Source of the DNA: Escherichia coli | GTDB lineage: Bacteria; Pseudomonadota; Gammaproteobacteria; Enterobacterales; Enterobacteriaceae | DNA: 9,120 nt | Assembly (NCBI RefSeq): GCF_003334815.1 | Contig: NZ_QOWO01000063.1 | Strand: one strand, 5' to 3' | Part shown: positions 1-9,120 of the stretch, one piece after another | How positions within the stretch are numbered: the first letter of the stretch is position 1 | Layout: each line of letters begins with the position of its first letter | Program-made: the position numbers and the translations under genes | The notes under the pieces: model-generated | Told to the model about the DNA's origin: nothing | Database searches by the model: none | The model's input: the letters and a program-made list of their open reading frames with translations, nothing else

Positions 1-94
1 AAAAAATCGGCTCAAACATGAAGAAATGAAATGACTGAGTCAGCCGAGAAGAATTTCCCCGCTTATTCGCACCTTCCTTAAACCCGATACGCTT

Positions 95-1390
95 TTGATC
101 AATAAAGTCCATGCAGAAAGCCTAAGGCTTGATTGGCTGGCTAAGACCACGCCTCCAGTCGCTAGTGTTCATCCTACCGTGCCTCTTGCCGCTCCTGCCC
201 CTACTATCGATAACGAGTATGTTAATCGAAAGTATTACACTAAGAATCTGTCGTGGTTATGCTCTGAATATCTAAAGCATCGGCGCAAGGGCAAGGTATC
301 GGAGTCGGCTATAAGTGATATCCGTAACTATTTCAGCTTTATGATCGAAGCGATGGGTGACATTCAGTTGGAAGATTTTGATCGCGATTTCCTCCGGGCT
401 TATGAGAGCAAACTGCGCACGATCCCAGCAAACCGTAATTTAGTCAAAGCTAAATATGGAGTGAAAACGCTGGATCAGTTAATCGCCAAAGCGGCAGAAT
501 GCGGCGATAAATTGATGACTGAGGAATCCGTTAGGAAGTATATCAACGGCATTTATGGTGCAATGAAGTGGGCTGTTGCTGACGGTAAGCTACTGAAATC
601 GCCATGCGAAAACTTTTTTCCATCCGATGATAAAGATGAGCGAGATCAGGATCACACTGACATATTTGAACCGCATGAAATTAAAGCGATTTTTTCGTTA
701 CCGTGGTTTGAGGCTGGAACTGTTGAACGCAATGCGCAAGGGCGATTCCATCAATATTGCCCGTTTAACTATTGGGCAATATTGATGGGCTTGATGACGG
801 GGGCGCGAGTTAATGAAATCGCTCAGTTACTGCTGAGTGATGTTCTGGCAGACGACGGCGTCTATTATTTGAACCTTGAAAGCGATAATGAAAGCGGAAA
901 GAAACTCAAAAATGCTAATGCTCGCCGCAAGATTCCGCTCCATTCAAAGCTGATTAGTCTCGGTTTCATCGACTACGTGAACGCCTTAAAAGATGCAGGG
1001 TATACCCGTCTCTTCCCGGAGCTTAAACCACATAAAACAAAAGGCTATGGTAGGCCAGTTTCCGCATGGTTCAATGAATCGTTGCTTGCGGGGCGGTTGA
1101 AACTCGAGAGGAACAGAAGCAAATCTTTCCATTCTTTTCGCCACTCAGTTTCGACTTTGCTCAAGGAGAAGGGCGTTAGCTCAGAATTACGAGCGCAGCT
1201 ACTTGGGCATGTGCGCGGCGAAACTGAAACGGAAGTGCGATATAGCAAAGACCTCAAACCAATTCATATGATTGAAGTCGTGGAGAAAATTGATTTTTCG
1301 TTACCTGATATAGCGGAATTCAACATTCCTGACGGGCTGGATGCTGTCAGAGATGCGTTGCGAAGAAAGCGTGGCAAACAAACAGGTTGA
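95..1390 (+). CDS. Tyrosine recombinase / phage-type integrase
   Basis: Long ORF whose C-terminal half carries the tyrosine-recombinase catalytic signature: LMTGARVNEIAQ (box I Arg), then HSFRHSVSTLL ... LLGHVRGETETEVRYSKD (H-x-x-R, His, catalytic Tyr). The first in-frame start is TTG at 95 (in-frame stop at 32..34) with no clear SD; GTG at 179 and ATG at 341 are alternatives, so the 5' end is uncertain. Confidence 0.8.
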   Translation: MINKVHAESLRLDWLAKTTPPVASVHPTVPLAAPAPTIDNEYVNRKYYTKNLSWLCSEYLKHRRKGKVSESAISDIRNYFSFMIEAMGDIQLEDFDRDFLRAYESKLRTIPANRNLVKAKYGVKTLDQLIAKAAECGDKLMTEESVRKYINGIYGAMKWAVADGKLLKSPCENFFPSDDKDERDQDHTDIFEPHEIKAIFSLPWFEAGTVERNAQGRFHQYCPFNYWAILMGLMTGARVNEIAQLLLSDVLADDGVYYLNLESDNESGKKLKNANARRKIPLHSKLISLGFIDYVNALKDAGYTRLFPELKPHKTKGYGRPVSAWFNESLLAGRLKLERNRSKSFHSFRHSVSTLLKEKGVSSELRAQLLGHVRGETETEVRYSKDLKPIHMIEVVEKIDFSLPDIAEFNIPDGLDAVRDALRRKRGKQTG

Positions 1391-1423
1391 ATCAGTTACT
1401 ATTCAGTTGAGTGATGCTTGAAT

Positions 1424-1455
1424 GCGCTGGGACGCTTCCTGGCGCGTTTTTTATT
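1424..1455 (+). terminator. Rho-independent terminator downstream of the integrase
   Basis: GCGCTGGGA / TCCTGGCGC stem (9 bp including two G-U pairs, 4-nt loop CGCT) followed immediately by TTTTTTATT at 1447..1455; lies between the convergent integrase and the 1523..1855 gene. Confidence 0.45.
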
Positions 1456-1522
1456 AAGGGTGGTGGATTTCATAGTGCTGAATTTGGAGACGCTCAAAAC
1501 ACGTTTGGTGAAACTTGATGAC

Positions 1523-1855
1523 CTACGATTGCACCCGCAGCCCTTCTACGCTTTCTGATGGTAGATTTATCACTGTTTTAATGCTGGCCTCTATGTTGCC
1601 AATGATGTCTTCGCGCGGGCCGCTGCGCCAGTCATCGCTTGCGTAAAAAGCGTCGAGAACCGTAGTCATGCTTTTAGGGCTGACAAAGGCGCGAATCAGG
1701 TAATAGCAGTCCGGGTCATGCAGAGAGTTACCAAACGAAACAACATCGATCCCGTGGCGTTGGTGTAGGGGAACACTGATTTCCTGCATAATGGCGTGAA
1801 AAGCGGCACCGCTGCCTTTGCGTAAGGTGTATTGCAGTATCTCGACGGTTCTCAA
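1523..1855 (-). CDS. Small dimeric alpha/beta-barrel protein, NIPSNAP/ABM-like (hypothetical)
   Basis: 110-codon ORF; the N-terminus MRTVEILQYTLRKGSGAAFH resembles the beta1 motif of NIPSNAP/stress-responsive alpha-beta barrel proteins. TTG start at 1855 with a GGAG 8 nt upstream on the minus strand; an out-of-frame ATG (1860..1858) is followed by a stop after two codons. Confidence 0.5.
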   Translation of the reverse strand: MRTVEILQYTLRKGSGAAFHAIMQEISVPLHQRHGIDVVSFGNSLHDPDCYYLIRAFVSPKSMTTVLDAFYASDDWRSGPREDIIGNIEASIKTVINLPSESVEGLRVQS

Positions 1856-2828
1856 AGCATTATCTCCGCGTCGCCTCTGGACGGCTCCCTTGTTGATAGC
1901 AATAAAGTAAACCGGACTGGGCCATGAAGCTACTGCTAATCAGACAGTCATCCGTAAGCAAAAGCTGCGATATGCGGTTCAAACGCGCTGTAAGGCTCTC
2001 TGGCGAGTGTTTTAAAGAAGGTAGTCGAAATCATGGTGCAGAATTCGCGGCGCTCTCATAGAGTGACTGGCGAAGCCAGTTGAAACAAGCGTAGCGGAGT
2101 TCGAGCAATCAATGAGAAATCTGGGCGAGCTTTAAGCTTTACCGCGCTTCTTAACTTTTGAGTCTGTTTGGCTCTATAAGGATAAGCCTGCCGCCGTGGA
2201 AATTTTCGGACGCTATGCCTGAGAGGGGCGCTTCCAAACCTAGGGCATCCACTTTTTCGCTCCCAACTTATCTGGCTGCATTTACACCGCGAACACGTTG
2301 AACGTTAGCAGCTTCTGGTTCGTATTTGGTTGTTACGCAGGAGAGGTAAAAACGGCAGGTTTACTTTTGACGGCAACGCCATAAGACACCAAACAGCAGA
2401 GAAGTGTAATTGTTAAAAATGTTAAAACATAACTTGTTCTTTAAGATGTAAACCCTTCCTCGGGGGGGAAGCCGGACATATCAACCATAAGGCCATCTGA
2501 GAAGATAGCCTGTAGGTTGCTCGGTTCCCCTTGCCAGATGAAGATCAAGTCTTCCTCGTGGTGTGACGACCTTTCTTGAAAGATGCATTATGCGCAAAAG
2601 AAGCTACTCAAGAATCCGCCGATAGCTACTTTCACCCTCTGCTTGGCTGCATCAAACGCTTGCGCGCCCTACCTACCACAATCAACGTTACGCAGAGTTC
2701 CCATCCTGACGTCTTCCGCTAAACAGCGGTGATCTCCACCTACCCGGACCGGTTTACCGCATGAGGTAGGTGTCAGGAGAGAAGCTAGCACACCATCATT
2801 TTAAAGAAAAGTCATATATATCATATGG

Positions 2829-2851
2829 CTGCGTTCATATTCTGAACGCAG
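2829..2851. repeat. Perfect 9-bp inverted repeat (CTGCGTTCA-N5-TGAACGCAG) just downstream of the DUF1643-like gene
   Basis: Read directly: 2829..2837 is the reverse complement of 2843..2851. No adjacent T-tract on either strand, so it is more likely a protein-binding site or RNA hairpin than a classical terminator. Confidence 0.5.
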
Positions 2852-2860
2852 TTATCGATG

Positions 2861-3327
2861 TTAACCTAAAGGTATGAGAACACTGTCGTTTTTCATATAC
2901 AAAGGGTGCTTCGGCTCACCTGTAGCGTTTAAGACGAAGCACATTGTGCTCTCTGGCAATAGCTGTCGGACGGTCGTTGAGCGTTTGAGGTGTCTTCCTT
3001 CATTTCCCCATGCGGCGACAACCAGTCCGGCACCGCTAACAAGACGTATCAAGTGGCTATCGTTATCTTTGCCAATGGGATCAGACGCTTTCATCATTTC
3101 ATGTCGCTGGGTGTGAACGAATGCGAACAGGTTGGCCATGTATACGCCACCGTAGCCCCAGCTTTTGGCAAACGATATGCAGCGGCTCAAGGTGCGATCA
3201 TCCTTCTCAGCATCGGCGTATGAAGGGTTTAGCCCTATGAAAAGGGCATATGGTTTTGATTCGTCCCAGACTCGTGATAACGAGTAGCGATATTGACCGC
3301 ACGGTGAAAAATCGCGTCTTTAATCAT
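2861..3327 (-). pseudogene. DUF1643-family gene interrupted by a frameshift in a homopolymer run (or N-terminally truncated product from TTG 3190)
   Basis: The 2861..3190 ORF translation contains SRCISFAKSWGYGGVYMANLFAF ... VAAWG ... GEPKHPLY, matching the DUF1643 pattern as I remember it. The same frame continues upstream (KPYALFIGLNPSYADAEKDDRTL, also family-typical) to a stop at 3320..3322 with no start codon. An ATG with an AAGGA SD 8 nt upstream sits at 3327..3325 in another frame and terminates after 30 codons. The two frames meet at the A5 run at 3307..3311; adding one base there gives a continuous ORF of about 155 codons. Confidence 0.5.
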
Positions 3328-3398
3328 TTCGGTTGTCCTTATGAAGTGATGGTTTCAGCCTAACATGTCTTTATCCGTTTTAAGCGCCAACAAACGAC

Positions 3399-3499
3399 CG
3401 TTTTCTGGCACCTCCCAATCGCACGCTTTCACACTGTTGGAAAAATAGCCTTGGCTTTTCTGGCAGGCCATCCTAATGTTGGCCTCGTTTTCTGGCAGG
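3399..3499 (+). promoter_or_regulatory. Three direct repeats of TTTTCTGGCA upstream of the serine recombinase (candidate res-like or operator region)
   Basis: Core TTTTCTGGCA at 3401..3410, 3456..3465 and 3488..3497 (flanks cgTTTTCTGGCAcc, gcTTTTCTGGCAgg, cgTTTTCTGGCAgg). A small inverted repeat AGGCCA-N9-TGGCCT lies between copies 2 and 3. The last copy ends about 22 bp before the recombinase ATG. Confidence 0.4.
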
Positions 3500-3519
3500 G
3501 GTCAGATGGGGAGATAACA

Positions 3520-4080
3520 ATGGCAACTTTTGGCTACGGACGTGTTTCGACATCGCAGCAGGATACTGAGAACCAACGGCTGGAGCTTGGGCAGGCTGGG
3601 TGGCAAATTGATTACTGGTTTGCCGATGTTGTTAGCGGGAAGGTTCCGGCAATGCAACGTAAAGCATTTTCTGAAATGCTCAATAAAATCCGCGATGGTG
3701 AAACGTTGGTGGTAGCGAAGCTTGATCGTCTGGGGCGTGATGCGATTGACGTCTTGCAAACGGTAAGGGCGCTGGCTGACCGTAATATCAAGGTTCTTGT
3801 CCACCAGCTTGGTAACACAGATCTCACTTCTGCCGCTGGGAAGTTGCTATTATCTATGCTCGCCGCGGTTGCGGAGATGGAGCGTGATCTGCTGATTGAG
3901 CGCACTCAGGCGGGACTATCACGAGCAAAAGCCGAAGGTAAGAAATTGGGCAGACCTCCTAAAATCGCGTCAGAAGCCCGTAGAGAGATTTTAGAGAAAA
4001 AGAATAGCGGTTTGAGTATCAGTGCGTTAGCGCGTCAATATGGCGTTTCAAGAGCGACTGTAGCAGCTATTACCGATTGA
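3520..4080 (+). CDS. Serine recombinase (resolvase/invertase family)
   Basis: Translation from ATG 3520 (GGGGAGA SD about 6 nt upstream) begins MATFGYGRVSTSQQD with the catalytic Ser motif, then LVVAKLDRLGRD and a C-terminal HTH (GLSISALARQYGVSRATV) after a GRPPK linker. This is the classic small serine recombinase architecture. The ORF-track start at 3451 is an upstream in-frame extension without an RBS. Confidence 0.9.
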   Translation: MATFGYGRVSTSQQDTENQRLELGQAGWQIDYWFADVVSGKVPAMQRKAFSEMLNKIRDGETLVVAKLDRLGRDAIDVLQTVRALADRNIKVLVHQLGNTDLTSAAGKLLLSMLAAVAEMERDLLIERTQAGLSRAKAEGKKLGRPPKIASEARREILEKKNSGLSISALARQYGVSRATVAAITD

Positions 4081-4093
4081 ATATGGAGAGTTT

Positions 4094-4939
4094 ATGGCTT
4101 ACACAGCAACTGTTATCCCTGTAATGATTGCTTCTCCTGGTGATGTCGCTGAAGAGAGACAAGTCATTCGTGAAATGATCCATGAGTGGAATGATATAAA
4201 TTCAGCTCGTTCAAAAGTAATGTTGACACCAATTGGATGGGAAACTCATACATCACCCGAATTAGGAGTTAGGCCTCAGGAGTTGATTAATCAAAGATTA
4301 TTAGTAGATTGTGATTTATTAATCGGTGTGTTTTGGACTCGTCTAGGCTCACCGACTGGGAACGAGGCCAGCGGAACAGTCGAAGAAATCCACCGTCATT
4401 TGAATGCGGGAAAACCGGCAATGATTTACTTTTCCTCAAAGCCTGTTGCCCCTGAAAGCCTTGATAGAGAACAATATGAGTCTCTTAAATTGTTCAAAAC
4501 TGAGTGCATGCAAAAGGGATTGATAGAGTCTTTTAATGACTTATCTGATTTCAAAGAAAAAGTCCGTAGGCAACTTTCGATAATTATTTCTAGTAGCCCT
4601 TATTTGTCTTCTCTTATATCTACCATTAACAATTCTCCTGATGCGAATACAAGTCAATCTTTGCCAGAAAGTAATTTGTCCGCCGATGCACTCAGTTTGC
4701 TGAAATTAGCATGTGTCGATGATAGCGGAACAATTTATGTGATAAGGCATTTAGGTGGCACGGATATTCAAGCGGGAAATCAATCCTTTGGTGGAAGTTC
4801 GGCTAGAGAGGTAGCCCGTTGGGAGGGCGCACTTAACGAACTGTTATCCTTTGATTTTGTGATTGAAAGAGGGGCAAAAGGACAAATGTATTATGTTACT
4901 CATAAAGGCTGGACATTTCTTGAATCTTTAAATGAATAA
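4094..4939 (+). CDS. Hypothetical two-domain cargo protein; N-terminal domain resembles a DUF4062/TIR-like Rossmann-type domain, C-terminal domain unknown
   Basis: ATG 4094 with GGAGAG SD; starts 13 bp after the recombinase stop. The N-terminal segment VMIASPGDVAEERQVI ... LVDCDLLIGVFWTRLGSPTG ... GTVEEIHRHLNAGKPAMIYF fits the strand-helix pattern and conserved acidic/ER and CD motifs I associate with DUF4062-type domains (from memory, unverified). The gene is visibly more AT-rich than the recombinase. Confidence 0.55.
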   Translation: MAYTATVIPVMIASPGDVAEERQVIREMIHEWNDINSARSKVMLTPIGWETHTSPELGVRPQELINQRLLVDCDLLIGVFWTRLGSPTGNEASGTVEEIHRHLNAGKPAMIYFSSKPVAPESLDREQYESLKLFKTECMQKGLIESFNDLSDFKEKVRRQLSIIISSSPYLSSLISTINNSPDANTSQSLPESNLSADALSLLKLACVDDSGTIYVIRHLGGTDIQAGNQSFGGSSAREVARWEGALNELLSFDFVIERGAKGQMYYVTHKGWTFLESLNE

Positions 4940-4999
4940 TTAAATGCGAGGTCATTACATAAGTTTATTTTTGATGTTAGGGTGAATTCCCTCACATTT

Positions 5000-5494
5000 T
5001 TATTCGAAAGAGGCCGCAATGACTTCTCCTGTTTTTGCGTTGAAAACACAAAAGTATTGAAGCGGAGCTAGCATCCCCAAGCTGTTAACTACCTTAGCTT
5101 GTTGCCCAAATGCCTGAATAATCTTCGCGTTCTCATCGTGCCAGAGATAAGTATTAAATACAGGCGCTTCGCTTTCTTGCCACACATGGCGAAACTTCGC
5201 TTTCTCATCCATTACCTTTTTGCACTCCCTGACCGGGTTATGGTGCGTTTTCGCATAGCATTCCGGGTTGTCATCTGCACATACGATATCTTTTCGTGCT
5301 GTCTGATGCTCAGCACCTACAGCAGAAAAGGCGCATACGCCCAGCACCAATGAGAGAGTGCCCAGAGCACCCCATACAGTTGCGCGTAGCGTGCTGATGT
5401 GCTGCTTTGATACAGCATGGGCAACTACACTATAACTGGCCCAGCTAATCGCGGCTCCCGCTGCAATCGGTAATAAAAAGTCTGCTCCCGTCAT
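5000..5494 (-). CDS. Small membrane protein, two predicted TM helices plus a Cys-containing C-terminal domain (hypothetical)
   Basis: ATG at 5494 with GAGGG SD 5 nt upstream on the minus strand. Hydrophobic segments ADFLLPIAAGAAISWASYSVVAHAV and ATVWGALGTLSLVLGVCAFSAVGA are followed by a soluble domain with several Cys. The ORF-track start at 5551 is an extension without an RBS. Confidence 0.6.
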   Translation of the reverse strand: MTGADFLLPIAAGAAISWASYSVVAHAVSKQHISTLRATVWGALGTLSLVLGVCAFSAVGAEHQTARKDIVCADDNPECYAKTHHNPVRECKKVMDEKAKFRHVWQESEAPVFNTYLWHDENAKIIQAFGQQAKVVNSLGMLAPLQYFCVFNAKTGEVIAASFE

Positions 5495-5554
5495 GATTCC
5501 CTCACTTTCCAAACCACATCGCGCCTGATAGCGAACGCTGGTGACGCCCAACCG

Positions 5555-5568
5555 ATGATGATCATCAT
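5555..5568. promoter_or_regulatory. Perfect 14-bp palindrome ATGATGATCATCAT in the divergent intergenic region (candidate operator)
   Basis: Read directly; self-complementary across the 5561/5562 centre. It sits about 60 bp upstream of the membrane-protein start and about 165 bp upstream of the XRE regulator start. Confidence 0.4.
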
Positions 5569-5734
5569 ACTTGTTGGGTTTTAAATGTCACCATTGGTGT
5601 TTGTTTTGAATCAAAAAGGATTGTCATGATACAGCCGATGAATGCTAGTGACTAAGCTCGCTGAAGTGAGATTGGATTCAAAATATCTCATATGGAGCGT
5701 GGCCTTACAGTGGTCAAAATTGCACATTCAGTGC

Positions 5735-6199
5735 ATGAAAAAATCCCTGAGAATACAGTTTGGCGAGCGGGTAAAAGAACTGCGCATTGCCACCGGATTG
5801 AGCCAAGAGGCCTTTGCCGATCGGTGCGGGTTTGCACGTAGTTATATGAGCAGAATTGAACGTGGTGGCTCTAATGCGTCTCTGGATGCGATTGAGGTGC
5901 TGGCTAACGCTCTGAGCGTTGAGCCGTGGCAGTTGTTAGCGCCTGGCCCATCTGAAGATAACGACTCGGAACTGTTGGTTCCATACGCAGCCGATGGTTC
6001 CTGTTTTCACCCCGGTTTGGCGAGCACCCGTGATGGTTCGTTTGGCGTAGGTGATAAAGCGGCTCAGAAGCGTTTTGGCACGTTTGCTGAAGCTCTTGAG
6101 TATCTTCGTAGCATGGAGACAGCAAAATGGCGTAGGCCTAATCCTAGCGGCAACTGGGGTATCGTATCAGCGGTTCGGTGGGACAAACTGAGAAAGTAG
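5735..6199 (+). CDS. XRE-family (Cro/cI-type) helix-turn-helix transcriptional regulator with an uncharacterised C-terminal domain
   Basis: MKKSLRIQFGERVKELRIATGLSQEAFADRCGFARSYMSRIERGGSNASLDAIEVLANALSVEPWQLL is a textbook XRE HTH. The start was chosen at ATG 5735 because the HTH then sits at the N-terminus; no good SD at either 5735 or the ORF-track start 5642, so the start is uncertain. Confidence 0.75.
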   Translation: MKKSLRIQFGERVKELRIATGLSQEAFADRCGFARSYMSRIERGGSNASLDAIEVLANALSVEPWQLLAPGPSEDNDSELLVPYAADGSCFHPGLASTRDGSFGVGDKAAQKRFGTFAEALEYLRSMETAKWRRPNPSGNWGIVSAVRWDKLRK

Positions 6200-6678
6200 C
6201 TCAAGTGTAAGTTTATGAATTTTTATGCTGTATGGATGAACAGTATTCATTAGATGCTGATAGTCTTATGTTTCATCAGCCCTTTGTTTCTATAAGAGTG
6301 AATAAAACAGCAAAATGCGGGTGCGTTACGGTGGCGTTTCGCTTTGGCTCTTAATGGCTTAATTCATATAAATAACATTGAGTTAAATAGTTATTCTGAA
6401 CAAGGTCTGCCGGGGTCTAACTGGTTTCAAAATCCGAACGCAGTGGCGTTTATTCAACGTCCACATAGCTGACAAATGTTCTTTCCTCCCGACTCGGCAG
6501 ACCTCCAGAAACATTAAAAGGCAGGTATGGCACGTTGATGTTTTATGCCGCCACGAACACTCGGTTTGATTCCGTCCAGCGGATCAAACTTAATATGTAG
6601 CCCCTAGAACAAAAAGGTCCTACGATTGCTCTCTTAACAGCTAACAGGAACGTGATTACAGCAGGTTATAGAGACTTA

Positions 6679-6703
6679 GGTTCGAGTCCGGCCTTCGGTA
6701 CCA
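6679..6703 (+). repeat. tRNA-Leu 3'-end-like sequence (T-loop, acceptor 3' strand and CCA): candidate att direct repeat / island junction
   Basis: GGTTCGAGTCCGGCCTTCGGTACCA matches the 3' end of enterobacterial tRNA-Leu(CAA) (leuX type, recalled as ...CCGGTTCGAGTCCGGCCTTCGGCACCA) with one mismatch. The upstream sequence cannot form the rest of a cloverleaf (the T-stem 5' strand is TTAGG, not GCCGG), so this is a 3' fragment, not a gene. Confidence 0.55.
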
Positions 6704-7236
6704 AGTTACTAAATTCCTTACAATACAGTTAGTTAGACGATTAAATCTGTCTCTTTTGCCTGTAAGAAATGCTCTGTTATGTCCCTTGAAAAAGCCGCTG
6801 TGGTTGATAGTGGTAATTGGGATGTTAACTCATAGCGGCGTGTCGTTCCAAGCGTCAAACACGTACTGACTCAACTTGAAAGCTATGACGTAGCCACCGT
6901 CTCTAAACAATCCCAAAACTTTTAGTGCAGCGCATTTTAGCCCGATGCCCCCATTCTGTCGCCGTCGCGAGACGCCGCAGGGGATAAACAGGTTTATGGT
7001 GGTCACGGTACTTGCAGACCATATGCAAGCTCTGCCAGCGGTTCGGCCTCGCTCCCCTTGGGTACATGGTCATCCTGATAAGCCTCACTAACTGACATAA
7101 CCCTGATGAAGTCGCAAGAGGCTCCGCTTGTTGTCTTACCACCAACGGGGCTTTATGGATTCTATTGCTTAATATATGATTGTATCAAACTTAGACTGCA
7201 TAATTTAAACGAACATAACAATCAGGCAGGGGAAGA

Positions 7237-8061
7237 ATGATAAAGCCATTTTCTGTGAGGTATGGTCATGTTGACGTTAGAGAGCATGTCCAGCTGAATG
7301 ATCTTAATTCTGATACACGCATGGCATTGTGGAATTGCTTATATCTTTTCCTTTGGACTAACAATCGTCAAACTGCTACAGCAACAAAATGTGCGCAGTC
7401 TGTGTGGATATATTATCTAAATCAACCTGCGGATAATATTCCTCGTTATGAAAGTGGATACAAAAGTGATAAGACGTTGCTGACTGCTATCCGAGATTAT
7501 ATATATGGGGAAGCATGGTATTTGGTATATGATTTAATTGAGTTCATCATTGAGAGAACTAATTCATATATTAATCTATCGAAGCATCTCAATTCCATCT
7601 TTAAAAAGCATGGCGTTGGTTATACCATAATAAATGGTTGTATTACTCCTATTTCAAATGATAACGAAATTGAAAGTGTTCAGAACGCAGTTGATAATGG
7701 CACTGATTCATCGCGTAGCCATTTCGAAAGGGCGTTACAACTAATGACGGATAGAGAGCAGCCAGACTACAGAAACTCGATTAAAGAGTCTATCTCTGCA
7801 ATTGAATCTTTATGCAGGAAAATCACGGGCAATGATAAAGGAACCTTGGGGGCTTGTCTTAAAGCTATAGAGGAAAAAGGATATATACACTCTGCAATGA
7901 AAGGCGCTTTTAGTCAGCTCTATGGTTATACAAGTGATCAGGGTGGAATACGTCATGCGCTAACAGAAGAAGATGTAAATCCTACCTTAGCTGAAGCTAA
8001 ATTTATGTTAGTCACTTGCAGTGCGTTCAGTAATTATCTGTTGTCAAAAATAAGTGATTAA
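7237..8061 (+). CDS. AbiJ-like abortive-infection protein (AbiJ N-terminal-type domain plus C-terminal HEPN-like domain), putative
   Basis: ATG 7237 with GGGGAAG SD. The N-terminus FSVRYGHVDVREHVQLNDL ... RMALWNCLY fits the FS-x-R-x-G ... LWN pattern I associate with AbiJ N-terminal domains. The C-terminal part has PDYRNSIKESISAIESL ... GYTSDQGGIRHALTEED ... AKFMLVTCSAF, typical of the linked HEPN-type domain. Family assignment is from memory, not a search. The gene is strongly AT-rich. Confidence 0.5.
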   Translation: MIKPFSVRYGHVDVREHVQLNDLNSDTRMALWNCLYLFLWTNNRQTATATKCAQSVWIYYLNQPADNIPRYESGYKSDKTLLTAIRDYIYGEAWYLVYDLIEFIIERTNSYINLSKHLNSIFKKHGVGYTIINGCITPISNDNEIESVQNAVDNGTDSSRSHFERALQLMTDREQPDYRNSIKESISAIESLCRKITGNDKGTLGACLKAIEEKGYIHSAMKGAFSQLYGYTSDQGGIRHALTEEDVNPTLAEAKFMLVTCSAFSNYLLSKISD

Positions 8062-8079
8062 TTACAGGTTTATAGTTAC

Positions 8080-8114
8080 GAGTGGGTTAGTTACCCACTC
8101 CCTTTAAAATTATT
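8080..8114. terminator. Candidate bidirectional terminator between convergent genes
   Basis: Perfect 8-bp stem GAGTGGGT / ACCCACTC (8080..8087 and 8093..8100, 5-nt loop) followed by CCTTTAAAATTATT; lies between the stop of 7237..8061 and the stop of the 8110..8682 minus-strand gene. Confidence 0.4.
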
Positions 8115-8682
8115 CACCAGACTCTAATCTTTTTTCTCTTTTCTCATCTCTCCTTTTTATTGCCAAATCGTGTTGCTCTTGCAGATACGTGCGTTCTTCG
8201 TTTCTATCGCTTGAAGTATATACGTCTGCTTTTACTTTTTTAGCTCCTTGTGCAATAGGTTTCCAATCCTCTCTTATACCTTTAATTTGTTCTGCAATTT
8301 GCGTCAATGGGCTTCTCGCTCCTAGATAACTTATTCCTTCAAATGTCGCCATGTCATACACATATTCATTTGTTTCTCTATCGTTTGATTTAGGTTTGCT
8401 TGCCCAGCTTATATTAATATTATAAATTTGATCTTTGATTTGTTCATACTTACAGAGATTGCTGGTAAGTGATTGCCCATTTTTTAACACGCTTACCTTA
8501 CTAAACGGAATCTCACTTTTTTCTCTATGCTCCGCATTTACTAGTGGAGGATCAAACACAACCTCAACATTATAGGCAGGTGCGTTCCCTGTATTAGCAA
8601 TGTTAATATCAAAGTAAAAAGCGGCCCAAGGGTTTGGCTCAAGTGTTACAACTATATGGGGTTGAGCTGATGCGTCAACCAT
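8110..8682 (-). CDS. Hypothetical protein (AT-rich cargo gene, no recognisable family)
   Basis: Start assigned to ATG 8682..8680 (MVDASAQPHIVVTLEP...). The ORF-track extension to 8736 would run into the IS terminal repeat and is therefore unlikely to be native. The C-terminal tail is Lys/Arg/Glu-rich. Confidence 0.5.
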   Translation of the reverse strand: MVDASAQPHIVVTLEPNPWAAFYFDINIANTGNAPAYNVEVVFDPPLVNAEHREKSEIPFSKVSVLKNGQSLTSNLCKYEQIKDQIYNINISWASKPKSNDRETNEYVYDMATFEGISYLGARSPLTQIAEQIKGIREDWKPIAQGAKKVKADVYTSSDRNEERTYLQEQHDLAIKRRDEKREKRLESGE

Positions 8683-8710
8683 TCTTTTTGTCTCGTCTGC
8701 TCTGAAGTGG

Positions 8711-9045
8711 TGAAGTGGTTTACTGAATTTGGCCACCTGAACAGAGGTGATATGCTCACCTCAGAACAACACAGGTGCTCCAATGAAAAAAAGAAATTTT
8801 AGCGCAGAGTTTAAACGCGAATCCGCTCAACTGGTTGTTGACCAGACATACACGGTGGCAGATGCCGCCAAAGCTATGGATGTTGGCCTTTCCACAATGA
8901 CAAGATGGGTCAAACAACTGCGTGATGAGCGTCAGGGCAAAACACCAAAAGCCTCTCCGATAACACCAGAACAAATCGAAATACGTAAGCTGAGGAAAAA
9001 GCTACAACGCATTGAAATGGAGAATGAAATATTAAAAAAGGCTAC
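8711..9045 (+). mobile_element. IS3-family insertion sequence (IS911-like), left end with terminal inverted repeat and orfA; truncated/interrupted at 9045
   Basis: The terminus TGAAGTGGTTTACTGAATTTGGCCACC begins with the TGAAGTGG...GGCCACC pattern I recall for IS911 ends, and the downstream sequence encodes an IS911-type OrfA. An extra TGAAGTGG copy sits immediately upstream at 8703..8710. Confidence 0.75.
8783..9045 (+). CDS. IS3-family (IS911-like) transposase OrfA (HTH/leucine-zipper N-terminal protein), 3' end disrupted by insertion
   Basis: Translation [88 protein letters not shown] is near-identical to IS911 OrfA as I remember it. After codon T (9044..9046) the reading frame continues into unrelated sequence. 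Confidence 0.8.
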
Positions 9046-9120
9046 TGTAGATTCAATCTGTCAATGCAACACCCCTTTCAATTATCTCTTTCGGTGTTTT
9101 GAACTTCAGTGTCTTTCTCG
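9046..9120 (+). mobile_element. Terminus of an IS30-family element inserted into the IS911-like orfA (continues beyond window)
   Basis: The sequence from 9046, TGTAGATTCAATCTGTCAATGCAACA, resembles the IS30 terminal inverted repeat (recalled as TGTAGATTCAATTGGTCAACGCAACA). The junction is exactly where IS911 homology stops. Confidence 0.5.

Follow-up and report, generated by a model that had tools for sequence, protein, structure and literature searches.

Related islands and resolution systems

Hotspot #37 of Escherichia coli defence islands lies between ahr/yjgR and the fec genes (Hochhauser et al. 2023, PMC10121019; PMC12707154). In 68% of its occupied cases no recognisable phage, satellite or conjugative machinery is present, and the survey left the mode of mobilisation open (PMC10121019). 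In SGI1, experiments have proven a Tn3-like res site, whose boxI spans 28 bp around an AC centre and which serves to remove tandem island copies (PMC12217951). DUF4062 is a TIR-like NADase defence family, and defence systems built on it, Swarozyc and Evangelion, have been described (bioRxiv 10.64898/2026.05.01.722283; 10.64898/2026.06.25.731849).

We analysed a stretch of 9,120 nucleotides of E. coli DNA (contig NZ_QOWO01000063.1), here called the window, and searched for its segments and junctions in 5,426 complete genomes, counting a segment as covered at 80% or more. In the annotation of E94, a near-identical strain (99.9%), the window lies between ahr/yjgR and the fec region. The locus is thus leuX, hotspot #37 (PMC10121019; PMC12707154), and the window is the leuX-proximal part of it. 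Like the described cases, it combines defence candidates with an integrase and a recombinase and has no recognisable phage, satellite or conjugative machinery; PHROGs matches in the window were confined to the integrase, the recombinase, the regulator and unknowns. This is an ordinary kind of region, yet a well resolved one: two mobile islands stand in tandem at leuX, carry AT-rich anti-phage candidate cargo and are interrupted by IS elements. For one common configuration of the hotspot, the window adds defined ends (leuX and a 28-nt repeat), the tandem islands, cargo slots and a putative res-type joint. We consider it likely that the locus was built up from stacked mobile pieces by four processes, namely integration, cargo turnover, resolvase action and IS insertion.

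In K-12, the cryptic element KpLE2 shares with the window the tRNA gene leuX and, toward the fec operon, an IS911B/IS30D junction that is 98% identical. The interval between leuX and IS911 is unrelated (no blastn match to the window): K-12 has intB, IS2, yjgX, yjgZ, IS4 and nanXY, whereas the window has a 636-aa integrase and other cargo. P2 prophages and P4-like satellites resemble the window in having conserved backbone genes around slots with interchangeable AT-rich defence genes, but the window has no P4 or P2 hallmark genes.

Island 1 and its ends

The features of the first island are as follows.

78..1390, plus strand: 3' two-thirds of a tyrosine integrase gene (636 aa when intact; E94 annotation, Pfam, PHROG)
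1523..1855, minus strand: NIPSNAP-family gene, backbone (RefSeq annotation)
1856..2860, no strand: 1-kb stretch without an ORF of at least 50 aa on either strand (ORF list)
2861..3327, minus strand: DUF1643 gene, a frameshifted pseudogene (RefSeq annotation "frameshifted")
3520..4080, plus strand: small serine recombinase, 186 aa, resolvase-like (GC 50.3%)
4094..4939, plus strand: DUF4062 (TIR-like) gene with a variable C-terminal region, in cargo slot 4068-4999 (Pfam, PADLOC)
5000..5494, minus strand: small membrane protein, backbone (RefSeq annotation; phrog_20749, 1e-102)
5735..6199, plus strand: HTH regulator of XRE or control-protein type, backbone (PADLOC control-protein models, 1.9e-18)
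6597..6614, plus strand: GTAGCCCCT-NNN-ACAAAA, putative arm-type integrase site in the right arm of island 1
6679..6706, plus strand: copy of the leuX 3' end, attR core and right end of island 1 (27/28 nt identical)

In E94 the intact integrase gene starts 90 bp past leuX, and its product matches the Pfam families DUF6538, Phage_int_SAM_5 and Phage_integrase as well as a PHROG integrase family (3e-32). At the other end, 6681-6703 repeats the leuX 3' end with a single mismatch, a match found in 0 of 200 shuffled sequences and extending to 28 nt; the "tRNA-like repeat" of the initial annotation is therefore genuine. Partial junctions of other genomes break within 6679-6704, and strain PE164 is without island 1, with the order leuX-G-AbiJ-DUF8453-IS911-IS30, where G denotes a non-coding segment described below. 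The putative arm-type motif has one match in the window against 0.04 expected; the same motif recurs shortly before the start of the integrase gene, at the island's left end, and the UTI89 thrW element carries a related one at either end. The element from integrase to HTH regulator is an independent unit bounded by the leuX 3' repeat.

Elements of like build are present in E. coli at thrW (UTI89, NCTC9080) and at glyU (three strains), and at tRNA-Gly, -Thr or -Leu genes of Enterobacter, Kosakonia, Yersinia, Ewingella, Pluralibacter and Pseudomonas. The NIPSNAP gene is 93.8% identical in the UTI89 thrW element and 83-87% (aa) in other genera, the membrane protein shows 67-84% aa identity in other genera and the HTH regulator 79-94% across Enterobacterales; an intact DUF1643 homologue is found in a related locus, L006 (phrog_3230, 9e-51). 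Identity to O157:H7 varies along the island: 83% in the integrase, 92% over the part from the NIPSNAP gene through the recombinase, and 89% in the HTH arm.

The stretch 1856-2860 is covered to at least 80% in 586 genomes and is 95.7% identical in O157:H7. It carries no annotation among the matches listed, and neither strand gives an RNA-structure signal (z=+1.8 for each). In the glyU elements, the pieces 1980-2087, 2091-2332 and 2829-2860 border cargo genes, and UTI89 has UvrD and an AAA ATPase in place of 1856-3391. This stretch looks like a conserved spacer or empty cargo slots.

Cargo slot of island 1

The slot past the recombinase shows turnover. UTI89 has 168 bp in place of 4068-4999 and O157:H7 has two other genes in place of 4077-5674, which holds the DUF4062 and membrane genes; both strains keep the island 1 backbone without the DUF4062 gene. 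No repeats or sites flanking the DUF4062 cassette were found. The presence of this gene reflects turnover in a cargo slot within the element and not accretion at the tRNA gene, and homologous recombination between backbone genes is an equally possible route for it. UTI89 could instead have lost the gene, and excision may likewise have removed island 1 from PE164-like genomes, so that either direction, gain or loss, fits these polymorphisms.

The DUF4062 gene is a candidate single-gene anti-phage system. Its product matches Pfam DUF4062 weakly (3e-4) and PADLOC PDC-S60 (5.8e-27) in the N-terminal domain only of a 906-position model. Like Swarozyc and Evangelion, it would combine an N-terminal DUF4062 TIR-like domain with a variable auxiliary region, and it lies in a defence island; the Pfam match here is weak, and the PADLOC match is N-terminal only. 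Through its sequence GTVEE, the protein has a glutamate at residue 97, the number reported for the catalytic glutamate (E97) of the Klebsiella protein; this position was read from the sequence and not from an alignment.

Island 2 and the IS elements

To the right of the leuX repeat, the window contains a second island and an IS junction, and a further IS end forms its left edge.

1..77, no strand: terminal 77 nt of IS5, next to TTAA (78-81), 100% identical to the IS5A end of K-12
6707..7168, no strand: segment G, about 465 bp, non-coding (comparison with loci L004 and L007)
7237..8061, plus strand: AbiJ-NTD4 domain protein, PADLOC PDC-S32 (GC 37.2%, GC3s 0.291)
8110..8682, minus strand: hypothetical/DUF8453 protein (GC 37.5%; phrog_11802, 2e-81)
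8711..9044, plus strand: left 334 bp of IS911 (insO fragment 1), matching K-12 IS911B at 98% identity, starting at the annotated left end of that element
9045..9120, minus strand: IS30 end, inserted in IS911 (E94 annotation; K-12 junction identical in position)

Segment G is 95.5-96.7% identical in L004 and L007, the match ending at 7167/7168; by tblastx it resembles neither integrases nor any other gene. Other strains have it immediately behind the genuine leuX, with other cargo after it, and about 170 genomes have G but not the AbiJ block. The AbiJ-NTD4 protein matches PDC-S32 over its full length (5.6e-104) and Pfam AbiJ_NTD4 (3.8e-26), and is a candidate single-gene defence system; for this protein as for the DUF4062 product, we infer a defence role from family membership and PADLOC candidate models. 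The protein encoded at 8110-8682 has no Pfam match; its gene is 70% (aa) and 75% (nt) identical to one in L007, and in E2348/69 a diverged homologue adjoins a second type of resolvase.

The IS911/IS30 junction truncates island 2. IS5 splits the integrase gene at about codon 200 (the uninterrupted sequence in E94 is ccggtaATTAAacccgat), and the IS5-integrase junction was found in 0 of the 5,426 complete genomes, so that this insertion is private to the source strain. With its integrase split, island 1 is now probably immobile.

A res-like site and hybrid islands

Two further features lie upstream of the serine recombinase gene.

3384..3411, plus strand: 28-bp imperfect palindrome resembling res site I, GCGCCAACAAACG-AC-CGTTTTCTGGCAC, proposed crossover site
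3399, 3454 and 3486 (3399..3497), plus strand: three copies of CGTTTTCTGGCA, putative half-sites of res subsites I, II and III

The palindrome lies 134-136 nt from the ATG and keeps its central AC invariant in 26 of 29 loci of many genera, and its arms co-vary in L036 and L037. In 20 loci whose left flanks are unrelated, sequence conservation sets in sharply at the left arm of the palindrome. The three copies of CGTTTTCTGGCA are the only matches in the window and are spaced by 55 and 32 bp, comparable to the res sites of Tn3, gamma-delta and SGI1 (PMC12217951); subsites II and III are predicted from these repeated half-sites alone.

A hybrid island, L004, whose junction region is covered to at least 80% in 90 genomes, is 99% identical to strain S1 over the 150 bp up to the palindrome centre and 100% identical to the window over the 120 bp from the centre onward: its parents swap exactly at the central dinucleotide. 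Across loci, the joints between four unrelated left flanks and the identical right-hand module fall within 2 bp of one another, at the palindrome centre, and all four pairings of left-flank with right-module types are found. Neighbouring islands appear able to form hybrids by fusing at a res-type site. The presumed parents of L004 differ in the central dinucleotide (TT vs AC). Unlike central dinucleotides normally hinder strand exchange by serine recombinases; the true parent may therefore have differed, or the event may have been rare.

Could RecA-dependent homologous recombination and IS elements alone have produced the mosaic, with the serine recombinase at most resolving multimers? Slot boundaries coincide with gene ends and have no flanking sites, as in the gene-flanked hotspots of P2/P4 type, and the shifts in divergence along the backbone are typical of homologous recombination. 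RecA is unlikely at the L004 joint, however, since an identity of only about 69% between the parents across the 13-bp arms is insufficient for it, and neither the precision of the L004 switch, nor the convergence of four flanks within 2 bp, nor their free combination with modules fits such a process. We therefore regard this explanation as unlikely, though it is the strongest competitor of a stack built in part by resolvase action.

The proposed site shares several traits with that of SGI1: a small serine resolvase in a site-specifically integrating island with a res-like region directly upstream, a 28-bp boxI with an AC centre, about five helical turns to the next subsite, and tandem island copies as a natural substrate, the site in the window being putative. 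The window's island differs in being far smaller, in lacking the replication and mobilisation genes of SGI1 and in targeting tRNA genes rather than trmE, and the evidence here concerns fusion of different islands, not removal of identical copies. To the Tn3 family (gamma-delta, Tn3) it is linked by a full-length alignment of the recombinase with gamma-delta resolvase (1.4e-25) and by the res-like layout; unlike those transposons, the window has no DDE transposase or terminal inverted repeats, and the module sits inside an integrase-driven island.

Assembly of the locus

In the reading that we favour, an element of about 7 kb would have entered the leuX 3' end via its tyrosine integrase, in the order integrase, NIPSNAP, DUF1643, res site, resolvase, cargo slot, membrane protein and HTH regulator, and would have been placed ahead of an older or independent island, G-AbiJ-NTD4-DUF8453. 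Slots between backbone genes (about 45-52% GC) would exchange AT-rich genes (33-42% GC), mostly anti-phage candidates, the slot past the resolvase being filled here by the DUF4062 TIR-like gene. Resolvase and res site would as a rule collapse tandem element copies; with two different islands in tandem at leuX, fusion at the central dinucleotide of site I would yield hybrids. IS911, itself hit by IS30, removed the right part of island 2 and links what is left to the fec region, as it does in K-12, and the strain-private IS5 broke the island 1 integrase.

A single acquisition of the entire 9 kb, pre-assembled, with GC differences reflecting gene-specific composition and a general AT-richness of defence genes, appears very unlikely. 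The complete arrangement is covered in 285 genomes at 99.9% identity, and neither GC3s (p=0.86) nor codon usage (p=0.88) separates the two AT-rich blocks. All AT-rich genes are defence-like and the backbone/cargo contrast recurs in every host, so that composition may reflect function or selection and not the donor. Against a single gain stand PE164 without island 1, O157:H7 and UTI89 with the backbone but not the DUF4062 gene, G with other cargo, the unequal identities of segments to O157:H7 and the unequal frequencies of the whole and of separate segments (285 genomes against 581, 384, 440 and 467).

Strain comparison thus reveals more boundaries, and stronger evidence of stacking, than composition does. 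It bears out the expectation that segments are variably present (PE164, UTI89, O157:H7) and identifies the recombinase/cargo junction and the IS911 end as genuine structural boundaries. Of the stepwise accretion at a tRNA hotspot put forward in the initial annotation, the stacked mobile segments stand, but the DUF4062 gene belongs to turnover inside an element; 7237-8682, proposed as a block of its own, is preceded by segment G, which is common to islands with other cargo. That first reading also missed the important recombination joint upstream of the recombinase, at the res-like site 3384-3411.

The recombinase itself was considered as a DNA invertase of Hin/Gin/Mpi type that switches the adjacent cargo on and off. 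Its NCBIfam and PHROG matches are to invertase/resolvase families, the best being the Mpi master invertase family (6e-28, below cut-off) and a PHROG family named "DNA invertase", and Gin is its fourth-best solved relative; the best is gamma-delta resolvase, over the full length. A second palindrome-like crossover site was not found in the window (the next best scored 15/22, equal to the shuffle mean), the three 12-mers share a strand and all fall in the 100 bp preceding the gene, as in a res layout, and no inverted neighbour genes were seen among loci L003-L007 and L017 (blastn, annotated). An invertase is therefore highly improbable, and we retain the resolvase reading.

Base composition and codon usage

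The window has 44.8% GC against 53.0% over 11.2 kb of neighbouring core genes (53-55% GC, GC3 0.56-0.69), and GC3s falls into three tiers: 0.61 in the core flank, 0.47 in the island backbone and 0.26-0.29 in the cargo. Backbone genes (integrase, 45.7%, NIPSNAP, recombinase, membrane, HTH) span 45.7-52.5% GC with a pooled GC3s of 0.467; none is GC-rich relative to the host. The AT-richness and different codon choice of 4094-4939 (40.1% GC, GC3s 0.286) and 7237-8682 (37.2-37.5%, GC3s 0.291 and 0.259) were borne out, GC3s differing from the backbone with p=5e-8 for DUF4062 and p=3e-12 for the AbiJ block (Fisher) and synonymous codons with p<=0.001 for both (permutation).

Targeted tests placed GC steps between recombinase and DUF4062 (50.1 vs 40.1%, p=1.5e-4), between DUF4062 and 5000-6199 (p=6e-5) and between 6704-7168 and 7169-8710 (48.0 vs 37.2%, p=4e-5). 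Across the tRNA repeat GC does not change significantly (42.3 vs 48.0%, p=0.086); the step comes about 465 bp to its right. Discontinuities between backbone and cargo are thus significant, including the one at the recombinase/cargo junction, while several of the boundaries named at the outset, the tRNA repeat among them, are not significant, and the IS ends do not stand out in composition. The IS sequences (42.9% GC) had been called different again, but their difference from the AT-rich block is weak (p=0.04). By eye, their value is near that of the backbone (about 46-48%).

Unsupervised change-point analysis (block permutation; BIC-penalised dynamic programming) yielded one breakpoint, at about 7150 (46.5 vs 38.4%). 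The mosaicism is therefore real and moderate in degree, not "strong" as initially described. Since the AT-rich blocks are indistinguishable, composition alone supports two foreign classes and not three sources; the independence of several segments is supported by their separate occurrence among strains.

Across related loci, the backbone keeps 44-53% GC irrespective of host GC (49-61%) and cargo slots 33-47%. That compositional structure is absent, its fluctuations being gene-to-gene noise, would agree with the single unsupervised breakpoint and the non-significant boundaries, but is the least credible explanation of all given the GC3s and codon-permutation results and the recurrence of the backbone/cargo contrast in 17 related loci of other genera.

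Gene content of the window at the leuX hotspot

Megablast comparison of the whole window with 5,426 complete E. coli genomes showed that positions 78-9120 are 99.9% identical to many chromosomes, such as that of strain E94, and at least 80% of the window was found in 285 of these genomes. In E94 the region lies directly downstream of tRNA-Leu (leuX), with valS, pepA, lptFG, yjgR and ahr upstream and the fec operon downstream. The leuX locus is hotspot #37 of an E. coli defence-island survey (PMC10121019) and is on record as the species' most heavily occupied defence hotspot. The features of the window are as follows.

1-77: IS5 end, 100% identical to K-12 IS5
78 onward: 3' 1.3 kb of a tyrosine integrase gene (Pfam; intact protein 636 aa)
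After the integrase: NIPSNAP gene
1856-2860: stretch of about 1 kb with no ORF of at least 50 aa on either strand
2861-3327: DUF1643 gene, frameshifted
3384-3411: 28-bp imperfect palindrome resembling res site I, GCGCCAACAAACG-AC-CGTTTTCTGGCAC
After DUF1643: serine recombinase gene, 186 aa; best solved relative gamma-delta resolvase (1.4e-25)
4094-4939: DUF4062 gene (Pfam; PADLOC PDC-S60 N-terminal domain)
After the DUF4062 gene: small membrane protein gene, then HTH regulator gene
6679-6706: copy of the leuX 3' end, 28 nt, 27/28 identical
6707-7168: segment G, about 465 bp, non-coding
7237-8061: AbiJ-NTD4 protein gene, full-length match to PADLOC candidate PDC-S32
8110-8682: hypothetical/DUF8453 gene, convergent with the AbiJ-NTD4 gene
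From 8711: IS911 left end, K-12 junction, 98% identity
From 9045: IS30, interrupting IS911 at the same junction as in K-12

The IS5 insertion adjoins TTAA in the integrase gene, which is cut at 77/78; the gene is intact in E94, where it begins 90 bp past leuX and encodes a 636-aa protein with Phage_integrase and SAM-like domains (Pfam). Since the IS5/integrase junction was found in none of the 5,426 complete genomes, this IS5 copy is peculiar to the source strain. ARAGORN found no complete tRNA gene in the window, and an Rfam scan returned no credible RNA family, its sole match being mir-230 (E=0.14) on a 15-nt hairpin within the integrase gene. This hairpin, at window positions 748-788 in the integrase coding region, has perfectly paired 15-nt arms around a loop of 11 nt and may be a chance occurrence or a regulatory element.

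The ORF-free stretch at 1856-2860 is covered at 80% or more in 586 genomes and is unannotated in all records that we looked at. It is 95.7% identical to its O157:H7 counterpart, above the flanking genes (~92%), and fragments of it flank cargo genes in elements at glyU; it may represent empty cargo slots or regulatory spacers. For its conserved core (2091-2332) a structured RNA was rejected, as this part folds worse than shuffled sequences on both strands (z=+1.8), and tblastn found no match for a decayed copy of the 337-aa gene that occupies this place in glyU elements.

Two islands stand in tandem

The copy of the leuX 3' end at 6679-6706, which had no match in 200 shuffles, marks the right end of the integrase element. 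A 300-bp probe spanning this repeat was complete in 286 genomes; elsewhere its right part joins the genuine leuX, or its left part joins other DNA, with the breaks falling within 6679-6704. Strain PE164 carries leuX-G-AbiJ-NTD4-DUF8453-IS911-IS30 without the integrase element. Together, the PE164 state and the position of the breaks indicate, at the level of sequence comparison, that island 1 (integrase to HTH gene) is an independent unit between leuX and a second island; PE164 may never have had island 1 or may have lost it by excision, and either history fits. The parts of the window also differ in how often they are covered at 80% or more, with 78-3440 found in 581 genomes, 3441-4990 in 384, 4991-6703 in 440 and 6704-8710 in 467.

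Like tRNA-targeting integrative islands, island 1 has an integrase beside the tRNA, a distal repeat of the tRNA 3' end, and polymorphism that breaks at this repeat, and a capacity for excision and integration is predicted. The motif GTAGCCCCT-NNN-ACAAAA appears just upstream of the integrase start (left-end copy at about 11374-11400 of comparison locus L001) and again at 6597-6614 near the right end, and a related motif is present at both ends of the thrW element of UTI89. These copies are likely to be arm-type integrase binding sites, a putative role. The DUF1643 backbone gene, intact in related elements, is frameshifted in the lineage of the window; this and the IS5-split integrase suggest that island 1 is decaying in place.

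All nine island proteins are also encoded, at 99-100% identity and in the same order from tRNA-Leu on, by a 9.85-kb contig assigned to a bin of the actinobacterium Collinsella (L018; JAIJJM010000048.1, "MAG: Collinsella sp."), which is almost certainly a mis-binned E. coli contig.

To the right of the repeat, segment G adjoins the genuine leuX in strains 98218, E2348/69 and others (95-97% identity), with different genes next to it, and similarity to these strains ends at 7167/7168. In about 170 genomes G is found but the AbiJ block is not. In E2348/69, G is followed in turn by another gene, a 70%-identical DUF8453 homologue, a serine recombinase of a second type and a DEAD-box helicase. Based on the occurrence of G and of the DUF8453 homologue in other leuX islands, 6707-8710 is best read as the left part of an E2348/69-like island that was truncated by IS911 28 bp upstream of the DUF8453 start. 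We rejected G as an integrase remnant, since tblastx against all fetched loci matched only other copies of G.

A res-like site and a natural hybrid island

The small serine recombinase aligns over its full length with gamma-delta resolvase, as expected for the Tn3/SGI1 type; an N-terminal catalytic and a C-terminal HTH domain are predicted, as is resolution of direct repeats. Similarity to several variants of the element begins at 3388-3393, about 130 bp ahead of the recombinase ATG and within the 3384-3411 palindrome, whose arms match at 10/13 positions. Within the window, the 12-mer of the right half-site recurs only at 3454 and 3486, that is, at +55 and +87 bp, and the resulting spacing of 55 and 32 bp is like that of the Tn3, gamma-delta and SGI1 res sites; the putative res region as a whole covers 3384-3497. 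The putative site II has a weak left half (TGTTGGAAAA), and the dyad of the putative site III is indistinct. In SGI1, where res is proven, boxI is likewise 28 bp long and centred on AC (PMC12217951), as is the putative site of the window.

Comparison across loci points to the same position. Where the left flanks are unrelated, as in 20 loci drawn from different genera, the left arm marks a sharp onset of conservation, and an unbiased search for the best dyad retrieved the same site, 134-136 nt from the ATG, in 26/29 loci. The AC centre is invariant, and in two distant loci both arms are altered in parallel to CGGAATACG. Each left-flank type is found with each right-module variant, so that all four combinations exist. 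We therefore regard 3384-3411 as a putative functional crossover site, with presumptive subsites II and III.

The leuX island of strain 98218 has the order leuX-G-gene-res-recombinase-DUF4062-membrane-HTH-repeat. Over the 150 bp up to the dyad centre it is 99% identical to S1, a strain with the second recombinase type and one presumed parent of this hybrid, and over the 120 bp from the dyad centre on it is 100% identical to the window. The dyad lies at 7944-7971 in the 98218 locus (L004), with a counterpart at 6181-6208 in comparison locus L098, and the hybrid junction region is covered at 80% or more in 90 genomes. S1 has its own dyad at an equal distance from its recombinase ATG; a caveat is its TT centre, as compared to the AC of the window. 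A natural hybrid island thus switches parents to the base pair at the resolvase site. The resolvase would act on the res sites of two different tandem leuX islands and delete the DNA between them, and the hybrid junction shows the pattern expected of such a fusion. If resolvases do fuse neighbouring islands in this way, this would be a simple route for recombining defence repertoires without a recognisable mobile element.

Two other roles were considered for the recombinase and its site. An invertible switch of the Hin/Gin type would need a second site, and the window has a single one, the next best candidate being at random level; the lack of a second site in the window argues against an invertase. 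A Tn3-family transposon was rejected, as neither the window nor the related loci contain an ORF for the DDE transposase TnpA, and matching terminal inverted repeats (38-bp Tn3 type) were not found in the window.

Cargo slots and candidate defence genes

Alignment of the window with O157:H7 gave 83% identity in the integrase, 92% from NIPSNAP to the recombinase stop (4076) and 89% over 5675-6704, with two unrelated genes in O157:H7 in place of 4077-5674. In UTI89, a 168-bp spacer takes the place of the DUF4062 cassette (4068-4999), and a UvrD-helicase and AAA-ATPase pair that of 1856-3391. In three further genera this slot is filled by homologues of the DUF4062 protein (59-83% amino acid identity). 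The DUF4062 gene is a case of slot turnover inside the element, not of accretion at the tRNA. No repeats or target duplications were found flanking its cassette, and a 21-nt inverted repeat (4068-4088/5455-5475) was rejected as a cassette border and taken as chance, since it lies off every strain breakpoint.

The DUF4062 protein resembles the Swarozyc/Evangelion type, with a TIR-like DUF4062 core (Pfam, residues 10-99; PADLOC PDC-S60, residues 8-167, 5.8e-27), a conserved glutamate (E97/E98 are visible in the sequence) and an auxiliary region. In a further E. coli strain (L006), the C-terminal third of the gene (4562-4894) cannot be aligned with the window while the flanks are 92-93% identical, suggesting a swapped or fast-evolving sensor region. 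This variable part agrees with the "conserved core, diversified auxiliary region" reported in defence proteins of the DUF4062 type (bioRxiv 10.64898/2026.06.25.731849; 10.64898/2026.05.01.722283). The protein is a candidate single-gene system that would deplete NAD+ and protect against phage.

The second candidate single-gene defence system flagged by the window is the AbiJ-NTD4 protein, which matches PDC-S32 at 5.6e-104 (residues 3-272 on profile positions 8-281 of 285) and the Pfam AbiJ_NTD4 domain at 3.8e-26. AbiJ has a C-terminal HEPN nuclease domain, whereas no Pfam domain was detected past residue 153 of the window protein; no solved relative of it was found. Literature searches on PDC-S32, on NIPSNAP with an integrase and island, and on DUF1643 retrieved nothing relevant.

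Composition separates host, backbone and cargo

The initial annotation had described strong compositional mosaicism, with at least three independently acquired segments added stepwise at a tRNA hotspot. Analysis of GC and codon usage bore out part of this. Adjoining core genes have 53-55% GC, the integrase, NIPSNAP, recombinase, membrane and HTH genes 45.7-52.5%, and the DUF4062, AbiJ and DUF8453 genes 40.1%, 37.2% and 37.5%, respectively. Synonymous third-position GC follows the same tiers (core 0.61, backbone 0.47, cargo 0.26-0.29), and the backbone differs from the DUF4062 gene (p=5e-8) and from the AbiJ block (p=3e-12). Synonymous-codon permutation tests gave p≤0.001. The 4094-4939 gene and the 7237-8682 block are AT-rich with a different codon choice, as had been claimed; the backbone genes had been called moderate to GC-rich, and none of the genes in the window is GC-rich for E. 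coli.

Step tests at gene boundaries supported the proposed recombinase/cargo junction (recombinase|DUF4062, p=1.5e-4), as well as DUF4062|membrane-HTH (p=6e-5) and G|AbiJ block (p=4e-5), but unsupervised change-point searches recovered a single breakpoint, near 7150, so that "strong" overstates a mosaicism that is real in its three tiers. The GC step near 7150-7170 falls on the G|cargo junction, and the tRNA repeat, also proposed as a boundary, is not a compositional one (p=0.086). The IS ends, thought to be different again, have 42.9% GC and are barely unlike their neighbours. Since the two AT-rich blocks are indistinguishable (p=0.86, p=0.88) and the boundaries weak, composition supports "host, backbone, cargo" and not three separate donors. 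In 17 related loci the backbone has 44-53% GC at a host GC of 49-61%, and filled slots 33-47%, so the contrast is a property of the whole family.

The original observation is therefore partly confirmed. Strain comparison bears out the substance of the proposed stepwise assembly at a tRNA hotspot, with the corrections that some of the boundaries are not compositional and that the DUF4062 gene came by slot turnover. The finding itself, AT-rich foreign segments stacked at a tRNA gene, is ordinary, textbook biology.

A family of integrase-plus-resolvase elements

The gene order tRNA, ~640-aa integrase, NIPSNAP, variable genes, DUF1643, recombinase, variable genes, membrane protein, HTH regulator recurs in UTI89 and NCTC9080 at thrW, with a complete tRNA-Thr copy at the right end, and at glyU in three E. 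coli strains. A scan of one genome per species gave recombinase matches in Enterobacter, Kosakonia, Citrobacter, Yersinia, Ewingella and Pluralibacter (84-92% identity), in Pseudomonas (71%) and in Oxalobacteraceae (60-66%). The tRNA-integrase...recombinase...HTH frame is kept in the Enterobacterales and Pseudomonas loci. Oxalobacteraceae relatives (L047, L060, L092, L094 and others) have tRNA genes (Arg/Pro, His, Thr, Val) no more than about 1 kb away. No integrase was detectable in the Oxalobacteraceae loci with the E. coli query, and these loci may represent a remoter branch of this type of element.

The window shares only 8711-9120 (IS911/IS30) with KpLE2 of K-12, whose intB-type integrase and gene content have no match in the rest of the window. 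Hallmarks of P4-like satellites (primase/helicase alpha, sid/psu/delta, cos) had no PHROG, NCBIfam or annotation match. Already known are the locus and its hypervariability, tandem tRNA integration, AT-rich defence cargo, truncation by IS elements and Tn3-type resolution in islands (SGI1). What is added to this, in a modest way, is the res-site joint and the definition of the element family, along with an anatomy of one common hotspot configuration that comprises its island ends, two islands in tandem, three cargo slots and the resolvase site. Neither the integrase-plus-resolvase family nor res-centred hybrid islands were found described in the searchable literature, whose coverage is itself incomplete.

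It is possible, if not quite the more probable case, that integrase-plus-resolvase elements are distinct, widespread tRNA-integrating carriers of defence cargo, ranging over leuX, thrW and glyU in E. coli, tRNA-Gly, -Thr and -Leu in Enterobacterales and tRNA-Gly in Pseudomonas, in which the res site has two functions. It would clear up tandem copies of a single element, and would also be a module-exchange joint fusing different islands stacked at one tRNA, each fusion reshuffling left- and right-hand defence cargo in a single site-specific step. Such a role, if true, would help to explain the diversification of the "MGE-less" majority of hotspot #37 islands.

Elements are also captured between IS1 copies on plasmids. 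Two large plasmids (pPS2C_136kb and pYLMB10a; L011 and L012) carry the DUF1643-recombinase-membrane(-HTH) module between IS1 copies, without the integrase, in the mobH relaxase region, and the 4991-6703 backbone segment has 108 plasmid matches in total. In the thrW elements, a 304-aa hypothetical gene separates the HTH gene from the tRNA copy at the right end (L005, 9502-10416; L015, 7552-8466); a gene of equal length, which may be a homologue, lies between G and the res site of the 98218 hybrid island (L004, 6190-7104).

Follow-up and report, generated by a model that had tools for sequence, protein, structure and literature searches.

A DUF1643 pseudogene on a tRNA-Leu island of Escherichia coli, very probably the young and fixed product of the loss of a single T from a run of six

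Proteins of the DUF1643 family have been described from several kinds of mobile DNA. In staphylococci, the family is found in the ccr gene complex of SCC elements together with SAUGI and DUF960 (PMC10581047). It also occurs as a passenger of an ISL3 element (PMC13231603) and in Stenotrophomonas phages (PMC7326821), and in the literature on DUF1643 the family appears as cargo only. By family and context, the locus analyzed here resembles the SCC ccr complex, with which it shares the Pfam family, a location on a mobile island and serine recombinase neighbours (PMC10581047). However, SCC elements have large serine recombinases (CcrA/B/C), whereas the partner found here is a 186-aa protein of the invertase/resolvase type, with scores that fall well short of the Ccr cut-offs. 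The second point of comparison is provided by the contingency loci of Haemophilus, Neisseria and Campylobacter, which likewise have a frame-setting mononucleotide run near the 5' end of an ORF. In contrast to those loci, the run studied here is no longer than 5-6 bases and, across ~300 genomes, keeps a constant length within a haplotype, in the manner of ordinary mutation.

The closest counterpart is a pseudogene that is already annotated. The RefSeq/PGAP pseudogene CIW80_RS16540 of E. coli Nissle 1917 (NZ_CP022686.1) occupies the same 467-nt interval, on the same strand and with the same lesion, as in the 9,120-nt stretch of E. coli DNA analyzed in this work (contig NZ_QOWO01000063.1 of assembly GCF_003334815.1), hereafter called the window. 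The surrounding DNA is 100% identical over 801 nt, and window positions 78..9120 are 99.9% identical to the Nissle 1917 chromosome. The lesion is therefore already known, since RefSeq flags the same interval as 'frameshifted'. Nothing of substance differs between the two loci, except that in the window an insertion-sequence end (1..77) also interrupts the integrase gene. Strains with the intact allele, WP_000588537.1, differ from the window in having six Ts (T6) and an open frame, and their intergenic region is divergent on the recombinase side.

Structure of the broken gene and its family

The coordinates of the main features are collected in Table 1. The Shine-Dalgarno (SD) motif of the broken gene is also kept in the intact homologue on plasmid pYLMB10a. 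From the native ATG, frame 0 reads MIKDAIFHRAVNIATRYHESGTNQNHMPFS up to its TAG; only the first seven residues (MIKDAIF) of this 30-aa product are native, and they are followed by the out-of-frame stretch HRAVNIATRYHESGTNQNHMPFS. The DUF1643 frame lies in the +2 phase and is open from just past a TAA at 3324..3322 to its stop at 2863..2861. Its translation contains ...FSPCGQYRYSLSRVWDESKPYALFIGLNPS... and ...FSPCGQYRYSLSRVWDESKPYALFIGLNPSYADAEKDD... The addition of one T to the run of five (T5) gives GCG ATT TTT TCA CCG and a 468-nt ORF of 155 codons, in which the six Ts of the ancestral form span codons 6-8 (ATT TTT TCA, I6 F7 S8).

A preliminary description of this DNA had correctly placed the SD motif, the ATG at 3327 and the stop after 30 codons, as well as the overlap of the two frames at the A5 run at 3307..3311, and its proposal that one extra base restores an ORF of about 155 codons is borne out by the insertion of a T. 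It had also held that the DUF1643 frame runs to 2861 without any start codon. This is true of the region close to the true N-terminus, but further downstream the frame can be started at a TTG, leaving 109 aa, and gene callers in other genomes choose an internal ATG, for a product of 92 aa (P0013). Homopolymers of five or more bases occur 42 times in the window, so the T5 run alone is ordinary. What stands above chance is the combination of a break exactly in the run, T6 in every intact relative and a match to the full DUF1643 model.

Table 1. Features of the DUF1643 locus and of its recombinase neighbour, in window positions unless another locus is named
Feature	Position	Strand	Remarks
DUF1643 pseudogene	2861..3327	minus	467 nt; intact form 468 nt (155 codons and stop)
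AAGGA Shine-Dalgarno motif	3340..3336	minus	8 nt 5' of the native ATG; read from sequence
Native ATG	3327..3325	minus	start of frame 0
Residual 30-codon ORF from the native ATG	3235..3327	minus	ends at TAG 3237..3235
T5 homopolymer (A5 on plus strand)	3311..3307	minus	1-base deletion site; frames swap here
Longest startable remainder of the DUF1643 frame	2861..3190	minus	TTG 3190; 109 aa
Three direct copies of CGTTTTCTGGCA	3399, 3454, 3486 (span 3399..3497)	plus	DUF1643-recombinase intergenic region
Small serine recombinase, DNA-invertase/resolvase type	3520..4080	plus	186 aa; phrog_125 DNA invertase, E = 1e-55
Two-gene shared unit	about 2820..4070; L002 2430..3672; L004 5292..6532		sequence comparison

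The Pfam model PF07799 (DUF1643) is matched in full by residues 14-143 of the repaired protein (model positions 1-134 of 134, E = 6.1e-43), which also matches phrog_3230 with E = 8e-53. More than 1,300 homologues were found, typically of 153-165 aa and with ~99% query coverage. The repaired translation carries every residue that is invariant in a 40-sequence alignment of the family, namely A5, S8, C10, Y13, R14, W21, L33-N34-P35, N66, F68, W107, G137, P139 and H141-P142-L143. Its AlphaFold2 model (pLDDT 94.1, pTM 0.90) was compared with AFDB50 by Foldseek, giving TM scores of 0.91-0.97 to proteins annotated as DUF1643. In all 155 residues it equals WP_000588537.1, the intact E. coli protein carried by strains 510016, H7, NCTC9112 and EC19. 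The assignment to DUF1643, which had been proposed from the letters alone, is thus confirmed by profile and by structural model: the repaired protein belongs to the family, and the window copy, in which the frame breaks after codon 7 at T5, is a pseudogene of it.

Translation from the native SD and ATG would depart from the DUF1643 frame after residue 7 and end at codon 31, while any restart downstream would lack the first 46 or more residues. For instance, the product from TTG 3190 would be without residues 1-46. Missing with them would be three core β-strands, at 2-7, 13-20 and 27-31 in the model, as well as the invariant S8, C10, Y13, R14, W21 and L33-N34-P35. As every restart would go without these strands and most of the invariant motifs of the N-terminus, the T5 allele would be a loss of function, and any truncated product is probably non-functional.

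Origin and spread of the T5 allele

The intact homologue on the IncHI1B plasmid pYLMB10a (~85% DNA identity) reads GCT ATT TTT TCA at the corresponding site, that is T6, within a 468-nt ORF. T6 was also found in ECONIH5, O157:H7 PA20, 1943, 510016, H7, FORC_031, 401651, NCTC9112 and EC19. Among the copies examined, T6 is present in 10/10 that are intact or otherwise diverged and T5 in 6/6 on the window haplotype. Because all copies examined on other haplotypes have T6, T6 is the ancestral state and the window carries a 1-base contraction. The preliminary description had named a two-frame arrangement in orthologues, with an independent start for the downstream part and reads that support the run length, as an observation that would speak against its reading; the intact orthologues show a single ORF with T6 and no such layout.

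An exact 81-nt T5 probe was matched by 297 complete E. coli genomes and an exact 82-nt T6 probe by 50. In ~237 further genomes, mostly O157:H7, the 82-nt footprint has two SNPs and is also T6, so that the carriers, ~585 in total, divide into 297 with T5 and ~287 with T6. The T5 haplotype is present in ~5% of complete E. coli genomes. Several separate Nissle 1917 assemblies (CP022686, CP007799 and CM187577) are among the T5 carriers, together with independent assemblies of ATCC 25922 and its derivatives. The PGAP label 'frameshifted' was found in 5/5 T5 genomes whose annotation was read (Nissle 1917, O157:H16 98-3133, WCHEC020031, ETEC4067 and E94). In the Nissle 1917 annotation, locus 6174..6640 corresponds to window 3327..2861 and is named 'DUF1643 domain-containing protein, frameshifted'.

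Over 3.5 kb (window 1450..4950), no more than one SNP (0-1) separates the window from the T5 loci of five unrelated strains, and the whole 9-kb arrangement is present in 285 genomes, which is near the T5 count. Strain 1943, a carrier of T6, differs from the window over 3.5 kb by 9 substitutions and 3 indels, including that in the run. The 510016 group is a mosaic. Inside the gene, the run indel is its sole difference from the window, and in the ~0.5 kb downstream of the gene, to about window 2400, most of its strains have one or two more differences. Below ~2400 divergence climbs again, and from ~3406 upward, on the recombinase side, it amounts to 25-30%. At least five T6 haplotypes were sampled, and T5 was seen on none of them; in the simplest history T5 would have arisen once, on one island haplotype. 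The flanking yjgR proteins differ among carriers of the identical T5 haplotype, and the island therefore appears to have spread in part horizontally; such later spread would be needed for a single event.

Compared with the allele of 510016, H7, NCTC9112 and EC19, the T5 allele lacks one T and is otherwise unchanged within the gene, with no second lesion. The dN/dS ratios of intact DUF1643 copies are 0.08-0.11 at dS of 0.35-0.9 (diverged pairs), which points to strong purifying selection. Given a ratio of about 0.1 in the intact copies, the gene would therefore be useful in its usual setting and the window copy would be a recent loss. We are confident that window 2861..3327 is a young, fixed DUF1643 pseudogene on a tRNA-Leu island, formed by a single T loss from T6; of the readings offered at the outset, a recent pseudogene was the right one. 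The feature is an ordinary 1-base homopolymer deletion that inactivates an accessory gene and is inherited by ~5% of complete E. coli genomes. The ancestral T6 would have lost one T, most simply by replication slippage, in one event on one island haplotype, before this haplotype spread into many E. coli backgrounds. The loss was presumably neutral.

The same single deletion could also have been advantageous, with inactivation of DUF1643 aiding the spread of this island variant, possibly because the gene is costly or in conflict with another element. Such selection would agree with the frequency of the T5 haplotype and its occurrence across backgrounds with different flanking alleles, and with the independent inactivations represented by Y59* in strain FORC_031 and by truncated plasmid remnants. 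However, hitch-hiking with successful clones by itself accounts for the frequency, and intact copies are about equally frequent and under strong purifying selection. We consider a selected loss unlikely.

Damaged copies of other kinds were observed as well. In FORC_031 (L012, locus 6023..6490), DUF1643 is independently inactivated by a C-to-A change at window 3152 (Y59*), and PGAP annotates the gene with an 'internal stop'. Many plasmids of Salmonella, E. coli and Shigella (H40-H57) contain only the 3' two-thirds of DUF1643 at ~82% identity (query positions 344..672). These remnants sit where no gene is annotated and are probably further relics; the matching proteins have 126-129 aa (P0019-P0021).

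The island and the recombinase partner

The island adjoins a tRNA-Leu gene, which we take from the K-12 map to be leuX, beside ahr and yjgR. Its content, in order, is an integrase, a NIPSNAP-family gene, ~1 kb without annotated gene, DUF1643, the divergent small serine recombinase, a DUF4062/PDC-S60-like gene, a membrane protein, an HTH regulator, AbiJ-NTD4/PDC-S32, a hypothetical gene and IS remnants. The DUF4062 protein (window 4094..4939) matches the N-terminus of the PADLOC candidate PDC-S60 (E = 6e-27), the regulator (5642..6199) is 'control protein'-like, and the AbiJ-NTD4 protein (7237..8061) matches PDC-S32 (E = 6e-104). These neighbours look like defence-island cargo.

At the other end, window 1..77 is missing from the Nissle 1917 locus and matches scattered sites in E. 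coli genomes and plasmids, like an insertion-sequence end; we recognise in its ...GAAGAATTTCCCCGCTTATTCGCACCTTCC what is presumably the terminal repeat of IS5. This end cuts the island integrase gene (95..1390), which is left with a 431-aa ORF compared to 636 aa in other strains. From the NIPSNAP gene to the DUF1643 stop, ~1 kb (1856..2860) is gene-free in every RefSeq annotation examined and 96-97% conserved in O157:H7 PA20 and 510016. On pYLMB10a and in ECONIH5, DUF1643 is followed by a 1017-nt gene; this stretch was considered as its relic, and the comparison showed no similarity. An Rfam scan of the window gave zero matches.

The small serine recombinase, with dN/dS of 0.06-0.08, is a conserved neighbour of DUF1643 in chromosomal islands and on pYLMB10a. 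The unit common to the window, pYLMB10a and the ECONIH5 island (85-88% identity) contains DUF1643 and this recombinase only, which suggests a two-gene module moving between contexts. Among the neighbourhoods of distant homologues, which represent varied mobile-element and restriction contexts, no fixed partner gene was found. The distant homologues adjoin type I restriction genes together with a large serine recombinase, an SNF2 helicase, or an integrase fragment. The context of DUF1643 is consistently that of a mobile element or a defence island. In strain 1943 (L003), DUF1643 is intact and the recombinase (locus 5271..5830) is 'frameshifted' by a 1-base deletion homologous to window 3696.

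The three CGTTTTCTGGCA repeats between the two genes may be protein-binding (res-like) sites. The boundary of the mosaic falls at the innermost repeat copy (~3406..3431) and is sharp: on the DUF1643 side the sequence equals that of the 510016 group, and on the recombinase side that of strain 1943. It looks like the outcome of an exchange at a putative res-like site of the serine recombinase, and its sharpness would follow if the repeats act as a res-like crossover or operator site. A more far-reaching reading would make the pair a self-contained mobile or DNA-handling module (ccr-like), with CGTTTTCTGGCA as its res-like crossover or operator and T5 as a selected, or leaky and slippage-rescued, loss of a DNA-glycosylase-like cargo. 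Taken as a whole, we regard this combination as very unlikely. An invertible segment flipped by the invertase-like neighbour was also considered. Only four short inverted repeats (12-16 nt, 81-92%) are present, none of them sensibly bracketing the gene, and no inversion was seen at the locus, all genomes examined being collinear.

Alternative readings of the run and the use of the allele pair

The gene would still be alive if full-length DUF1643 were made from T5 by -1 ribosomal frameshifting or by transcriptional slippage. The native SD and ATG are undamaged, and if peptidyl-tRNA-Phe slipped back by one base on UUUUU, its pairing would again be perfect and the native AIF-SPCG would be restored exactly. 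However, the zero-frame codons are GCG AUU UUU CAC, which makes the in-phase heptamer G AUU UUU and not X XXY YYZ. The predicted folding energy of the 89 nt that follow is -21.2 kcal/mol (z = -1.83), which 9/200 shuffles equal. Furthermore, the two-frame layout is kept in no homologue, the intact ones all having one ORF and, at this place, either T6 or unrelated codons. Judged by its sequence, the site falls short on all three counts of a programmed -1 frameshift of the dnaX or IS1/IS3 transposase type. A T5 run is too short for productive RNA-polymerase slippage, and an allele one mutation away from the intact one looks accidental and not like a designed signal. Spontaneous frameshifting may give trace amounts of full-length protein, and we consider a gene kept alive by recoding highly improbable.

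A slippage-prone, phase-variable site had also been proposed, at which T6 would be ON and T5 OFF, with frequent switching between them. Both run lengths are indeed common in E. coli (297 vs ~287 genomes), and a homopolymer at the very start of an ORF is the classical position of a switch. However, the two lengths segregate by haplotype and not within one. Run length follows the haplotype and not the strain, all sampled members of the window haplotype have T5 (6/6), and T5 is absent from the T6 haplotypes sampled. High-frequency slippage needs mononucleotide runs of about 7-8 bases or more. An A/T run of 5 bases, or 6 in the intact alleles, is well under the tract lengths at which enterobacteria with working mismatch repair switch measurably.

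T6 on the T5 haplotype was searched for with a 217-nt probe, whose T5-type recombinase-side flank drops 510016-like genomes and whose T at 3243 drops 1943-like genomes. The only genome matched at 100% was FCI55 (L016, NZ_CM172716.1), that is 1 of ~298 on the T5 haplotype. FCI55 has the same whole island and flanking proteins as its near-clone WCHEC020031, from which it is set apart, in 12.7 kb, by one SNP and four homopolymers that are longer or shorter by 1 base; the T5-to-T6 change that makes DUF1643 look intact is one of the four. We discounted this T6 because such a ratio of homopolymer indels to SNPs is a signature of assembly noise. It is likely a homopolymer error in the assembly and, with less probability, a genuine reversion. 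By sequence comparison, no credible switching in either direction is seen among the ~585 carriers, and a phase-variable locus is accordingly a very doubtful reading. Sequencing or assembly error, with a true run of T6 and an intact gene, was the third possibility raised at the outset and is effectively excluded because an identical T5 is carried by ~297 independently produced complete genomes and the five annotations read are 'frameshifted', with T6 read without difficulty in ~287 other genomes and a run of 5 bases only, even though homopolymer miscounts are a common artefact and FCI55 shows such noise in the very same region.

DUF1643 is a compact α/β protein that recurs as mobile-element cargo. 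No model of PADLOC or NCBIfam matched it, no solved structure was related to it by sequence or profile search, and the PHROG family that it matches carries no assigned function. In our reading, three of its features resemble what we take to be motifs of uracil-DNA glycosylases (UDG): G-L-N-P-S, which follows strand 3, resembles motif A; N66, which follows strand 4, the Asn that contacts the base; and H141-P142, close to the C-terminus, motif B. As a tentative working guess, DUF1643 may be a DNA-base-processing enzyme of uracil-DNA-glycosylase-like architecture.

Beyond correct annotation, the finding matters little. It provides a worked example in which a homopolymer frameshift common to hundreds of assemblies reflects inheritance and not sequencing error or phase variation. 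Nissle 1917 and ATCC 25922, strains in wide laboratory and clinical use, carry the dead copy of the gene, while an equally large set of genomes carries the live copy, one base apart. This natural pair of T5 and T6 alleles is a convenient entry to the role of DUF1643, a family common on mobile elements including SCCmec.

Follow-up and report, generated by a model that had tools for sequence, protein, structure and literature searches.

The window analysed here, a stretch of 9,120 nucleotides, is the Escherichia coli leuX island. It carries a serine recombinase gene followed almost immediately by an AT-rich gene for a 281-aa protein, an arrangement that raises the question of whether the two genes constitute one system or whether the second functions by itself. 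An initial annotation, made from the sequence, had favoured a recombinase-associated defence or addiction module. The analysis described below leads to a different answer, namely that the downstream gene is a putative new member of a just-described DUF4062 kind of defence gene and not a new recombinase-linked system; we consider it probable that positions 4094-4939 encode a self-contained, single-protein anti-phage sensor-effector of the DUF4062 (TIR-like NADase) class, for whose defence function the recombinase is not needed. The observations behind this reading concern the anatomy and fold of the protein, the size of its family, the lack of a conserved partner, the defence-island context, the pattern of a conserved effector and a variable sensor, and the status of the gene as cargo.

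The gene pair and its island are defined by the following features:

3399..3497, plus strand: region upstream of the recombinase in which TTTTCTGGCA occurs three times in direct orientation; left edge of a hypervariable block
3520..4080, plus strand: small serine recombinase of the resolvase/invertase type, 186 aa (Pfam Resolvase and HTH_7)
4068..4999, no strand assigned: segment inserted with the cargo, as judged against related islands without the DUF4062 gene (blastn against ES7)
4081..4093, plus strand: 13-bp spacer between the recombinase and the DUF4062 gene, with the Shine-Dalgarno sequence GGAGAG at 4085-4090
6679..6704, plus strand: attR, a direct repeat of the tRNA-Leu (leuX) 3' end, in which GGTTCGAGTCCGGCCTTCGGtACCA matches the tRNA 3' end; right end of a ~7-kb integrative element

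The open reading frames, the gap and the separate ribosome-binding site of the second gene are as initially annotated. The recombinase extends from the ATG at 3520 to the stop codon at 4080, with a longer, TTG-started ORF beginning at 3451, and the downstream gene occupies 4094-4939. The latter is indeed the more AT-rich: its GC content is 0.401, whereas the recombinase has 0.503, the convergent gene 0.495 and the HTH gene 0.509. In the interval between the two genes, a terminator-like or promoter-like site was sought and none was found, so co-transcription is plausible; the DUF4062 gene would probably be transcribed from the recombinase promoter. The junction itself (stop codon, 13 bp, ATG; TATGGAGA) is kept in four enterobacterial versions in which the flanking genes have otherwise diverged, and this conservation may reflect some co-expression logic with the recombinase. 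An Rfam scan of the whole window returned no RNA family. Of 5,426 complete E. coli genomes, 392 contain the stretch 3399-4939 at an identity of at least 99%, and its sequence is identical in Nissle 1917 and ATCC 25922.

The island, integrated at leuX and ~7 kb in length, is arranged in the order integrase, NIPSNAP, DUF1643, recombinase, the cargo gene, a 165-aa gene, an XRE-type HTH gene and attR. Homology to other versions of the island stops at attR (6679..6704), and genomes exist, such as H55, in which 6679-9120 sits directly at tRNA-Leu. Comparison with related islands establishes that the DUF4062 gene is carried as cargo in this small, tRNA-inserted E. coli island and that it was inserted just past the recombinase stop codon. 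By blastn against ES7, 3392-4067 and 5000-6222 align whereas 4068-4999 does not, ES7 having only 167 bp at that place, and in O157 SS52 positions 4077-5674 are replaced by two other genes. The suggestion that the downstream gene is captured, foreign-looking cargo is thus upheld. A further candidate defence gene, AbiJ-NTD4/PDC-S32, lies 2.3 kb from the DUF4062 gene in the same window. The locus resembles the small defence islands with an integrase of their own that occupy tRNA hotspots of E. coli (leuX, thrW, glyU). In all of them a tyrosine integrase lies next to a tRNA whose 3' end recurs as a direct repeat, and conserved backbone genes enclose defence cargo that varies (Gabija, AbiJ-like, type I R-M). 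The locus differs from them in possessing an extra conserved serine recombinase at the center of the variable region of the island family.

This recombinase displays the resolvase catalytic domain, the nucleophilic serine and the C-terminal HTH of a small serine recombinase. Pfam assigns Resolvase (E=1e-36) and HTH_7 (E=2e-5), alignments were obtained with Gamma-delta resolvase (E=1e-25, the alignment including S10) and Gin invertase (E=6e-23), the PHROG match is to 'DNA invertase' (E=1e-55), and the catalytic Ser10 lies in the motif GYGRVSTSQQ. In E. coli, 454 genomes carry the gene, ~15 of them (by subtraction) without the DUF4062 gene; five of these were inspected (ES7, NU14, CX05, PapM-32-1 and O157 SS52). 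In related islands it is accompanied by Gabija, by unknown genes or by nothing in place of the DUF4062 gene. The recombinase is a backbone gene of an enterobacterial tRNA island family, and very probably not the functional partner of the DUF4062 gene. Upstream of it, TTTTCTGGCA occurs in three exact copies at 3401, 3456 and 3488, and when up to one mismatch is allowed, the window contains 5 matches, compared with an expectation of 1.15. The region containing these repeats is conserved in all island variants, including ES7, which resides at a different tRNA and whose homology begins exactly there; we infer a regulatory or res-like site. Together, the recombinase and the cargo make up a hypervariable block whose breakpoints recur.

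The 281-aa protein itself (WP_000331917.1) is composed of the following parts:

4094..4588, plus strand: DUF4062 TIR-like effector domain, aa 1-165 (Pfam, PADLOC, AF2 model, Foldseek)
4238-4243, plus strand: W49-E50 motif, invariant in homologues
4382-4387, plus strand: candidate catalytic pair E97-E98, invariant in homologues
4541..4678, plus strand: helical stalk (aa 150-179), then a linker (aa 180-195) that is variable and disordered, from the AF2 model
4679..4939, plus strand: C-terminal auxiliary (sensor) domain, aa 196-281, including the stop codon, from the domain model

The N-terminal domain had been described as DUF4062/TIR-like and about 115 residues long; the identity is supported, and the length is ~165 residues instead. 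Pfam DUF4062 (PF13271) matches aa 10-99, although weakly (E=3e-4), and the N-terminal region of PADLOC PDC-S60 matches aa 8-167 (E=6e-27). The AF2 model contains five parallel strands (6-13, 42-48, 75-80, 109-114 and 144-147) alternating with helices, and Foldseek matches in the PDB comprise the TIR domains of plant L6 and RRS1 and nucleoside 2-deoxyribosyltransferases (E 3e-4 to 5e-3), as well as flavodoxin-like folds. Among the top AFDB50 structural neighbours with a family name, all 47 of 47 are named 'DUF4062 domain-containing protein', and many homologues carry a precomputed PF13271 assignment. W49 and E97/E98 are invariant across 45 diverse homologues, W49-E50 being read from the alignment. 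The protein thereby combines the profile match, the TIR/flavodoxin-like five-stranded sheet and the conserved Glu with W/E motif by which the DUF4062 family is recognized. No relative of the 281-aa protein was found in the PDB with either a single sequence or a profile, nor did NCBIfam or PHROG searches yield a match. A housekeeping family identity was rejected on the NCBIfam result, and a phage-structural one on the PHROG result and on the count of 0 homologues in 50,697 phage genomes.

Behind the effector domain, two stalk helices (150-167 and 169-179) lead into a linker with pLDDT <50 at 180-191, and this stalk/linker region has the lowest conservation in the family (0.34). The last ~90 residues, which the initial annotation could match to nothing nameable, fold confidently (pLDDT 91.3) into a winged-helix-like domain with an inserted three-stranded sheet. 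Its best fold matches are TubR, SSV1/STIV F93, eS10 and MarR-type winged-helix proteins (TM 0.5-0.6, E>0.1), and sub-threshold profile matches to HTH_45/RQC/MUS81-WH were obtained, together with a sub-threshold winged-helix hint from Pfam at aa 247-281. The domain is acidic (pI 4.85; family median 5.3). Among enterobacterial alleles, aa 1-120 are 88-92% identical versus 40-58% for aa 196-281, and dN between alleles is 0.07 in the effector part versus 0.42 in the sensor part. A second E. coli allele of the protein stands at 65%. Within the DUF4062 family, it is the sensor domain that diverges, the effector domain being conserved.

The family comprises ~9,500 clusters at 50% identity (about 9,483 representative clusters) from many phyla, and the full-length two-domain layout is kept in nearly all of the top 150 clusters. 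Its distribution across phyla is patchy, and its neighbourhoods are hypervariable and rich in defence genes. The expectation that the gene would be found in defence islands was borne out, as homologues often lie beside known defence genes, including HEPN/patatin, ThsB-TIR, AbiTii/BstA, type I R-M, Lamassu LmuB, PD-Lambda-1, PifA, a CBASS cyclase and SIR2/PDC-S65. A homologue from a Salmonella plasmid record was considered as a bridge to the Swarozyc lineage and rejected; its N-terminal domain places it in the same clade, and IS3 truncates it.

How does this protein relate to known systems? Thoeris ThsB, TIR-STING and SARM1-type NADases are activated by rearrangement of an oligomer, and their consumption of NAD+ results in abortive infection. 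The DUF4062 domain shares with these canonical TIR effectors the flavodoxin-like beta/alpha fold and a catalytic Glu, and would follow the same logic of activation, but its sequence similarity to them is marginal and the neighbourhood encodes no signalling partner of the ThsA kind. PADLOC PDC-S60 possesses the same effector domain in another architecture, with only positions 5-169 of its 906-position profile matched and no match to the profile as a whole. Closer counterparts are available in Swarozyc and Evangelion, defence proteins of the DUF4062 class that are each encoded by a single gene. Two preprints of 2026 describe them as NADases that are triggered by phage and act through abortive infection (doi 10.64898/2026.05.01.722283; doi 10.64898/2026.06.25.731849), and the earlier view that the gene belongs to no described system has been overtaken by these reports as far as the gene itself is concerned.

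The Swarozyc protein KpSwz from Klebsiella pneumoniae (WP_202404386/WP_341800075) begins with a TIR-like domain, which is followed by a small strand, a helical stalk and an AUX domain of the HTH/winged type, and is triggered by the phage portal protein (Osinski et al., bioRxiv 2026, doi 10.64898/2026.05.01.722283). DUF4062 enzymes were reported in the same study to yield only ADP-ribose and nicotinamide, and no cyclic signals; an E. coli protein (UPI0002A39D72) was among those tested there. The 281-aa protein agrees with this published description in that one polypeptide encoded by a single gene carries an N-terminal DUF4062 TIR-like domain (~164 residues in KpSwz) with a catalytic Glu, a strand and helical stalk, and a C-terminal HTH/winged auxiliary domain, which in KpSwz has beta-hairpins; Swarozyc, too, is located in defence islands of Enterobacteriaceae. 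The two were compared through the published residue positions of KpSwz. At no offset from -20 to +20 did at least 5 of the 7 residues of the KpSwz pattern (D16, R18, D71, E97, W176, W238, Y239) recur among 298 fetched homologues, so the clade of the 281-aa protein is probably another lineage, which could respond to a different trigger or even form a different product. After correction for a 14-15-residue N-terminal annotation extension, the KpSwz Glu lies ~15 residues earlier than E97/E98, which points to extra residues in the clade described here, inserted around the aa 50-62 loop.

For Evangelion, Eva01 requires the DUF4062 Glu and the AUX region and lowers NAD+; it is plasmid-borne in Staphylococcus, and its AUX binds recombination-like DNA (Ibarra-Chavez et al., bioRxiv 2026, doi 10.64898/2026.06.25.731849). 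Eva01-Eva04 share with the 281-aa protein a conserved DUF4062 core and a diversified AUX on mobile elements, and the W/E motif and catalytic Glu region are present in both. E97-E98 and W49-E50 were equated with Eva01 W51-E52/E87 and KpSwz E97 by motif order and not by residue-level superposition. Relative to both proteins, the clade has an insertion of ~11-15 residues before the catalytic Glu. Of the Eva01 motifs F11, E87-Y88 and Q/W/E, the W-E and the Glu are retained; F11 and E87-Y88 correspond to I12/A13 and E98-I99, so that the aromatic F is replaced and E-I stands in place of E-Y. The AUX fold also differs from that of Eva01, and the 281-aa protein is encoded on the chromosome, within an island, and has a winged-helix AUX that is acidic.

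Could the recombinase and the DUF4062 gene nevertheless form one functional two-gene module, serving in switching, regulation, mobilisation of the effector or addiction? In its favour are the 13-bp spacer lacking a terminator or promoter, the junction conserved in four enterobacterial versions, the divergence of the pair as a block (42-85% identity) within a 97-100% identical backbone, and the recurrence of the pair in Citrobacter and in one other Enterobacteriaceae genome, where the integrases have diverged (36-47% identity). The distribution of the two genes argues otherwise, as the linkage that had been expected to hold across genomes is found in only 3 of 80 species' loci, all of Enterobacteriaceae and of the same island family, while in the other 77 species the DUF4062 gene lacks the recombinase and in at least five E. 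coli island variants the reverse is true. Within 3 kb, no neighbour family is present in more than 6 of the 80 loci, and the conserved small adjacent antitoxin gene of a type II toxin-antitoxin pair was sought in these loci and not found. Inverted crossover sites of a Hin/Gin/Pin-type switch were also sought, and the window contains only chance-level inverted repeats, none conserved and flanking an invertible segment; the pair 4068-4088/5455-5475 and others are short and imperfect, and inversion polymorphism is absent from the 384 genomes where one place covers at least 80% of 3399-4939, so an invertible segment was rejected. We regard a two-gene module as very improbable; of the initial proposal, the conflict or defence role survives as the best reading in the light of the literature and the neighbourhoods, and the recombinase-linked functional or addiction module does not.

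It is also unlikely that the recombinase is an enzyme of cargo capture or exchange that inserts, deletes or swaps cassettes beside itself, the DUF4062 gene being one of them. To the left of the recombinase lies Gabija or DUF1643 and to the right DUF4062, two unknown genes or nothing, breakpoints recur both at the first TTTTCTGGCA repeat (~3392) and in the final codons of the recombinase (4067-4076), and the upstream TTTTCTGGCA repeats are conserved, all of which fits such an activity. However, the cargo junctions display no repeated site, target duplication or att-like sequence, the right breakpoint falls within the recombinase coding sequence, and the paired res or hix sites that are the normal substrates of small resolvase/invertase-type enzymes were not found; homologous recombination in flanking conserved DNA, combined with diversifying selection on defence cargo, explains the pattern equally well. 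That the recombinase and the TTTTCTGGCA repeats act as the engine of a cargo-exchange hotspot in small enterobacterial tRNA islands is similarly doubtful. The protein might, alternatively, be a nucleoside 2-deoxyribosyltransferase-like enzyme processing nucleotides or nucleosides, or a winged-helix DNA-binding regulator, in either case serving housekeeping or maintenance of the element. The Foldseek matches to such transferases and to flavodoxin-like folds, the resemblance of the C-terminus to the DNA-binding winged helices of TubR, F93 and MarR, the position of the Kangiella homologue among housekeeping genes and the binding of DNA substrates by Eva01 (doi 10.64898/2026.06.25.731849) are compatible with this idea, yet no NCBIfam, PHROG or characterised housekeeping family matches, the distribution is patchy across phyla with hypervariable, defence-rich neighbourhoods, the AUX domain is acidic (median pI 5.3) and the closest characterised relatives are defence NADases. 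A non-immune role thus seems improbable.

For the self-contained sensor-effector, we infer the NADase chemistry, the outcome of abortive infection and the kind of trigger as follows. The N-terminal domain (aa 1-165) would be the effector, hydrolyzing NAD+ through the invariant E97/E98 by homology with the characterised proteins, and would probably be kept inactive in an oligomer, with the loop at aa 50-58, conserved but poorly modelled, as a candidate lid. The stalk (aa 150-179) would connect it to the winged-helix-like domain (aa 196-281), predicted to be a fast-evolving sensor; as this sensor is acidic, a phage protein is most likely what it recognizes, rather than DNA. Binding of the trigger would switch on the NADase, deplete NAD+ and abort the infection. 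Counting against the main reading are the weak Pfam match to DUF4062 (E=3e-4) and the weak C-terminal fold matches (E>0.1), the occurrence of some homologues among housekeeping genes (Kangiella), and the insertion before the Glu, the E-I in place of E-Y and the absence of the KpSwz pattern in this clade.

If the reading is correct, ~7% of complete E. coli genomes, those of the probiotic strain Nissle 1917 and of the reference strain ATCC 25922 among them, carry this clade of predicted DUF4062 NADase immune proteins, a very large clade (thousands of 50%-identity clusters in many phyla) with a winged-helix sensor of its own. Linkage to the recombinase is a property of one island family and reveals no new kind of system. 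The same island slot holds natural alleles whose effector is conserved and whose sensor has diverged, and these would offer a natural system for the evolution of trigger specificity. When the AUX domain alone was used as query, the search gave no fusions to other effectors; it returned fragments of the domain's own family, mostly ORFs from the internal Met110, and a few stand-alone AUX proteins.

The 281-aa gene is best explained as encoding a defence protein of the DUF4062 TIR-like NADase kind that acts alone and has a winged-helix sensor, a putative function drawn from homology and genomic context, and as cargo of an island at the tRNA-Leu gene leuX, with the upstream serine recombinase belonging to the island backbone. 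The features of the window are as follows.

Features of the window, in order of position
1-77: IS5 end (ending in TTATTCGCACCTTCC), cutting the island's 636-aa integrase in the source strain
95-1390: integrase remnant ORF, with the C-terminal 431 aa of 636 left
2829-2852 and 6421-6444: related palindromes of 24 nt each, CTGCGTTCATATTCTGAACGCAGT and CTGGTTTCAAAATCCGAACGCAGT, flanking the DUF1643-to-HTH segment
2861-3330: frameshifted DUF1643 gene, ORF of 109 aa versus 155 aa in intact versions, a pseudogene in the Nissle 1917 annotation
3378-5177: divergent block, running from the upstream repeats through the recombinase and the DUF4062 gene into the 3' end of the convergent gene
3399-3497: span containing three exact direct repeats of TTTTCTGGCA, upstream of the recombinase at a recurrent homology breakpoint
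3520 (ATG) to 4080 (stop), + strand: 186-aa recombinase ORF
4094-4939, + strand: 281-aa ORF, starting 13 bp after the recombinase stop
6679-6704: attR, a 25-nt direct repeat of the tRNA-Leu (leuX) 3' end, assigned by its match to that end
7237-8061: AbiJ-NTD4 gene (PADLOC candidate PDC-S32, E=6e-104), a second candidate defence locus
8110-8736: 208-aa gene (phrog_11802 match, E=7e-86), convergent to and beside the AbiJ-NTD4 gene

The initial annotation had remarked on the tight spacing of the recombinase and the 281-aa gene and on the AT-richness of the latter; given the ORF positions and the contrast in GC content (0.401 for the 281-aa gene versus 0.503 for the recombinase, 0.495 for the convergent downstream gene and 0.509 for the HTH gene beyond), that observation is correct. 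The sequence GGAGAG lies 3-8 bases 5' of the 281-aa gene's ATG, a consensus scan of the spacer found neither terminator-like nor promoter-like sites, and the stop-13 bp-ATG junction is kept in 4 enterobacterial versions. The 90%-identity cluster of the 281-aa protein also contains 186-aa members named 'recombinase family protein', probably a clustering artefact arising from read-through or fused gene calls over the 13-bp spacer.

The upstream ORF encodes a small serine recombinase that is intact, with a Resolvase domain (E=1e-36), an HTH_7 domain, similarity to gamma-delta resolvase (E=1e-25) that includes the Ser10 motif, and a match to the PHROG 'DNA invertase' (E=1e-55). The two genes are not a conserved functional pair, judging by 80 loci, each from a different species, that were collected with the family profile and by related islands. 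This recombinase lies upstream of the family gene in only three of the 80, all from Enterobacteriaceae and one of them a mislabelled 'Collinsella' contig identical to E. coli, and unrelated resolvases occur within a few kb in three more. All-against-all clustering of neighbouring ORFs (within 3 kb) gave no family that recurred in more than 6 of the 80 loci, and the loci of Stutzerimonas, Kangiella, Iodobacter, a Rhodanobacteraceae MAG and Desulfomicrobium likewise lacked a conserved partner. Conversely, the recombinase is found without the DUF4062 gene in CX05 (at tRNA-Gly), in PapM-32-1, and in E. coli ES7 (comparison segment L017, 6587-10686) and NU14 (L019), which carry a sister island at tRNA-Thr, where a complete Gabija system (GajA E=2e-281, GajB E=2e-235) directly adjoins the recombinase on the left and the right side is empty; in O157:H7 SS52, two unknown genes stand in place of the DUF4062 gene. 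By blastn, window positions 4068-4999 are missing in ES7 and 4077-5674 are replaced in O157. These mapped gaps and replacements mark the DUF4062 gene, at the level of sequence comparison, as a discrete cargo insertion adjoining a backbone recombinase, which bears out the capture that had been guessed from base composition.

In a sliding identity comparison of the window with the island carrying a second allele of the 281-aa gene, the backbone is 97-100% identical and the divergent block only 42-85%, with synonymous sites saturated within it. The block's left edge coincides with the edge of ES7 homology and with the point at which identity drops in O157, and the TTTTCTGGCA repeats beside it are kept in all island variants, at three different tRNA sites. 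At the cargo junctions no repeated site or target duplication was found. We consider homologous recombination combined with diversifying selection the likelier cause of the block, and involvement of the recombinase in exchanging cargo improbable.

The 1.5 kb at 3399-4939, with the recombinase and the 281-aa gene, match E. coli chromosomes, among them those of Nissle 1917 and ATCC 25922, at 100% identity, and are present at ≥99% identity in 392 of 5,426 complete E. coli genomes. The order in Nissle 1917 is tRNA-Leu (leuX), the 636-aa integrase, NIPSNAP (-), the frameshifted DUF1643 gene (-), the recombinase, the 281-aa 'hypothetical protein', the convergent 165-aa 'membrane protein' gene (-), the XRE-type HTH gene, the AbiJ-NTD4 gene with a hypothetical gene, IS elements and the fec operon. 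The palindrome at 2829-2852, just downstream of DUF1643, is missing in variants without DUF1643. Homology with other island versions ends at the attR repeat, and in some genomes without the first element (H55) positions 6679-9120 lie directly at tRNA-Leu. Together with the tRNA repeat, these observations place the recombinase and the 281-aa gene in an integrative element of ~7 kb, from attL to attR, with a second module (6679-9120) in tandem. In the source strain the island has probably lost its mobility. All genes on the 9.9-kb 'Collinsella sp.' MAG contig JAIJJM010000048.1 are 100% identical at the protein level to those of the E. coli island; the contig most likely reflects E. coli contamination of the metagenome-assembled genome.

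Pfam places DUF4062 at aa 10-99 of the 281-aa protein (E=3e-4) and gives a sub-threshold hint of a winged helix at the C-terminus. In PADLOC, aa 8-167 match the N-terminal 165 positions of the 906-position candidate PDC-S60 (E=6e-27); NCBIfam and PHROGs returned no match. An AlphaFold2 model built from 45 homologues (mean pLDDT 81.8) begins with a five-stranded beta/alpha domain (aa 1-147), continues with two helices (aa 150-179) and then a disordered linker (aa 180-191), and closes with a compact C-terminal domain (aa 197-281). Foldseek matched the model to plant TIR domains (L6, RRS1), nucleoside 2-deoxyribosyltransferases and flavodoxin-like folds in the PDB, and 47 of the best 50 matches in AFDB50, from many phyla, are named 'DUF4062 domain-containing protein'. 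Modelled by itself, the C-terminal domain has as best PDB neighbours the winged-helix proteins TubR, SSV1/STIV F93, ribosomal eS10 and a MarR-type regulator, at TM 0.5-0.6 but E>0.1, and we interpret it as a derived winged helix into which a three-stranded sheet has been inserted. Thus the DUF4062/TIR-like N-terminus suggested initially holds up, while the C-terminus, then considered unnameable, is modelled as winged-helix-like (pLDDT 91.3). Its acidity (pI 4.85; family median 5.3) argues against a classical DNA-binding role.

The family is large. A word-indexed search returned 2,179 relatives, nearly all of ~282 aa with ~55% full-length identity, coming from many proteobacteria and from other groups; an exhaustive search of 50%-identity representatives yielded 9,483 clusters at E<=1e-3 and 1,239 at E<=1e-30, and the two-domain layout is kept in nearly all of the best 150. 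A few full-length homologues are plasmid-borne, including those on Caulobacter and Synechococcus elongatus plasmids, and none was found in phage genomes. 'Plasmid 2' of Salmonella Senftenberg NCTC10384 carries a homologue of the N-terminal domain (segment L103, 5001-5573; 49% identity, FWTR...SGTVEE motifs kept) at the end of a phage-like head/terminase gene block, where an IS3 cuts it after ~190 aa. Residues invariant in 45 diverse members include D17, R22, R26, W49, P55-E56-L57-G58 of the SPELG motif, F80-W81-T82-R83 (FWTR), S93-G94-T95, E97-E98, H102 and Y112-F113. Conservation across the family falls from 0.83 in aa 1-120 to 0.68 in the C-terminal domain and 0.34 in the linker. The second allele, 65% identical overall, occupies the same island slot in E. 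coli and relatives.

Identity between the two alleles, by region
aa 1-120: 88-92%
aa 121-165: about 50%
linker: about 23%
sensor domain: 40-58%

Between the alleles dN is 0.07 for aa 1-120 versus 0.42 for the sensor domain, with synonymous sites saturated throughout; by this measure the predicted effector domain is under strong purifying selection and the sensor is far more diverged, a pattern that fits a conserved effector joined to a diversifying sensor.

Two recent preprints provide the closest comparisons. DUF4062 was shown to be a TIR-like NADase; in Swarozyc (KpSwz), a bacterial system encoded by one gene, it is followed by an intertwined helical stalk and then by an HTH/winged auxiliary domain, to which the phage portal protein binds, and this binding switches on NAD+ hydrolysis dependent on E97 (authors' numbering) and leads to abortive infection (Osinski et al. 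2026 preprint, doi 10.64898/2026.05.01.722283). The same authors also tested an E. coli protein, UPI0002A39D72. The Evangelion systems, likewise of one gene each, pair a diversified AUX region with a DUF4062 core that is conserved (motifs F11, W/E and E87-Y88), and are associated with NAD+ depletion (Ibarra-Chavez et al. 2026 preprint, doi 10.64898/2026.06.25.731849). The 281-aa protein shares the tripartite architecture of KpSwz and has the W-E and Glu motifs reported for DUF4062 defence proteins; it is apparently a new member of the kind described in 2026 and possibly a distinct subtype. Compared through published residues and numbering, it is probably not of the KpSwz lineage itself, because KpSwz residues D16, R18, D71, E97, W176, W238 and Y239 could be placed on none of 298 fetched homologues at any offset, and because the KpSwz numbering includes a 14-15-residue annotation extension, so that its Glu falls ~15 residues earlier than E97/E98 of the 281-aa protein.

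The surroundings of the family also point to defence. In the window, the AbiJ-NTD4 gene and its 208-aa neighbour are both AT-rich (GC 0.37-0.38), and other island versions carry type I restriction enzyme or McrA-like genes downstream. Elsewhere, family members adjoin HEPN and patatin genes; one locus has ThsB-TIR and HNH genes alongside, next to a prophage, another has AbiTii and BstA adjacent, and a third lies inside a type I R-M locus. When the two largest neighbours at each of 15 further loci were scored with PADLOC, strong matches were obtained at six: Lamassu LmuB with PD-Lambda-1, PifA, a CBASS cyclase, SIR2/PDC-S65, 'Hydrolase' and mad3-like ATPases.

Follow-up and report, generated by a model that had tools for sequence, protein, structure and literature searches.

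A predicted Tn3-like res site with three subsites in front of a small serine recombinase gene in the leuX island of Escherichia coli

The three identical copies of TTTTCTGGCA that stand directly in front of a small serine recombinase gene in a tRNA island of Escherichia coli are, according to our analysis of the sequence, very probably (we would put it at about 85%) the recombinase-proximal half-sites of a Tn3-like res site with three subsites, which would belong to the adjacent serine recombinase. Taken as a whole, the predicted array looks like a functional three-subsite res of a small serine resolvase, and this kind of site is already well known. Its distinctive features are a site I of 26 bp with an asymmetric AC centre and a site III that is partly arranged as a direct repeat. 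In the literature on DUF1643, on leuX in connection with a resolvase and on small serine recombinases in islands we found no description of the present res site. Below, the window means the whole stretch of 9,120 nucleotides that was analysed, and all positions are those of the window unless a locus is named.

Organisation of the predicted res site

On the + strand of the window TTTTCTGGCA occurs exactly three times, at 3401-3410, 3456-3465 and 3488-3497, with spacings of 55 and 32 bp; in their 12-mer form the copies read CGTTTTCTGGCA at 3399 and at 3486, and GCTTTTCTGGCA at 3454. It is the sole 10-mer of the window with three occurrences inside 100 bp, and none of 1000 dinucleotide-preserving shuffles gave any such 10-mer triple, so the triple repeat that was noticed in an earlier, sequence-only reading of this DNA is real. 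The copies are not simple direct repeats, as they were called there, but the right arms of dyad subsites, whose degenerate inverted partner arms (3385-3396, 3435-3444 and, weakly, 3466-3475) had been missed. The predicted crossover point, A3397-C3398, falls 3 nt upstream of copy 1 and just outside the interval of 3399-3499 that had been assigned to the feature. The repeats sit in a gap of 192 bp between the DUF1643 pseudogene and the ATG of the recombinase (Table 1).

Table 1. Positions in the window of the predicted res site, its subsites and the neighbouring features
Feature	Position	Strand	Description or basis
Complete predicted res site, 113 bp	3385-3497	+	three subsites at conserved positions in 62-69 homologous loci
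Predicted site I (crossover), 26 bp	3385-3410	+	CGCCAACAAACG-AC-CGTTTTCTGGCA, 12-2-12 dyad, 9/12 symmetric; left arm 3385-3396, central AC 3397-3398, right arm 3399-3410 including copy 1
Predicted site II (accessory), 31 bp	3435-3465	+	TGTTGGAAAA-N11-TTTTCTGGCA, arms 7/10 symmetric; left arm TGTTGGAAAA 3435-3444, 11-bp centre, right arm 3456-3465 (copy 2)
Predicted site III (accessory), 32 bp	3466-3497	+	GGCCATCCTA ... TGTTGGCC ... CGTTTTCTGGCA; weak inverted arm GGCCATCCTA 3466-3475, internal direct half-site-like TGTTGGCC 3477-3484, strong right arm CGTTTTCTGGCA 3486-3497 (copy 3)
Putative recombinase promoter	3451-3479	+	-35 TTGGCT 3451-3456, 17-bp spacer, -10 TAATGT 3474-3479
Shine-Dalgarno GGGGAGA	3508-3514	+	upstream of ATG 3520
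Small serine recombinase, 186 aa	3520-4080	+	Resolvase catalytic domain and HTH_7
DUF1643 gene, divergent from the recombinase, frameshifted pseudogene	2861-3327	-	annotated in RefSeq for the identical locus of Nissle 1917
Right-hand variable cargo slot, here a DUF4062 protein	4094-4939	+	partial match, PADLOC candidate PDC-S60
attR of the island	6679-6704	+	26-bp repeat of the tRNA-Leu (leuX) 3' end

When the window was scored with a half-site matrix, site I came out as its best dyad, with 35.3 against 6.6 for the next best, and no second res or site I-like dyad was found in the window in either orientation. The earlier statement that an inverted partner site is missing, which argues against a simple invertible switch, is in agreement with this result. 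The centres of sites I and II, at 3397.5 and 3450, are 52.5 bp apart, that is, about 5 helical turns.

In Tn3-like systems res takes about 120 bp upstream of the resolvase gene and consists of three dyad subsites made of 12-bp half-sites, sites I and II are separated by about 5 helical turns, and cleavage takes place at the central 2 bp of site I (PMC12217951). The present array of about 113 bp resembles that of Tn3 and gamma-delta in its place directly upstream of a resolvase gene and beside a divergent gene, in its three subsites, in half-sites which are TG-outer and A-rich-inner, and in a predicted crossover at the central dinucleotide. It differs from them in the size of the subsites (26, 31-32 and about 32 bp, against 28, 34 and 25 bp in Tn3/gamma-delta), in the asymmetry of the AC centre and in a site III that is weakly dyadic. 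The setting is also different from that of the Tn3 family, as the module here is placed in a tRNA-integrated island, between the tRNA-specific tyrosine integrase and attR, and the RefSeq annotations of the loci examined contain no Tn3-family transposase near the module.

Two other known systems share part of this design. The res of Sin has only two subsites and a site for an architectural protein, unlike the present array, in which sites I and III are separated by a site II of dyadic form. Sin is also a weaker relative of our recombinase (E 1.9e-14). What recalls the Sin/beta type is the direct half-site 13 bp upstream of copy 3 in site III, and the half-sites of Sin site II are indeed in direct repeat (PMC9943657). 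The Res/res system of SGI1, with boxes of 28, 30 and 25 bp, removes multimers of that island (Veress et al. 2025, PMC12217951), and judged by its published description it has in common with the present case a three-box, Tn3-like res and a small serine resolvase on an integrative island. SGI1 differs in being integrated at trmE and mobilised by IncC plasmids, as well as in the box sizes; by this analogy, it is the best functional analogue of the predicted module.

The recombinase and its relatives

Pfam found in the recombinase both the catalytic domain (PF00239, Resolvase, residues 4-142 at 1.4e-36) and the C-terminal HTH (PF02796, HTH_7, residues 144-181 at 2.2e-5) that define small serine recombinases. 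Its best solved relative is gamma-delta resolvase, which is aligned over the full length with an E value of 1.4e-25, and the stretches VSTSQQ (residues 9-14 of the query, with the same numbering in the resolvase) and KLDRLGRD are identical in the two proteins; we take these stretches to hold the Ser10 nucleophile and the catalytic arginines of gamma-delta resolvase. As this alignment begins at residue 1, the start codon is ATG 3520 and not TTG 3451 of the mechanical ORF, and copy 3, with which the res ends at 3497, therefore ends 22 nt before the start codon.

A comparison of homologous loci had been named as a check in the sequence-only reading, and it turned out in favour of the repeats, which are conserved and keep a fixed spacing in 62 distinct loci. 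A scan with one genome per species gave 80 loci with relatives of the recombinase at 60-100% identity, hosted by Enterobacterales, Pseudomonas, Oxalobacteraceae, Methylococcales, Desulfobulbales and others, and almost all of them have the same tripartite layout and the same distance to the start codon. Spacing and concordance were counted over 62 distinct res sequences and dyad profiles were calculated over 69 non-identical regions. Copies 1 and 2 are 54-57 bp apart in all 62 loci (55 or 56 bp in 59), copies 1 and 3 are separated by 85-87 bp in the 62 loci, and copies 2 and 3 by 30-32 bp. In the 69 regions the dyad symmetry of site I peaks at a total length of 26 bp with a mean of 7.6/10 against a background of about 2.5, and that of site II peaks at 31-32 bp. 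For site III the same regions give a weak dyad at 31 bp (4.3/10) and, 13 bp upstream from copy 3, the signal of a direct repeat (4.9/8 against about 2); the site is only weakly dyadic in Enterobacterales, and its inverted arm stands out clearly in loci of the TGAACA and CAACA groups.

The outer hexamer of the half-sites changes between groups of bacteria, being CTGGCA in Enterobacterales, CTAACA in Duganella and relatives, TGAACA in many Massilia and CCAACA or TCAACA in others. It is concordant across the three copies in 43 of the 62 loci, against a shuffle mean of 14.7 and a maximum of 24, a contrast that is inflated by the relatedness of the loci. Each class of half-site goes with its own motif in the recognition helix of the protein (VSRATI-A, VSRAN-LG, ISRAS-MR and VSRATVLS), and the sole protein conserved beside the repeats in all loci is the recombinase. 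From this fixed geometry, the concerted change of half-sites, their co-variation with the helix and the conserved neighbour we infer that the recombinase is the protein predicted to bind the array and that the array would be its res site.

It may be added that where one genome carries two modules, as in Duganella fentianensis FT93W (CTAACA in locus L066 and CCAACA in L072) and in Herbaspirillum sp. SJZ107 (TGAACA in L067 and CCAACA in L085), these belong to different half-site and helix classes. Such a difference within one genome fits a selection for orthogonal specificities by which recombination between copies is avoided. The four half-site classes are apparently orthogonal resolvase/res pairs and could serve as tools.

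Natural junctions at site I and alternative readings

Natural variants of the locus point to the place of the crossover. In E. coli DG343-1 (L005, 5451-6025) a NUDIX-hydrolase gene is found between DUF1643 and res, and the 549-bp segment that carries it is inserted after A3397, exactly at the centre of site I. The filled site occurs in 10 E. coli genomes, and the empty one, with the flanks adjacent, in about 700. On the DUF1643 side the sequence of the filled locus follows the window through ...GCGCCAACAAACGA, which ends with A3397, and then diverges, so that an orphan left arm remains; on the res side a new left arm, TGCCAATAAACG, is followed by AC-CGTTTTCTGGCA. The other junction of the NUDIX insert, AGATGACTAGTG, is a poor half-site.

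The second kind of evidence comes from loci that share one arm. Left arms with DUF1643 that are 96-100% identical over 500 bp are joined to right arms (res and recombinase) with an identity of 73-89%; for instance, the left arms of L019 and L024 are identical to 100% and their right arms to 81%, and the corresponding values are 99% and 74% for the window and L007, and 99% and 86% for L008 and L017. Along the comparison of the window with L007 the identity is 99-100% over 2600-3397; the drop sets in within the right arm of site I, where it is 85%, and the values are 29% for the spacer between sites I and II and 73-81% for the gene. Since several types of right arm stand on one left arm at one and the same junction, an exchange at site I has apparently taken place repeatedly. 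Identical left and divergent right arms at site I are a signature of res-mediated exchange in transposons of the Tn3 family (Tn21-type), and the difference from these hybrids is that the exchanged arms here are halves of a defence island and not modules for transposition and cargo. Among 24 close loci the left half-site is abutted by at least 12 unrelated left flanks, each with its own variant of the half-site, and DUF1643 is the commonest of them. Sharp boundaries of homology would by themselves be weak evidence, because those of the right cargo slot (~4060-5000) are also sharp and are merely gene ends. Taken together, the junctions support a predicted strand exchange at the central AC of site I. 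A res-like site had been the first of the possibilities raised in the sequence-only reading, and it is this one, with the recombinase's own crossover site as a part of it, that is supported by the Tn3-like geometry, the co-variation with the helix and the breakpoints at the centre of site I.

Two further breakpoints were considered as candidates and rejected. The deletion that ends at 3453 in E. coli AHB10 (L004) is not a recombinase junction but an adjacent deletion by an IS3-family element, the left end of which (TGAAGTGGTTTACTG) is met near position 8711 of the window and at 6195-6215 of L004. About 5.26 kb (~3454-8710) are missing there, and with them copies 2 and 3 and the recombinase, so that of the array only site I and the left-hand portion of site II are kept. 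In E. coli RL465 (L089, 3113-4914) the match that starts between sites II and III is explained by an insertion of IS100 at ~3471; placed between copies 2 and 3, it should inactivate the res and leave the recombinase gene intact.

The array may also have a part in regulation. The spacer of the putative recombinase promoter is mostly the right arm of site II; a promoter scanner called no consensus promoter in the window and the hexamers match in 7 of 12 positions, and at the homologous position of L058 and L061 there is a 10/12 sigma-70 match, TTGACT-18-TAGAAT, whose -35 element falls into the middle of site II and whose -10 element falls into site III. Copy 3 sits between the putative -10 element and the Shine-Dalgarno sequence and thus covers the likely transcription start, so the earlier suggestion that the last copy overlaps the promoter and RBS region stands for the first of these and not for the RBS. 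With a promoter inside sites II and III, their occupancy would occlude it, as in Tn3 and SGI1, and the occupied sites would probably also repress the recombinase gene. Genes of resolvases are classically autoregulated through res, as known for Tn3 and gamma-delta. All this, including the strong promoter at the same position in homologues, could also be brought forward for repeats that serve as operators only, be it in autoregulation of the recombinase or for another regulator, without any role in recombination. We consider this improbable, because the NUDIX filled and empty sites and the switches in arm identity map to the centre of site I, because site I, about 75 bp upstream of the putative -10 element, is too far away for a simple operator, and because a synaptic complex calls for three subsites in a geometry that is kept to the base pair, as it is here. 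The operator idea of the sequence-only reading is, however, compatible with a res, given the position of the putative promoter, and has to be seen as an addition to it rather than as its rival. Least likely of all, and for us practically negligible, is another binder of the repeats, be it sigma-54, a replication protein with iterons, an HTH protein of the island or DUF1643 itself. Indeed, TGGCA is like the -24 element of sigma-54 and the repeats lie between divergent genes, but none of the copies is accompanied by a GC -12 element at the proper distance, and TGGCA becomes TAACA or GAACA in homologues with the loss of GG; there is no rep gene for iterons, most of the homologous loci lack the HTH protein and DUF1643 and yet keep the repeats, and the half-sites co-vary with the recombinase's own helix. 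The readings as sigma-54 sites, iterons or hairpins were rejected since the relevant bases are not conserved in homologues.

Two of the alternatives concern the kind of recombination. That site I is a crossover site of a DNA invertase of the Hin/Gin type, which would control an invertible segment, could be thought of in view of its 12-2-12 format of 26 bp with an asymmetric centre, the format of hix and gix sites, and of the matches of the protein, for which the Mpi invertase model is the best in NCBIfam (at 98 against 272 bits it is far below the cutoff) and Gin is among the top PDB matches. It is very unlikely, as no second site was found in the window in either orientation, the adjoining accessory subsites II and III are the hallmark of resolvases, and no orientation variants were seen among hundreds of E. 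coli loci. Somewhat more, yet still not much, can be said for site I being in addition an entry point of cargo, where circles with one good half-site would be inserted at the central dinucleotide in a manner like that of integrons or of attP x attB, and by which the variable region with defence genes on the left of res would be built up. The NUDIX segment lies exactly at the centre, with a good left arm of its own and a poor other junction; the left flanks, at least 12 and unrelated, bring each its own variant of the left arm; and several loci share genes on the integrase side while the res-proximal genes differ. Against it, there is one orphan half-site only (L005, 5451-5462) in the 24 close loci and none convincing in 70 more, the right cargo slot is equally variable without any site, wild-type resolvases normally need full res partners (PMC12217951), and the NUDIX case could also have arisen in a tandem array, through a deletion that joined site I to a pseudo-site. 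No cassette arrays were found in the 94 loci, and other matches to the half-site lie inside genes or are at the chance level. Capture of an integron-like kind is thus not supported as a general mechanism.

Possible role in the island and its defence genes

The leuX tRNA island of E. coli Nissle 1917, like that of many other strains, has the same sequence as the window. On the left, tRNA-Leu (leuX) and the tyrosine integrase of the island lie at and beyond the end of the window, and in L007 a second integrase follows immediately after attR. The part from DUF1643 to the recombinase (3250-4100) was found in 724 of 5426 complete E. coli genomes, in 392 of them at an identity of at least 99% and in about 330 at 80-90%, and the res-recombinase module is carried by plasmids of the IncHI1B type as well. 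DUF1643 is frameshifted in this strain and in many other E. coli, and is intact in O157:H7 and on plasmids.

The cargo on both sides of the res-recombinase module is variable and consists largely of known or candidate genes of anti-phage defence, such as the PDC-S06 AAA ATPase, DRT9, SIR2 with a pAgo-associated nuclease, a helicase-nuclease and DUF4062 with its PDC-S60 match; defence cargo was seen in L006, L010, L020, L025 and L091. The right slot holds in other loci an HNH endonuclease, DRT9 or SIR2 with a pAgo-associated REase, or is empty. In the thrW island of UTI89 there is a pair of an AAA ATPase and a UvrD helicase, which by its composition is like GajA/GajB of Gabija. The AbiJ-NTD4/PDC-S32 gene of the window (7237-8061) lies beyond attR, in a second element.

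For the predicted res we propose a course of events that follows from the class of the enzyme. Dimers of the recombinase would bind site I as a 12-2-12 dyad, site II as a dyad of 31 bp and site III over 32 bp; two res copies in direct repeat on one molecule would then synapse via the accessory sites, and strands would be cut and exchanged at the central AC (3397-3398) of site I. There is one res only in the window, so the pair of substrates must arise transiently, and tandem islands at the tRNA gene, multimers of the excised island and plasmid dimers would be candidate sources of it. If two related islands in tandem were resolved, the left arm of the first would become joined to the right arm of the second, and fused arms of this type are the pattern of left and right identity that is seen. 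It is therefore conceivable, although we put this forward tentatively and would rather not bet on it, that the res may act as an engine of cargo turnover in tRNA-integrated defence islands of this family, with site I swapping the arms of related tandem islands at leuX or thrW and occasionally capturing foreign DNA with a single half-site.

According to a review of 2025, leuX is the most occupied of 41 defence islands of E. coli, with mobility credited to the tRNA integrase only (PMC12707154), and in a preprint of the same year small serine recombinases are reported as markers of defence systems in bacteria at large, for a reason that is left open there (PMC12632615). The likeness between the RADS of that preprint and the present locus, drawn from gene context, is a small serine recombinase with defence genes on both sides; the differences are that the bait was EF_B0058 of Enterococcus and that no recombination sites were described. 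If the cargo-turnover reading is true, it would give a concrete mechanism for this so far unexplained linkage of small serine recombinases to defence genes, and our analysis suggests that arm exchange mediated by res may be one of the mechanisms behind it. What is added here is a predicted site mapped to the base pair, a specificity that diversifies together with the protein, and natural junctions that separate the arms with defence genes, by which the question of recombinases and defence becomes accessible to experiment.

A few observations concern other parts of these loci. Two shared boundaries were considered and put aside, namely the left boundary of the variable region at position 2256, which is an effect of the BLAST threshold inside a conserved, diverging element, and the break at 2948 shared by L015 and L022, which is ordinary mosaicism. 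A "phage" record, MT836560, with a recombinase identical at 73%, proved to be a chromosomal fragment with an 8.7-kb island between tRNA-like repeats of 23 bp, and is for this reason no evidence of packaging. Contigs labelled as Collinsella sp., Martelella alba, Bacillota bacterium and Chryseobacterium sp. (L009, L012, L021 and L024) carry the module with a protein identity of 84-100% to the E. coli copy and a res of the Enterobacterales type, and are probably mis-binned or contaminant rather than representing real hosts.

The stretch of about 1 kb between the NIPSNAP gene and the DUF1643 pseudogene (1856-2860) is free of ORFs of at least 50 aa on both strands and has no internal repeats except for two short inverted pairs, and a part of it, ~1980-2332, is conserved at 77-92% in islands of several genera. 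Rfam gave no match in the window, nor in 1800-3550 at E values up to 1. This stretch could be an origin, an oriT, a non-coding RNA or a decayed gene.

A variant of the island without the integrase is represented by L003 (3705-6011), the type of E. coli MLI121, in 87 genomes. The counterpart of the sequence after attR (6679-7168 of the window) directly follows tRNA-Leu there, and a different left arm of 2 kb, for which no native context was found in E. coli genomes, meets site I of the res there, and the left half-site at this junction, TGTCATCAATCG, is unusual. Possibly this variant goes back to a circle that arose between site I and a pseudo-site further downstream and was re-integrated via the internal att site.

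Follow-up and report, generated by a model that had tools for sequence, protein, structure and literature searches.

The ROOL, GOLLD and HEARO RNAs are hundreds of nucleotides long, fold into many helices and are carried on prophage-like elements, often near tRNA genes; their functions are unknown or were found only recently. The conserved unit described here appears to be of a similar kind, a large, multi-helix RNA of a mobile element, but it matches none of 4227 Rfam models and its position is fixed, abutting an att core. The tRNA 3' external transcribed spacers, in turn, are short chromosomal pieces of about 50 nt that work as sponges for sRNAs. As in 3'ETS-leuZ, the RNA would lie right after a tRNA, be made from the tRNA promoter and be freed by processing, a mechanism that we infer for the unit; in contrast, the unit is about 460 nt long and island-borne, and it replaces the native trailer and terminator. 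The abiF motif and the ToxI RNAs of type III toxin-antitoxin systems are structured RNAs directly before an Abi/HEPN-type gene, here AbiJ/PDC-S32, whereas the unit has neither tandem repeats nor an Rfam abiF match and precedes unrelated proteins. Known attP arms measure about 80-160 bp and carry repeated arm-type sites. Like the arms of lambda, P4 and P2, the unit adjoins a core and its type tracks the target tRNA, but it is 460 nt long, lacks repeats and shows RNA-like covariation. Finally, it is comparable to the integron platform (Pc plus attI) as a conserved unit with a sharp 3' boundary, a hypervariable first gene and a site-specific recombinase often nearby; it differs in that its boundary motif does not recur behind the cargo, inverted flanking sites are absent and the recombinase is not always present.

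The window is the whole stretch of Escherichia coli DNA that was analysed, 9,120 nt from contig NZ_QOWO01000063.1, in which the initial annotation had marked positions 6200-7236 as a mostly non-coding interval around an att-like repeat. This interval is not one feature but the junction of two mobile islands in tandem behind leuX, and three parts make it up: an arm (6200-6678), the att core (6679-6704) and sequence that follows leuX in island-free genomes (6705-7236) (Table 1). Database matches break at the core, some records matching the left part alone and others the right part alone; island-free genomes align from exactly 6679 on, with an annotated tRNA-Leu beneath the match, and in ATCC 11775 and E2348/69 the right part adjoins the annotated tRNA-Leu directly. 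In the att-like repeat the last 26 nt of leuX are copied with one mismatch, a C>T change, while the second copy in genome 042 is perfect, and at locus L001 the tRNA 3' end is directly repeated at 2168-2190 and 9482-9504. The core is thus a direct repeat of a tRNA 3' end at an island boundary, and island-free genomes join exactly there. ARAGORN finds no tRNA or tmRNA gene in the window, where only the last 26 nt of leuX are present. An SpLE5-type island inserted into leuX, and its right arm and att copy now part the tRNA from 6705-7167, which used to follow it. The two modules joined at the core are unrelated to each other, a point that had been missed, as had the place of the GC-rich part within a widely conserved element that is predicted to be structured. 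RefSeq carries no annotation over the interval in 042 and many other genomes, and the description as mostly non-coding held, none of the eight small ORFs matching NCBIfam or PHROGs.

Table 1. Coordinates of the features discussed, in window numbering
Feature	Position	Strand	Basis or remark
Non-coding right (attR-proximal) arm of SpLE5-family integrative island	6200..6678	+	Homology to O157:H7
LexA (SOS) box-like palindrome, TGCTGTATGGATGAACAGTA (reverse complement TACTGTTCATCCATACAGCA)	6226..6245	.	Motif count, heterology index, conservation
Two tandem 11-nt units, GCGTTACGGTG and GCGTTTCGCTT	6323..6344	+	Unit number varies between copies
Long-range inverted repeat, 10 nt per arm (6403-6412 / 6495-6504)	6403..6504	.	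Present; chance level; uncompensated in Sakai
Short hairpin	6563..6590	.	Present; P=0.48 by shuffling
att core, copy of tRNA-Leu(CAA) leuX 3' end	6679..6704	+	attR of SpLE5-type island and left boundary of next module
Conserved non-coding unit, predicted structured, about 464 nt; tRNA-proximal terminal module of second island family	6705..7167	+	Comparative
5' domain of unit	6705..6924	+	Predicted helices and pseudoknot, alignment A4
5' domain helices	6713-6722/6761-6770; 6794-6809/6823-6839; 6840-6843/6859-6862; 6887-6890/6898-6901	+	
5' domain pseudoknot	6851-6858/6876-6884	+	
3' core of unit, the GC-rich stretch of the initial annotation	6925..7167	+	Predicted helices, alignment A2
3' core variable hairpin	6948-6983	+	
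3' core closing helix, TGGTGGT / ACCACCA	6997-7003/7138-7144	+	
3' core hairpin crossed by pseudoknot 7007-7009/7018-7020	7011-7029	+	
3' core hairpin	7037-7053	+	
3' core tetraloop-capped hairpin	7054-7062	+	
80-codon ORF, spurious, across structured core	6903..7145	-	No family match; frame and strand not conserved
-10-like hexamer TAATAT, context TATTG-YY-TAAWAT	7170..7175	+	Directly after unit; weak evidence
First cargo gene after unit, AbiJ-NTD4 protein, candidate single-gene phage defence PDC-S32	7237..8061	+	RefSeq, PADLOC

The island on the left runs from a 636-aa integrase through NIPSNAP, DUF1643, a serine recombinase and cargo to an HTH gene ending at 6199. In O157:H7 the non-coding arm that follows stands alone (91.3-91.5% identity), with no downstream part joined to it, and its Sakai counterpart is annotated as 'phage-like element SpLE5'. 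With the Sakai element the island has in common the large integrase/NIPSNAP/DUF1643/serine recombinase/HTH backbone, a homologous arm (91% identical) ending at the leuX attR and the same att core; it differs in its cargo genes, in the number of 11-nt repeats and in its integrase, which is cut by IS5. Compared with the copy in CX07, the first ~290 nt of the arm are 80% conserved and the att-proximal part, approximately 6490-6680, is unrelated. Downstream of the CX07 copy lie ETT2 type III secretion genes.

The conserved features of the arm are a putative LexA-box-like palindrome at 6226-6245 and an 11-nt tandem repeat of variable copy number at 6323-6344. CTGT-N8-ACAG occurs once against 0.10 expected, and CTGT..ACAG is retained in four diverged copies of the arm. 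The heterology index of 6.2 falls inside the range of 0.25-9.9 spanned by 21 E. coli sites; the weaker plus-strand reading has an index of 10.0, with 0.095 sites as good or better expected per shuffled window. As a palindrome of low heterology index that is kept in relatives, 6226-6245 may be regarded as a putative LexA site. Exact GCGTTAC units at 11-nt spacing number one in the window (plus one GCGTTTC), two in Sakai and three in CX07; on the SpLE5-type island they are confined to its right arm, and, being one helical turn apart, they may form an array bound by protein. Arm-type integrase sites of this island, that is, a motif repeated in both arms, could not be demonstrated. The suggestion of recombination-site architecture was right in part: the att core is genuine and 6200-6678 is the attR-proximal arm, but what is conserved in the arm is not the inverted repeats that had been named.

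Both of those repeats exist. The long-range inverted repeat, reported as GGTCTGCCG (6404-6412) pairing with CGGCAGACC (6495-6503), has a true length of 10 nt, and the hairpin GTTTGAT-N12-ATCAAAC was found at 6564-6589. When the interval is shuffled by dinucleotides, inverted repeats of 9 nt turn up within 100 nt with P=0.11 and at any distance with P=0.59; for a 7-bp stem closing a loop of at most 15 nt, P=0.48. It is quite unlikely, in our estimation, that 6390-6520 and 6564-6589 are functional elements of the SpLE5-type island, whether as a structured RNA or as arm-type sites. Both fold at z about -3 and sit in the att-proximal arm that is 91% conserved with Sakai; however, their repeat counts equal chance, neither has an Rfam match, and the fold windows were selected post hoc. 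Folding of 6390-6520, as had been proposed, did give z about -3 on both strands, a score that is biased because the stretch was picked on account of its repeat. Moreover, the inverted repeat of the Sakai SpLE5 copy carries 5 differences in its arms, two of its central pairs being broken with no compensating change, and ~6490-6680 has no counterpart in CX07. The hairpin is absent from the CX07 copy and uninformative in Sakai, because it is identical there. We judge the inverted repeat at 6403-6504 to be fortuitous. The idea of a structured RNA thus found no comparative support in these two stretches, but it did find covariation in 6705-7167, including the GC-rich part.

A match to this unit was found in 878 of 5426 complete E. 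coli genomes and at ~35 further loci in Serratia, Enterobacter, Tatumella, Cedecea, Erwinia, Salmonella arizonae, Kluyvera, Trabulsiella, Kosakonia, Pantoea, Klebsiella, Buttiauxella and Citrobacter, so that its copies span no fewer than 13 genera of enterobacteria; as far as sampled, the unit is restricted to Enterobacterales. Its identity across genera is 74-97%, and the next gene is unrelated between loci. On the same strand, at a near-constant distance from the unit, stands tRNA-Leu(CAA), tRNA-Gly(CCC) or tRNA-Thr(CGT), whole or as a 3'-end remnant: the att core lies 403-549 nt from the unit end in 33 of the 33 loci in which a core was found, and 438-494 nt from it in 30 of them. The type of the 5' domain tracks the tRNA, with a leu/thr type and a gly type, and the clades of the 3' core are mixed among tRNA types. 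Gly-type units carry an inverted copy of the 5' part of tRNA-Gly. A guide or antisense role of the unit towards its adjacent tRNA was considered and rejected; the leu and thr types, including the window, gave nothing significant. The 3' core alone, without 5' domain or tRNA, also occurs on 65 plasmids, some of them conjugative; because these copies are a single nearly identical lineage, they are no sign of selection.

Searches for a known relative returned nothing for the unit. The window at E<=1 gave only a chance mir-230 match outside the unit, 6600-7260 gave zero matches at E<=10 (4227 models, Rfam 15), and five other loci gave only tRNAs and two weak chance matches outside the unit. A search for a phage origin yielded zero matches in 50,697 phage records. 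A description of the unit was not found in the literature, searched by sequence string and by topic, and a cf-PICI preprint does not mention such an RNA.

Comparison of the copies indicates, at the level of sequence, that the unit is a structured RNA on the plus strand. In alignment A4, covering the 5' domain, 85% of the cells are paired, vs 33-42% with slid partners, and 12 pairs show compensatory change; in A2, covering the 3' core in 36 sequences, 95.4% of the cells are paired and compensatory change is seen in 7 pairs. Double-changed cells number 20 in A4 against 7.3+-2.1 after shuffling (0/500) and 56 in A2 against 19.7+-3.7 (0/500; slid controls <=4), although the shuffle control overstates significance for related sequences and the independent compensatory events are few, because the changes cluster in few clades. 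Taken over both alignments, slid controls lie 4-7 times lower. Fixed G-U pairs are present in 31/36 and 35/36 sequences, and the opposite strand would give A-C mismatches there. GAAA, GCAA and UUCG loops cap helices in other copies, whole extra hairpins are inserted in some, and the length of the helices, about 14 different ones, varies from copy to copy. In minimum free energy, 6980-7175 does not surpass its shuffled versions (z = -0.13 for the plus and +0.56 for the minus strand); it is the covariation, the G-U pairs, the capped helices and the non-triplet indels that point to RNA.

The GC-rich stretch noted in the initial annotation is real (GC 0.50-0.53 at 6800-7100 vs 0.34-0.43 on the flanks), and decayed coding sequence had been offered as one possibility for the interval. 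The 80-codon ORF, already called unconvincing, is indeed there, and a minus-strand open frame of 80-86 codons is found in the window and its closest relatives; but of 144 indel runs between homologues 141 have a length not divisible by three, the longest frame shifts strand and frame between copies, and NCBIfam and PHROGs give zero matches. A decayed protein-coding gene has next to no probability as an explanation of this stretch, and annotation should leave the 80-codon ORF out. A hok/sok locus was also tried, prompted by a plasmid copy after relBE, and was rejected: no frame gave a significant Hok alignment, and HokD is absent beside relBE in that plasmid copy.

Much of the same evidence bears on whether the unit may act as DNA. 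As double-stranded DNA, it could be a long attP/attL arm with integrase, excision factor and IHF sites, its apparent covariation stemming from inverted protein sites that co-evolve with the proteins bound there. Such an arm fits with a unit that abuts the core at a fixed distance in every case and with a 5' domain that tracks the tRNA target, and integrases of one family (37-38% identity) are located at the far end or beside the core in E2348/69 and at loci L035 and L068. However, ~14 different helices whose loops vary and which show GNRA/UUCG caps, fixed G-U pairs and, in places, extra hairpins speak against it, as do a length of 460 nt, much beyond that of known att arms, and 3' core clades that are shuffled among tRNA types. 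Furthermore, the 5' domain has no repeated 8-mers, and the integrase-side arm of E2348/69 shares 16 7-mers with the unit vs 8 expected and no arm-like 8-mers. We regard a DNA arm as unlikely. Still less probable, and in our opinion very improbable, is a folded single-stranded DNA signal for priming, replication, transfer or packaging during island mobilisation. A strand-specific fold with G-T wobble is possible in DNA too, the host element has a head protein, a helicase and an HNH nuclease, and copies lie on conjugative plasmids; yet a long hairpin is absent and stability is ordinary, phage records give zero matches, no relaxase or rolling-circle gene recurs nearby, and UUCG/GNRA caps and pseudoknots are typical of RNA.

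What remains of the second island in the window is the unit and two cargo genes, followed by IS elements. The first of these genes bears the RefSeq product name AbiJ-NTD4 and is assigned by PADLOC to PDC-S32 (E=5.6e-104). The first cargo gene is hypervariable, and those that can be recognised are linked to defence (PDC-S32/AbiJ, a type IV restriction-like HNH protein); the proteins that follow the unit at different loci are unrelated and include membrane, secreted and HNH proteins. An intact island of 15 kb is found in E2348/69, where the unit lies at the end far from the integrase and perfect 28-nt repeats ending in the att core flank the unit, cargo, a major head protein (phrog_267, E=3e-64), an HNH nuclease and the integrase; a helicase and a serine recombinase are carried as well. 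The island is a candidate capsid-forming phage satellite (cf-PICI-like); of its proteins 10 were scanned, and no terminase, portal or protease was recognised among them. PSJ-16 has an annotated major capsid protein, and a viral contig shows the same layout as the E2348/69 island, with the integrase about 11 kb off. The second island family is satellite-like, and the unit is its tRNA-proximal end, away from the integrase. Two further arrangements of the cargo were tried and rejected: an invertible segment of the Hin/Gin/Pin type, which the nearby serine recombinase would switch and for which no convincing flanking inverted repeats were seen in the window, E2348/69 or locus L037, and an integron-like cassette site, since over 7 kb at each of 40 loci the boundary motif gave no more than isolated chance-level matches.

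How might such an RNA be made? A scan over 6150-7300 found no plus-strand promoter or terminator, and a terminator is absent in 25 of 27 units under the same rule that detects the native leuX terminator 35 nt past attR. Because the unit is without terminator and recognisable promoter, its transcription most likely comes from read-through. Integration of the island would restore the tRNA 3' end and shift the tRNA's own terminator ~15 kb away, the unit would stand in the terminator's place, and read-through from the strong tRNA promoter would produce an RNA that normal tRNA 3' processing could free. This RNA would serve as a folded leader or insulator, carrying transcription into the first hypervariable, often defence-like, cargo gene, and RNA and cargo expression would thereby be coupled to the integrated state of the island. 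Such a leader role appears to be the most likely one for the unit, with the strand, ends and promoter of the RNA all predicted; this reading as a whole, a folded leader or insulator RNA read through from the tRNA promoter, is a close call, which we would place slightly on the doubtful side.

Several observations weigh against a leader. The next gene converges on the unit at about one third of loci, so the role is not universal, and the plasmid copies keep only the 3' core and have no tRNA. The -10-like hexamer after the unit could mean that the cargo has its own promoter; TAAAAT or TATAAT stands at the same place in many copies, without a matching -35. The dependence of the 5' domain type on the tRNA/att type is also expected of a DNA-level recombination arm. 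A boxA-like motif (6772-6781) and leader ORFs were checked by eye and are not conserved in other copies.

The unit could instead be a stand-alone, trans-acting ncRNA of the satellite-like island, engaged in immunity, helper sensing or excision control in a role likened to that of the P4 CI RNA, and not a cargo leader. The evidence for structure and strand is the same for both, and the loci with a convergent next gene imply that the unit can exist without a cis target. Its 3' end is a hairpin, GCTCC..GGGGC, followed by TTTAT, and the 3' core persists alone on plasmids. On the other hand, the hairpin fails the terminator rule, no promoter of its own was found, there is no identifiable target or partner protein, and the plasmid lineage, as stated above, does not show selection. 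We consider a trans-acting RNA rather improbable, though not to the degree of the DNA arm. A broader proposal is that the unit represents an undescribed class of large structured RNA (~460 nt) that satellite-like islands of enteric bacteria set behind host tRNA genes; driven by the tRNA promoter solely in the integrated state, it would control or license the hypervariable defence-type cargo or sense the helper phage. This is possible but doubtful.

For annotation, the interval is to be treated as the seam of tandem islands. E. coli is the most closely annotated bacterium, and yet neither RefSeq nor Rfam 15 has an entry for the unit. A genetically tractable model organism would gain a large ncRNA class, and the unit would be a practical landmark for new defence genes. 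A tRNA-driven RNA, if true, would explain both the expression of cargo and its insulation after integration. If the licensing or sensing role were true, about one in six complete E. coli genomes would carry, in the unit, an RNA platform that regulates defence islands.

Megablast against 5426 complete E. coli genomes split the interval at the att repeat, an assignment of the initial annotation that was confirmed. The whole interval occurs in 286 genomes; further genomes, O157:H7 among them, carry 6200-6704 alone, and others, including ATCC 11775 and E2348/69, carry 6679-7236 alone, the first 26 bases of the match in these two being annotated tRNA-Leu. E. coli 042 has the order leuX, 636-aa integrase, NIPSNAP, DUF1643, serine recombinase, DUF4062, membrane protein, HTH gene, interval and AbiJ-NTD4 gene, and contains a perfect second leuX 3' end at the position of the core. 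Because of the genome split and this second leuX 3' end, the left half represents the right arm and attR of an island, while the right half is the sequence that follows leuX in genomes without that island. At window position 6698, T replaces the C of leuX and of the 042 copy (GGTACCA versus GGCACCA), which is the sole difference from 042 across the whole interval.

The left-hand island is an ordinary member of the family of the Sakai "phage-like element SpLE5". Alignment of four diverged copies revealed two conserved features of the arm, a LexA-box-like palindrome and an 11-nt tandem unit. CTGT-N8-ACAG matches once versus 0.10 expected, and the palindrome has a heterology index of 6.2, inside the range of 21 E. 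coli LexA reference sites. This candidate SOS box lies directly past the HTH gene stop and is kept in four diverged island copies, one of them a plasmid fragment. The 11-nt repeat, which may be a protein-binding array, varies in copy number among SpLE5-type islands (two units in the window, one an exact GCGTTAC; two exact units in Sakai and three in CX07), the comparison copies lying at L061 (about 9124-9156) and L060 (6124-6167). In CX07, the island copy has unrelated sequence over the final ~190 nt ahead of the core. We read the left half as regulatory and recombination DNA of an SpLE5-type island. It is a fossil in this strain because the integrase is broken: IS5 interrupts the gene near codon 200, and excision of this copy on its own is probably no longer possible.

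The initial annotation had pointed to an inverted repeat and a short hairpin in this half as possible structured RNA or recombination-site architecture. Both are present, but the inverted repeat is unconserved and at chance level (dinucleotide shuffling of the interval gives P=0.11 for a 9-mer with arms no more than 100 nt apart and P=0.59 when distance is unrestricted), and in Sakai its arms differ at five positions, with two central pairs lost and uncompensated. The hairpin is not above chance (a short-looped stem of 7 bp has P=0.48 in the same shuffles) and is uninformative because it is identical in Sakai. Folding of 6390-6520 gave z of about -3 on both strands, a score biased because the stretch was picked for its repeat. 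These repeats are best treated as chance; the recombination reading holds in that the left half is an island arm with attR, but arm-type sites could not be shown in it.

Features of the window discussed here
Feature	Position	Strand	Remark
IS5 end	1-77		100% identical to flank of annotated IS5 transposase
SpLE5-type integrase gene	78-1390		from about codon 200 of 636
Small serine recombinase gene	3451-4080
LexA-box-like palindrome	6226-6245
11-nt tandem unit	6323-6344		GCGTTAC(G)NNN
Inverted repeat	6403-6412 and 6495-6504		10 nt per arm
Hairpin	6564-6589
att core	6679-6704		position of the second leuX 3' end in 042: 6681-6703
Conserved unit	6705-7167		5' domain 6705-6924; 3' core 6925-7167
GC-rich stretch	6800-7100		GC 0.50-0.53; flanks 0.34-0.43
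80-codon ORF	6903-7145	-	judged false
AbiJ-NTD4 gene	7237-8061		first gene past unit
phrog_11802 gene	8110-8736	-	hypothetical; E=7e-86
IS3-family transposase gene, beginning	8783-9120		11584-13974 in comparison locus L001

The right half holds a conserved unit, whose homology and structure run from directly after the core. In the complete E. coli set, a sensitive blastn search with 6705-7236 gave matches in 878 genomes, among them copies of 74-83% identity that lie after tRNA-Gly (glyU) or on plasmids; no match to the unit was found in phages. When one genome per bacterial species was scanned with a pattern, about 35 true homologues were recovered, in Serratia, Enterobacter, Tatumella, Cedecea, Erwinia, Kluyvera, Trabulsiella, Kosakonia, Pantoea, Klebsiella, Buttiauxella, Citrobacter and Salmonella arizonae, and the pattern also matched six viral contigs, five of which align to the unit. 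At nearly all chromosomal loci, tRNA-Leu(CAA), tRNA-Gly(CCC) or tRNA-Thr(CGT), or a 3'-end remnant, lies upstream on the same strand. Measured from the core end, the conserved block finishes 403-549 nt away at every one of the 33 loci with a core found, and 30 of these fall within 438-494 nt; the window value is 464 nt. The 5' domain falls into leu/thr and gly types that track the tRNA, and the two 3' core clades are mixed among tRNAs. Plasmid copies consist of the 3' core only; those at L008, L010, L012 and L039 are nearly identical, without 5' domain or tRNA. Plasmid records with such a core number 65 and span 10 genera, IncA/C and IncF being among the plasmid types; IS26, IS66 and IS21 elements surround the core, and its neighbour is relBE or an HNH gene. 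Gly-type units carry, 73-107 nt past the tRNA-Gly att core (L004, L006, L013, L018, L025, L036, L038), an inverted copy of the 5' part of tRNA-Gly (11-17 nt exact; acceptor 5' strand and D arm), which scores well above shuffles; tRNA-Leu and tRNA-Thr units, including that of the window, have no such match.

The GC-rich stretch, correctly noticed at the outset, lies within this unit, and its alternative reading as decayed coding sequence failed. In an alignment of 36 copies of the 3' core, 144 indel runs were counted against the window sequence, and 141 of these have lengths not divisible by three. The longest ORF switches strand and frame, and the small ORFs match no NCBIfam or PHROGs family. 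With a structure derived from the alignment's own sequences, 95.4% of 3' core cells are paired, with compensatory change in 7 pairs and 56 double-changed cells versus 19.7±3.7 in shuffles (0/500) and at most 4 with slid partners. For eight leu/thr-type 5' domains, 85% of cells are paired versus 33-42% when slid, with 12 compensatory pairs and 20 double-changed cells versus 7.3±2.1 (0/500); the compensatory changes cluster in a few clades. They include a closing helix with 130 nt between its strands (TGGTGGT/ACCACCA versus TGGTGAT/ATCACCA), CTTGCA/TGCAAG versus CCTACA/TGTAGG, a crossing pseudoknot (GGT/ACC versus CGT/ACG), and GCCGCT/AGCGGC versus GCCGTC/GACGGC and GCCACT/AGTGGC. Folding stability of the window copy is ordinary, and some helices have alternatives, such as a local hairpin at 7037-7053 versus pairing with 7065-7068.

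One short helix is capped by CTT, AAC, GAAA, GCAA or TTCG depending on the copy, whole hairpins are inserted in L014 (a 27-nt insertion after TGGTGGT), L029 and L044 (about 100 nt in the 5' domain), and two G-U pairs, mismatches if read on the other strand, are fixed in 31/36 and 35/36 sequences. We take these features as signs of an RNA on the plus strand. The self-complementary insertions lie at helix junctions, like expansion segments of structured RNAs. The unit matched no Rfam 15 model, even at E<=10, and no description of it was found in the literature. The unit tested negative as a hok/sok locus, as an invertible segment and as an integron-like platform.

The complete setting is seen in E2348/69, where a 15-kb island is flanked on either side by a perfect 28-nt repeat, each ending in the leuX att core. 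Its order is unit, two small cargo genes, phrog_11802 gene, serine recombinase, DEAD-box helicase, many small genes, major head protein, HNH nuclease, endonuclease VII-like protein and, on the opposite strand beside attR, the integrase; the native leuX terminator comes after attR. A viral contig is arranged in the same way, its integrase (38% identical) lying about 11 kb off; L035 has such an integrase directly ahead of a core and then a unit, forming a tandem array, and PSJ-16 has a capsid gene downstream of the unit. This agreement makes the unit the tRNA-proximal terminus of satellite-like islands, remote from their integrase. Of this second island, only the unit, the AbiJ gene and the phrog_11802 gene are left in the window, ahead of IS3/IS30 debris. 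The IS3-family transposase gene is IS30-interrupted in 042 and ATCC 11775, which truncates the second island and parts it from the fec iron-citrate operon. Small serine recombinases (189-221 aa) occur both in SpLE5-type islands and near units elsewhere, 1-3 kb away at L003, L012, L019, L032, L037 and L048; a search for inversion or cassette sites belonging to them was negative.

The genes that come after the unit at different loci are unrelated to one another: AbiJ/PDC-S32, an R-x4-H motif protein, a type IV restriction-like HNH protein, a metalloprotease-like protein, a membrane protein or a Cys-rich secreted family, and about a third of loci have a convergent gene facing the unit. For the AbiJ-NTD4 gene of the window, PADLOC gives the candidate single-gene defence system PDC-S32 (E=5.6e-104). 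The phrog_11802 gene, possibly a conserved partner in this family of islands, is found again on the opposite strand 1-1.5 kb past the unit at a Kosakonia locus and in E2348/69.

Most likely, and as the simplest reading, the unit would be made by read-through from the tRNA promoter. Island integration would regenerate the tRNA but leave its terminator beyond the distant island end. The unit, which takes the place of that terminator, lacks one in 25 of 27 copies, while the same rule detects the native one 35 nt past attR, and no plus-strand promoter was predicted in 6150-7300. Processing of the tRNA 3' end would free the unit RNA, and as a folded leader or insulator it would let transcription reach the first cargo gene, where a long untranslated RNA would otherwise be exposed to Rho. 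Against this reading stand the convergent genes at about a third of loci, the copies on plasmids and a -10-like TAAWAT directly past the unit. Its rivals are, in descending rank, a trans-acting satellite RNA, a DNA-level att arm and a single-stranded DNA signal. In its working, the unit would resemble the large mobile-element RNAs in Rfam and tRNA 3' trailer RNAs, while being a member of neither. The interval gains its interest from an unannotated, widely conserved structured element, which accounts for both the GC-rich stretch and the false ORF.

Follow-up and report, generated by a model that had tools for sequence, protein, structure and literature searches.

We identify positions 6679–6706 (plus strand) of the window, by which we mean the entire 9,120-nucleotide stretch of DNA analysed here, with high confidence as attR, the distal attachment-core copy of a 7.3-kb islet integrated at the 3′ end of the tRNA-Leu gene leuX. 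The first 25 nucleotides of this segment (GGTTCGAGTCCGGCCTTCGGTACCA, 6679–6703) occur once in the window even when three mismatches are allowed, and none of 200 shuffles matched. They equal the last 25 nucleotides of tRNA-Leu(CAA) leuX, as delimited by ARAGORN in near-identical genomes, at 24 of 25 positions, the sole mismatch being T for C at 6699, and they span the 3′ half of the T arm, the 3′ strand of the acceptor stem and ACCA. By our own arithmetic, the chance expectation of a 24/25 match in 18 kb, both strands included, is ~1e-9. The preliminary description had read the 25-mer as a tRNA-Leu T-arm/acceptor/CCA fragment lacking the tRNA body, and this is what we find. No tRNA gene was predicted by ARAGORN and no tRNA match was returned by Rfam anywhere in the window; identity stops abruptly to the left of the core, alignment reveals no similarity to a tRNA body in positions 6594–6678, and the cloverleaf body (D arm, anticodon arm) that would precede the T arm is absent upstream of 6679 by ARAGORN, Rfam and alignment alike. 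On the other side, identity to leuX runs 3 nt beyond CCA (AGT), giving a 28-nt core made up of the final 25 nt of leuX followed by AGT.

The partner of this core is found in other genomes. Our comparison set comprised 5,426 complete E. coli genomes, about 285 of which carry a chromosomal segment 99.9% identical to window positions 78–9120. In one of these, E94 (window position = locus position − 5923), the gene order is ahr, leuX (5228–5312), a gene for a 636-aa site-specific integrase (5403–7313), NIPSNAP, a frameshifted DUF1643 gene, a small serine recombinase, a 281-aa protein, a membrane protein, an XRE HTH protein, AbiJ-NTD4, a hypothetical gene, an IS911 fragment, IS30, another IS911 fragment and fecEDCBA, and Nissle 1917 shares this arrangement. 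In E94 the 28-nt sequence GGTTCGAGTCCGGCCTTCGGCACCAAGT forms a perfect direct repeat, with copies at 5288–5315, in and just past leuX, and at 12602–12629, which corresponds to window 6679–6706; the two copies lie 7,314 bp apart, and the core copy of the window matches the repeat at 27 of 28 positions. The T at 6699 that accounts for the difference is a private change: it is absent from all 5,426 complete genomes, in which the best full-length 91-mer matches are at 98.9%. At seven loci the 25-mer is present in exactly two copies, of which leuX contains one. Inspection upstream of the integrase and alignment of the two copies had been suggested beforehand as checks on a probable att repeat. Both bear it out: in the near-identical genomes an intact leuX, ending in the same sequence, lies 90 bp upstream of the full 636-aa integrase gene, and the E94 copies that bracket the 7,314-bp element are identical over 28 bp. 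The earlier proposal that an element is delimited here holds as well, with a size of 7.3 kb instead of roughly 6.7 kb.

If the interval between the repeats is an insertion, genomes lacking it should join leuX directly to the sequence right of the core. We constructed a synthetic empty-site junction, running from the ahr–leuX flank through the core and joined to window 6707–7100, and searched for it in the comparison set. It was found at 100% identity over 710 bp in one piece among the best matches, and 219 genomes carry the empty site, including E. coli C, the type strain ATCC 11775, S88 and WG5. The empty-site (attB) junction reads leuX-AGT-TACTAAATTCC, and in E. coli C leuX is followed by 530 bp and then by the same AbiJ-NTD4 gene that stands right of the core in the window. 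Since the interval is precisely absent from 219 genomes, it is a discrete insertion delimited exactly by the 28-bp core, and the islet is a discrete integrative element bounded by leuX repeats. The corresponding attP reconstructs as ...ATAGAGACTTA-GGTTCGAGTCCGGCCTTCGGCACCAAGT-CTTATCTAAGTCG..., and an exact 43-mer across this excised, circular junction had no matches in metagenome contigs, a negative assembly scan that says little. Searches of NCBIfam, PADLOC and PHROGs returned no Xis- or AlpA-like excisionase; only the XRE HTH regulator and the serine recombinase are present.

Relatives of the islet indicate that the same position has been entered more than once. The closest characterized one, in O157:H7 EDL933, aligns at 74% coverage and 89% identity (integrase 83%, backbone 92%, right arm 89%); it too lies at leuX, has 26–27-bp repeats 10.2 kb apart and is followed by a second, P4-like, truncated integrase. 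The relative in F374 is followed on the right by a DUF4102 fragment, an HNH endonuclease and an AAA protein, and that in 2017.06.05CC (VN2017), which has the same cargo at 94% identity, by a frameshifted integrase and a Ser/Thr kinase; strain 100416 holds a further relative with a different right flank. DUF4102 or P4-like fragments lie to the right of attR in relatives. When five attR regions were aligned, the element DNA proved conserved up to the core and the core itself identical; the right arms of O157, F374 and strain 100416 are conserved as far as the core, and the sequences diverge beyond it. To the right of the core the alignment splits into two unrelated continuations, an AbiJ type and a K-12-like leuX-terminator type, and one metagenome contig has a third type of right flank. 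The conserved left side combined with at least three different right flanks points to independent insertions at the same nucleotide positions.

Beyond E. coli, Enterobacter sichuanensis and Yersinia ruckeri encode integrases ~90% identical at the protein level, in both cases ~90 bp downstream from the tRNA-Leu(CAA) gene; attR was not located in these two loci, where either the examined DNA stops short of it or its sequence is degenerate. At the tRNA-Gly gene glyU there are sister elements whose backbone is related. Judged from these alignments, insertion appears to have recurred at the same nucleotides in different backgrounds, as predicted for site-specific recombination by an integrase. Identical flanks surround all of the ~285 near-identical copies, and much of their spread could be due to homologous recombination or vertical descent.

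The integrase that had been noted at the left edge of the window is present, but only as its 3′ two-thirds. Codons 200–636 of the element's tyrosine integrase occupy positions 78–1390 (plus strand), and positions 1–77 (minus strand) are the terminal 77 bp of an IS5-family element (IS5/ISKpn26-like) that interrupts the gene after the first base of codon 200. TTAA follows directly after the IS end, at 78–81; the target of IS5 is YTAR. Matches to the 77-mer at 100% identity are present in 1,733 E. coli genomes, on both chromosomes and plasmids and with as many as 42 sites in a single genome; one of them lies ~70 bp past the end of a coding sequence annotated as 'IS5-like element ISKpn26 family transposase'. 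The ~285 related genomes are homologous from window 78 onward, and the junction of IS5 with the integrase is in none of the 5,426 complete E. coli genomes. In its full form the 636-aa protein has Pfam matches to DUF6538 (residues 7–64), a SAM-like domain (SAM_5, 259–376) and Phage_integrase (436–582), with no DUF4102 reported by Pfam, and matches PHROG 1 integrase at 3e-32; its reading frame is intact in hundreds of genomes. The IS cuts the 3′ part off from the first 199 codons with the DUF6538 N-terminal domain, and from the promoter, attL and leuX, so that the window retains part of the SAM-like domain and the catalytic domain without the DUF6538 N-terminus. Because its integrase is split at codon 200, the islet in this genome is very probably immobile, a fossil. 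An IS-mediated rearrangement may also have separated the element from leuX. The expectation that the window lies next to a leuX-type locus is correct in that the locus is leuX in near-identical genomes, but leuX is not immediately upstream in the source genome.

Downstream of the integrase, the islet combines a conserved backbone with variable cargo. A NIPSNAP-family gene (1523–1855, minus strand), annotated by PGAP in E94, Nissle and O157 and conserved in F374 and O157, belongs to the backbone. The DUF1643 gene (2861–3327, minus strand) is a frameshifted pseudogene in this element type, labelled 'frameshifted' by PGAP in E94 and Nissle; it is intact in the VN2017 and O157 relatives. A small serine recombinase of the resolvase/invertase type (3520–4080, plus strand; NCBIfam Mpi-family invertase, 4e-28; PHROG 125 DNA invertase, 1e-55) is another backbone gene and is kept in all relatives, the glyU-type elements included. 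Next come a variable cargo gene for a 281-aa DUF4062 protein (4094–4939, plus strand), so labelled by PGAP in several genomes and similar over residues 8–167 to the N-terminus of PADLOC PDC-S60 (5.8e-27), and a gene for a predicted 164-aa membrane protein (5000–5494, minus strand; PGAP 'membrane protein'; PHROG 20749, 1e-102). The former is replaced by unrelated genes in F374, O157, 88COLEC and MEI7; the latter is present in F374 and absent in O157. An XRE-family HTH gene near the right end (5735–6199, plus strand), with HTH matches in NCBIfam, PADLOC and PHROG, is conserved in every relative and is a candidate regulator of the element.

When the element is compared with that of F374, insertions are seen between the integrase and NIPSNAP genes and between the DUF1643 and recombinase genes, and a replacement directly after the recombinase. 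In relatives PADLOC finds, at these slots, an AbiU-like AIPR protein, PDC-M18A/B, PDC-S31 and a NucC-like PD-(D/E)xK protein. The elements thus form a family with fixed slots that hold variable genes, among them different defence candidates.

Between the HTH gene and the core, positions 6200–6678 (plus strand) form a non-coding right arm, which would serve as an attP arm. It contains an imperfect hairpin at 6563–6590, a degenerate copy (6422–6442) of a palindrome described below and, at 6597–6614, the motif GTAGCCCCT-N3-ACAAAA, which in intact copies is found again shortly before the integrase start codon. In the reconstructed attP, GTAGCCCCT-N3-ACAAAA..TACGA appears twice, ~80 bp to the left of the core and, just ahead of the integrase start, ~55 bp to its right. 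These copies could be arm-type sites; the left-arm copy may be just the integrase 5′ UTR.

To the right of the core lies a leuX-proximal block of different character (6707–8710, plus strand), which holds 530 bp of non-coding DNA, an AbiJ-NTD4/PDC-S32 gene (7237–8061, plus strand; PADLOC PDC-S32, 5.6e-104) and a hypothetical gene of 190 aa (8110–8682, minus strand). It is AT-rich (35–40% GC), contains no integrase and directly abuts intact leuX in 219 genomes. Homology to K-12 resumes only at 8711, the exact left end of IS911B: positions 8711–9045 (plus strand) are the left end of IS911, with a transposase fragment at 8783–9040, and are interrupted by IS30, this stretch being 98% identical to positions 11126–11534 of the K-12 locus, annotated IS911B, IS30D. 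The IS911B::IS30D junction is the same as in K-12 KpLE2. IS30 starts at 9046, and its end fills positions 9046–9120 (minus strand); in E94 its terminal inverted repeats are at 14969–14994 and 16164–16189 and the IS30 transposase coding sequence comes next. Beyond IS911/IS30 lies the IS-riddled fec island. A distal leuX repeat that would delimit the AbiJ block and fec island was sought over 20 kb in E. coli C and over 49 kb each in E94 and K-12, and none was present; in K-12 the same interval is filled by 10.6 kb, from intB to yjhE. Downstream of leuX, the sequences of K-12, the element (attL) and E. coli C diverge 1–3 nt after CCA, which fits exchange at the att core. In S88 the whole region has been named PAI-S88-leuX (PMC7545054).

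A tyrosine-recombinase gene beside the tRNA, a repeat, the identity of that repeat to leuX, a precise empty site and different right flanks are all observed directly; from these, and from the established mechanism of tRNA-targeting tyrosine integrases, we infer the catalytic steps and the order of acquisition, as we do the immobility of the present copy. The 636-aa integrase of the islet would pair the 25–28-bp attP stretch of the circularized element with the 3′ end of leuX, identical in sequence (attB), and strand exchange inside the region of identity would rebuild the tRNA gene at attL, leaving a tRNA-less copy of the last 25 nt of leuX at the far end (attR). The islet would have entered between leuX and a pre-existing 2-kb AT-rich AbiJ/PDC-S32 block, the leuX-proximal stub of the fec island, and the outcome would be a tandem arrangement with the newest element beside the tRNA. 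The sequence comparisons support the AbiJ block as an older, separately acquired layer, as expected of tandem accretion. The preliminary description had made the same proposal, and it is upheld to the extent that the block is separable (219 genomes, 100% identity across the junction); the block is now, however, only a 2.0-kb stub in which no self-contained mobile module can be demonstrated.

Several other explanations bear on different parts of this picture. The junction could be real while the AbiJ block is the remnant of a larger leuX island after IS911-mediated deletion or replacement, or simply resident hotspot DNA, so that speaking of two mobile modules would be an overstatement. This would account for a block of just 2,004 bp without an integrase that ends exactly at the IS911 end, where K-12 homology resumes, for the lack of a further leuX repeat within 20 kb (E. 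coli C) and 49 kb (E94) downstream, and for the 10.6 kb that K-12 holds instead; yet the break in homology of AbiJ-, K-12- and element-type sequences 1–3 nt after CCA is a signature of att-core exchange, unlike random deletion, relatives have islands with P4-like integrases at the same position, and the block is AT-rich and carries a defence-candidate gene. We regard this account of the right-hand block as possible but rather improbable. An att site that is itself a fossil seems unlikely to us, even though the ~285 copies of this cargo type have one right flank and 99.9% identity, the attP junction was not found in metagenome contigs and DUF1643 is frameshifted in this element type. The element would then move passively, by homologous recombination of the leuX region or vertical descent, and the pattern would reflect one old insertion followed by precise loss between the 28-bp repeats. 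However, relatives with the same backbone, one of them with the same cargo (VN2017, 94% identity), face different right flanks, and relatives occupy leuX in two other genera, which requires that site-specific insertion took place repeatedly, at least until recently; the integrase reading frame, moreover, is intact in hundreds of genomes.

We give virtually no credence to the view that the 25-mer has nothing to do with integration, whether as what remains of a duplicated or decayed tRNA-Leu gene or as a sequence that arose by chance or is conserved for another reason. A partial tRNA sequence with a point mutation might at first suggest decay, but no similarity to a tRNA body precedes it, identity continues 3 nt past the tRNA into the downstream bases of attL, the interval that it bounds is precisely missing from 219 genomes, and the left flank of the core is conserved element DNA in all relatives. 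The 28-bp repeat, the empty site and the conserved left flank together refute this reading, and the interpretation of 6679–6706 as attR of a leuX islet is the one we carry forward.

Among described elements, the islet most resembles SpLE5 of O157:H7 Sakai, which forms the left part (Z5878–Z5889) of EDL933 OI-172, with SpLE6 as the right part in tandem. In Sakai, SpLE5 is followed by SpLE6 (PMC8190617). OI-172, a composite island beside a leu-tRNA, contains two integrases and acquired its left part after divergence from O55:H7 (PMC3681947); from lineage II O157 the SpLE5 segment is absent with precise ends (PMC1890555). Both elements are inserted at the 3′ end of leuX with 26–28-bp repeats and share the backbone order of long integrase, NIPSNAP, conserved non-coding region, DUF1643, small serine recombinase, cargo, XRE HTH and right arm; they also agree in their tandem position before an older leuX island (PMC8190617, PMC3681947) and in their presence/absence behaviour (PMC1890555). 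They differ in the cargo between recombinase and HTH genes, which is DUF4062 plus a membrane protein here and 438-aa plus 257-aa proteins in O157, window 4077–5674 having no homology to the O157 element (equivalents of ECs5249–5250 are absent). The O157 element additionally has IS629/IS1203 and DUF4160, and its right neighbour is an island with a P4-like integrase, in contrast to the integrase-less AbiJ block here; only in the present element is the integrase split by IS5 and DUF1643 frameshifted. Given that backbone and integrase are homologous at leuX and the cargo is not, the islet is a cargo variant of SpLE5 and not SpLE5 itself.

KpLE2/intB of K-12 and PAI II of UPEC 536 use the same tRNA gene as attB, and KpLE2 has the right-hand IS911::IS30 and fec part in common with the locus of the window. 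The end of PAI II-536 is marked by a directly repeated copy of the tRNA 3′ end. These islands differ from the islet in their P4-type integrase of about 400 aa with an N-terminal DUF4102 (here 636 aa with an N-terminal DUF6538), in size (39–102 kb against 7.3 kb) and in cargo. More broadly, leuX is hotspot #37 for defence islands in E. coli (PMC12707154), with which the locus agrees in having a tRNA-anchored integrase on the left and defence or defence-candidate genes (PDC-S32/AbiJ-NTD4, PDC-S60-like) on the right. The review treats the locus as one hotspot (PMC12707154), whereas the internal att core splits it here into at least two separately acquired layers.

The junction is of an ordinary kind, already documented in E. 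coli, and there is very little new in the att repeat itself, a textbook example at a variable locus that is among the most familiar in this species. The practical value of the 28-bp core is in annotation: it lets the leuX hotspot be divided into separately acquired layers, gives their order, with the newest element beside the tRNA, and leads to the finding that the islet in this genome was very probably inactivated by the IS5 insertion. Mini-islands with cargo slots, glyU-retargeted sisters and a conserved non-coding region are by-products that may be useful to researchers of defence islands and of RNAs in mobile elements, and of everything described here only the last might merit further study.

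This structured, unannotated and ORF-free region (2440–2860, minus strand; core about 2462–2775, structured segment about 2440–2810, ~370 nt) lies in the ORF-free kilobase between NIPSNAP and DUF1643, and just upstream of it is a perfect palindrome, TGCGTTCA-N5-TGAACGCA, at 2830–2850, whose degenerate copy in the right arm was mentioned above. The region is single-copy and never annotated in 595 genomes. It is 99–100% identical between elements whose backbones differ by 8–20%, and between leuX-type and glyU-type elements it is the only homologous DNA in that part. Fifteen distinct variants, metagenome copies included, have a variable 5′ part and a near-invariant body of ~330 nt. All cells (100%) of a hairpin in the 5′ part are paired, two of the pairs being compensatory. 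For covariation the hairpin scores 0.145, with shuffles at 0.069 ± 0.013 and none of 500 reaching its value, and its U·G pairs are valid on the minus strand only. The energy of the consensus fold is −103 kcal/mol for the minus strand and −83 kcal/mol for the plus strand, and single-sequence z-scores are −3.2 (minus) and −4.1 (plus).

Several identities for this region were considered and set aside. Rfam at E ≤ 10 gave snoRNA noise only, a comparison with 72,556 plasmids, made with a plasmid oriT in mind, gave no match, and for the ORF-free kilobase as a whole tblastn found nothing to suggest a decayed copy of the 308-aa or 112-aa genes that Enterobacter has at the same position; Esr41, considered as an SpLE-encoded sRNA, is located in OI-43 and unrelated. 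Viral contigs likewise contained no match, and a simple scan of the region detected neither a sigma-70 promoter nor an intrinsic terminator. Tentatively, and with the balance of our judgement against it, we suggest that the SpLE5-family islets, leuX-type and sister glyU-type alike, may share an undescribed structured non-coding RNA of about 330–370 nt, read from the minus strand, with a variable 5′ leader and a near-invariant body, that is needed for the islet life cycle, for example in regulation, mobilization or control of defence cargo. If so, the islets would be a coherent class of small carriers of defence cargo, with fixed cargo slots around a serine recombinase.

The window differs from E94 at five positions, namely 6699 in the core and 779, 780, 781 and 785 in the integrase part. 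The latter four change GGGCACCTTTGCTGG to GGGCAATATTGATGG, a variant that no complete E. coli genome has; neither this variant, nor the T at 6699, nor the IS5/integrase junction was present in any of 42 loci examined. The change to GGGCAATATTGATGG yields a perfect 15-bp inverted repeat with positions 748–762, the pattern expected of a template-switch (quasipalindrome) mutation.

Within the backbone of the leuX-borne element we identified a near-invariant, structured region of ~330-370 nt that is unannotated and free of ORFs (window 2440-2860, minus strand). Further copies were located in the E94 element (L001:8363-8783), in two loci of other genomes (L005:13033-13454 and L015:6001-6415) and in 27 metagenome loci (L016-L042), and 595 E. 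coli genomes carry it, once each. The region retains 99-100% identity across elements that differ elsewhere by 8-20%, and is present even in the sister elements of the glyU type. Covariation is seen in its 5' hairpin, where the U.G pairs are compatible with the minus strand only. Searches of Rfam and of plasmid and viral sequences returned no match. We propose that this region may represent a new ncRNA or, alternatively, a site that acts at the DNA level, for example an oriT.

Directly upstream of the conserved region lies a perfect palindrome, TGCGTTCA-N5-TGAACGCA (window 2830-2850), which is unchanged across all variants. A copy with three mismatches occupies the right arm of the element, downstream of the HTH gene (window 6422-6442); only 1 of 200 shuffled sequences contained at least two such matches. 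The XRE regulator encoded by this HTH gene could use the palindrome as its operator.

Comparison of the window (4077-5000) with the loci L005, L010, L011 and L015 of other genomes indicates that cargo in this family occupies fixed slots, one following the integrase and one on either side of the recombinase. The candidate defence genes differ with slot content, being DUF4062/PDC-S60-like here and, in relatives, AbiU-like AIPR, PDC-M18A/B, PDC-S31, a NucC-like nuclease, HNH and NUDIX. The sister elements, whose backbone is related, integrate at the tRNA-Gly gene glyU next to ETT2. In the window, a 21-nt inverted repeat of 81% complementarity (4068-4088 and 5455-5475) begins at the 3' end of the serine recombinase gene and encloses the DUF4062 gene together with most of the membrane-protein gene. 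The DUF1643 gene (window 2861-3327) is frameshifted in this cargo type (E94, Nissle and the window); it is intact in O157 and in the 94% identical element of VN2017.

The attR core carries a C>T substitution at window 6699, the last base of the 3' strand of the acceptor stem. This change is private to the window, the equivalent position being C in all full-length matches (286 genomes). In the reconstructed attP, each arm contains one copy of a ~30-bp motif, GTAGCCCCT-N3-ACAAAA..GG..TACGA (window 6597-6626 and L001:5371-5400). The left-arm copy, which directly adjoins the start codon of the integrase gene, is kept in part even in the glyU-type element. The motif copies could be arm-type integrase sites or an element of the integrase 5' UTR. 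About 90 bp to the left of the att core is a conserved imperfect hairpin, GGTTTGATTCCG TCCA GCGGATCAAAC (window 6563-6590). In the output of a repeat finder it appears as a 'third copy' of the core at 68%, a resemblance that we judged to be due to chance.

To the right of the AbiJ block, the left end of IS911 is broken by IS30 (window 8711-9120), and the junction is that of IS911B::IS30D in KpLE2 of K-12 (98% identity). Because this junction is shared, loci of the window type and of the K-12 type differ only between leuX and the IS911 end. The DNA directly downstream of leuX differs by layer (L001:5316-5350; L010:2448-2490; window 6707-6760): there is a strong terminator hairpin in the K-12 type, a clear stem followed by a T-run in the elements of F374 and Yersinia, and no more than a weak AT palindrome in the E94-type element. 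Since each layer brings its own downstream sequence, insertion may alter the 3' processing and termination of leuX (compare PMC2811032).

The integrase gene is split at codon 200 by an IS5-family end with TTAA (window 1-81), an insertion that a search of 5,426 complete E. coli genomes found in none of them; the strain from which the window derives therefore lies outside that set. Within this disrupted gene, window 748-788 differs from all relatives by four clustered substitutions (779, 780, 781 and 785), which make a previously imperfect inverted repeat perfect over 15 bp (CCATCAATATTGCCC / GGGCAATATTGATGG), the pattern classically left by template-switch (quasipalindrome) mutation. An Rfam match to mir-230 was dismissed as spurious, being produced by the resulting hairpin.

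The element was also encountered whole, with leuX and the AbiJ flank, on a 9.9-kb contig of a 'Collinsella sp.' MAG (L007, JAIJJM010000048.1), where its integrase is 100% identical to that of E. coli; the contig almost certainly comes from E. coli and was assigned to the Collinsella MAG by a binning error.

Follow-up and report, generated by a model that had tools for sequence, protein, structure and literature searches.

Two probably independent cargo genes beside leuX in Escherichia coli: an intact AbiJ-NTD4 defence candidate and a relic truncated by IS911

Two convergent genes in a 9,120-nt stretch of Escherichia coli DNA (hereafter the window), at positions 7237..8061 and 8110..8682, most probably mark the tRNA-proximal end of an old leuX-associated island that carries two unrelated cargo genes, an intact Abi-type candidate and a relic left by IS911. 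We give this reading a probability of about 0.78. The original prediction had described the pair as an AbiJ/HEPN-like protein next to a protein of no recognisable family, which could be either a two-gene defence system or two independent cargo genes. Both ORFs were confirmed and the same two CDSs are annotated in RefSeq; the evidence presented here favours independent cargo.

The leuX locus

The window is part of the E. coli chromosome and matched strain E94 and others over 9 kb at 99.9% identity. ARAGORN detected no complete tRNA in it. At 6679..6704 (+ strand) there was an attR-like copy of the leuX (tRNA-Leu(CAA)) 3′ end, which was compared with the leuX genes of two other loci (L053 and L003) and matched 24 of the last 25 nucleotides. 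A complete tRNA-Leu occupied the equivalent position in loci L003, L004, L006 and L008. In E. coli ATCC 11775, the AbiJ block directly follows leuX, and the DNA directly after the tRNA gene is that found directly 3′ of 6679-6704 in the window. Genomes of the E94 type carried, in order, leuX, an integrase, NIPSNAP, DUF1643 (frameshifted), a serine recombinase, a 281-aa protein, a membrane protein, an HTH protein, the attR copy, the AbiJ-NTD4 gene, a hypothetical gene and an IS911 fragment with IS30. This gene order at leuX, together with attR, therefore indicated that the integrase island (window ~1-6678) was a later insertion at leuX. Site 6679..6704 is the right end of this ~6.6-kb island, which lies between leuX and the AbiJ block, and the block itself is older leuX-downstream DNA. 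We had considered the AbiJ block as a part of the window's integrase island and rejected this assignment because the block lies outside that island's attR.

The AT-rich character that had been predicted for the block was found, with a GC content of 0.36-0.39 over 7200-8600 against 0.43-0.53 in most other parts of the window, though a second stretch at 4200-5000 was also low (0.38-0.40). The proposed setting of att repeat, nested insertion sequences and AT-rich cargo was likewise sound: besides the leuX repeat, the left end of IS911 with a fragment of orfA (8783-9040) was located at 8711..9040 (+ strand), and IS30 interrupts the orfA fragment. The stretch with the two genes was present in 463 out of 5426 complete E. 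coli genomes (at least 80% coverage). Ahead of the genes, the leuX-proximal segment 6705..7170 precedes a variable cargo slot. Three loci (L006, L007 and L008) were 95.6-95.7% identical to the window over this segment, or more precisely over leuX and the ~490 bp after it, and also carried a homologue of the 8110..8682 gene, a membrane-protein gene described below. In all three, other genes stand where the window has the AbiJ gene. The segment was found in 630 E. coli genomes, where it carries no annotated feature. Rfam gave no match in the window, and none in the conserved region 6600-7240 at a relaxed threshold either. This segment is possibly an arm of the island attachment site.

The AbiJ-NTD4 protein

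The gene at 7237..8061 (+ strand) is intact and encodes a protein of 274 aa, the identical RefSeq entry of which (WP_000594911.1) is named "AbiJ-NTD4 domain-containing protein". Its N-terminal NTD4 domain (residues 4-153, nt 7246-7695) matched positions 2-151 of the 152-position Pfam profile AbiJ_NTD4 (PF18863; E = 3.8e-26), a profile that recognised 62/62 homologues of the protein. The PADLOC candidate profile PDC-S32 (PDLC04997; E = 5.6e-104) covered residues 3-272 of 274, aligned with profile positions 8-281 of 285. These two matches bore out the AbiJ-type call of the original prediction and, by sequence, make the protein a member of PF18863 and PDC-S32, already catalogued and annotated as such. 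The NCBIfam STM4504/CBY_0614 subfamily model gave 15.8 bits only, against a cut-off of 150. The AbiJ-NTD4 family amounted to 4437 proteins (E ≤ 1e-3, 90%-clustered database). No paper on PDC-S32 was found in the literature. The PDC set comprises 145 single- and multi-gene defence candidates obtained by "guilt-by-embedding", that is, families chosen because they occur embedded in BREX, DISARM or type I RM systems (bioRxiv 10.1101/2024.01.29.577857); we read the "S" of the label as single-gene.

The AbiJ-NTD4 family was frequent on (pro)phage contigs (65 IMG/VR loci), and no neighbour family was common to these 65 loci. Judging from these comparisons, 7237..8061 is a stand-alone, single-polypeptide Abi-type defence candidate with no obligatory partner. 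A type III toxin-antitoxin organisation (AbiF/AbiV/ToxIN-like) was also considered and rejected because there was no repeat array for an antitoxin RNA; the search for tandem repeats over 6600-8800 returned only a 7-nt low-score run in the 8110..8682 gene and an 8-nt repeat at the IS junction.

Conservation was determined from an alignment of 62 members (39-78% identity). Three N-terminal residues (F5, S6 and Q19) were invariant and another three (R8, G10 and W32) almost invariant, while the C-terminal domain had invariant H162, D177, R179-N180-S-I-K-E-S185, E190, H218, G237 and R239-H240, the last three belonging to the motif GGIRH. The motifs that the original prediction had cited (F5, S6, R8, G10 and W32, and G237, R239 and H240 of GGIRH) are therefore real and conserved. 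A profile of the C-terminal domain searched against 1.84 billion representatives gave 4820 matches (50%-cluster representatives); among the best 150 of these 4820, the domain was almost always C-terminal in a protein of similar length, and no other N-terminal fusions were revealed.

The predicted HEPN-like nature of the C-terminus held for the fold and failed for the motif and the profile. In the predicted model, of moderate confidence, the domain (approximately residues 155-274, nt ~7699-8058) adopts the four-helix up-and-down HEPN fold. No Pfam HEPN family matched any of the 62 members at E ≤ 0.001, the best being DUF4145 at 0.023 in one member, and a precomputed PF14355 (Abi_C) tag carried by one relative (P0133) could not be reproduced. 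Sequence searches of PDB chains with both protein families of the pair returned nothing significant. The HEPN fold of this domain therefore stands on the predicted structure, in which pLDDT was ~52 in block 231-240 and below 50 at 232-236, just ahead of R239-H240. A conserved R...H pair at the canonical 4-6 spacing (Rx4-6H) was not present; R239 and H240 are adjacent instead. The absence of the canonical spacing makes the RNase activity of the product uncertain, and the adjacent R239-H240 may form, with R179-N180 and H218, a variant active site. An hhalign comparison of the C-terminal profile with proteins from L006 and L008 that carry the canonical RNxxxH motif revealed no relationship (probability 0.2%). 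This alignment provided no sequence-based mapping of R239-H240 onto the canonical Rx4-6H.

A different possibility is that the AbiJ-NTD4 protein is a non-catalytic HEPN-fold module for binding or regulation, similar to MtlR or the sacsin-type HEPNs, and maybe without a role in defence. We consider it unlikely. The polar residues of active-site type (R179, N180, E184, H218, R239 and H240) were invariant across the 62 sequences despite their divergence, (pro)phage contigs often carry the family, its selection as a PDC came from its embedding in other defence systems, and other defence candidates occupy the neighbouring variable slot.

The truncated membrane-protein gene

The convergent gene at 8110..8682 (- strand; RefSeq CDS WP_000227281.1) encodes 190 aa from its ATG, and its frame remains open up to a GTG at 8736 (208 aa), reaching into IS911. 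Its product had no match in Pfam or PADLOC. The claim that it had no recognisable family did not survive: it matched phrog_11802 with E = 7e-86 and was 70% identical over 190 aa by BLASTP, and 71% identical by tblastn, to ORF1 of the P2-EC53 Z region (AJ512682, "putative lysogenic conversion protein"), which places it in the PHROG 11802/P2-EC53 ORF1 family. It also matched (tblastn, 71%) a gene of the P2-like phage R18C that has the tail-fibre genes on one side and the tail-sheath gene on the other.

The family comprised 234 proteins. The P2-EC53 and R18C members are 230 aa long, and the family as a whole is ~230 aa long with a near-invariant N-terminal transmembrane helix. All its neighbours in AFDB and PDB were uncharacterised or generic Ig-like folds, and no paper on P2-EC53 was found in the literature. 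The charge beside the helix was about -1 N-terminally and +1.6 C-terminally, so that the protein is predicted to be N-out/C-in with a cytoplasmic body; the predicted architecture is an N-terminal transmembrane helix, then an Ig-like beta-sandwich on the cytoplasmic side, and helices at the C-terminus. A role in lysogenic conversion or exclusion is suggested only by the location of the family in the P2 Z/fun accessory locus.

Several lines of evidence indicated that the window copy has lost its N-terminus. By BLASTP, residues 13-202 of the window protein (counted from the GTG) corresponded to residues 39-228 of the 230-aa P2-EC53 ORF1. Among the 120 homologues listed, all copies more than 92% identical to the window were short and read into the same upstream sequence, whereas all full-length members (215-250 aa) aligned from their residue ~39. 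The missing part is a hydrophobic helix that ends in ATFFLWRVT..LA.ETKRM, in which A27, T28, L31, W32, V34 and T35 were invariant in 43 diverse members; at the sequence level, it ranks among the best-conserved stretches of the family. The Kyte-Doolittle maximum over 19 residues was 1.92 for a full-length member (residues 12-30) against 0.78 for the 190-aa product, which contains no hydrophobic segment by this measure. Aligned with the family, the annotated ATG at 8682 corresponds to the internal Met45, that is, the Met of "ETKRM".

DNA homology to the window ended at 8696-8701 in six independent loci, and IS911 copies elsewhere in E. coli aligned from window position 8711, 29 nt from the ATG. 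At the junction, the sequence TGAAGTGG is repeated 2.1 times (8703..8719), and the IS911 terminus is formed by the second copy, which begins at 8711. It follows from the two boundaries that IS911 cost the gene its promoter, its start codon and 38 codons. The original prediction had seen an IS911-like end replacing the region about 28 bp before the start codon; the end is indeed there, but the loss reaches into the coding region and the helix is gone. We thus describe 8110..8701 (- strand) as a 5′-truncated gene for a membrane-anchored beta-sandwich protein of the PHROG 11802/P2-EC53 ORF1 family, with codons 1-38 missing; as judged by alignment, 8110..8682 is a truncated member and not one of functional length. 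With the anchor gone and its own expression signals probably gone too, the remnant is most likely non-functional and most likely does nothing.

It is improbable, in our opinion, that the truncated 190-aa product is still made, from a promoter in or reading out of IS911, as a soluble beta-sandwich with a new or residual function. The ORF has stayed open for its 190 codons, is 99-100% identical in hundreds of E. coli genomes, is annotated as a CDS in RefSeq and has the in-frame GTG at 8736 within the IS end. However, the part that was lost is one that the family conserves best, promoter-like sites were no commoner than in shuffled sequence, and recent common ancestry explains the high identity in E. 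coli equally well. Moreover, NCBI marks a further-shortened copy from O26 as a pseudogene.

The two genes are 48 nt apart. In the spacer, a perfect 8-bp stem (GAGTGGGT/ACCCACTC) with a 5-nt loop was read from the sequence at 8080..8100; this hairpin, which has no T-run, is a possible bidirectional terminator. The terminator scan reported none at 8080..8100 by its criteria, and promoter and terminator counts in the region were at or below the shuffled expectation.

Linkage of the two genes

The association of both families was determined in two directions. In the forward test, 45 loci with the membrane-protein family, from one genome per GTDB species, were searched with the AbiJ-NTD4 HMM for a partner within 4 kb. 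In the reverse test, the membrane-protein family was sought within 3.5 kb of the AbiJ-NTD4 member on 65 IMG/VR contigs. An AbiJ-NTD4 partner was present at one out of 45 loci, L010, a contig labelled as a Collinsella MAG with HMM scores equal to those of the E. coli loci (E. coli-identical), and at 0/44 elsewhere. Conversely, one out of 65 contigs carried the membrane-protein family (L054, 100% identical to the window) and 0/64 of the others did. The co-occurrence across genomes that a two-gene system implies was thus not observed. Clustering of the neighbours of the membrane-protein gene revealed no family in common beyond closely related elements, and P2-EC53 and R18C carry this gene without an AbiJ-type neighbour.

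Two loci had the pair with a full-length partner, L004 of Enterobacter roggenkampii and the metagenomic contig L005. Both share with the window one contiguous segment, from 6675/6679 to 8696/8701, at 86-90% DNA identity. As one contiguous ~2-kb module, they reflect common descent and not an independent association. According to these alignments, the pair recurs only in a single ~2-kb module of close Enterobacteriaceae relatives beside leuX. Furthermore, the two genes decay independently: in O26:H11 strains, IS600 shortens the remnant further while the AbiJ gene is intact, and in strain G1/2 the AbiJ gene has an IS1A in its 3′ end.

The hypothesis of a two-gene system, for defence or of the toxin-antitoxin type, in which a HEPN effector is paired with a 190-aa partner, was therefore largely refuted by the 0/44 and 0/64 counts, and we hold it to be very improbable. 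The 48-nt distance, the AT-rich composition in common and the same arrangement with a full-length partner in L004 and L005 would speak for it, and the three different slot occupants with HEPN-type features beside the membrane-protein gene, described below, could hint at a looser coupling. Against it, linkage is absent outside the one inherited module, the E. coli copies of the partner among the homologues listed are all truncated and the one in O26:H11 is shortened further next to an intact AbiJ gene, the convergent orientation excludes an operon, P2 prophages carry the partner family on its own, and the families differ widely in size (4437 and 234 proteins). A partner conserved beside the effector across independent contexts, as expected of two-gene toxin-antitoxin or defence systems, was not found. 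The two genes are independent cargo, one intact and one a relic, and not a defence pair.

The slot beside leuX had different contents in other loci. In L006 it held a 182-aa protein with an RNITVH motif and a 156-aa ORF whose N-terminus includes a hydrophobic stretch, and in Kosakonia (L008) a DUF3800-like protein matching PDC-M04A and a 190-aa protein with an RNALAH motif. In E. coli E2348/69, leuX and the conserved segment are followed by the 182-aa gene and then by a full-length membrane-protein gene (230 aa; WP_000569068.1), after which come a recombinase and a DEAD-box helicase; another E. coli strain had a 304-aa gene in the slot. By comparison of these contents, the AbiJ position at leuX is a swappable cargo slot. 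One further reading is that PHROG 11802 is a fixed membrane module beside swappable HEPN-type effectors, that the family acts in phage exclusion or defence, and that the window allele is a natural partner-less variant; we regard it as a long shot. The interchangeable effectors proposed would be AbiJ-NTD4/HEPN here, the 182-aa RNITVH protein in E2348/69, and PDC-M04A with the 190-aa RNALAH protein in Kosakonia. If true, the leuX islands of Enterobacteriaceae would hold a loosely coupled two-component arrangement in which the RNase partner can be exchanged. A scan for the RNxxxH motif among the neighbours of the membrane-protein family at the 45 loci was noisy in high-GC genomes.

Discussion

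Under the preferred reading, that of an intact Abi-type candidate next to an unrelated relic, the AbiJ-NTD4 protein would work alone. By analogy with the AbiJ class, the NTD4 domain would sense a phage component and keep the HEPN domain inactive; infection would relieve this inhibition and the HEPN domain, probably as a dimer, would cut RNA, leading to arrest of the cell or the phage and hence to an aborted infection. Invariant R239-H240, together with R179-N180 and H218, are the candidates for the catalytic residues. For its part, IS911 would have beheaded the gene of a ~230-aa membrane-anchored protein, and the AbiJ protein would have no need of the remnant. The proposal made for the AbiJ class is that the NTD recognises a phage component and frees the HEPN domain to degrade RNA (Anantharaman et al., PMC3710099). 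Lactococcal AbiJ has no known mechanism, and the mutations that allow escape from it have been mapped to an ssDNA-annealing protein of the phage (PMC13064643).

Compared with known systems, the 7237..8061 product showed no detectable difference from PDC-S32, being a full-length HMM match and a single gene with no conserved partner. With the Lactococcus lactis AbiJ class, it shares the architecture of a variable N-terminal AbiJ-NTD and a C-terminal HEPN fold in one polypeptide, as well as the context of mobile elements and defence. AbiJ-NTD4 was defined on such NTD+HEPN proteins, with CBY_0614 as the prototype (Anantharaman et al. 2013, PMC3710099); the alignment of CBY_0614 is not in the supplement of that paper. 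The Rx4-6H motif is reported as conserved in the AbiJ family (PMC3710099), whereas the window protein lacks it and has no significant match to Abi_C or any other HEPN profile, which makes it an architectural analogue of L. lactis AbiJ. It also differs from canonical HEPN RNase toxins (LsoA/RnlA, MNT-HEPN SO_3166, Csm6 and AbiV) in the spacing of the catalytic motif, with R and H adjacent, and nearby there is no MNT or RnlB/Dmd-like antitoxin gene and no RNA-repeat antitoxin. Regarding the neighbour, unlike P2-EC53 ORF1, the window copy is devoid of residues 1-38, including the transmembrane helix, and resides in a leuX island instead of a P2 prophage.

The region does not constitute a new kind of system; what is new is a correction, namely that the neighbour is a relic and not a partner. 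This prevents its mis-annotation as a "two-gene AbiJ system" or as an "unknown 190-aa defence partner". About 460 complete E. coli genomes carry the IS911-decapitated relic. In addition, WP_000594911.1 offers a convenient E. coli-native representative of PDC-S32/AbiJ-NTD4, a class with a non-canonical adjacent R-H motif. As a modest lead, the leuX-proximal slot and the P2 Z/fun family PHROG 11802 are places in which to seek candidate defence or exclusion genes.

The leuX block carries a variable cargo slot

The slot that separates the leuX-proximal segment from the membrane-protein gene, filled in the window by the AbiJ-NTD4 gene, contained cargo that differed from genome to genome. Among the comparison loci, the slot cargo occupied 4742-6166 and 6905-7993 in the Kosakonia locus L008 and in L006, respectively, and 5514-6062 and 5513-6427 in two further loci, L119 and L120. 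Examples of this cargo included a DUF3800-like match to PDC-M04A together with a 190-aa protein carrying RNALAH, a 182-aa protein carrying RNITVH and a 304-aa protein. As judged from their sequences, the RNxxxH motifs of the 190-aa and 182-aa proteins look like canonical HEPN motifs.

The segment on the leuX side, of about 466 bp (6705-7170), directly follows the leuX/att sequence and has no annotation in the window. It was found with 95.6-95.7% identity in Kosakonia and other Enterobacteriaceae loci in which the adjoining cargo genes were different, and none of the 630 E. coli genomes that carry it annotates a feature there. An Rfam search of the segment returned no match, and the R-rich 80-aa ORF on its minus strand (6903..7145) was implausible. 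The segment may be a cis element belonging to the island, such as an att-site arm.

IS insertions have modified the block

At the junction between IS911 and the truncated membrane-protein gene (8703-8719), the 8-nt IS911 terminal sequence TGAAGTGG was present in two tandem copies, and other E. coli IS911 copies aligned from the second TGAAGTGG copy only, at 8711. IS600 and IS1A represented secondary insertions into the same leuX block in O26:H11 and G1/2-type strains, respectively. In E. coli O26:H11 11368 (L121, 1561-3231) IS600 shortened the remnant gene further, as seen in O26:H11 strains. In strain G1/2 (L122, 688-2060), as in strains of its type, IS1A interrupted the AbiJ-NTD4 gene in its 3' end.

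Other genes of the integrase island

Within the integrase island, a serine recombinase gene (3451..4080) was followed 14 nt later by the gene of a 281-aa protein (4094..4939), whose N-terminal ~160 residues matched the PADLOC candidate PDC-S60 with an E value of 5.8e-27, the match spanning profile positions 5-169 of 906. For this match, one RefSeq record gives a DUF4062 domain-containing protein. The 281-aa protein is a second defence candidate. The island also encodes a 185-aa HTH protein (5642-6199) that matched PADLOC 'control protein' models (E 1.9e-18). Homologues of this protein were located no more than 4 kb from the membrane-protein gene in L015, L017, L018 and L019, a proximity that may reflect coincidence or a shared island backbone.

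Relatives in other taxa and on viral contigs

Members of the membrane-protein family in Stutzerimonas, Bordetella and two Luteimonas species had identical HMM scores, and the genes flanking the member were common to L014, L015, L017 and L018 (matches at ~4001-4627, and at 1149-1775 in L014). The common flanking genes suggest a recent inter-order transfer of these members on one mobile element. L010 (JAIJJM010000048.1), labelled as a Collinsella sp. MAG, contained the E. coli leuX block and the window HTH gene, with HMM scores equal to those of the E. coli loci; it is probably an E. coli contig mis-binned into the MAG.

In a low-GC group of IMG/VR viral contigs (24 loci within L090-L118), the AbiJ-NTD4 homologue had a small Xre-type HTH gene ahead of it (~3100-3500, upstream of the match), an arrangement that may reflect lineage-specific regulation or merely related phages.

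Follow-up and report, generated by a model that had tools for sequence, protein, structure and literature searches.

The window, by which we mean the whole 9,120-nucleotide stretch of DNA analysed, carries at its right-hand edge the left part of an IS911-type element of the IS3 family, which runs directly into the right end of IS30 and is preceded by a 5'-truncated gene for a DUF8453 protein. The coordinates of these features are given in Table 1. The DNA belongs to a leuX-tRNA genomic island that is present in several hundred complete Escherichia coli genomes with 99.9% identity to window positions 78 to 9120. For positions 8600 to 9120, the identity is 100% in 463 of the complete genomes, among them those of Nissle 1917 and the type strain. 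In Nissle, the order along the island is leuX, the integrase gene, several island genes, an AbiJ-NTD4 gene, the hypothetical (DUF8453) gene, the IS911 fragment, IS30, the remaining part of IS911 and the fec operon. This locus is the KpLE2 position of K-12.

Other features of the window were recorded alongside. Bases 1 to 77 are identical (77/77) to one end of K-12 IS5A. This end adjoins TTAA inside the tyrosine integrase gene of the island (636 aa in Nissle), of which the open reading frame at 95-1390 is the C-terminal part, and the IS5/integrase junction was absent from complete RefSeq E. coli genomes. On the plus strand, positions 3451 to 4939 encode a small serine recombinase (invertase/resolvase-like; Mpi family, E 6e-28) and, immediately after it, a 281-aa protein. 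The first ~165 residues of this protein are similar to the N-terminus of PDC-S60, a PADLOC model of 906 positions (E 5.8e-27). The stretch of about 1 kb from an HTH control-protein-like gene to the AbiJ-NTD4 gene (6200-7236) contains no RefSeq-annotated gene and no open reading frame of 100 aa or more, and an Rfam scan of the whole window gave no matches. The AbiJ-NTD4 protein (7237-8061, plus strand) strongly matches PDC-S32, a candidate defence family of PADLOC (E 5.6e-104). Its gene is convergent with the DUF8453 remnant, a pairing that was conserved in 0 of 19 orthologous loci. The DUF8453 remnant was also found at 100% protein identity in JAIJJM010000048.1, a 9.8-kb contig of a metagenome-assembled genome (MAG) named 'Collinsella sp.', where the flank, doubled tip, IS911 fragment and IS30 end are all as in the window over the stretch inspected. 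Almost certainly, this contig comes from E. coli and was wrongly binned with the Collinsella MAG.

Table 1. Features at the right-hand edge of the window
Feature	Position	Strand	Basis or remark
5'-truncated DUF8453 gene remnant	8110..8701	-	RefSeq 8110-8682 (Nissle); native homology to 8700/8701
Extra, out-of-register copy of TGAAGTGG (scar)	8703..8710	+	Sequence; orthologue comparison
Left 335 bp of IS911-type IS3-family element (K-12 IS911B equivalent)	8711..9045	+	Alignments; K-12 annotation
IS911-type IRL, 36 bp, in register with reference copies	8711..8746	+	Alignments
orfA codons 1-87 plus 2 nt	8783..9045	+	Translation; NF033516 match
A AAA AAG (A6G) -1 frameshift heptamer, intact	9034..9040	+	Sequence; alignment
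AC, left copy of the 2-bp target duplication of IS30	9044..9045	+	Right copy outside window
30-bp IS911 site hit by IS30			TATTAAAAAAGGCTACCGCGCTCTTGATGT
IS30 right-end 75 bp, running past window edge	9046..9120	-	75/75 identity to K-12 IS30D
IS30 IRR, 26 bp	9046..9071	-	23/26 against IRL of same element; identical to K-12 IS30D
IS30 transposase C-terminal codons (last 21)	9056-9118; stop 9053-9055	-	Translation

An IS911-type element interrupted by IS30

The name IS911 follows the K-12 GenBank annotation, the published IRR oligonucleotide and RefSeq labels; the TTTAC-tipped relatives of the element are labelled 'ISEc52 family' in RefSeq. In addition to its likeness to K-12 IS911B, the fragment matches another IS911::IS30 composite at 330 of 335 positions, and it is about 91% identical to IS911A and to the intact element of NZ_CM142695.1. 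It has the terminal repeat of IS911 and the IS3 family (about 36 bp, 5'-TG...CA-3', with the tip TGAAGTGG), and its IRL departs from that of K-12 IS911B at positions 9-11 only, which read TTT, the IS911A/ISEc52-type tip, instead of CAC. The locus also agrees with the layout expected of the IS3 family, which is an orfA (HTH and leucine zipper), then an A6G -1 frameshift site and an orfB with a DDE domain. The orfA codons match positions 1-81 of the NCBIfam IS3 transposase model NF033516 (E 7.6e-14), and the A6G motif is the IS3-family slippery site for the shift into orfB (PMC6211511). The orfA frame runs on for 28 codons into antisense IS30, creating a 116-codon chimeric reading frame that ends outside the window. 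The orfB of the full locus is on the far side of IS30, past the window edge; it has two 1-nt deletions, and its annotation is that of a frameshifted pseudogene.

The initial annotation had described an IS911-like element interrupted in orfA by an IS30-family end, and the alignment to reference ends that it had called for upheld this description. With the K-12 references, IS911-type homology ends after GGCTAC at 9045 (327/335 to IS911B up to this base), IS30 homology begins at 9046 (75/75 to IS30D), and IS30 is entered through its IRR, on the minus strand. The 26-bp imperfect terminal repeat of IS30, beginning TGTAGATTCAAT, occupies window positions 9046 to 9071. The initial annotation had also remarked that similarity to canonical IS30 is lost after about 26 bp and had proposed either the opposite end or a different family member. 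The remark was accurate, as the left end of IS30 matches the window at 23 of its first 26 bases and similarity is gone beyond. Of the two explanations the opposite end held, the repeat being the IRR of IS30 itself. A different IS30-family member, suggested by this departure from the familiar left end, is contradicted by the perfect match to the IS30D right end and by the Nissle element, which is 1221 bp long and identical to K-12 IS30A at 1217 of 1221 positions; we therefore regard it as practically excluded.

The window holds 75 bp of IS30, and the size and coding content of this element (1221 bp, one transposase open reading frame of about 383 aa) were found at the Nissle locus, where the gene is 1152 bp long and is labelled 'IS30-like element IS30 family transposase' in RefSeq. 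The Nissle locus reads GGCT(AC), IS30 of 1221 bp, (AC)CGCGCTC, and the same duplication of AC is present in CP4-6 of K-12; in the IS911-type element without an insertion, AC occurs once, at positions 334-335. IS30 entered by its normal copy-out/paste-in transposition, duplicating this AC, and now separates position 335 of the IS911-type element from position 336. The insertion point lies 5 nt 3' of the A6G heptamer. The orientation of IS30 is opposite to that of the IS911-type element, which places its IRR beside orfA.

This insertion splits orfA and the slippery site from orfB, and with these parts separated no OrfAB transposase should be produced. The right end of the IS911 element, outside the window, has kept its terminal CA but reads CCACAACA in place of CCACTTCA. 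Since orfB is frameshifted, the right tip is mutated and the element is split by IS30, the IS911 copy is dead, a fossil. IS30, which is full length and has an intact annotated transposase gene, has probably retained its mobility.

The left boundary and the truncated DUF8453 gene

The DUF8453 reading frame stays open right into the IS, and the remnant lacks 43 N-terminal codons, among them those of a predicted TM helix. All 19 intact orthologues recovered by genome and metagenome scans read ...WRVTRLL/ADETKRMVD..., where the window reads ...HHFR/ADETKRMVD. At the nucleotide level, 19 of 19 read GCTATTA where the window reads CCACTTCAGA, and C8702, which lies between the native gene and the outer tip, differs from every one of them. 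Because orthologue homology breaks at 8700/8701, neither C8702 nor the first TGAAGTGG belongs to the gene. Seventeen of the intact orthologues came from a degenerate scan and have only 74-81% DNA identity, so that they fix the homology break and do not give the exact native sequence of the E. coli type; an intact E. coli-type DUF8453 allele was not found among the orthologues available.

The missing 5' part of the DUF8453 gene was absent from the other side of the IS, and no duplication matching either left flank was present at the IS911 right end in Nissle or K-12. The right boundary is GTTGACCACAACA/GAC in both. The 3-bp target duplication expected of IS911 was thus absent, the left flank being ...GCTC or ...TGG and the right flank GAC..., which fits a rearranged boundary and is no argument against the identity of the element as IS911. 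The loss of 43 codons, the absence of a 3-bp duplication and the fact that K-12 shares the right flank but not the left one collectively indicate that the left boundary is a rearrangement junction and not the primary insertion site. The structure thus accounts for the 5'-truncated state of the DUF8453 gene.

Complete E. coli genomes and a metagenome scan yielded neither an empty site nor a copy of this locus with a single tip. Among 478 genomes with the left flank, 440 cover at least 80% of the query composed of the flank and the tandem. The partial matches inspected were secondary IS events, with an IS629-type element replacing 8671 onward in one genome and the others interrupted within the gene. 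The metagenome scan, which looked for the exact flank continuing into sequence other than the IS, gave no matches.

We conclude that the locus is very probably a nested fossil, in which an IS911-type element within the leuX island was hit by IS30, the left boundary was rearranged and the extra tip is a scar. The nested arrangement is already known, widespread and annotated, including in K-12. The IRR-type IS911/IS30 junction was detected at a coverage of at least 80% in at least 1217 of 5426 complete E. coli genomes, plasmids included, or roughly a fifth. For annotation, the nested IS911::IS30 marks the edge of the variable part of the leuX island, beside the fec operon. The sole unannotated detail is the 8-bp scar at the IS911 tip. 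The importance of the locus is low overall, and the doubled tip is a minor curiosity concerning the reshuffling of IS ends.

The doubled tip and its possible histories

The eight bases that the initial annotation had reported in tandem at the IS911-like left end were found exactly as described, with TGAAGTGG at 8703-8710 and at 8711-8718 (a perfect tandem of 17 bases with period 8). No other perfect 8+8 tandem occurs in the window; mononucleotide shuffling gave 0.12 such tandems per window anywhere, and for a given IS tip the chance of being repeated by its eight outer neighbours is 4^-8, or 1.5e-5. The inner copy has the same register as the tip of every reference IRL, five bases ahead of TGAATTTGGCC. 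According to the account of Normand 2001 given in PMC7780238, IS911 transposase sets the cleavage position from a subterminal binding site. With cleavage measured from this site, the inner copy is the functional-register tip and the outer copy is flank.

A total of 465 E. coli genomes carry the tandem, at 466 places that are all chromosomal and represent one single locus. The TTTAC-type IRL occurs in more than 2400 records and in many contexts, with a single tip in all copies inspected. A single tip, with CAC at IRL positions 9-11, is seen in the other composites in which IS911 is interrupted by minus-strand IS30 (K-12, plasmid p120899_146 and strain 98224). The window matches such composites at 330 of 335 positions, and IRL positions 9-11 account for three of the five mismatches. 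As judged from these alignments, the window element is a CACAC-type body with a TTTAC-type tip and an extra tip.

The initial annotation had suggested that the repeated tip might be a remnant of a second end or an abutted-end junction, and these two suggestions fared differently. IS911 does form IRR-3 bp-IRL junctions (PMC2909936), as expected of a circle or tandem dimer. However, the tips in a true junction are inverted (CCACTTCA-NNN-TGAAGTGG), whereas the copies in the window are direct and have no spacer, and the sequence to their left is a truncated protein gene without IRR sequence. An abutted-end junction was ruled out by the orientation of the two TGAAGTGG copies, and we assign it next to no probability. 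The remnant of a second end has stayed the best guess; the outer tip is most likely the tip of a second IS911-type end.

The most economical history of the tip, and the one that we prefer, consists of a nested insertion followed by recombination. In the first step, a TTTAC-tipped IS911/ISEc52-type element would have entered the IRL of a resident CACAC-tipped composite, after position 8. In the second, homologous recombination within the identical IRL positions 12-97 would have deleted one IS length. What remained would be an 8-bp tip on the outside, followed by an inner IRL whose positions 9-11 read TTT and by a body of the IS911B type. With only 8 bp of homology outside positions 9-11, a crossover importing a foreign left end would be more plausible than gene conversion, and IS911 has been documented to target IS911 ends (PMC9333248). 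The nested intermediate CCACTTCA-TGG-CACACTGAATTTGG, consisting of the IRR tip, TGG and the IRL from position 9, was absent from 5426 complete E. coli genomes. In addition, nested insertion would require an allele-specific substitution to account for C8702, which is unlike the 19 orthologues. Published IR-targeted insertions of IS911 and IS30 have produced inverted IRR-IRL junctions beside an end and were not direct insertions at a point 8 bp within it, which counts against a direct nested insertion at this position. We hold the two-step history tentatively, with a likelihood somewhat short of even.

A narrower claim is that the outer tip and the hybrid IRL are together the footprint of a direct, same-orientation insertion of an IS911-family element into the outermost 8 bp of a second IS911 end, followed by recombination between the two copies. 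We consider this possible and rather doubtful. If true, the locus would be an in-genome record of IS911 self-targeting, unlike the inverted IRR-IRL laboratory products.

Alternatively, the outer TGAAGTGG may be a templated or slippage duplication that arose when the DUF8453 junction was formed or during later replication, the TTT being simply carried by the resident element. Short templated duplications are common at non-homologous deletion junctions, and the boundary is such a junction, with one or two unexplained filler bases, (T)C, at 8701-8702. The perfect periodicity of the tandem and the failure to find the nested intermediate among the complete genomes also favour a duplication of this kind. 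However, a separate event would be needed to place a TTTAC tip on a CACAC-type body, and the duplicated unit is flanked by only 1 bp of microhomology. Slippage is thus a plausible minority explanation, to which we give roughly a one-in-three weight at most.

Two further explanations would place the origin of the eight bases outside IS911. The outer copy could be pre-existing flank that resembled an IS tip, either as a target mimic, given the attraction of IS911 to IS911-end-like DNA (PMC9333248), or by pure chance, given that IS911-type ends at 7134 places in the genome collection make even so rare a coincidence possible. Against both forms stands the orthologue comparison, in which these bases are not native to the gene in any of the 19 intact copies; against chance, at most about 0.1 cases would be expected even if every copy were independent. 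We consider a resembling flank improbable. The tandem could also be the 8-bp target duplication of another element (for example of the IS26, IS66 or IS256 families) that was later removed exactly. The repeat has the right length, and at least one strain (H28) carries IS26 in this island, but no such element lies at this position in any of the 465 genomes, one copy of the duplication is normally lost when a bacterial IS is lost, and the TTT tip is left unexplained. This origin is even less probable than a resembling flank.

Comparison with K-12 and with an intact element

The parallel with insN-insI-insO of K-12, which the initial annotation had drawn, proved sound. K-12 has two such structures, and the window corresponds to the one at leuX/KpLE2, with the same junction and orientation. 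This structure is IS911B::IS30D (insO/insI3; NC_000913.3 4507125-4509801), annotated as a 334-bp part of IS911B, a 1221-bp IS30D on the minus strand and, beside yjhV-fecE, the rest of IS911B. Its junction, GGCTAC/TGTAGATTCAATCTG, is identical to that of the window, and it shares with the window locus the IS30 orientation, the right IS911 end with its GAC flank, and the yjhV-fecE right flank. In contrast to the window, the K-12 copy has a single tip, CAC at IRL positions 9-11, another left flank (the yjhE pseudogene), and an IS600 fragment and deletion after IS30. The window differs from it in the extra 8-bp tip, the TTT at positions 9-11 and the truncated DUF8453 gene on the left. One A of the heptamer has been lost in K-12 IS911B (A5G), whereas the window copy has retained A6G. 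By this comparison of the two sequences, the window allele is a less decayed version of the same fossil.

The second K-12 structure, IS911A::IS30A of CP4-6 (insN/insI1), is a described arrangement (PMC9333248). It has IS30 at the identical IS911 dinucleotide, with the same AC duplication, and a TTTAC-type IRL tip. However, IS30 is reversed relative to the window, so that its IRL adjoins orfA, and the tip is single. This IRL junction is the canonical one with which the initial annotation had compared the window. IS911A is about 91% identical to the orfA region of the window, and the orfA sequences of the two K-12 elements, IS911A and IS911B, are about 9% apart. The CP4-6-type (IRL) junction was found in about 1315 complete E. 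coli genomes. Given the use of the same AC in both orientations and in IS911 variants about 9% apart, two independent hits on an IS30 hot spot would be the simplest reading. These two independent insertions suggest a natural IS30 hot spot inside IS911, at the AC of positions 334-335. IS30 is known for hot-spot behaviour, and its target in IS911 is only weakly palindromic (6 of 14 positions).

The intact IS911/ISEc52-type element of NZ_CM142695.1 provides a comparison with an undamaged relative. Its first 36 bp, the IRL, are identical to window positions 8711 to 8746. The element is 1250 bp long and has TG...CA ends, and its IRR is that of the published IS911 IRR oligonucleotide. Unlike the window copy, it is uninterrupted, has single tips and is flanked by a 3-bp target duplication (TGT).
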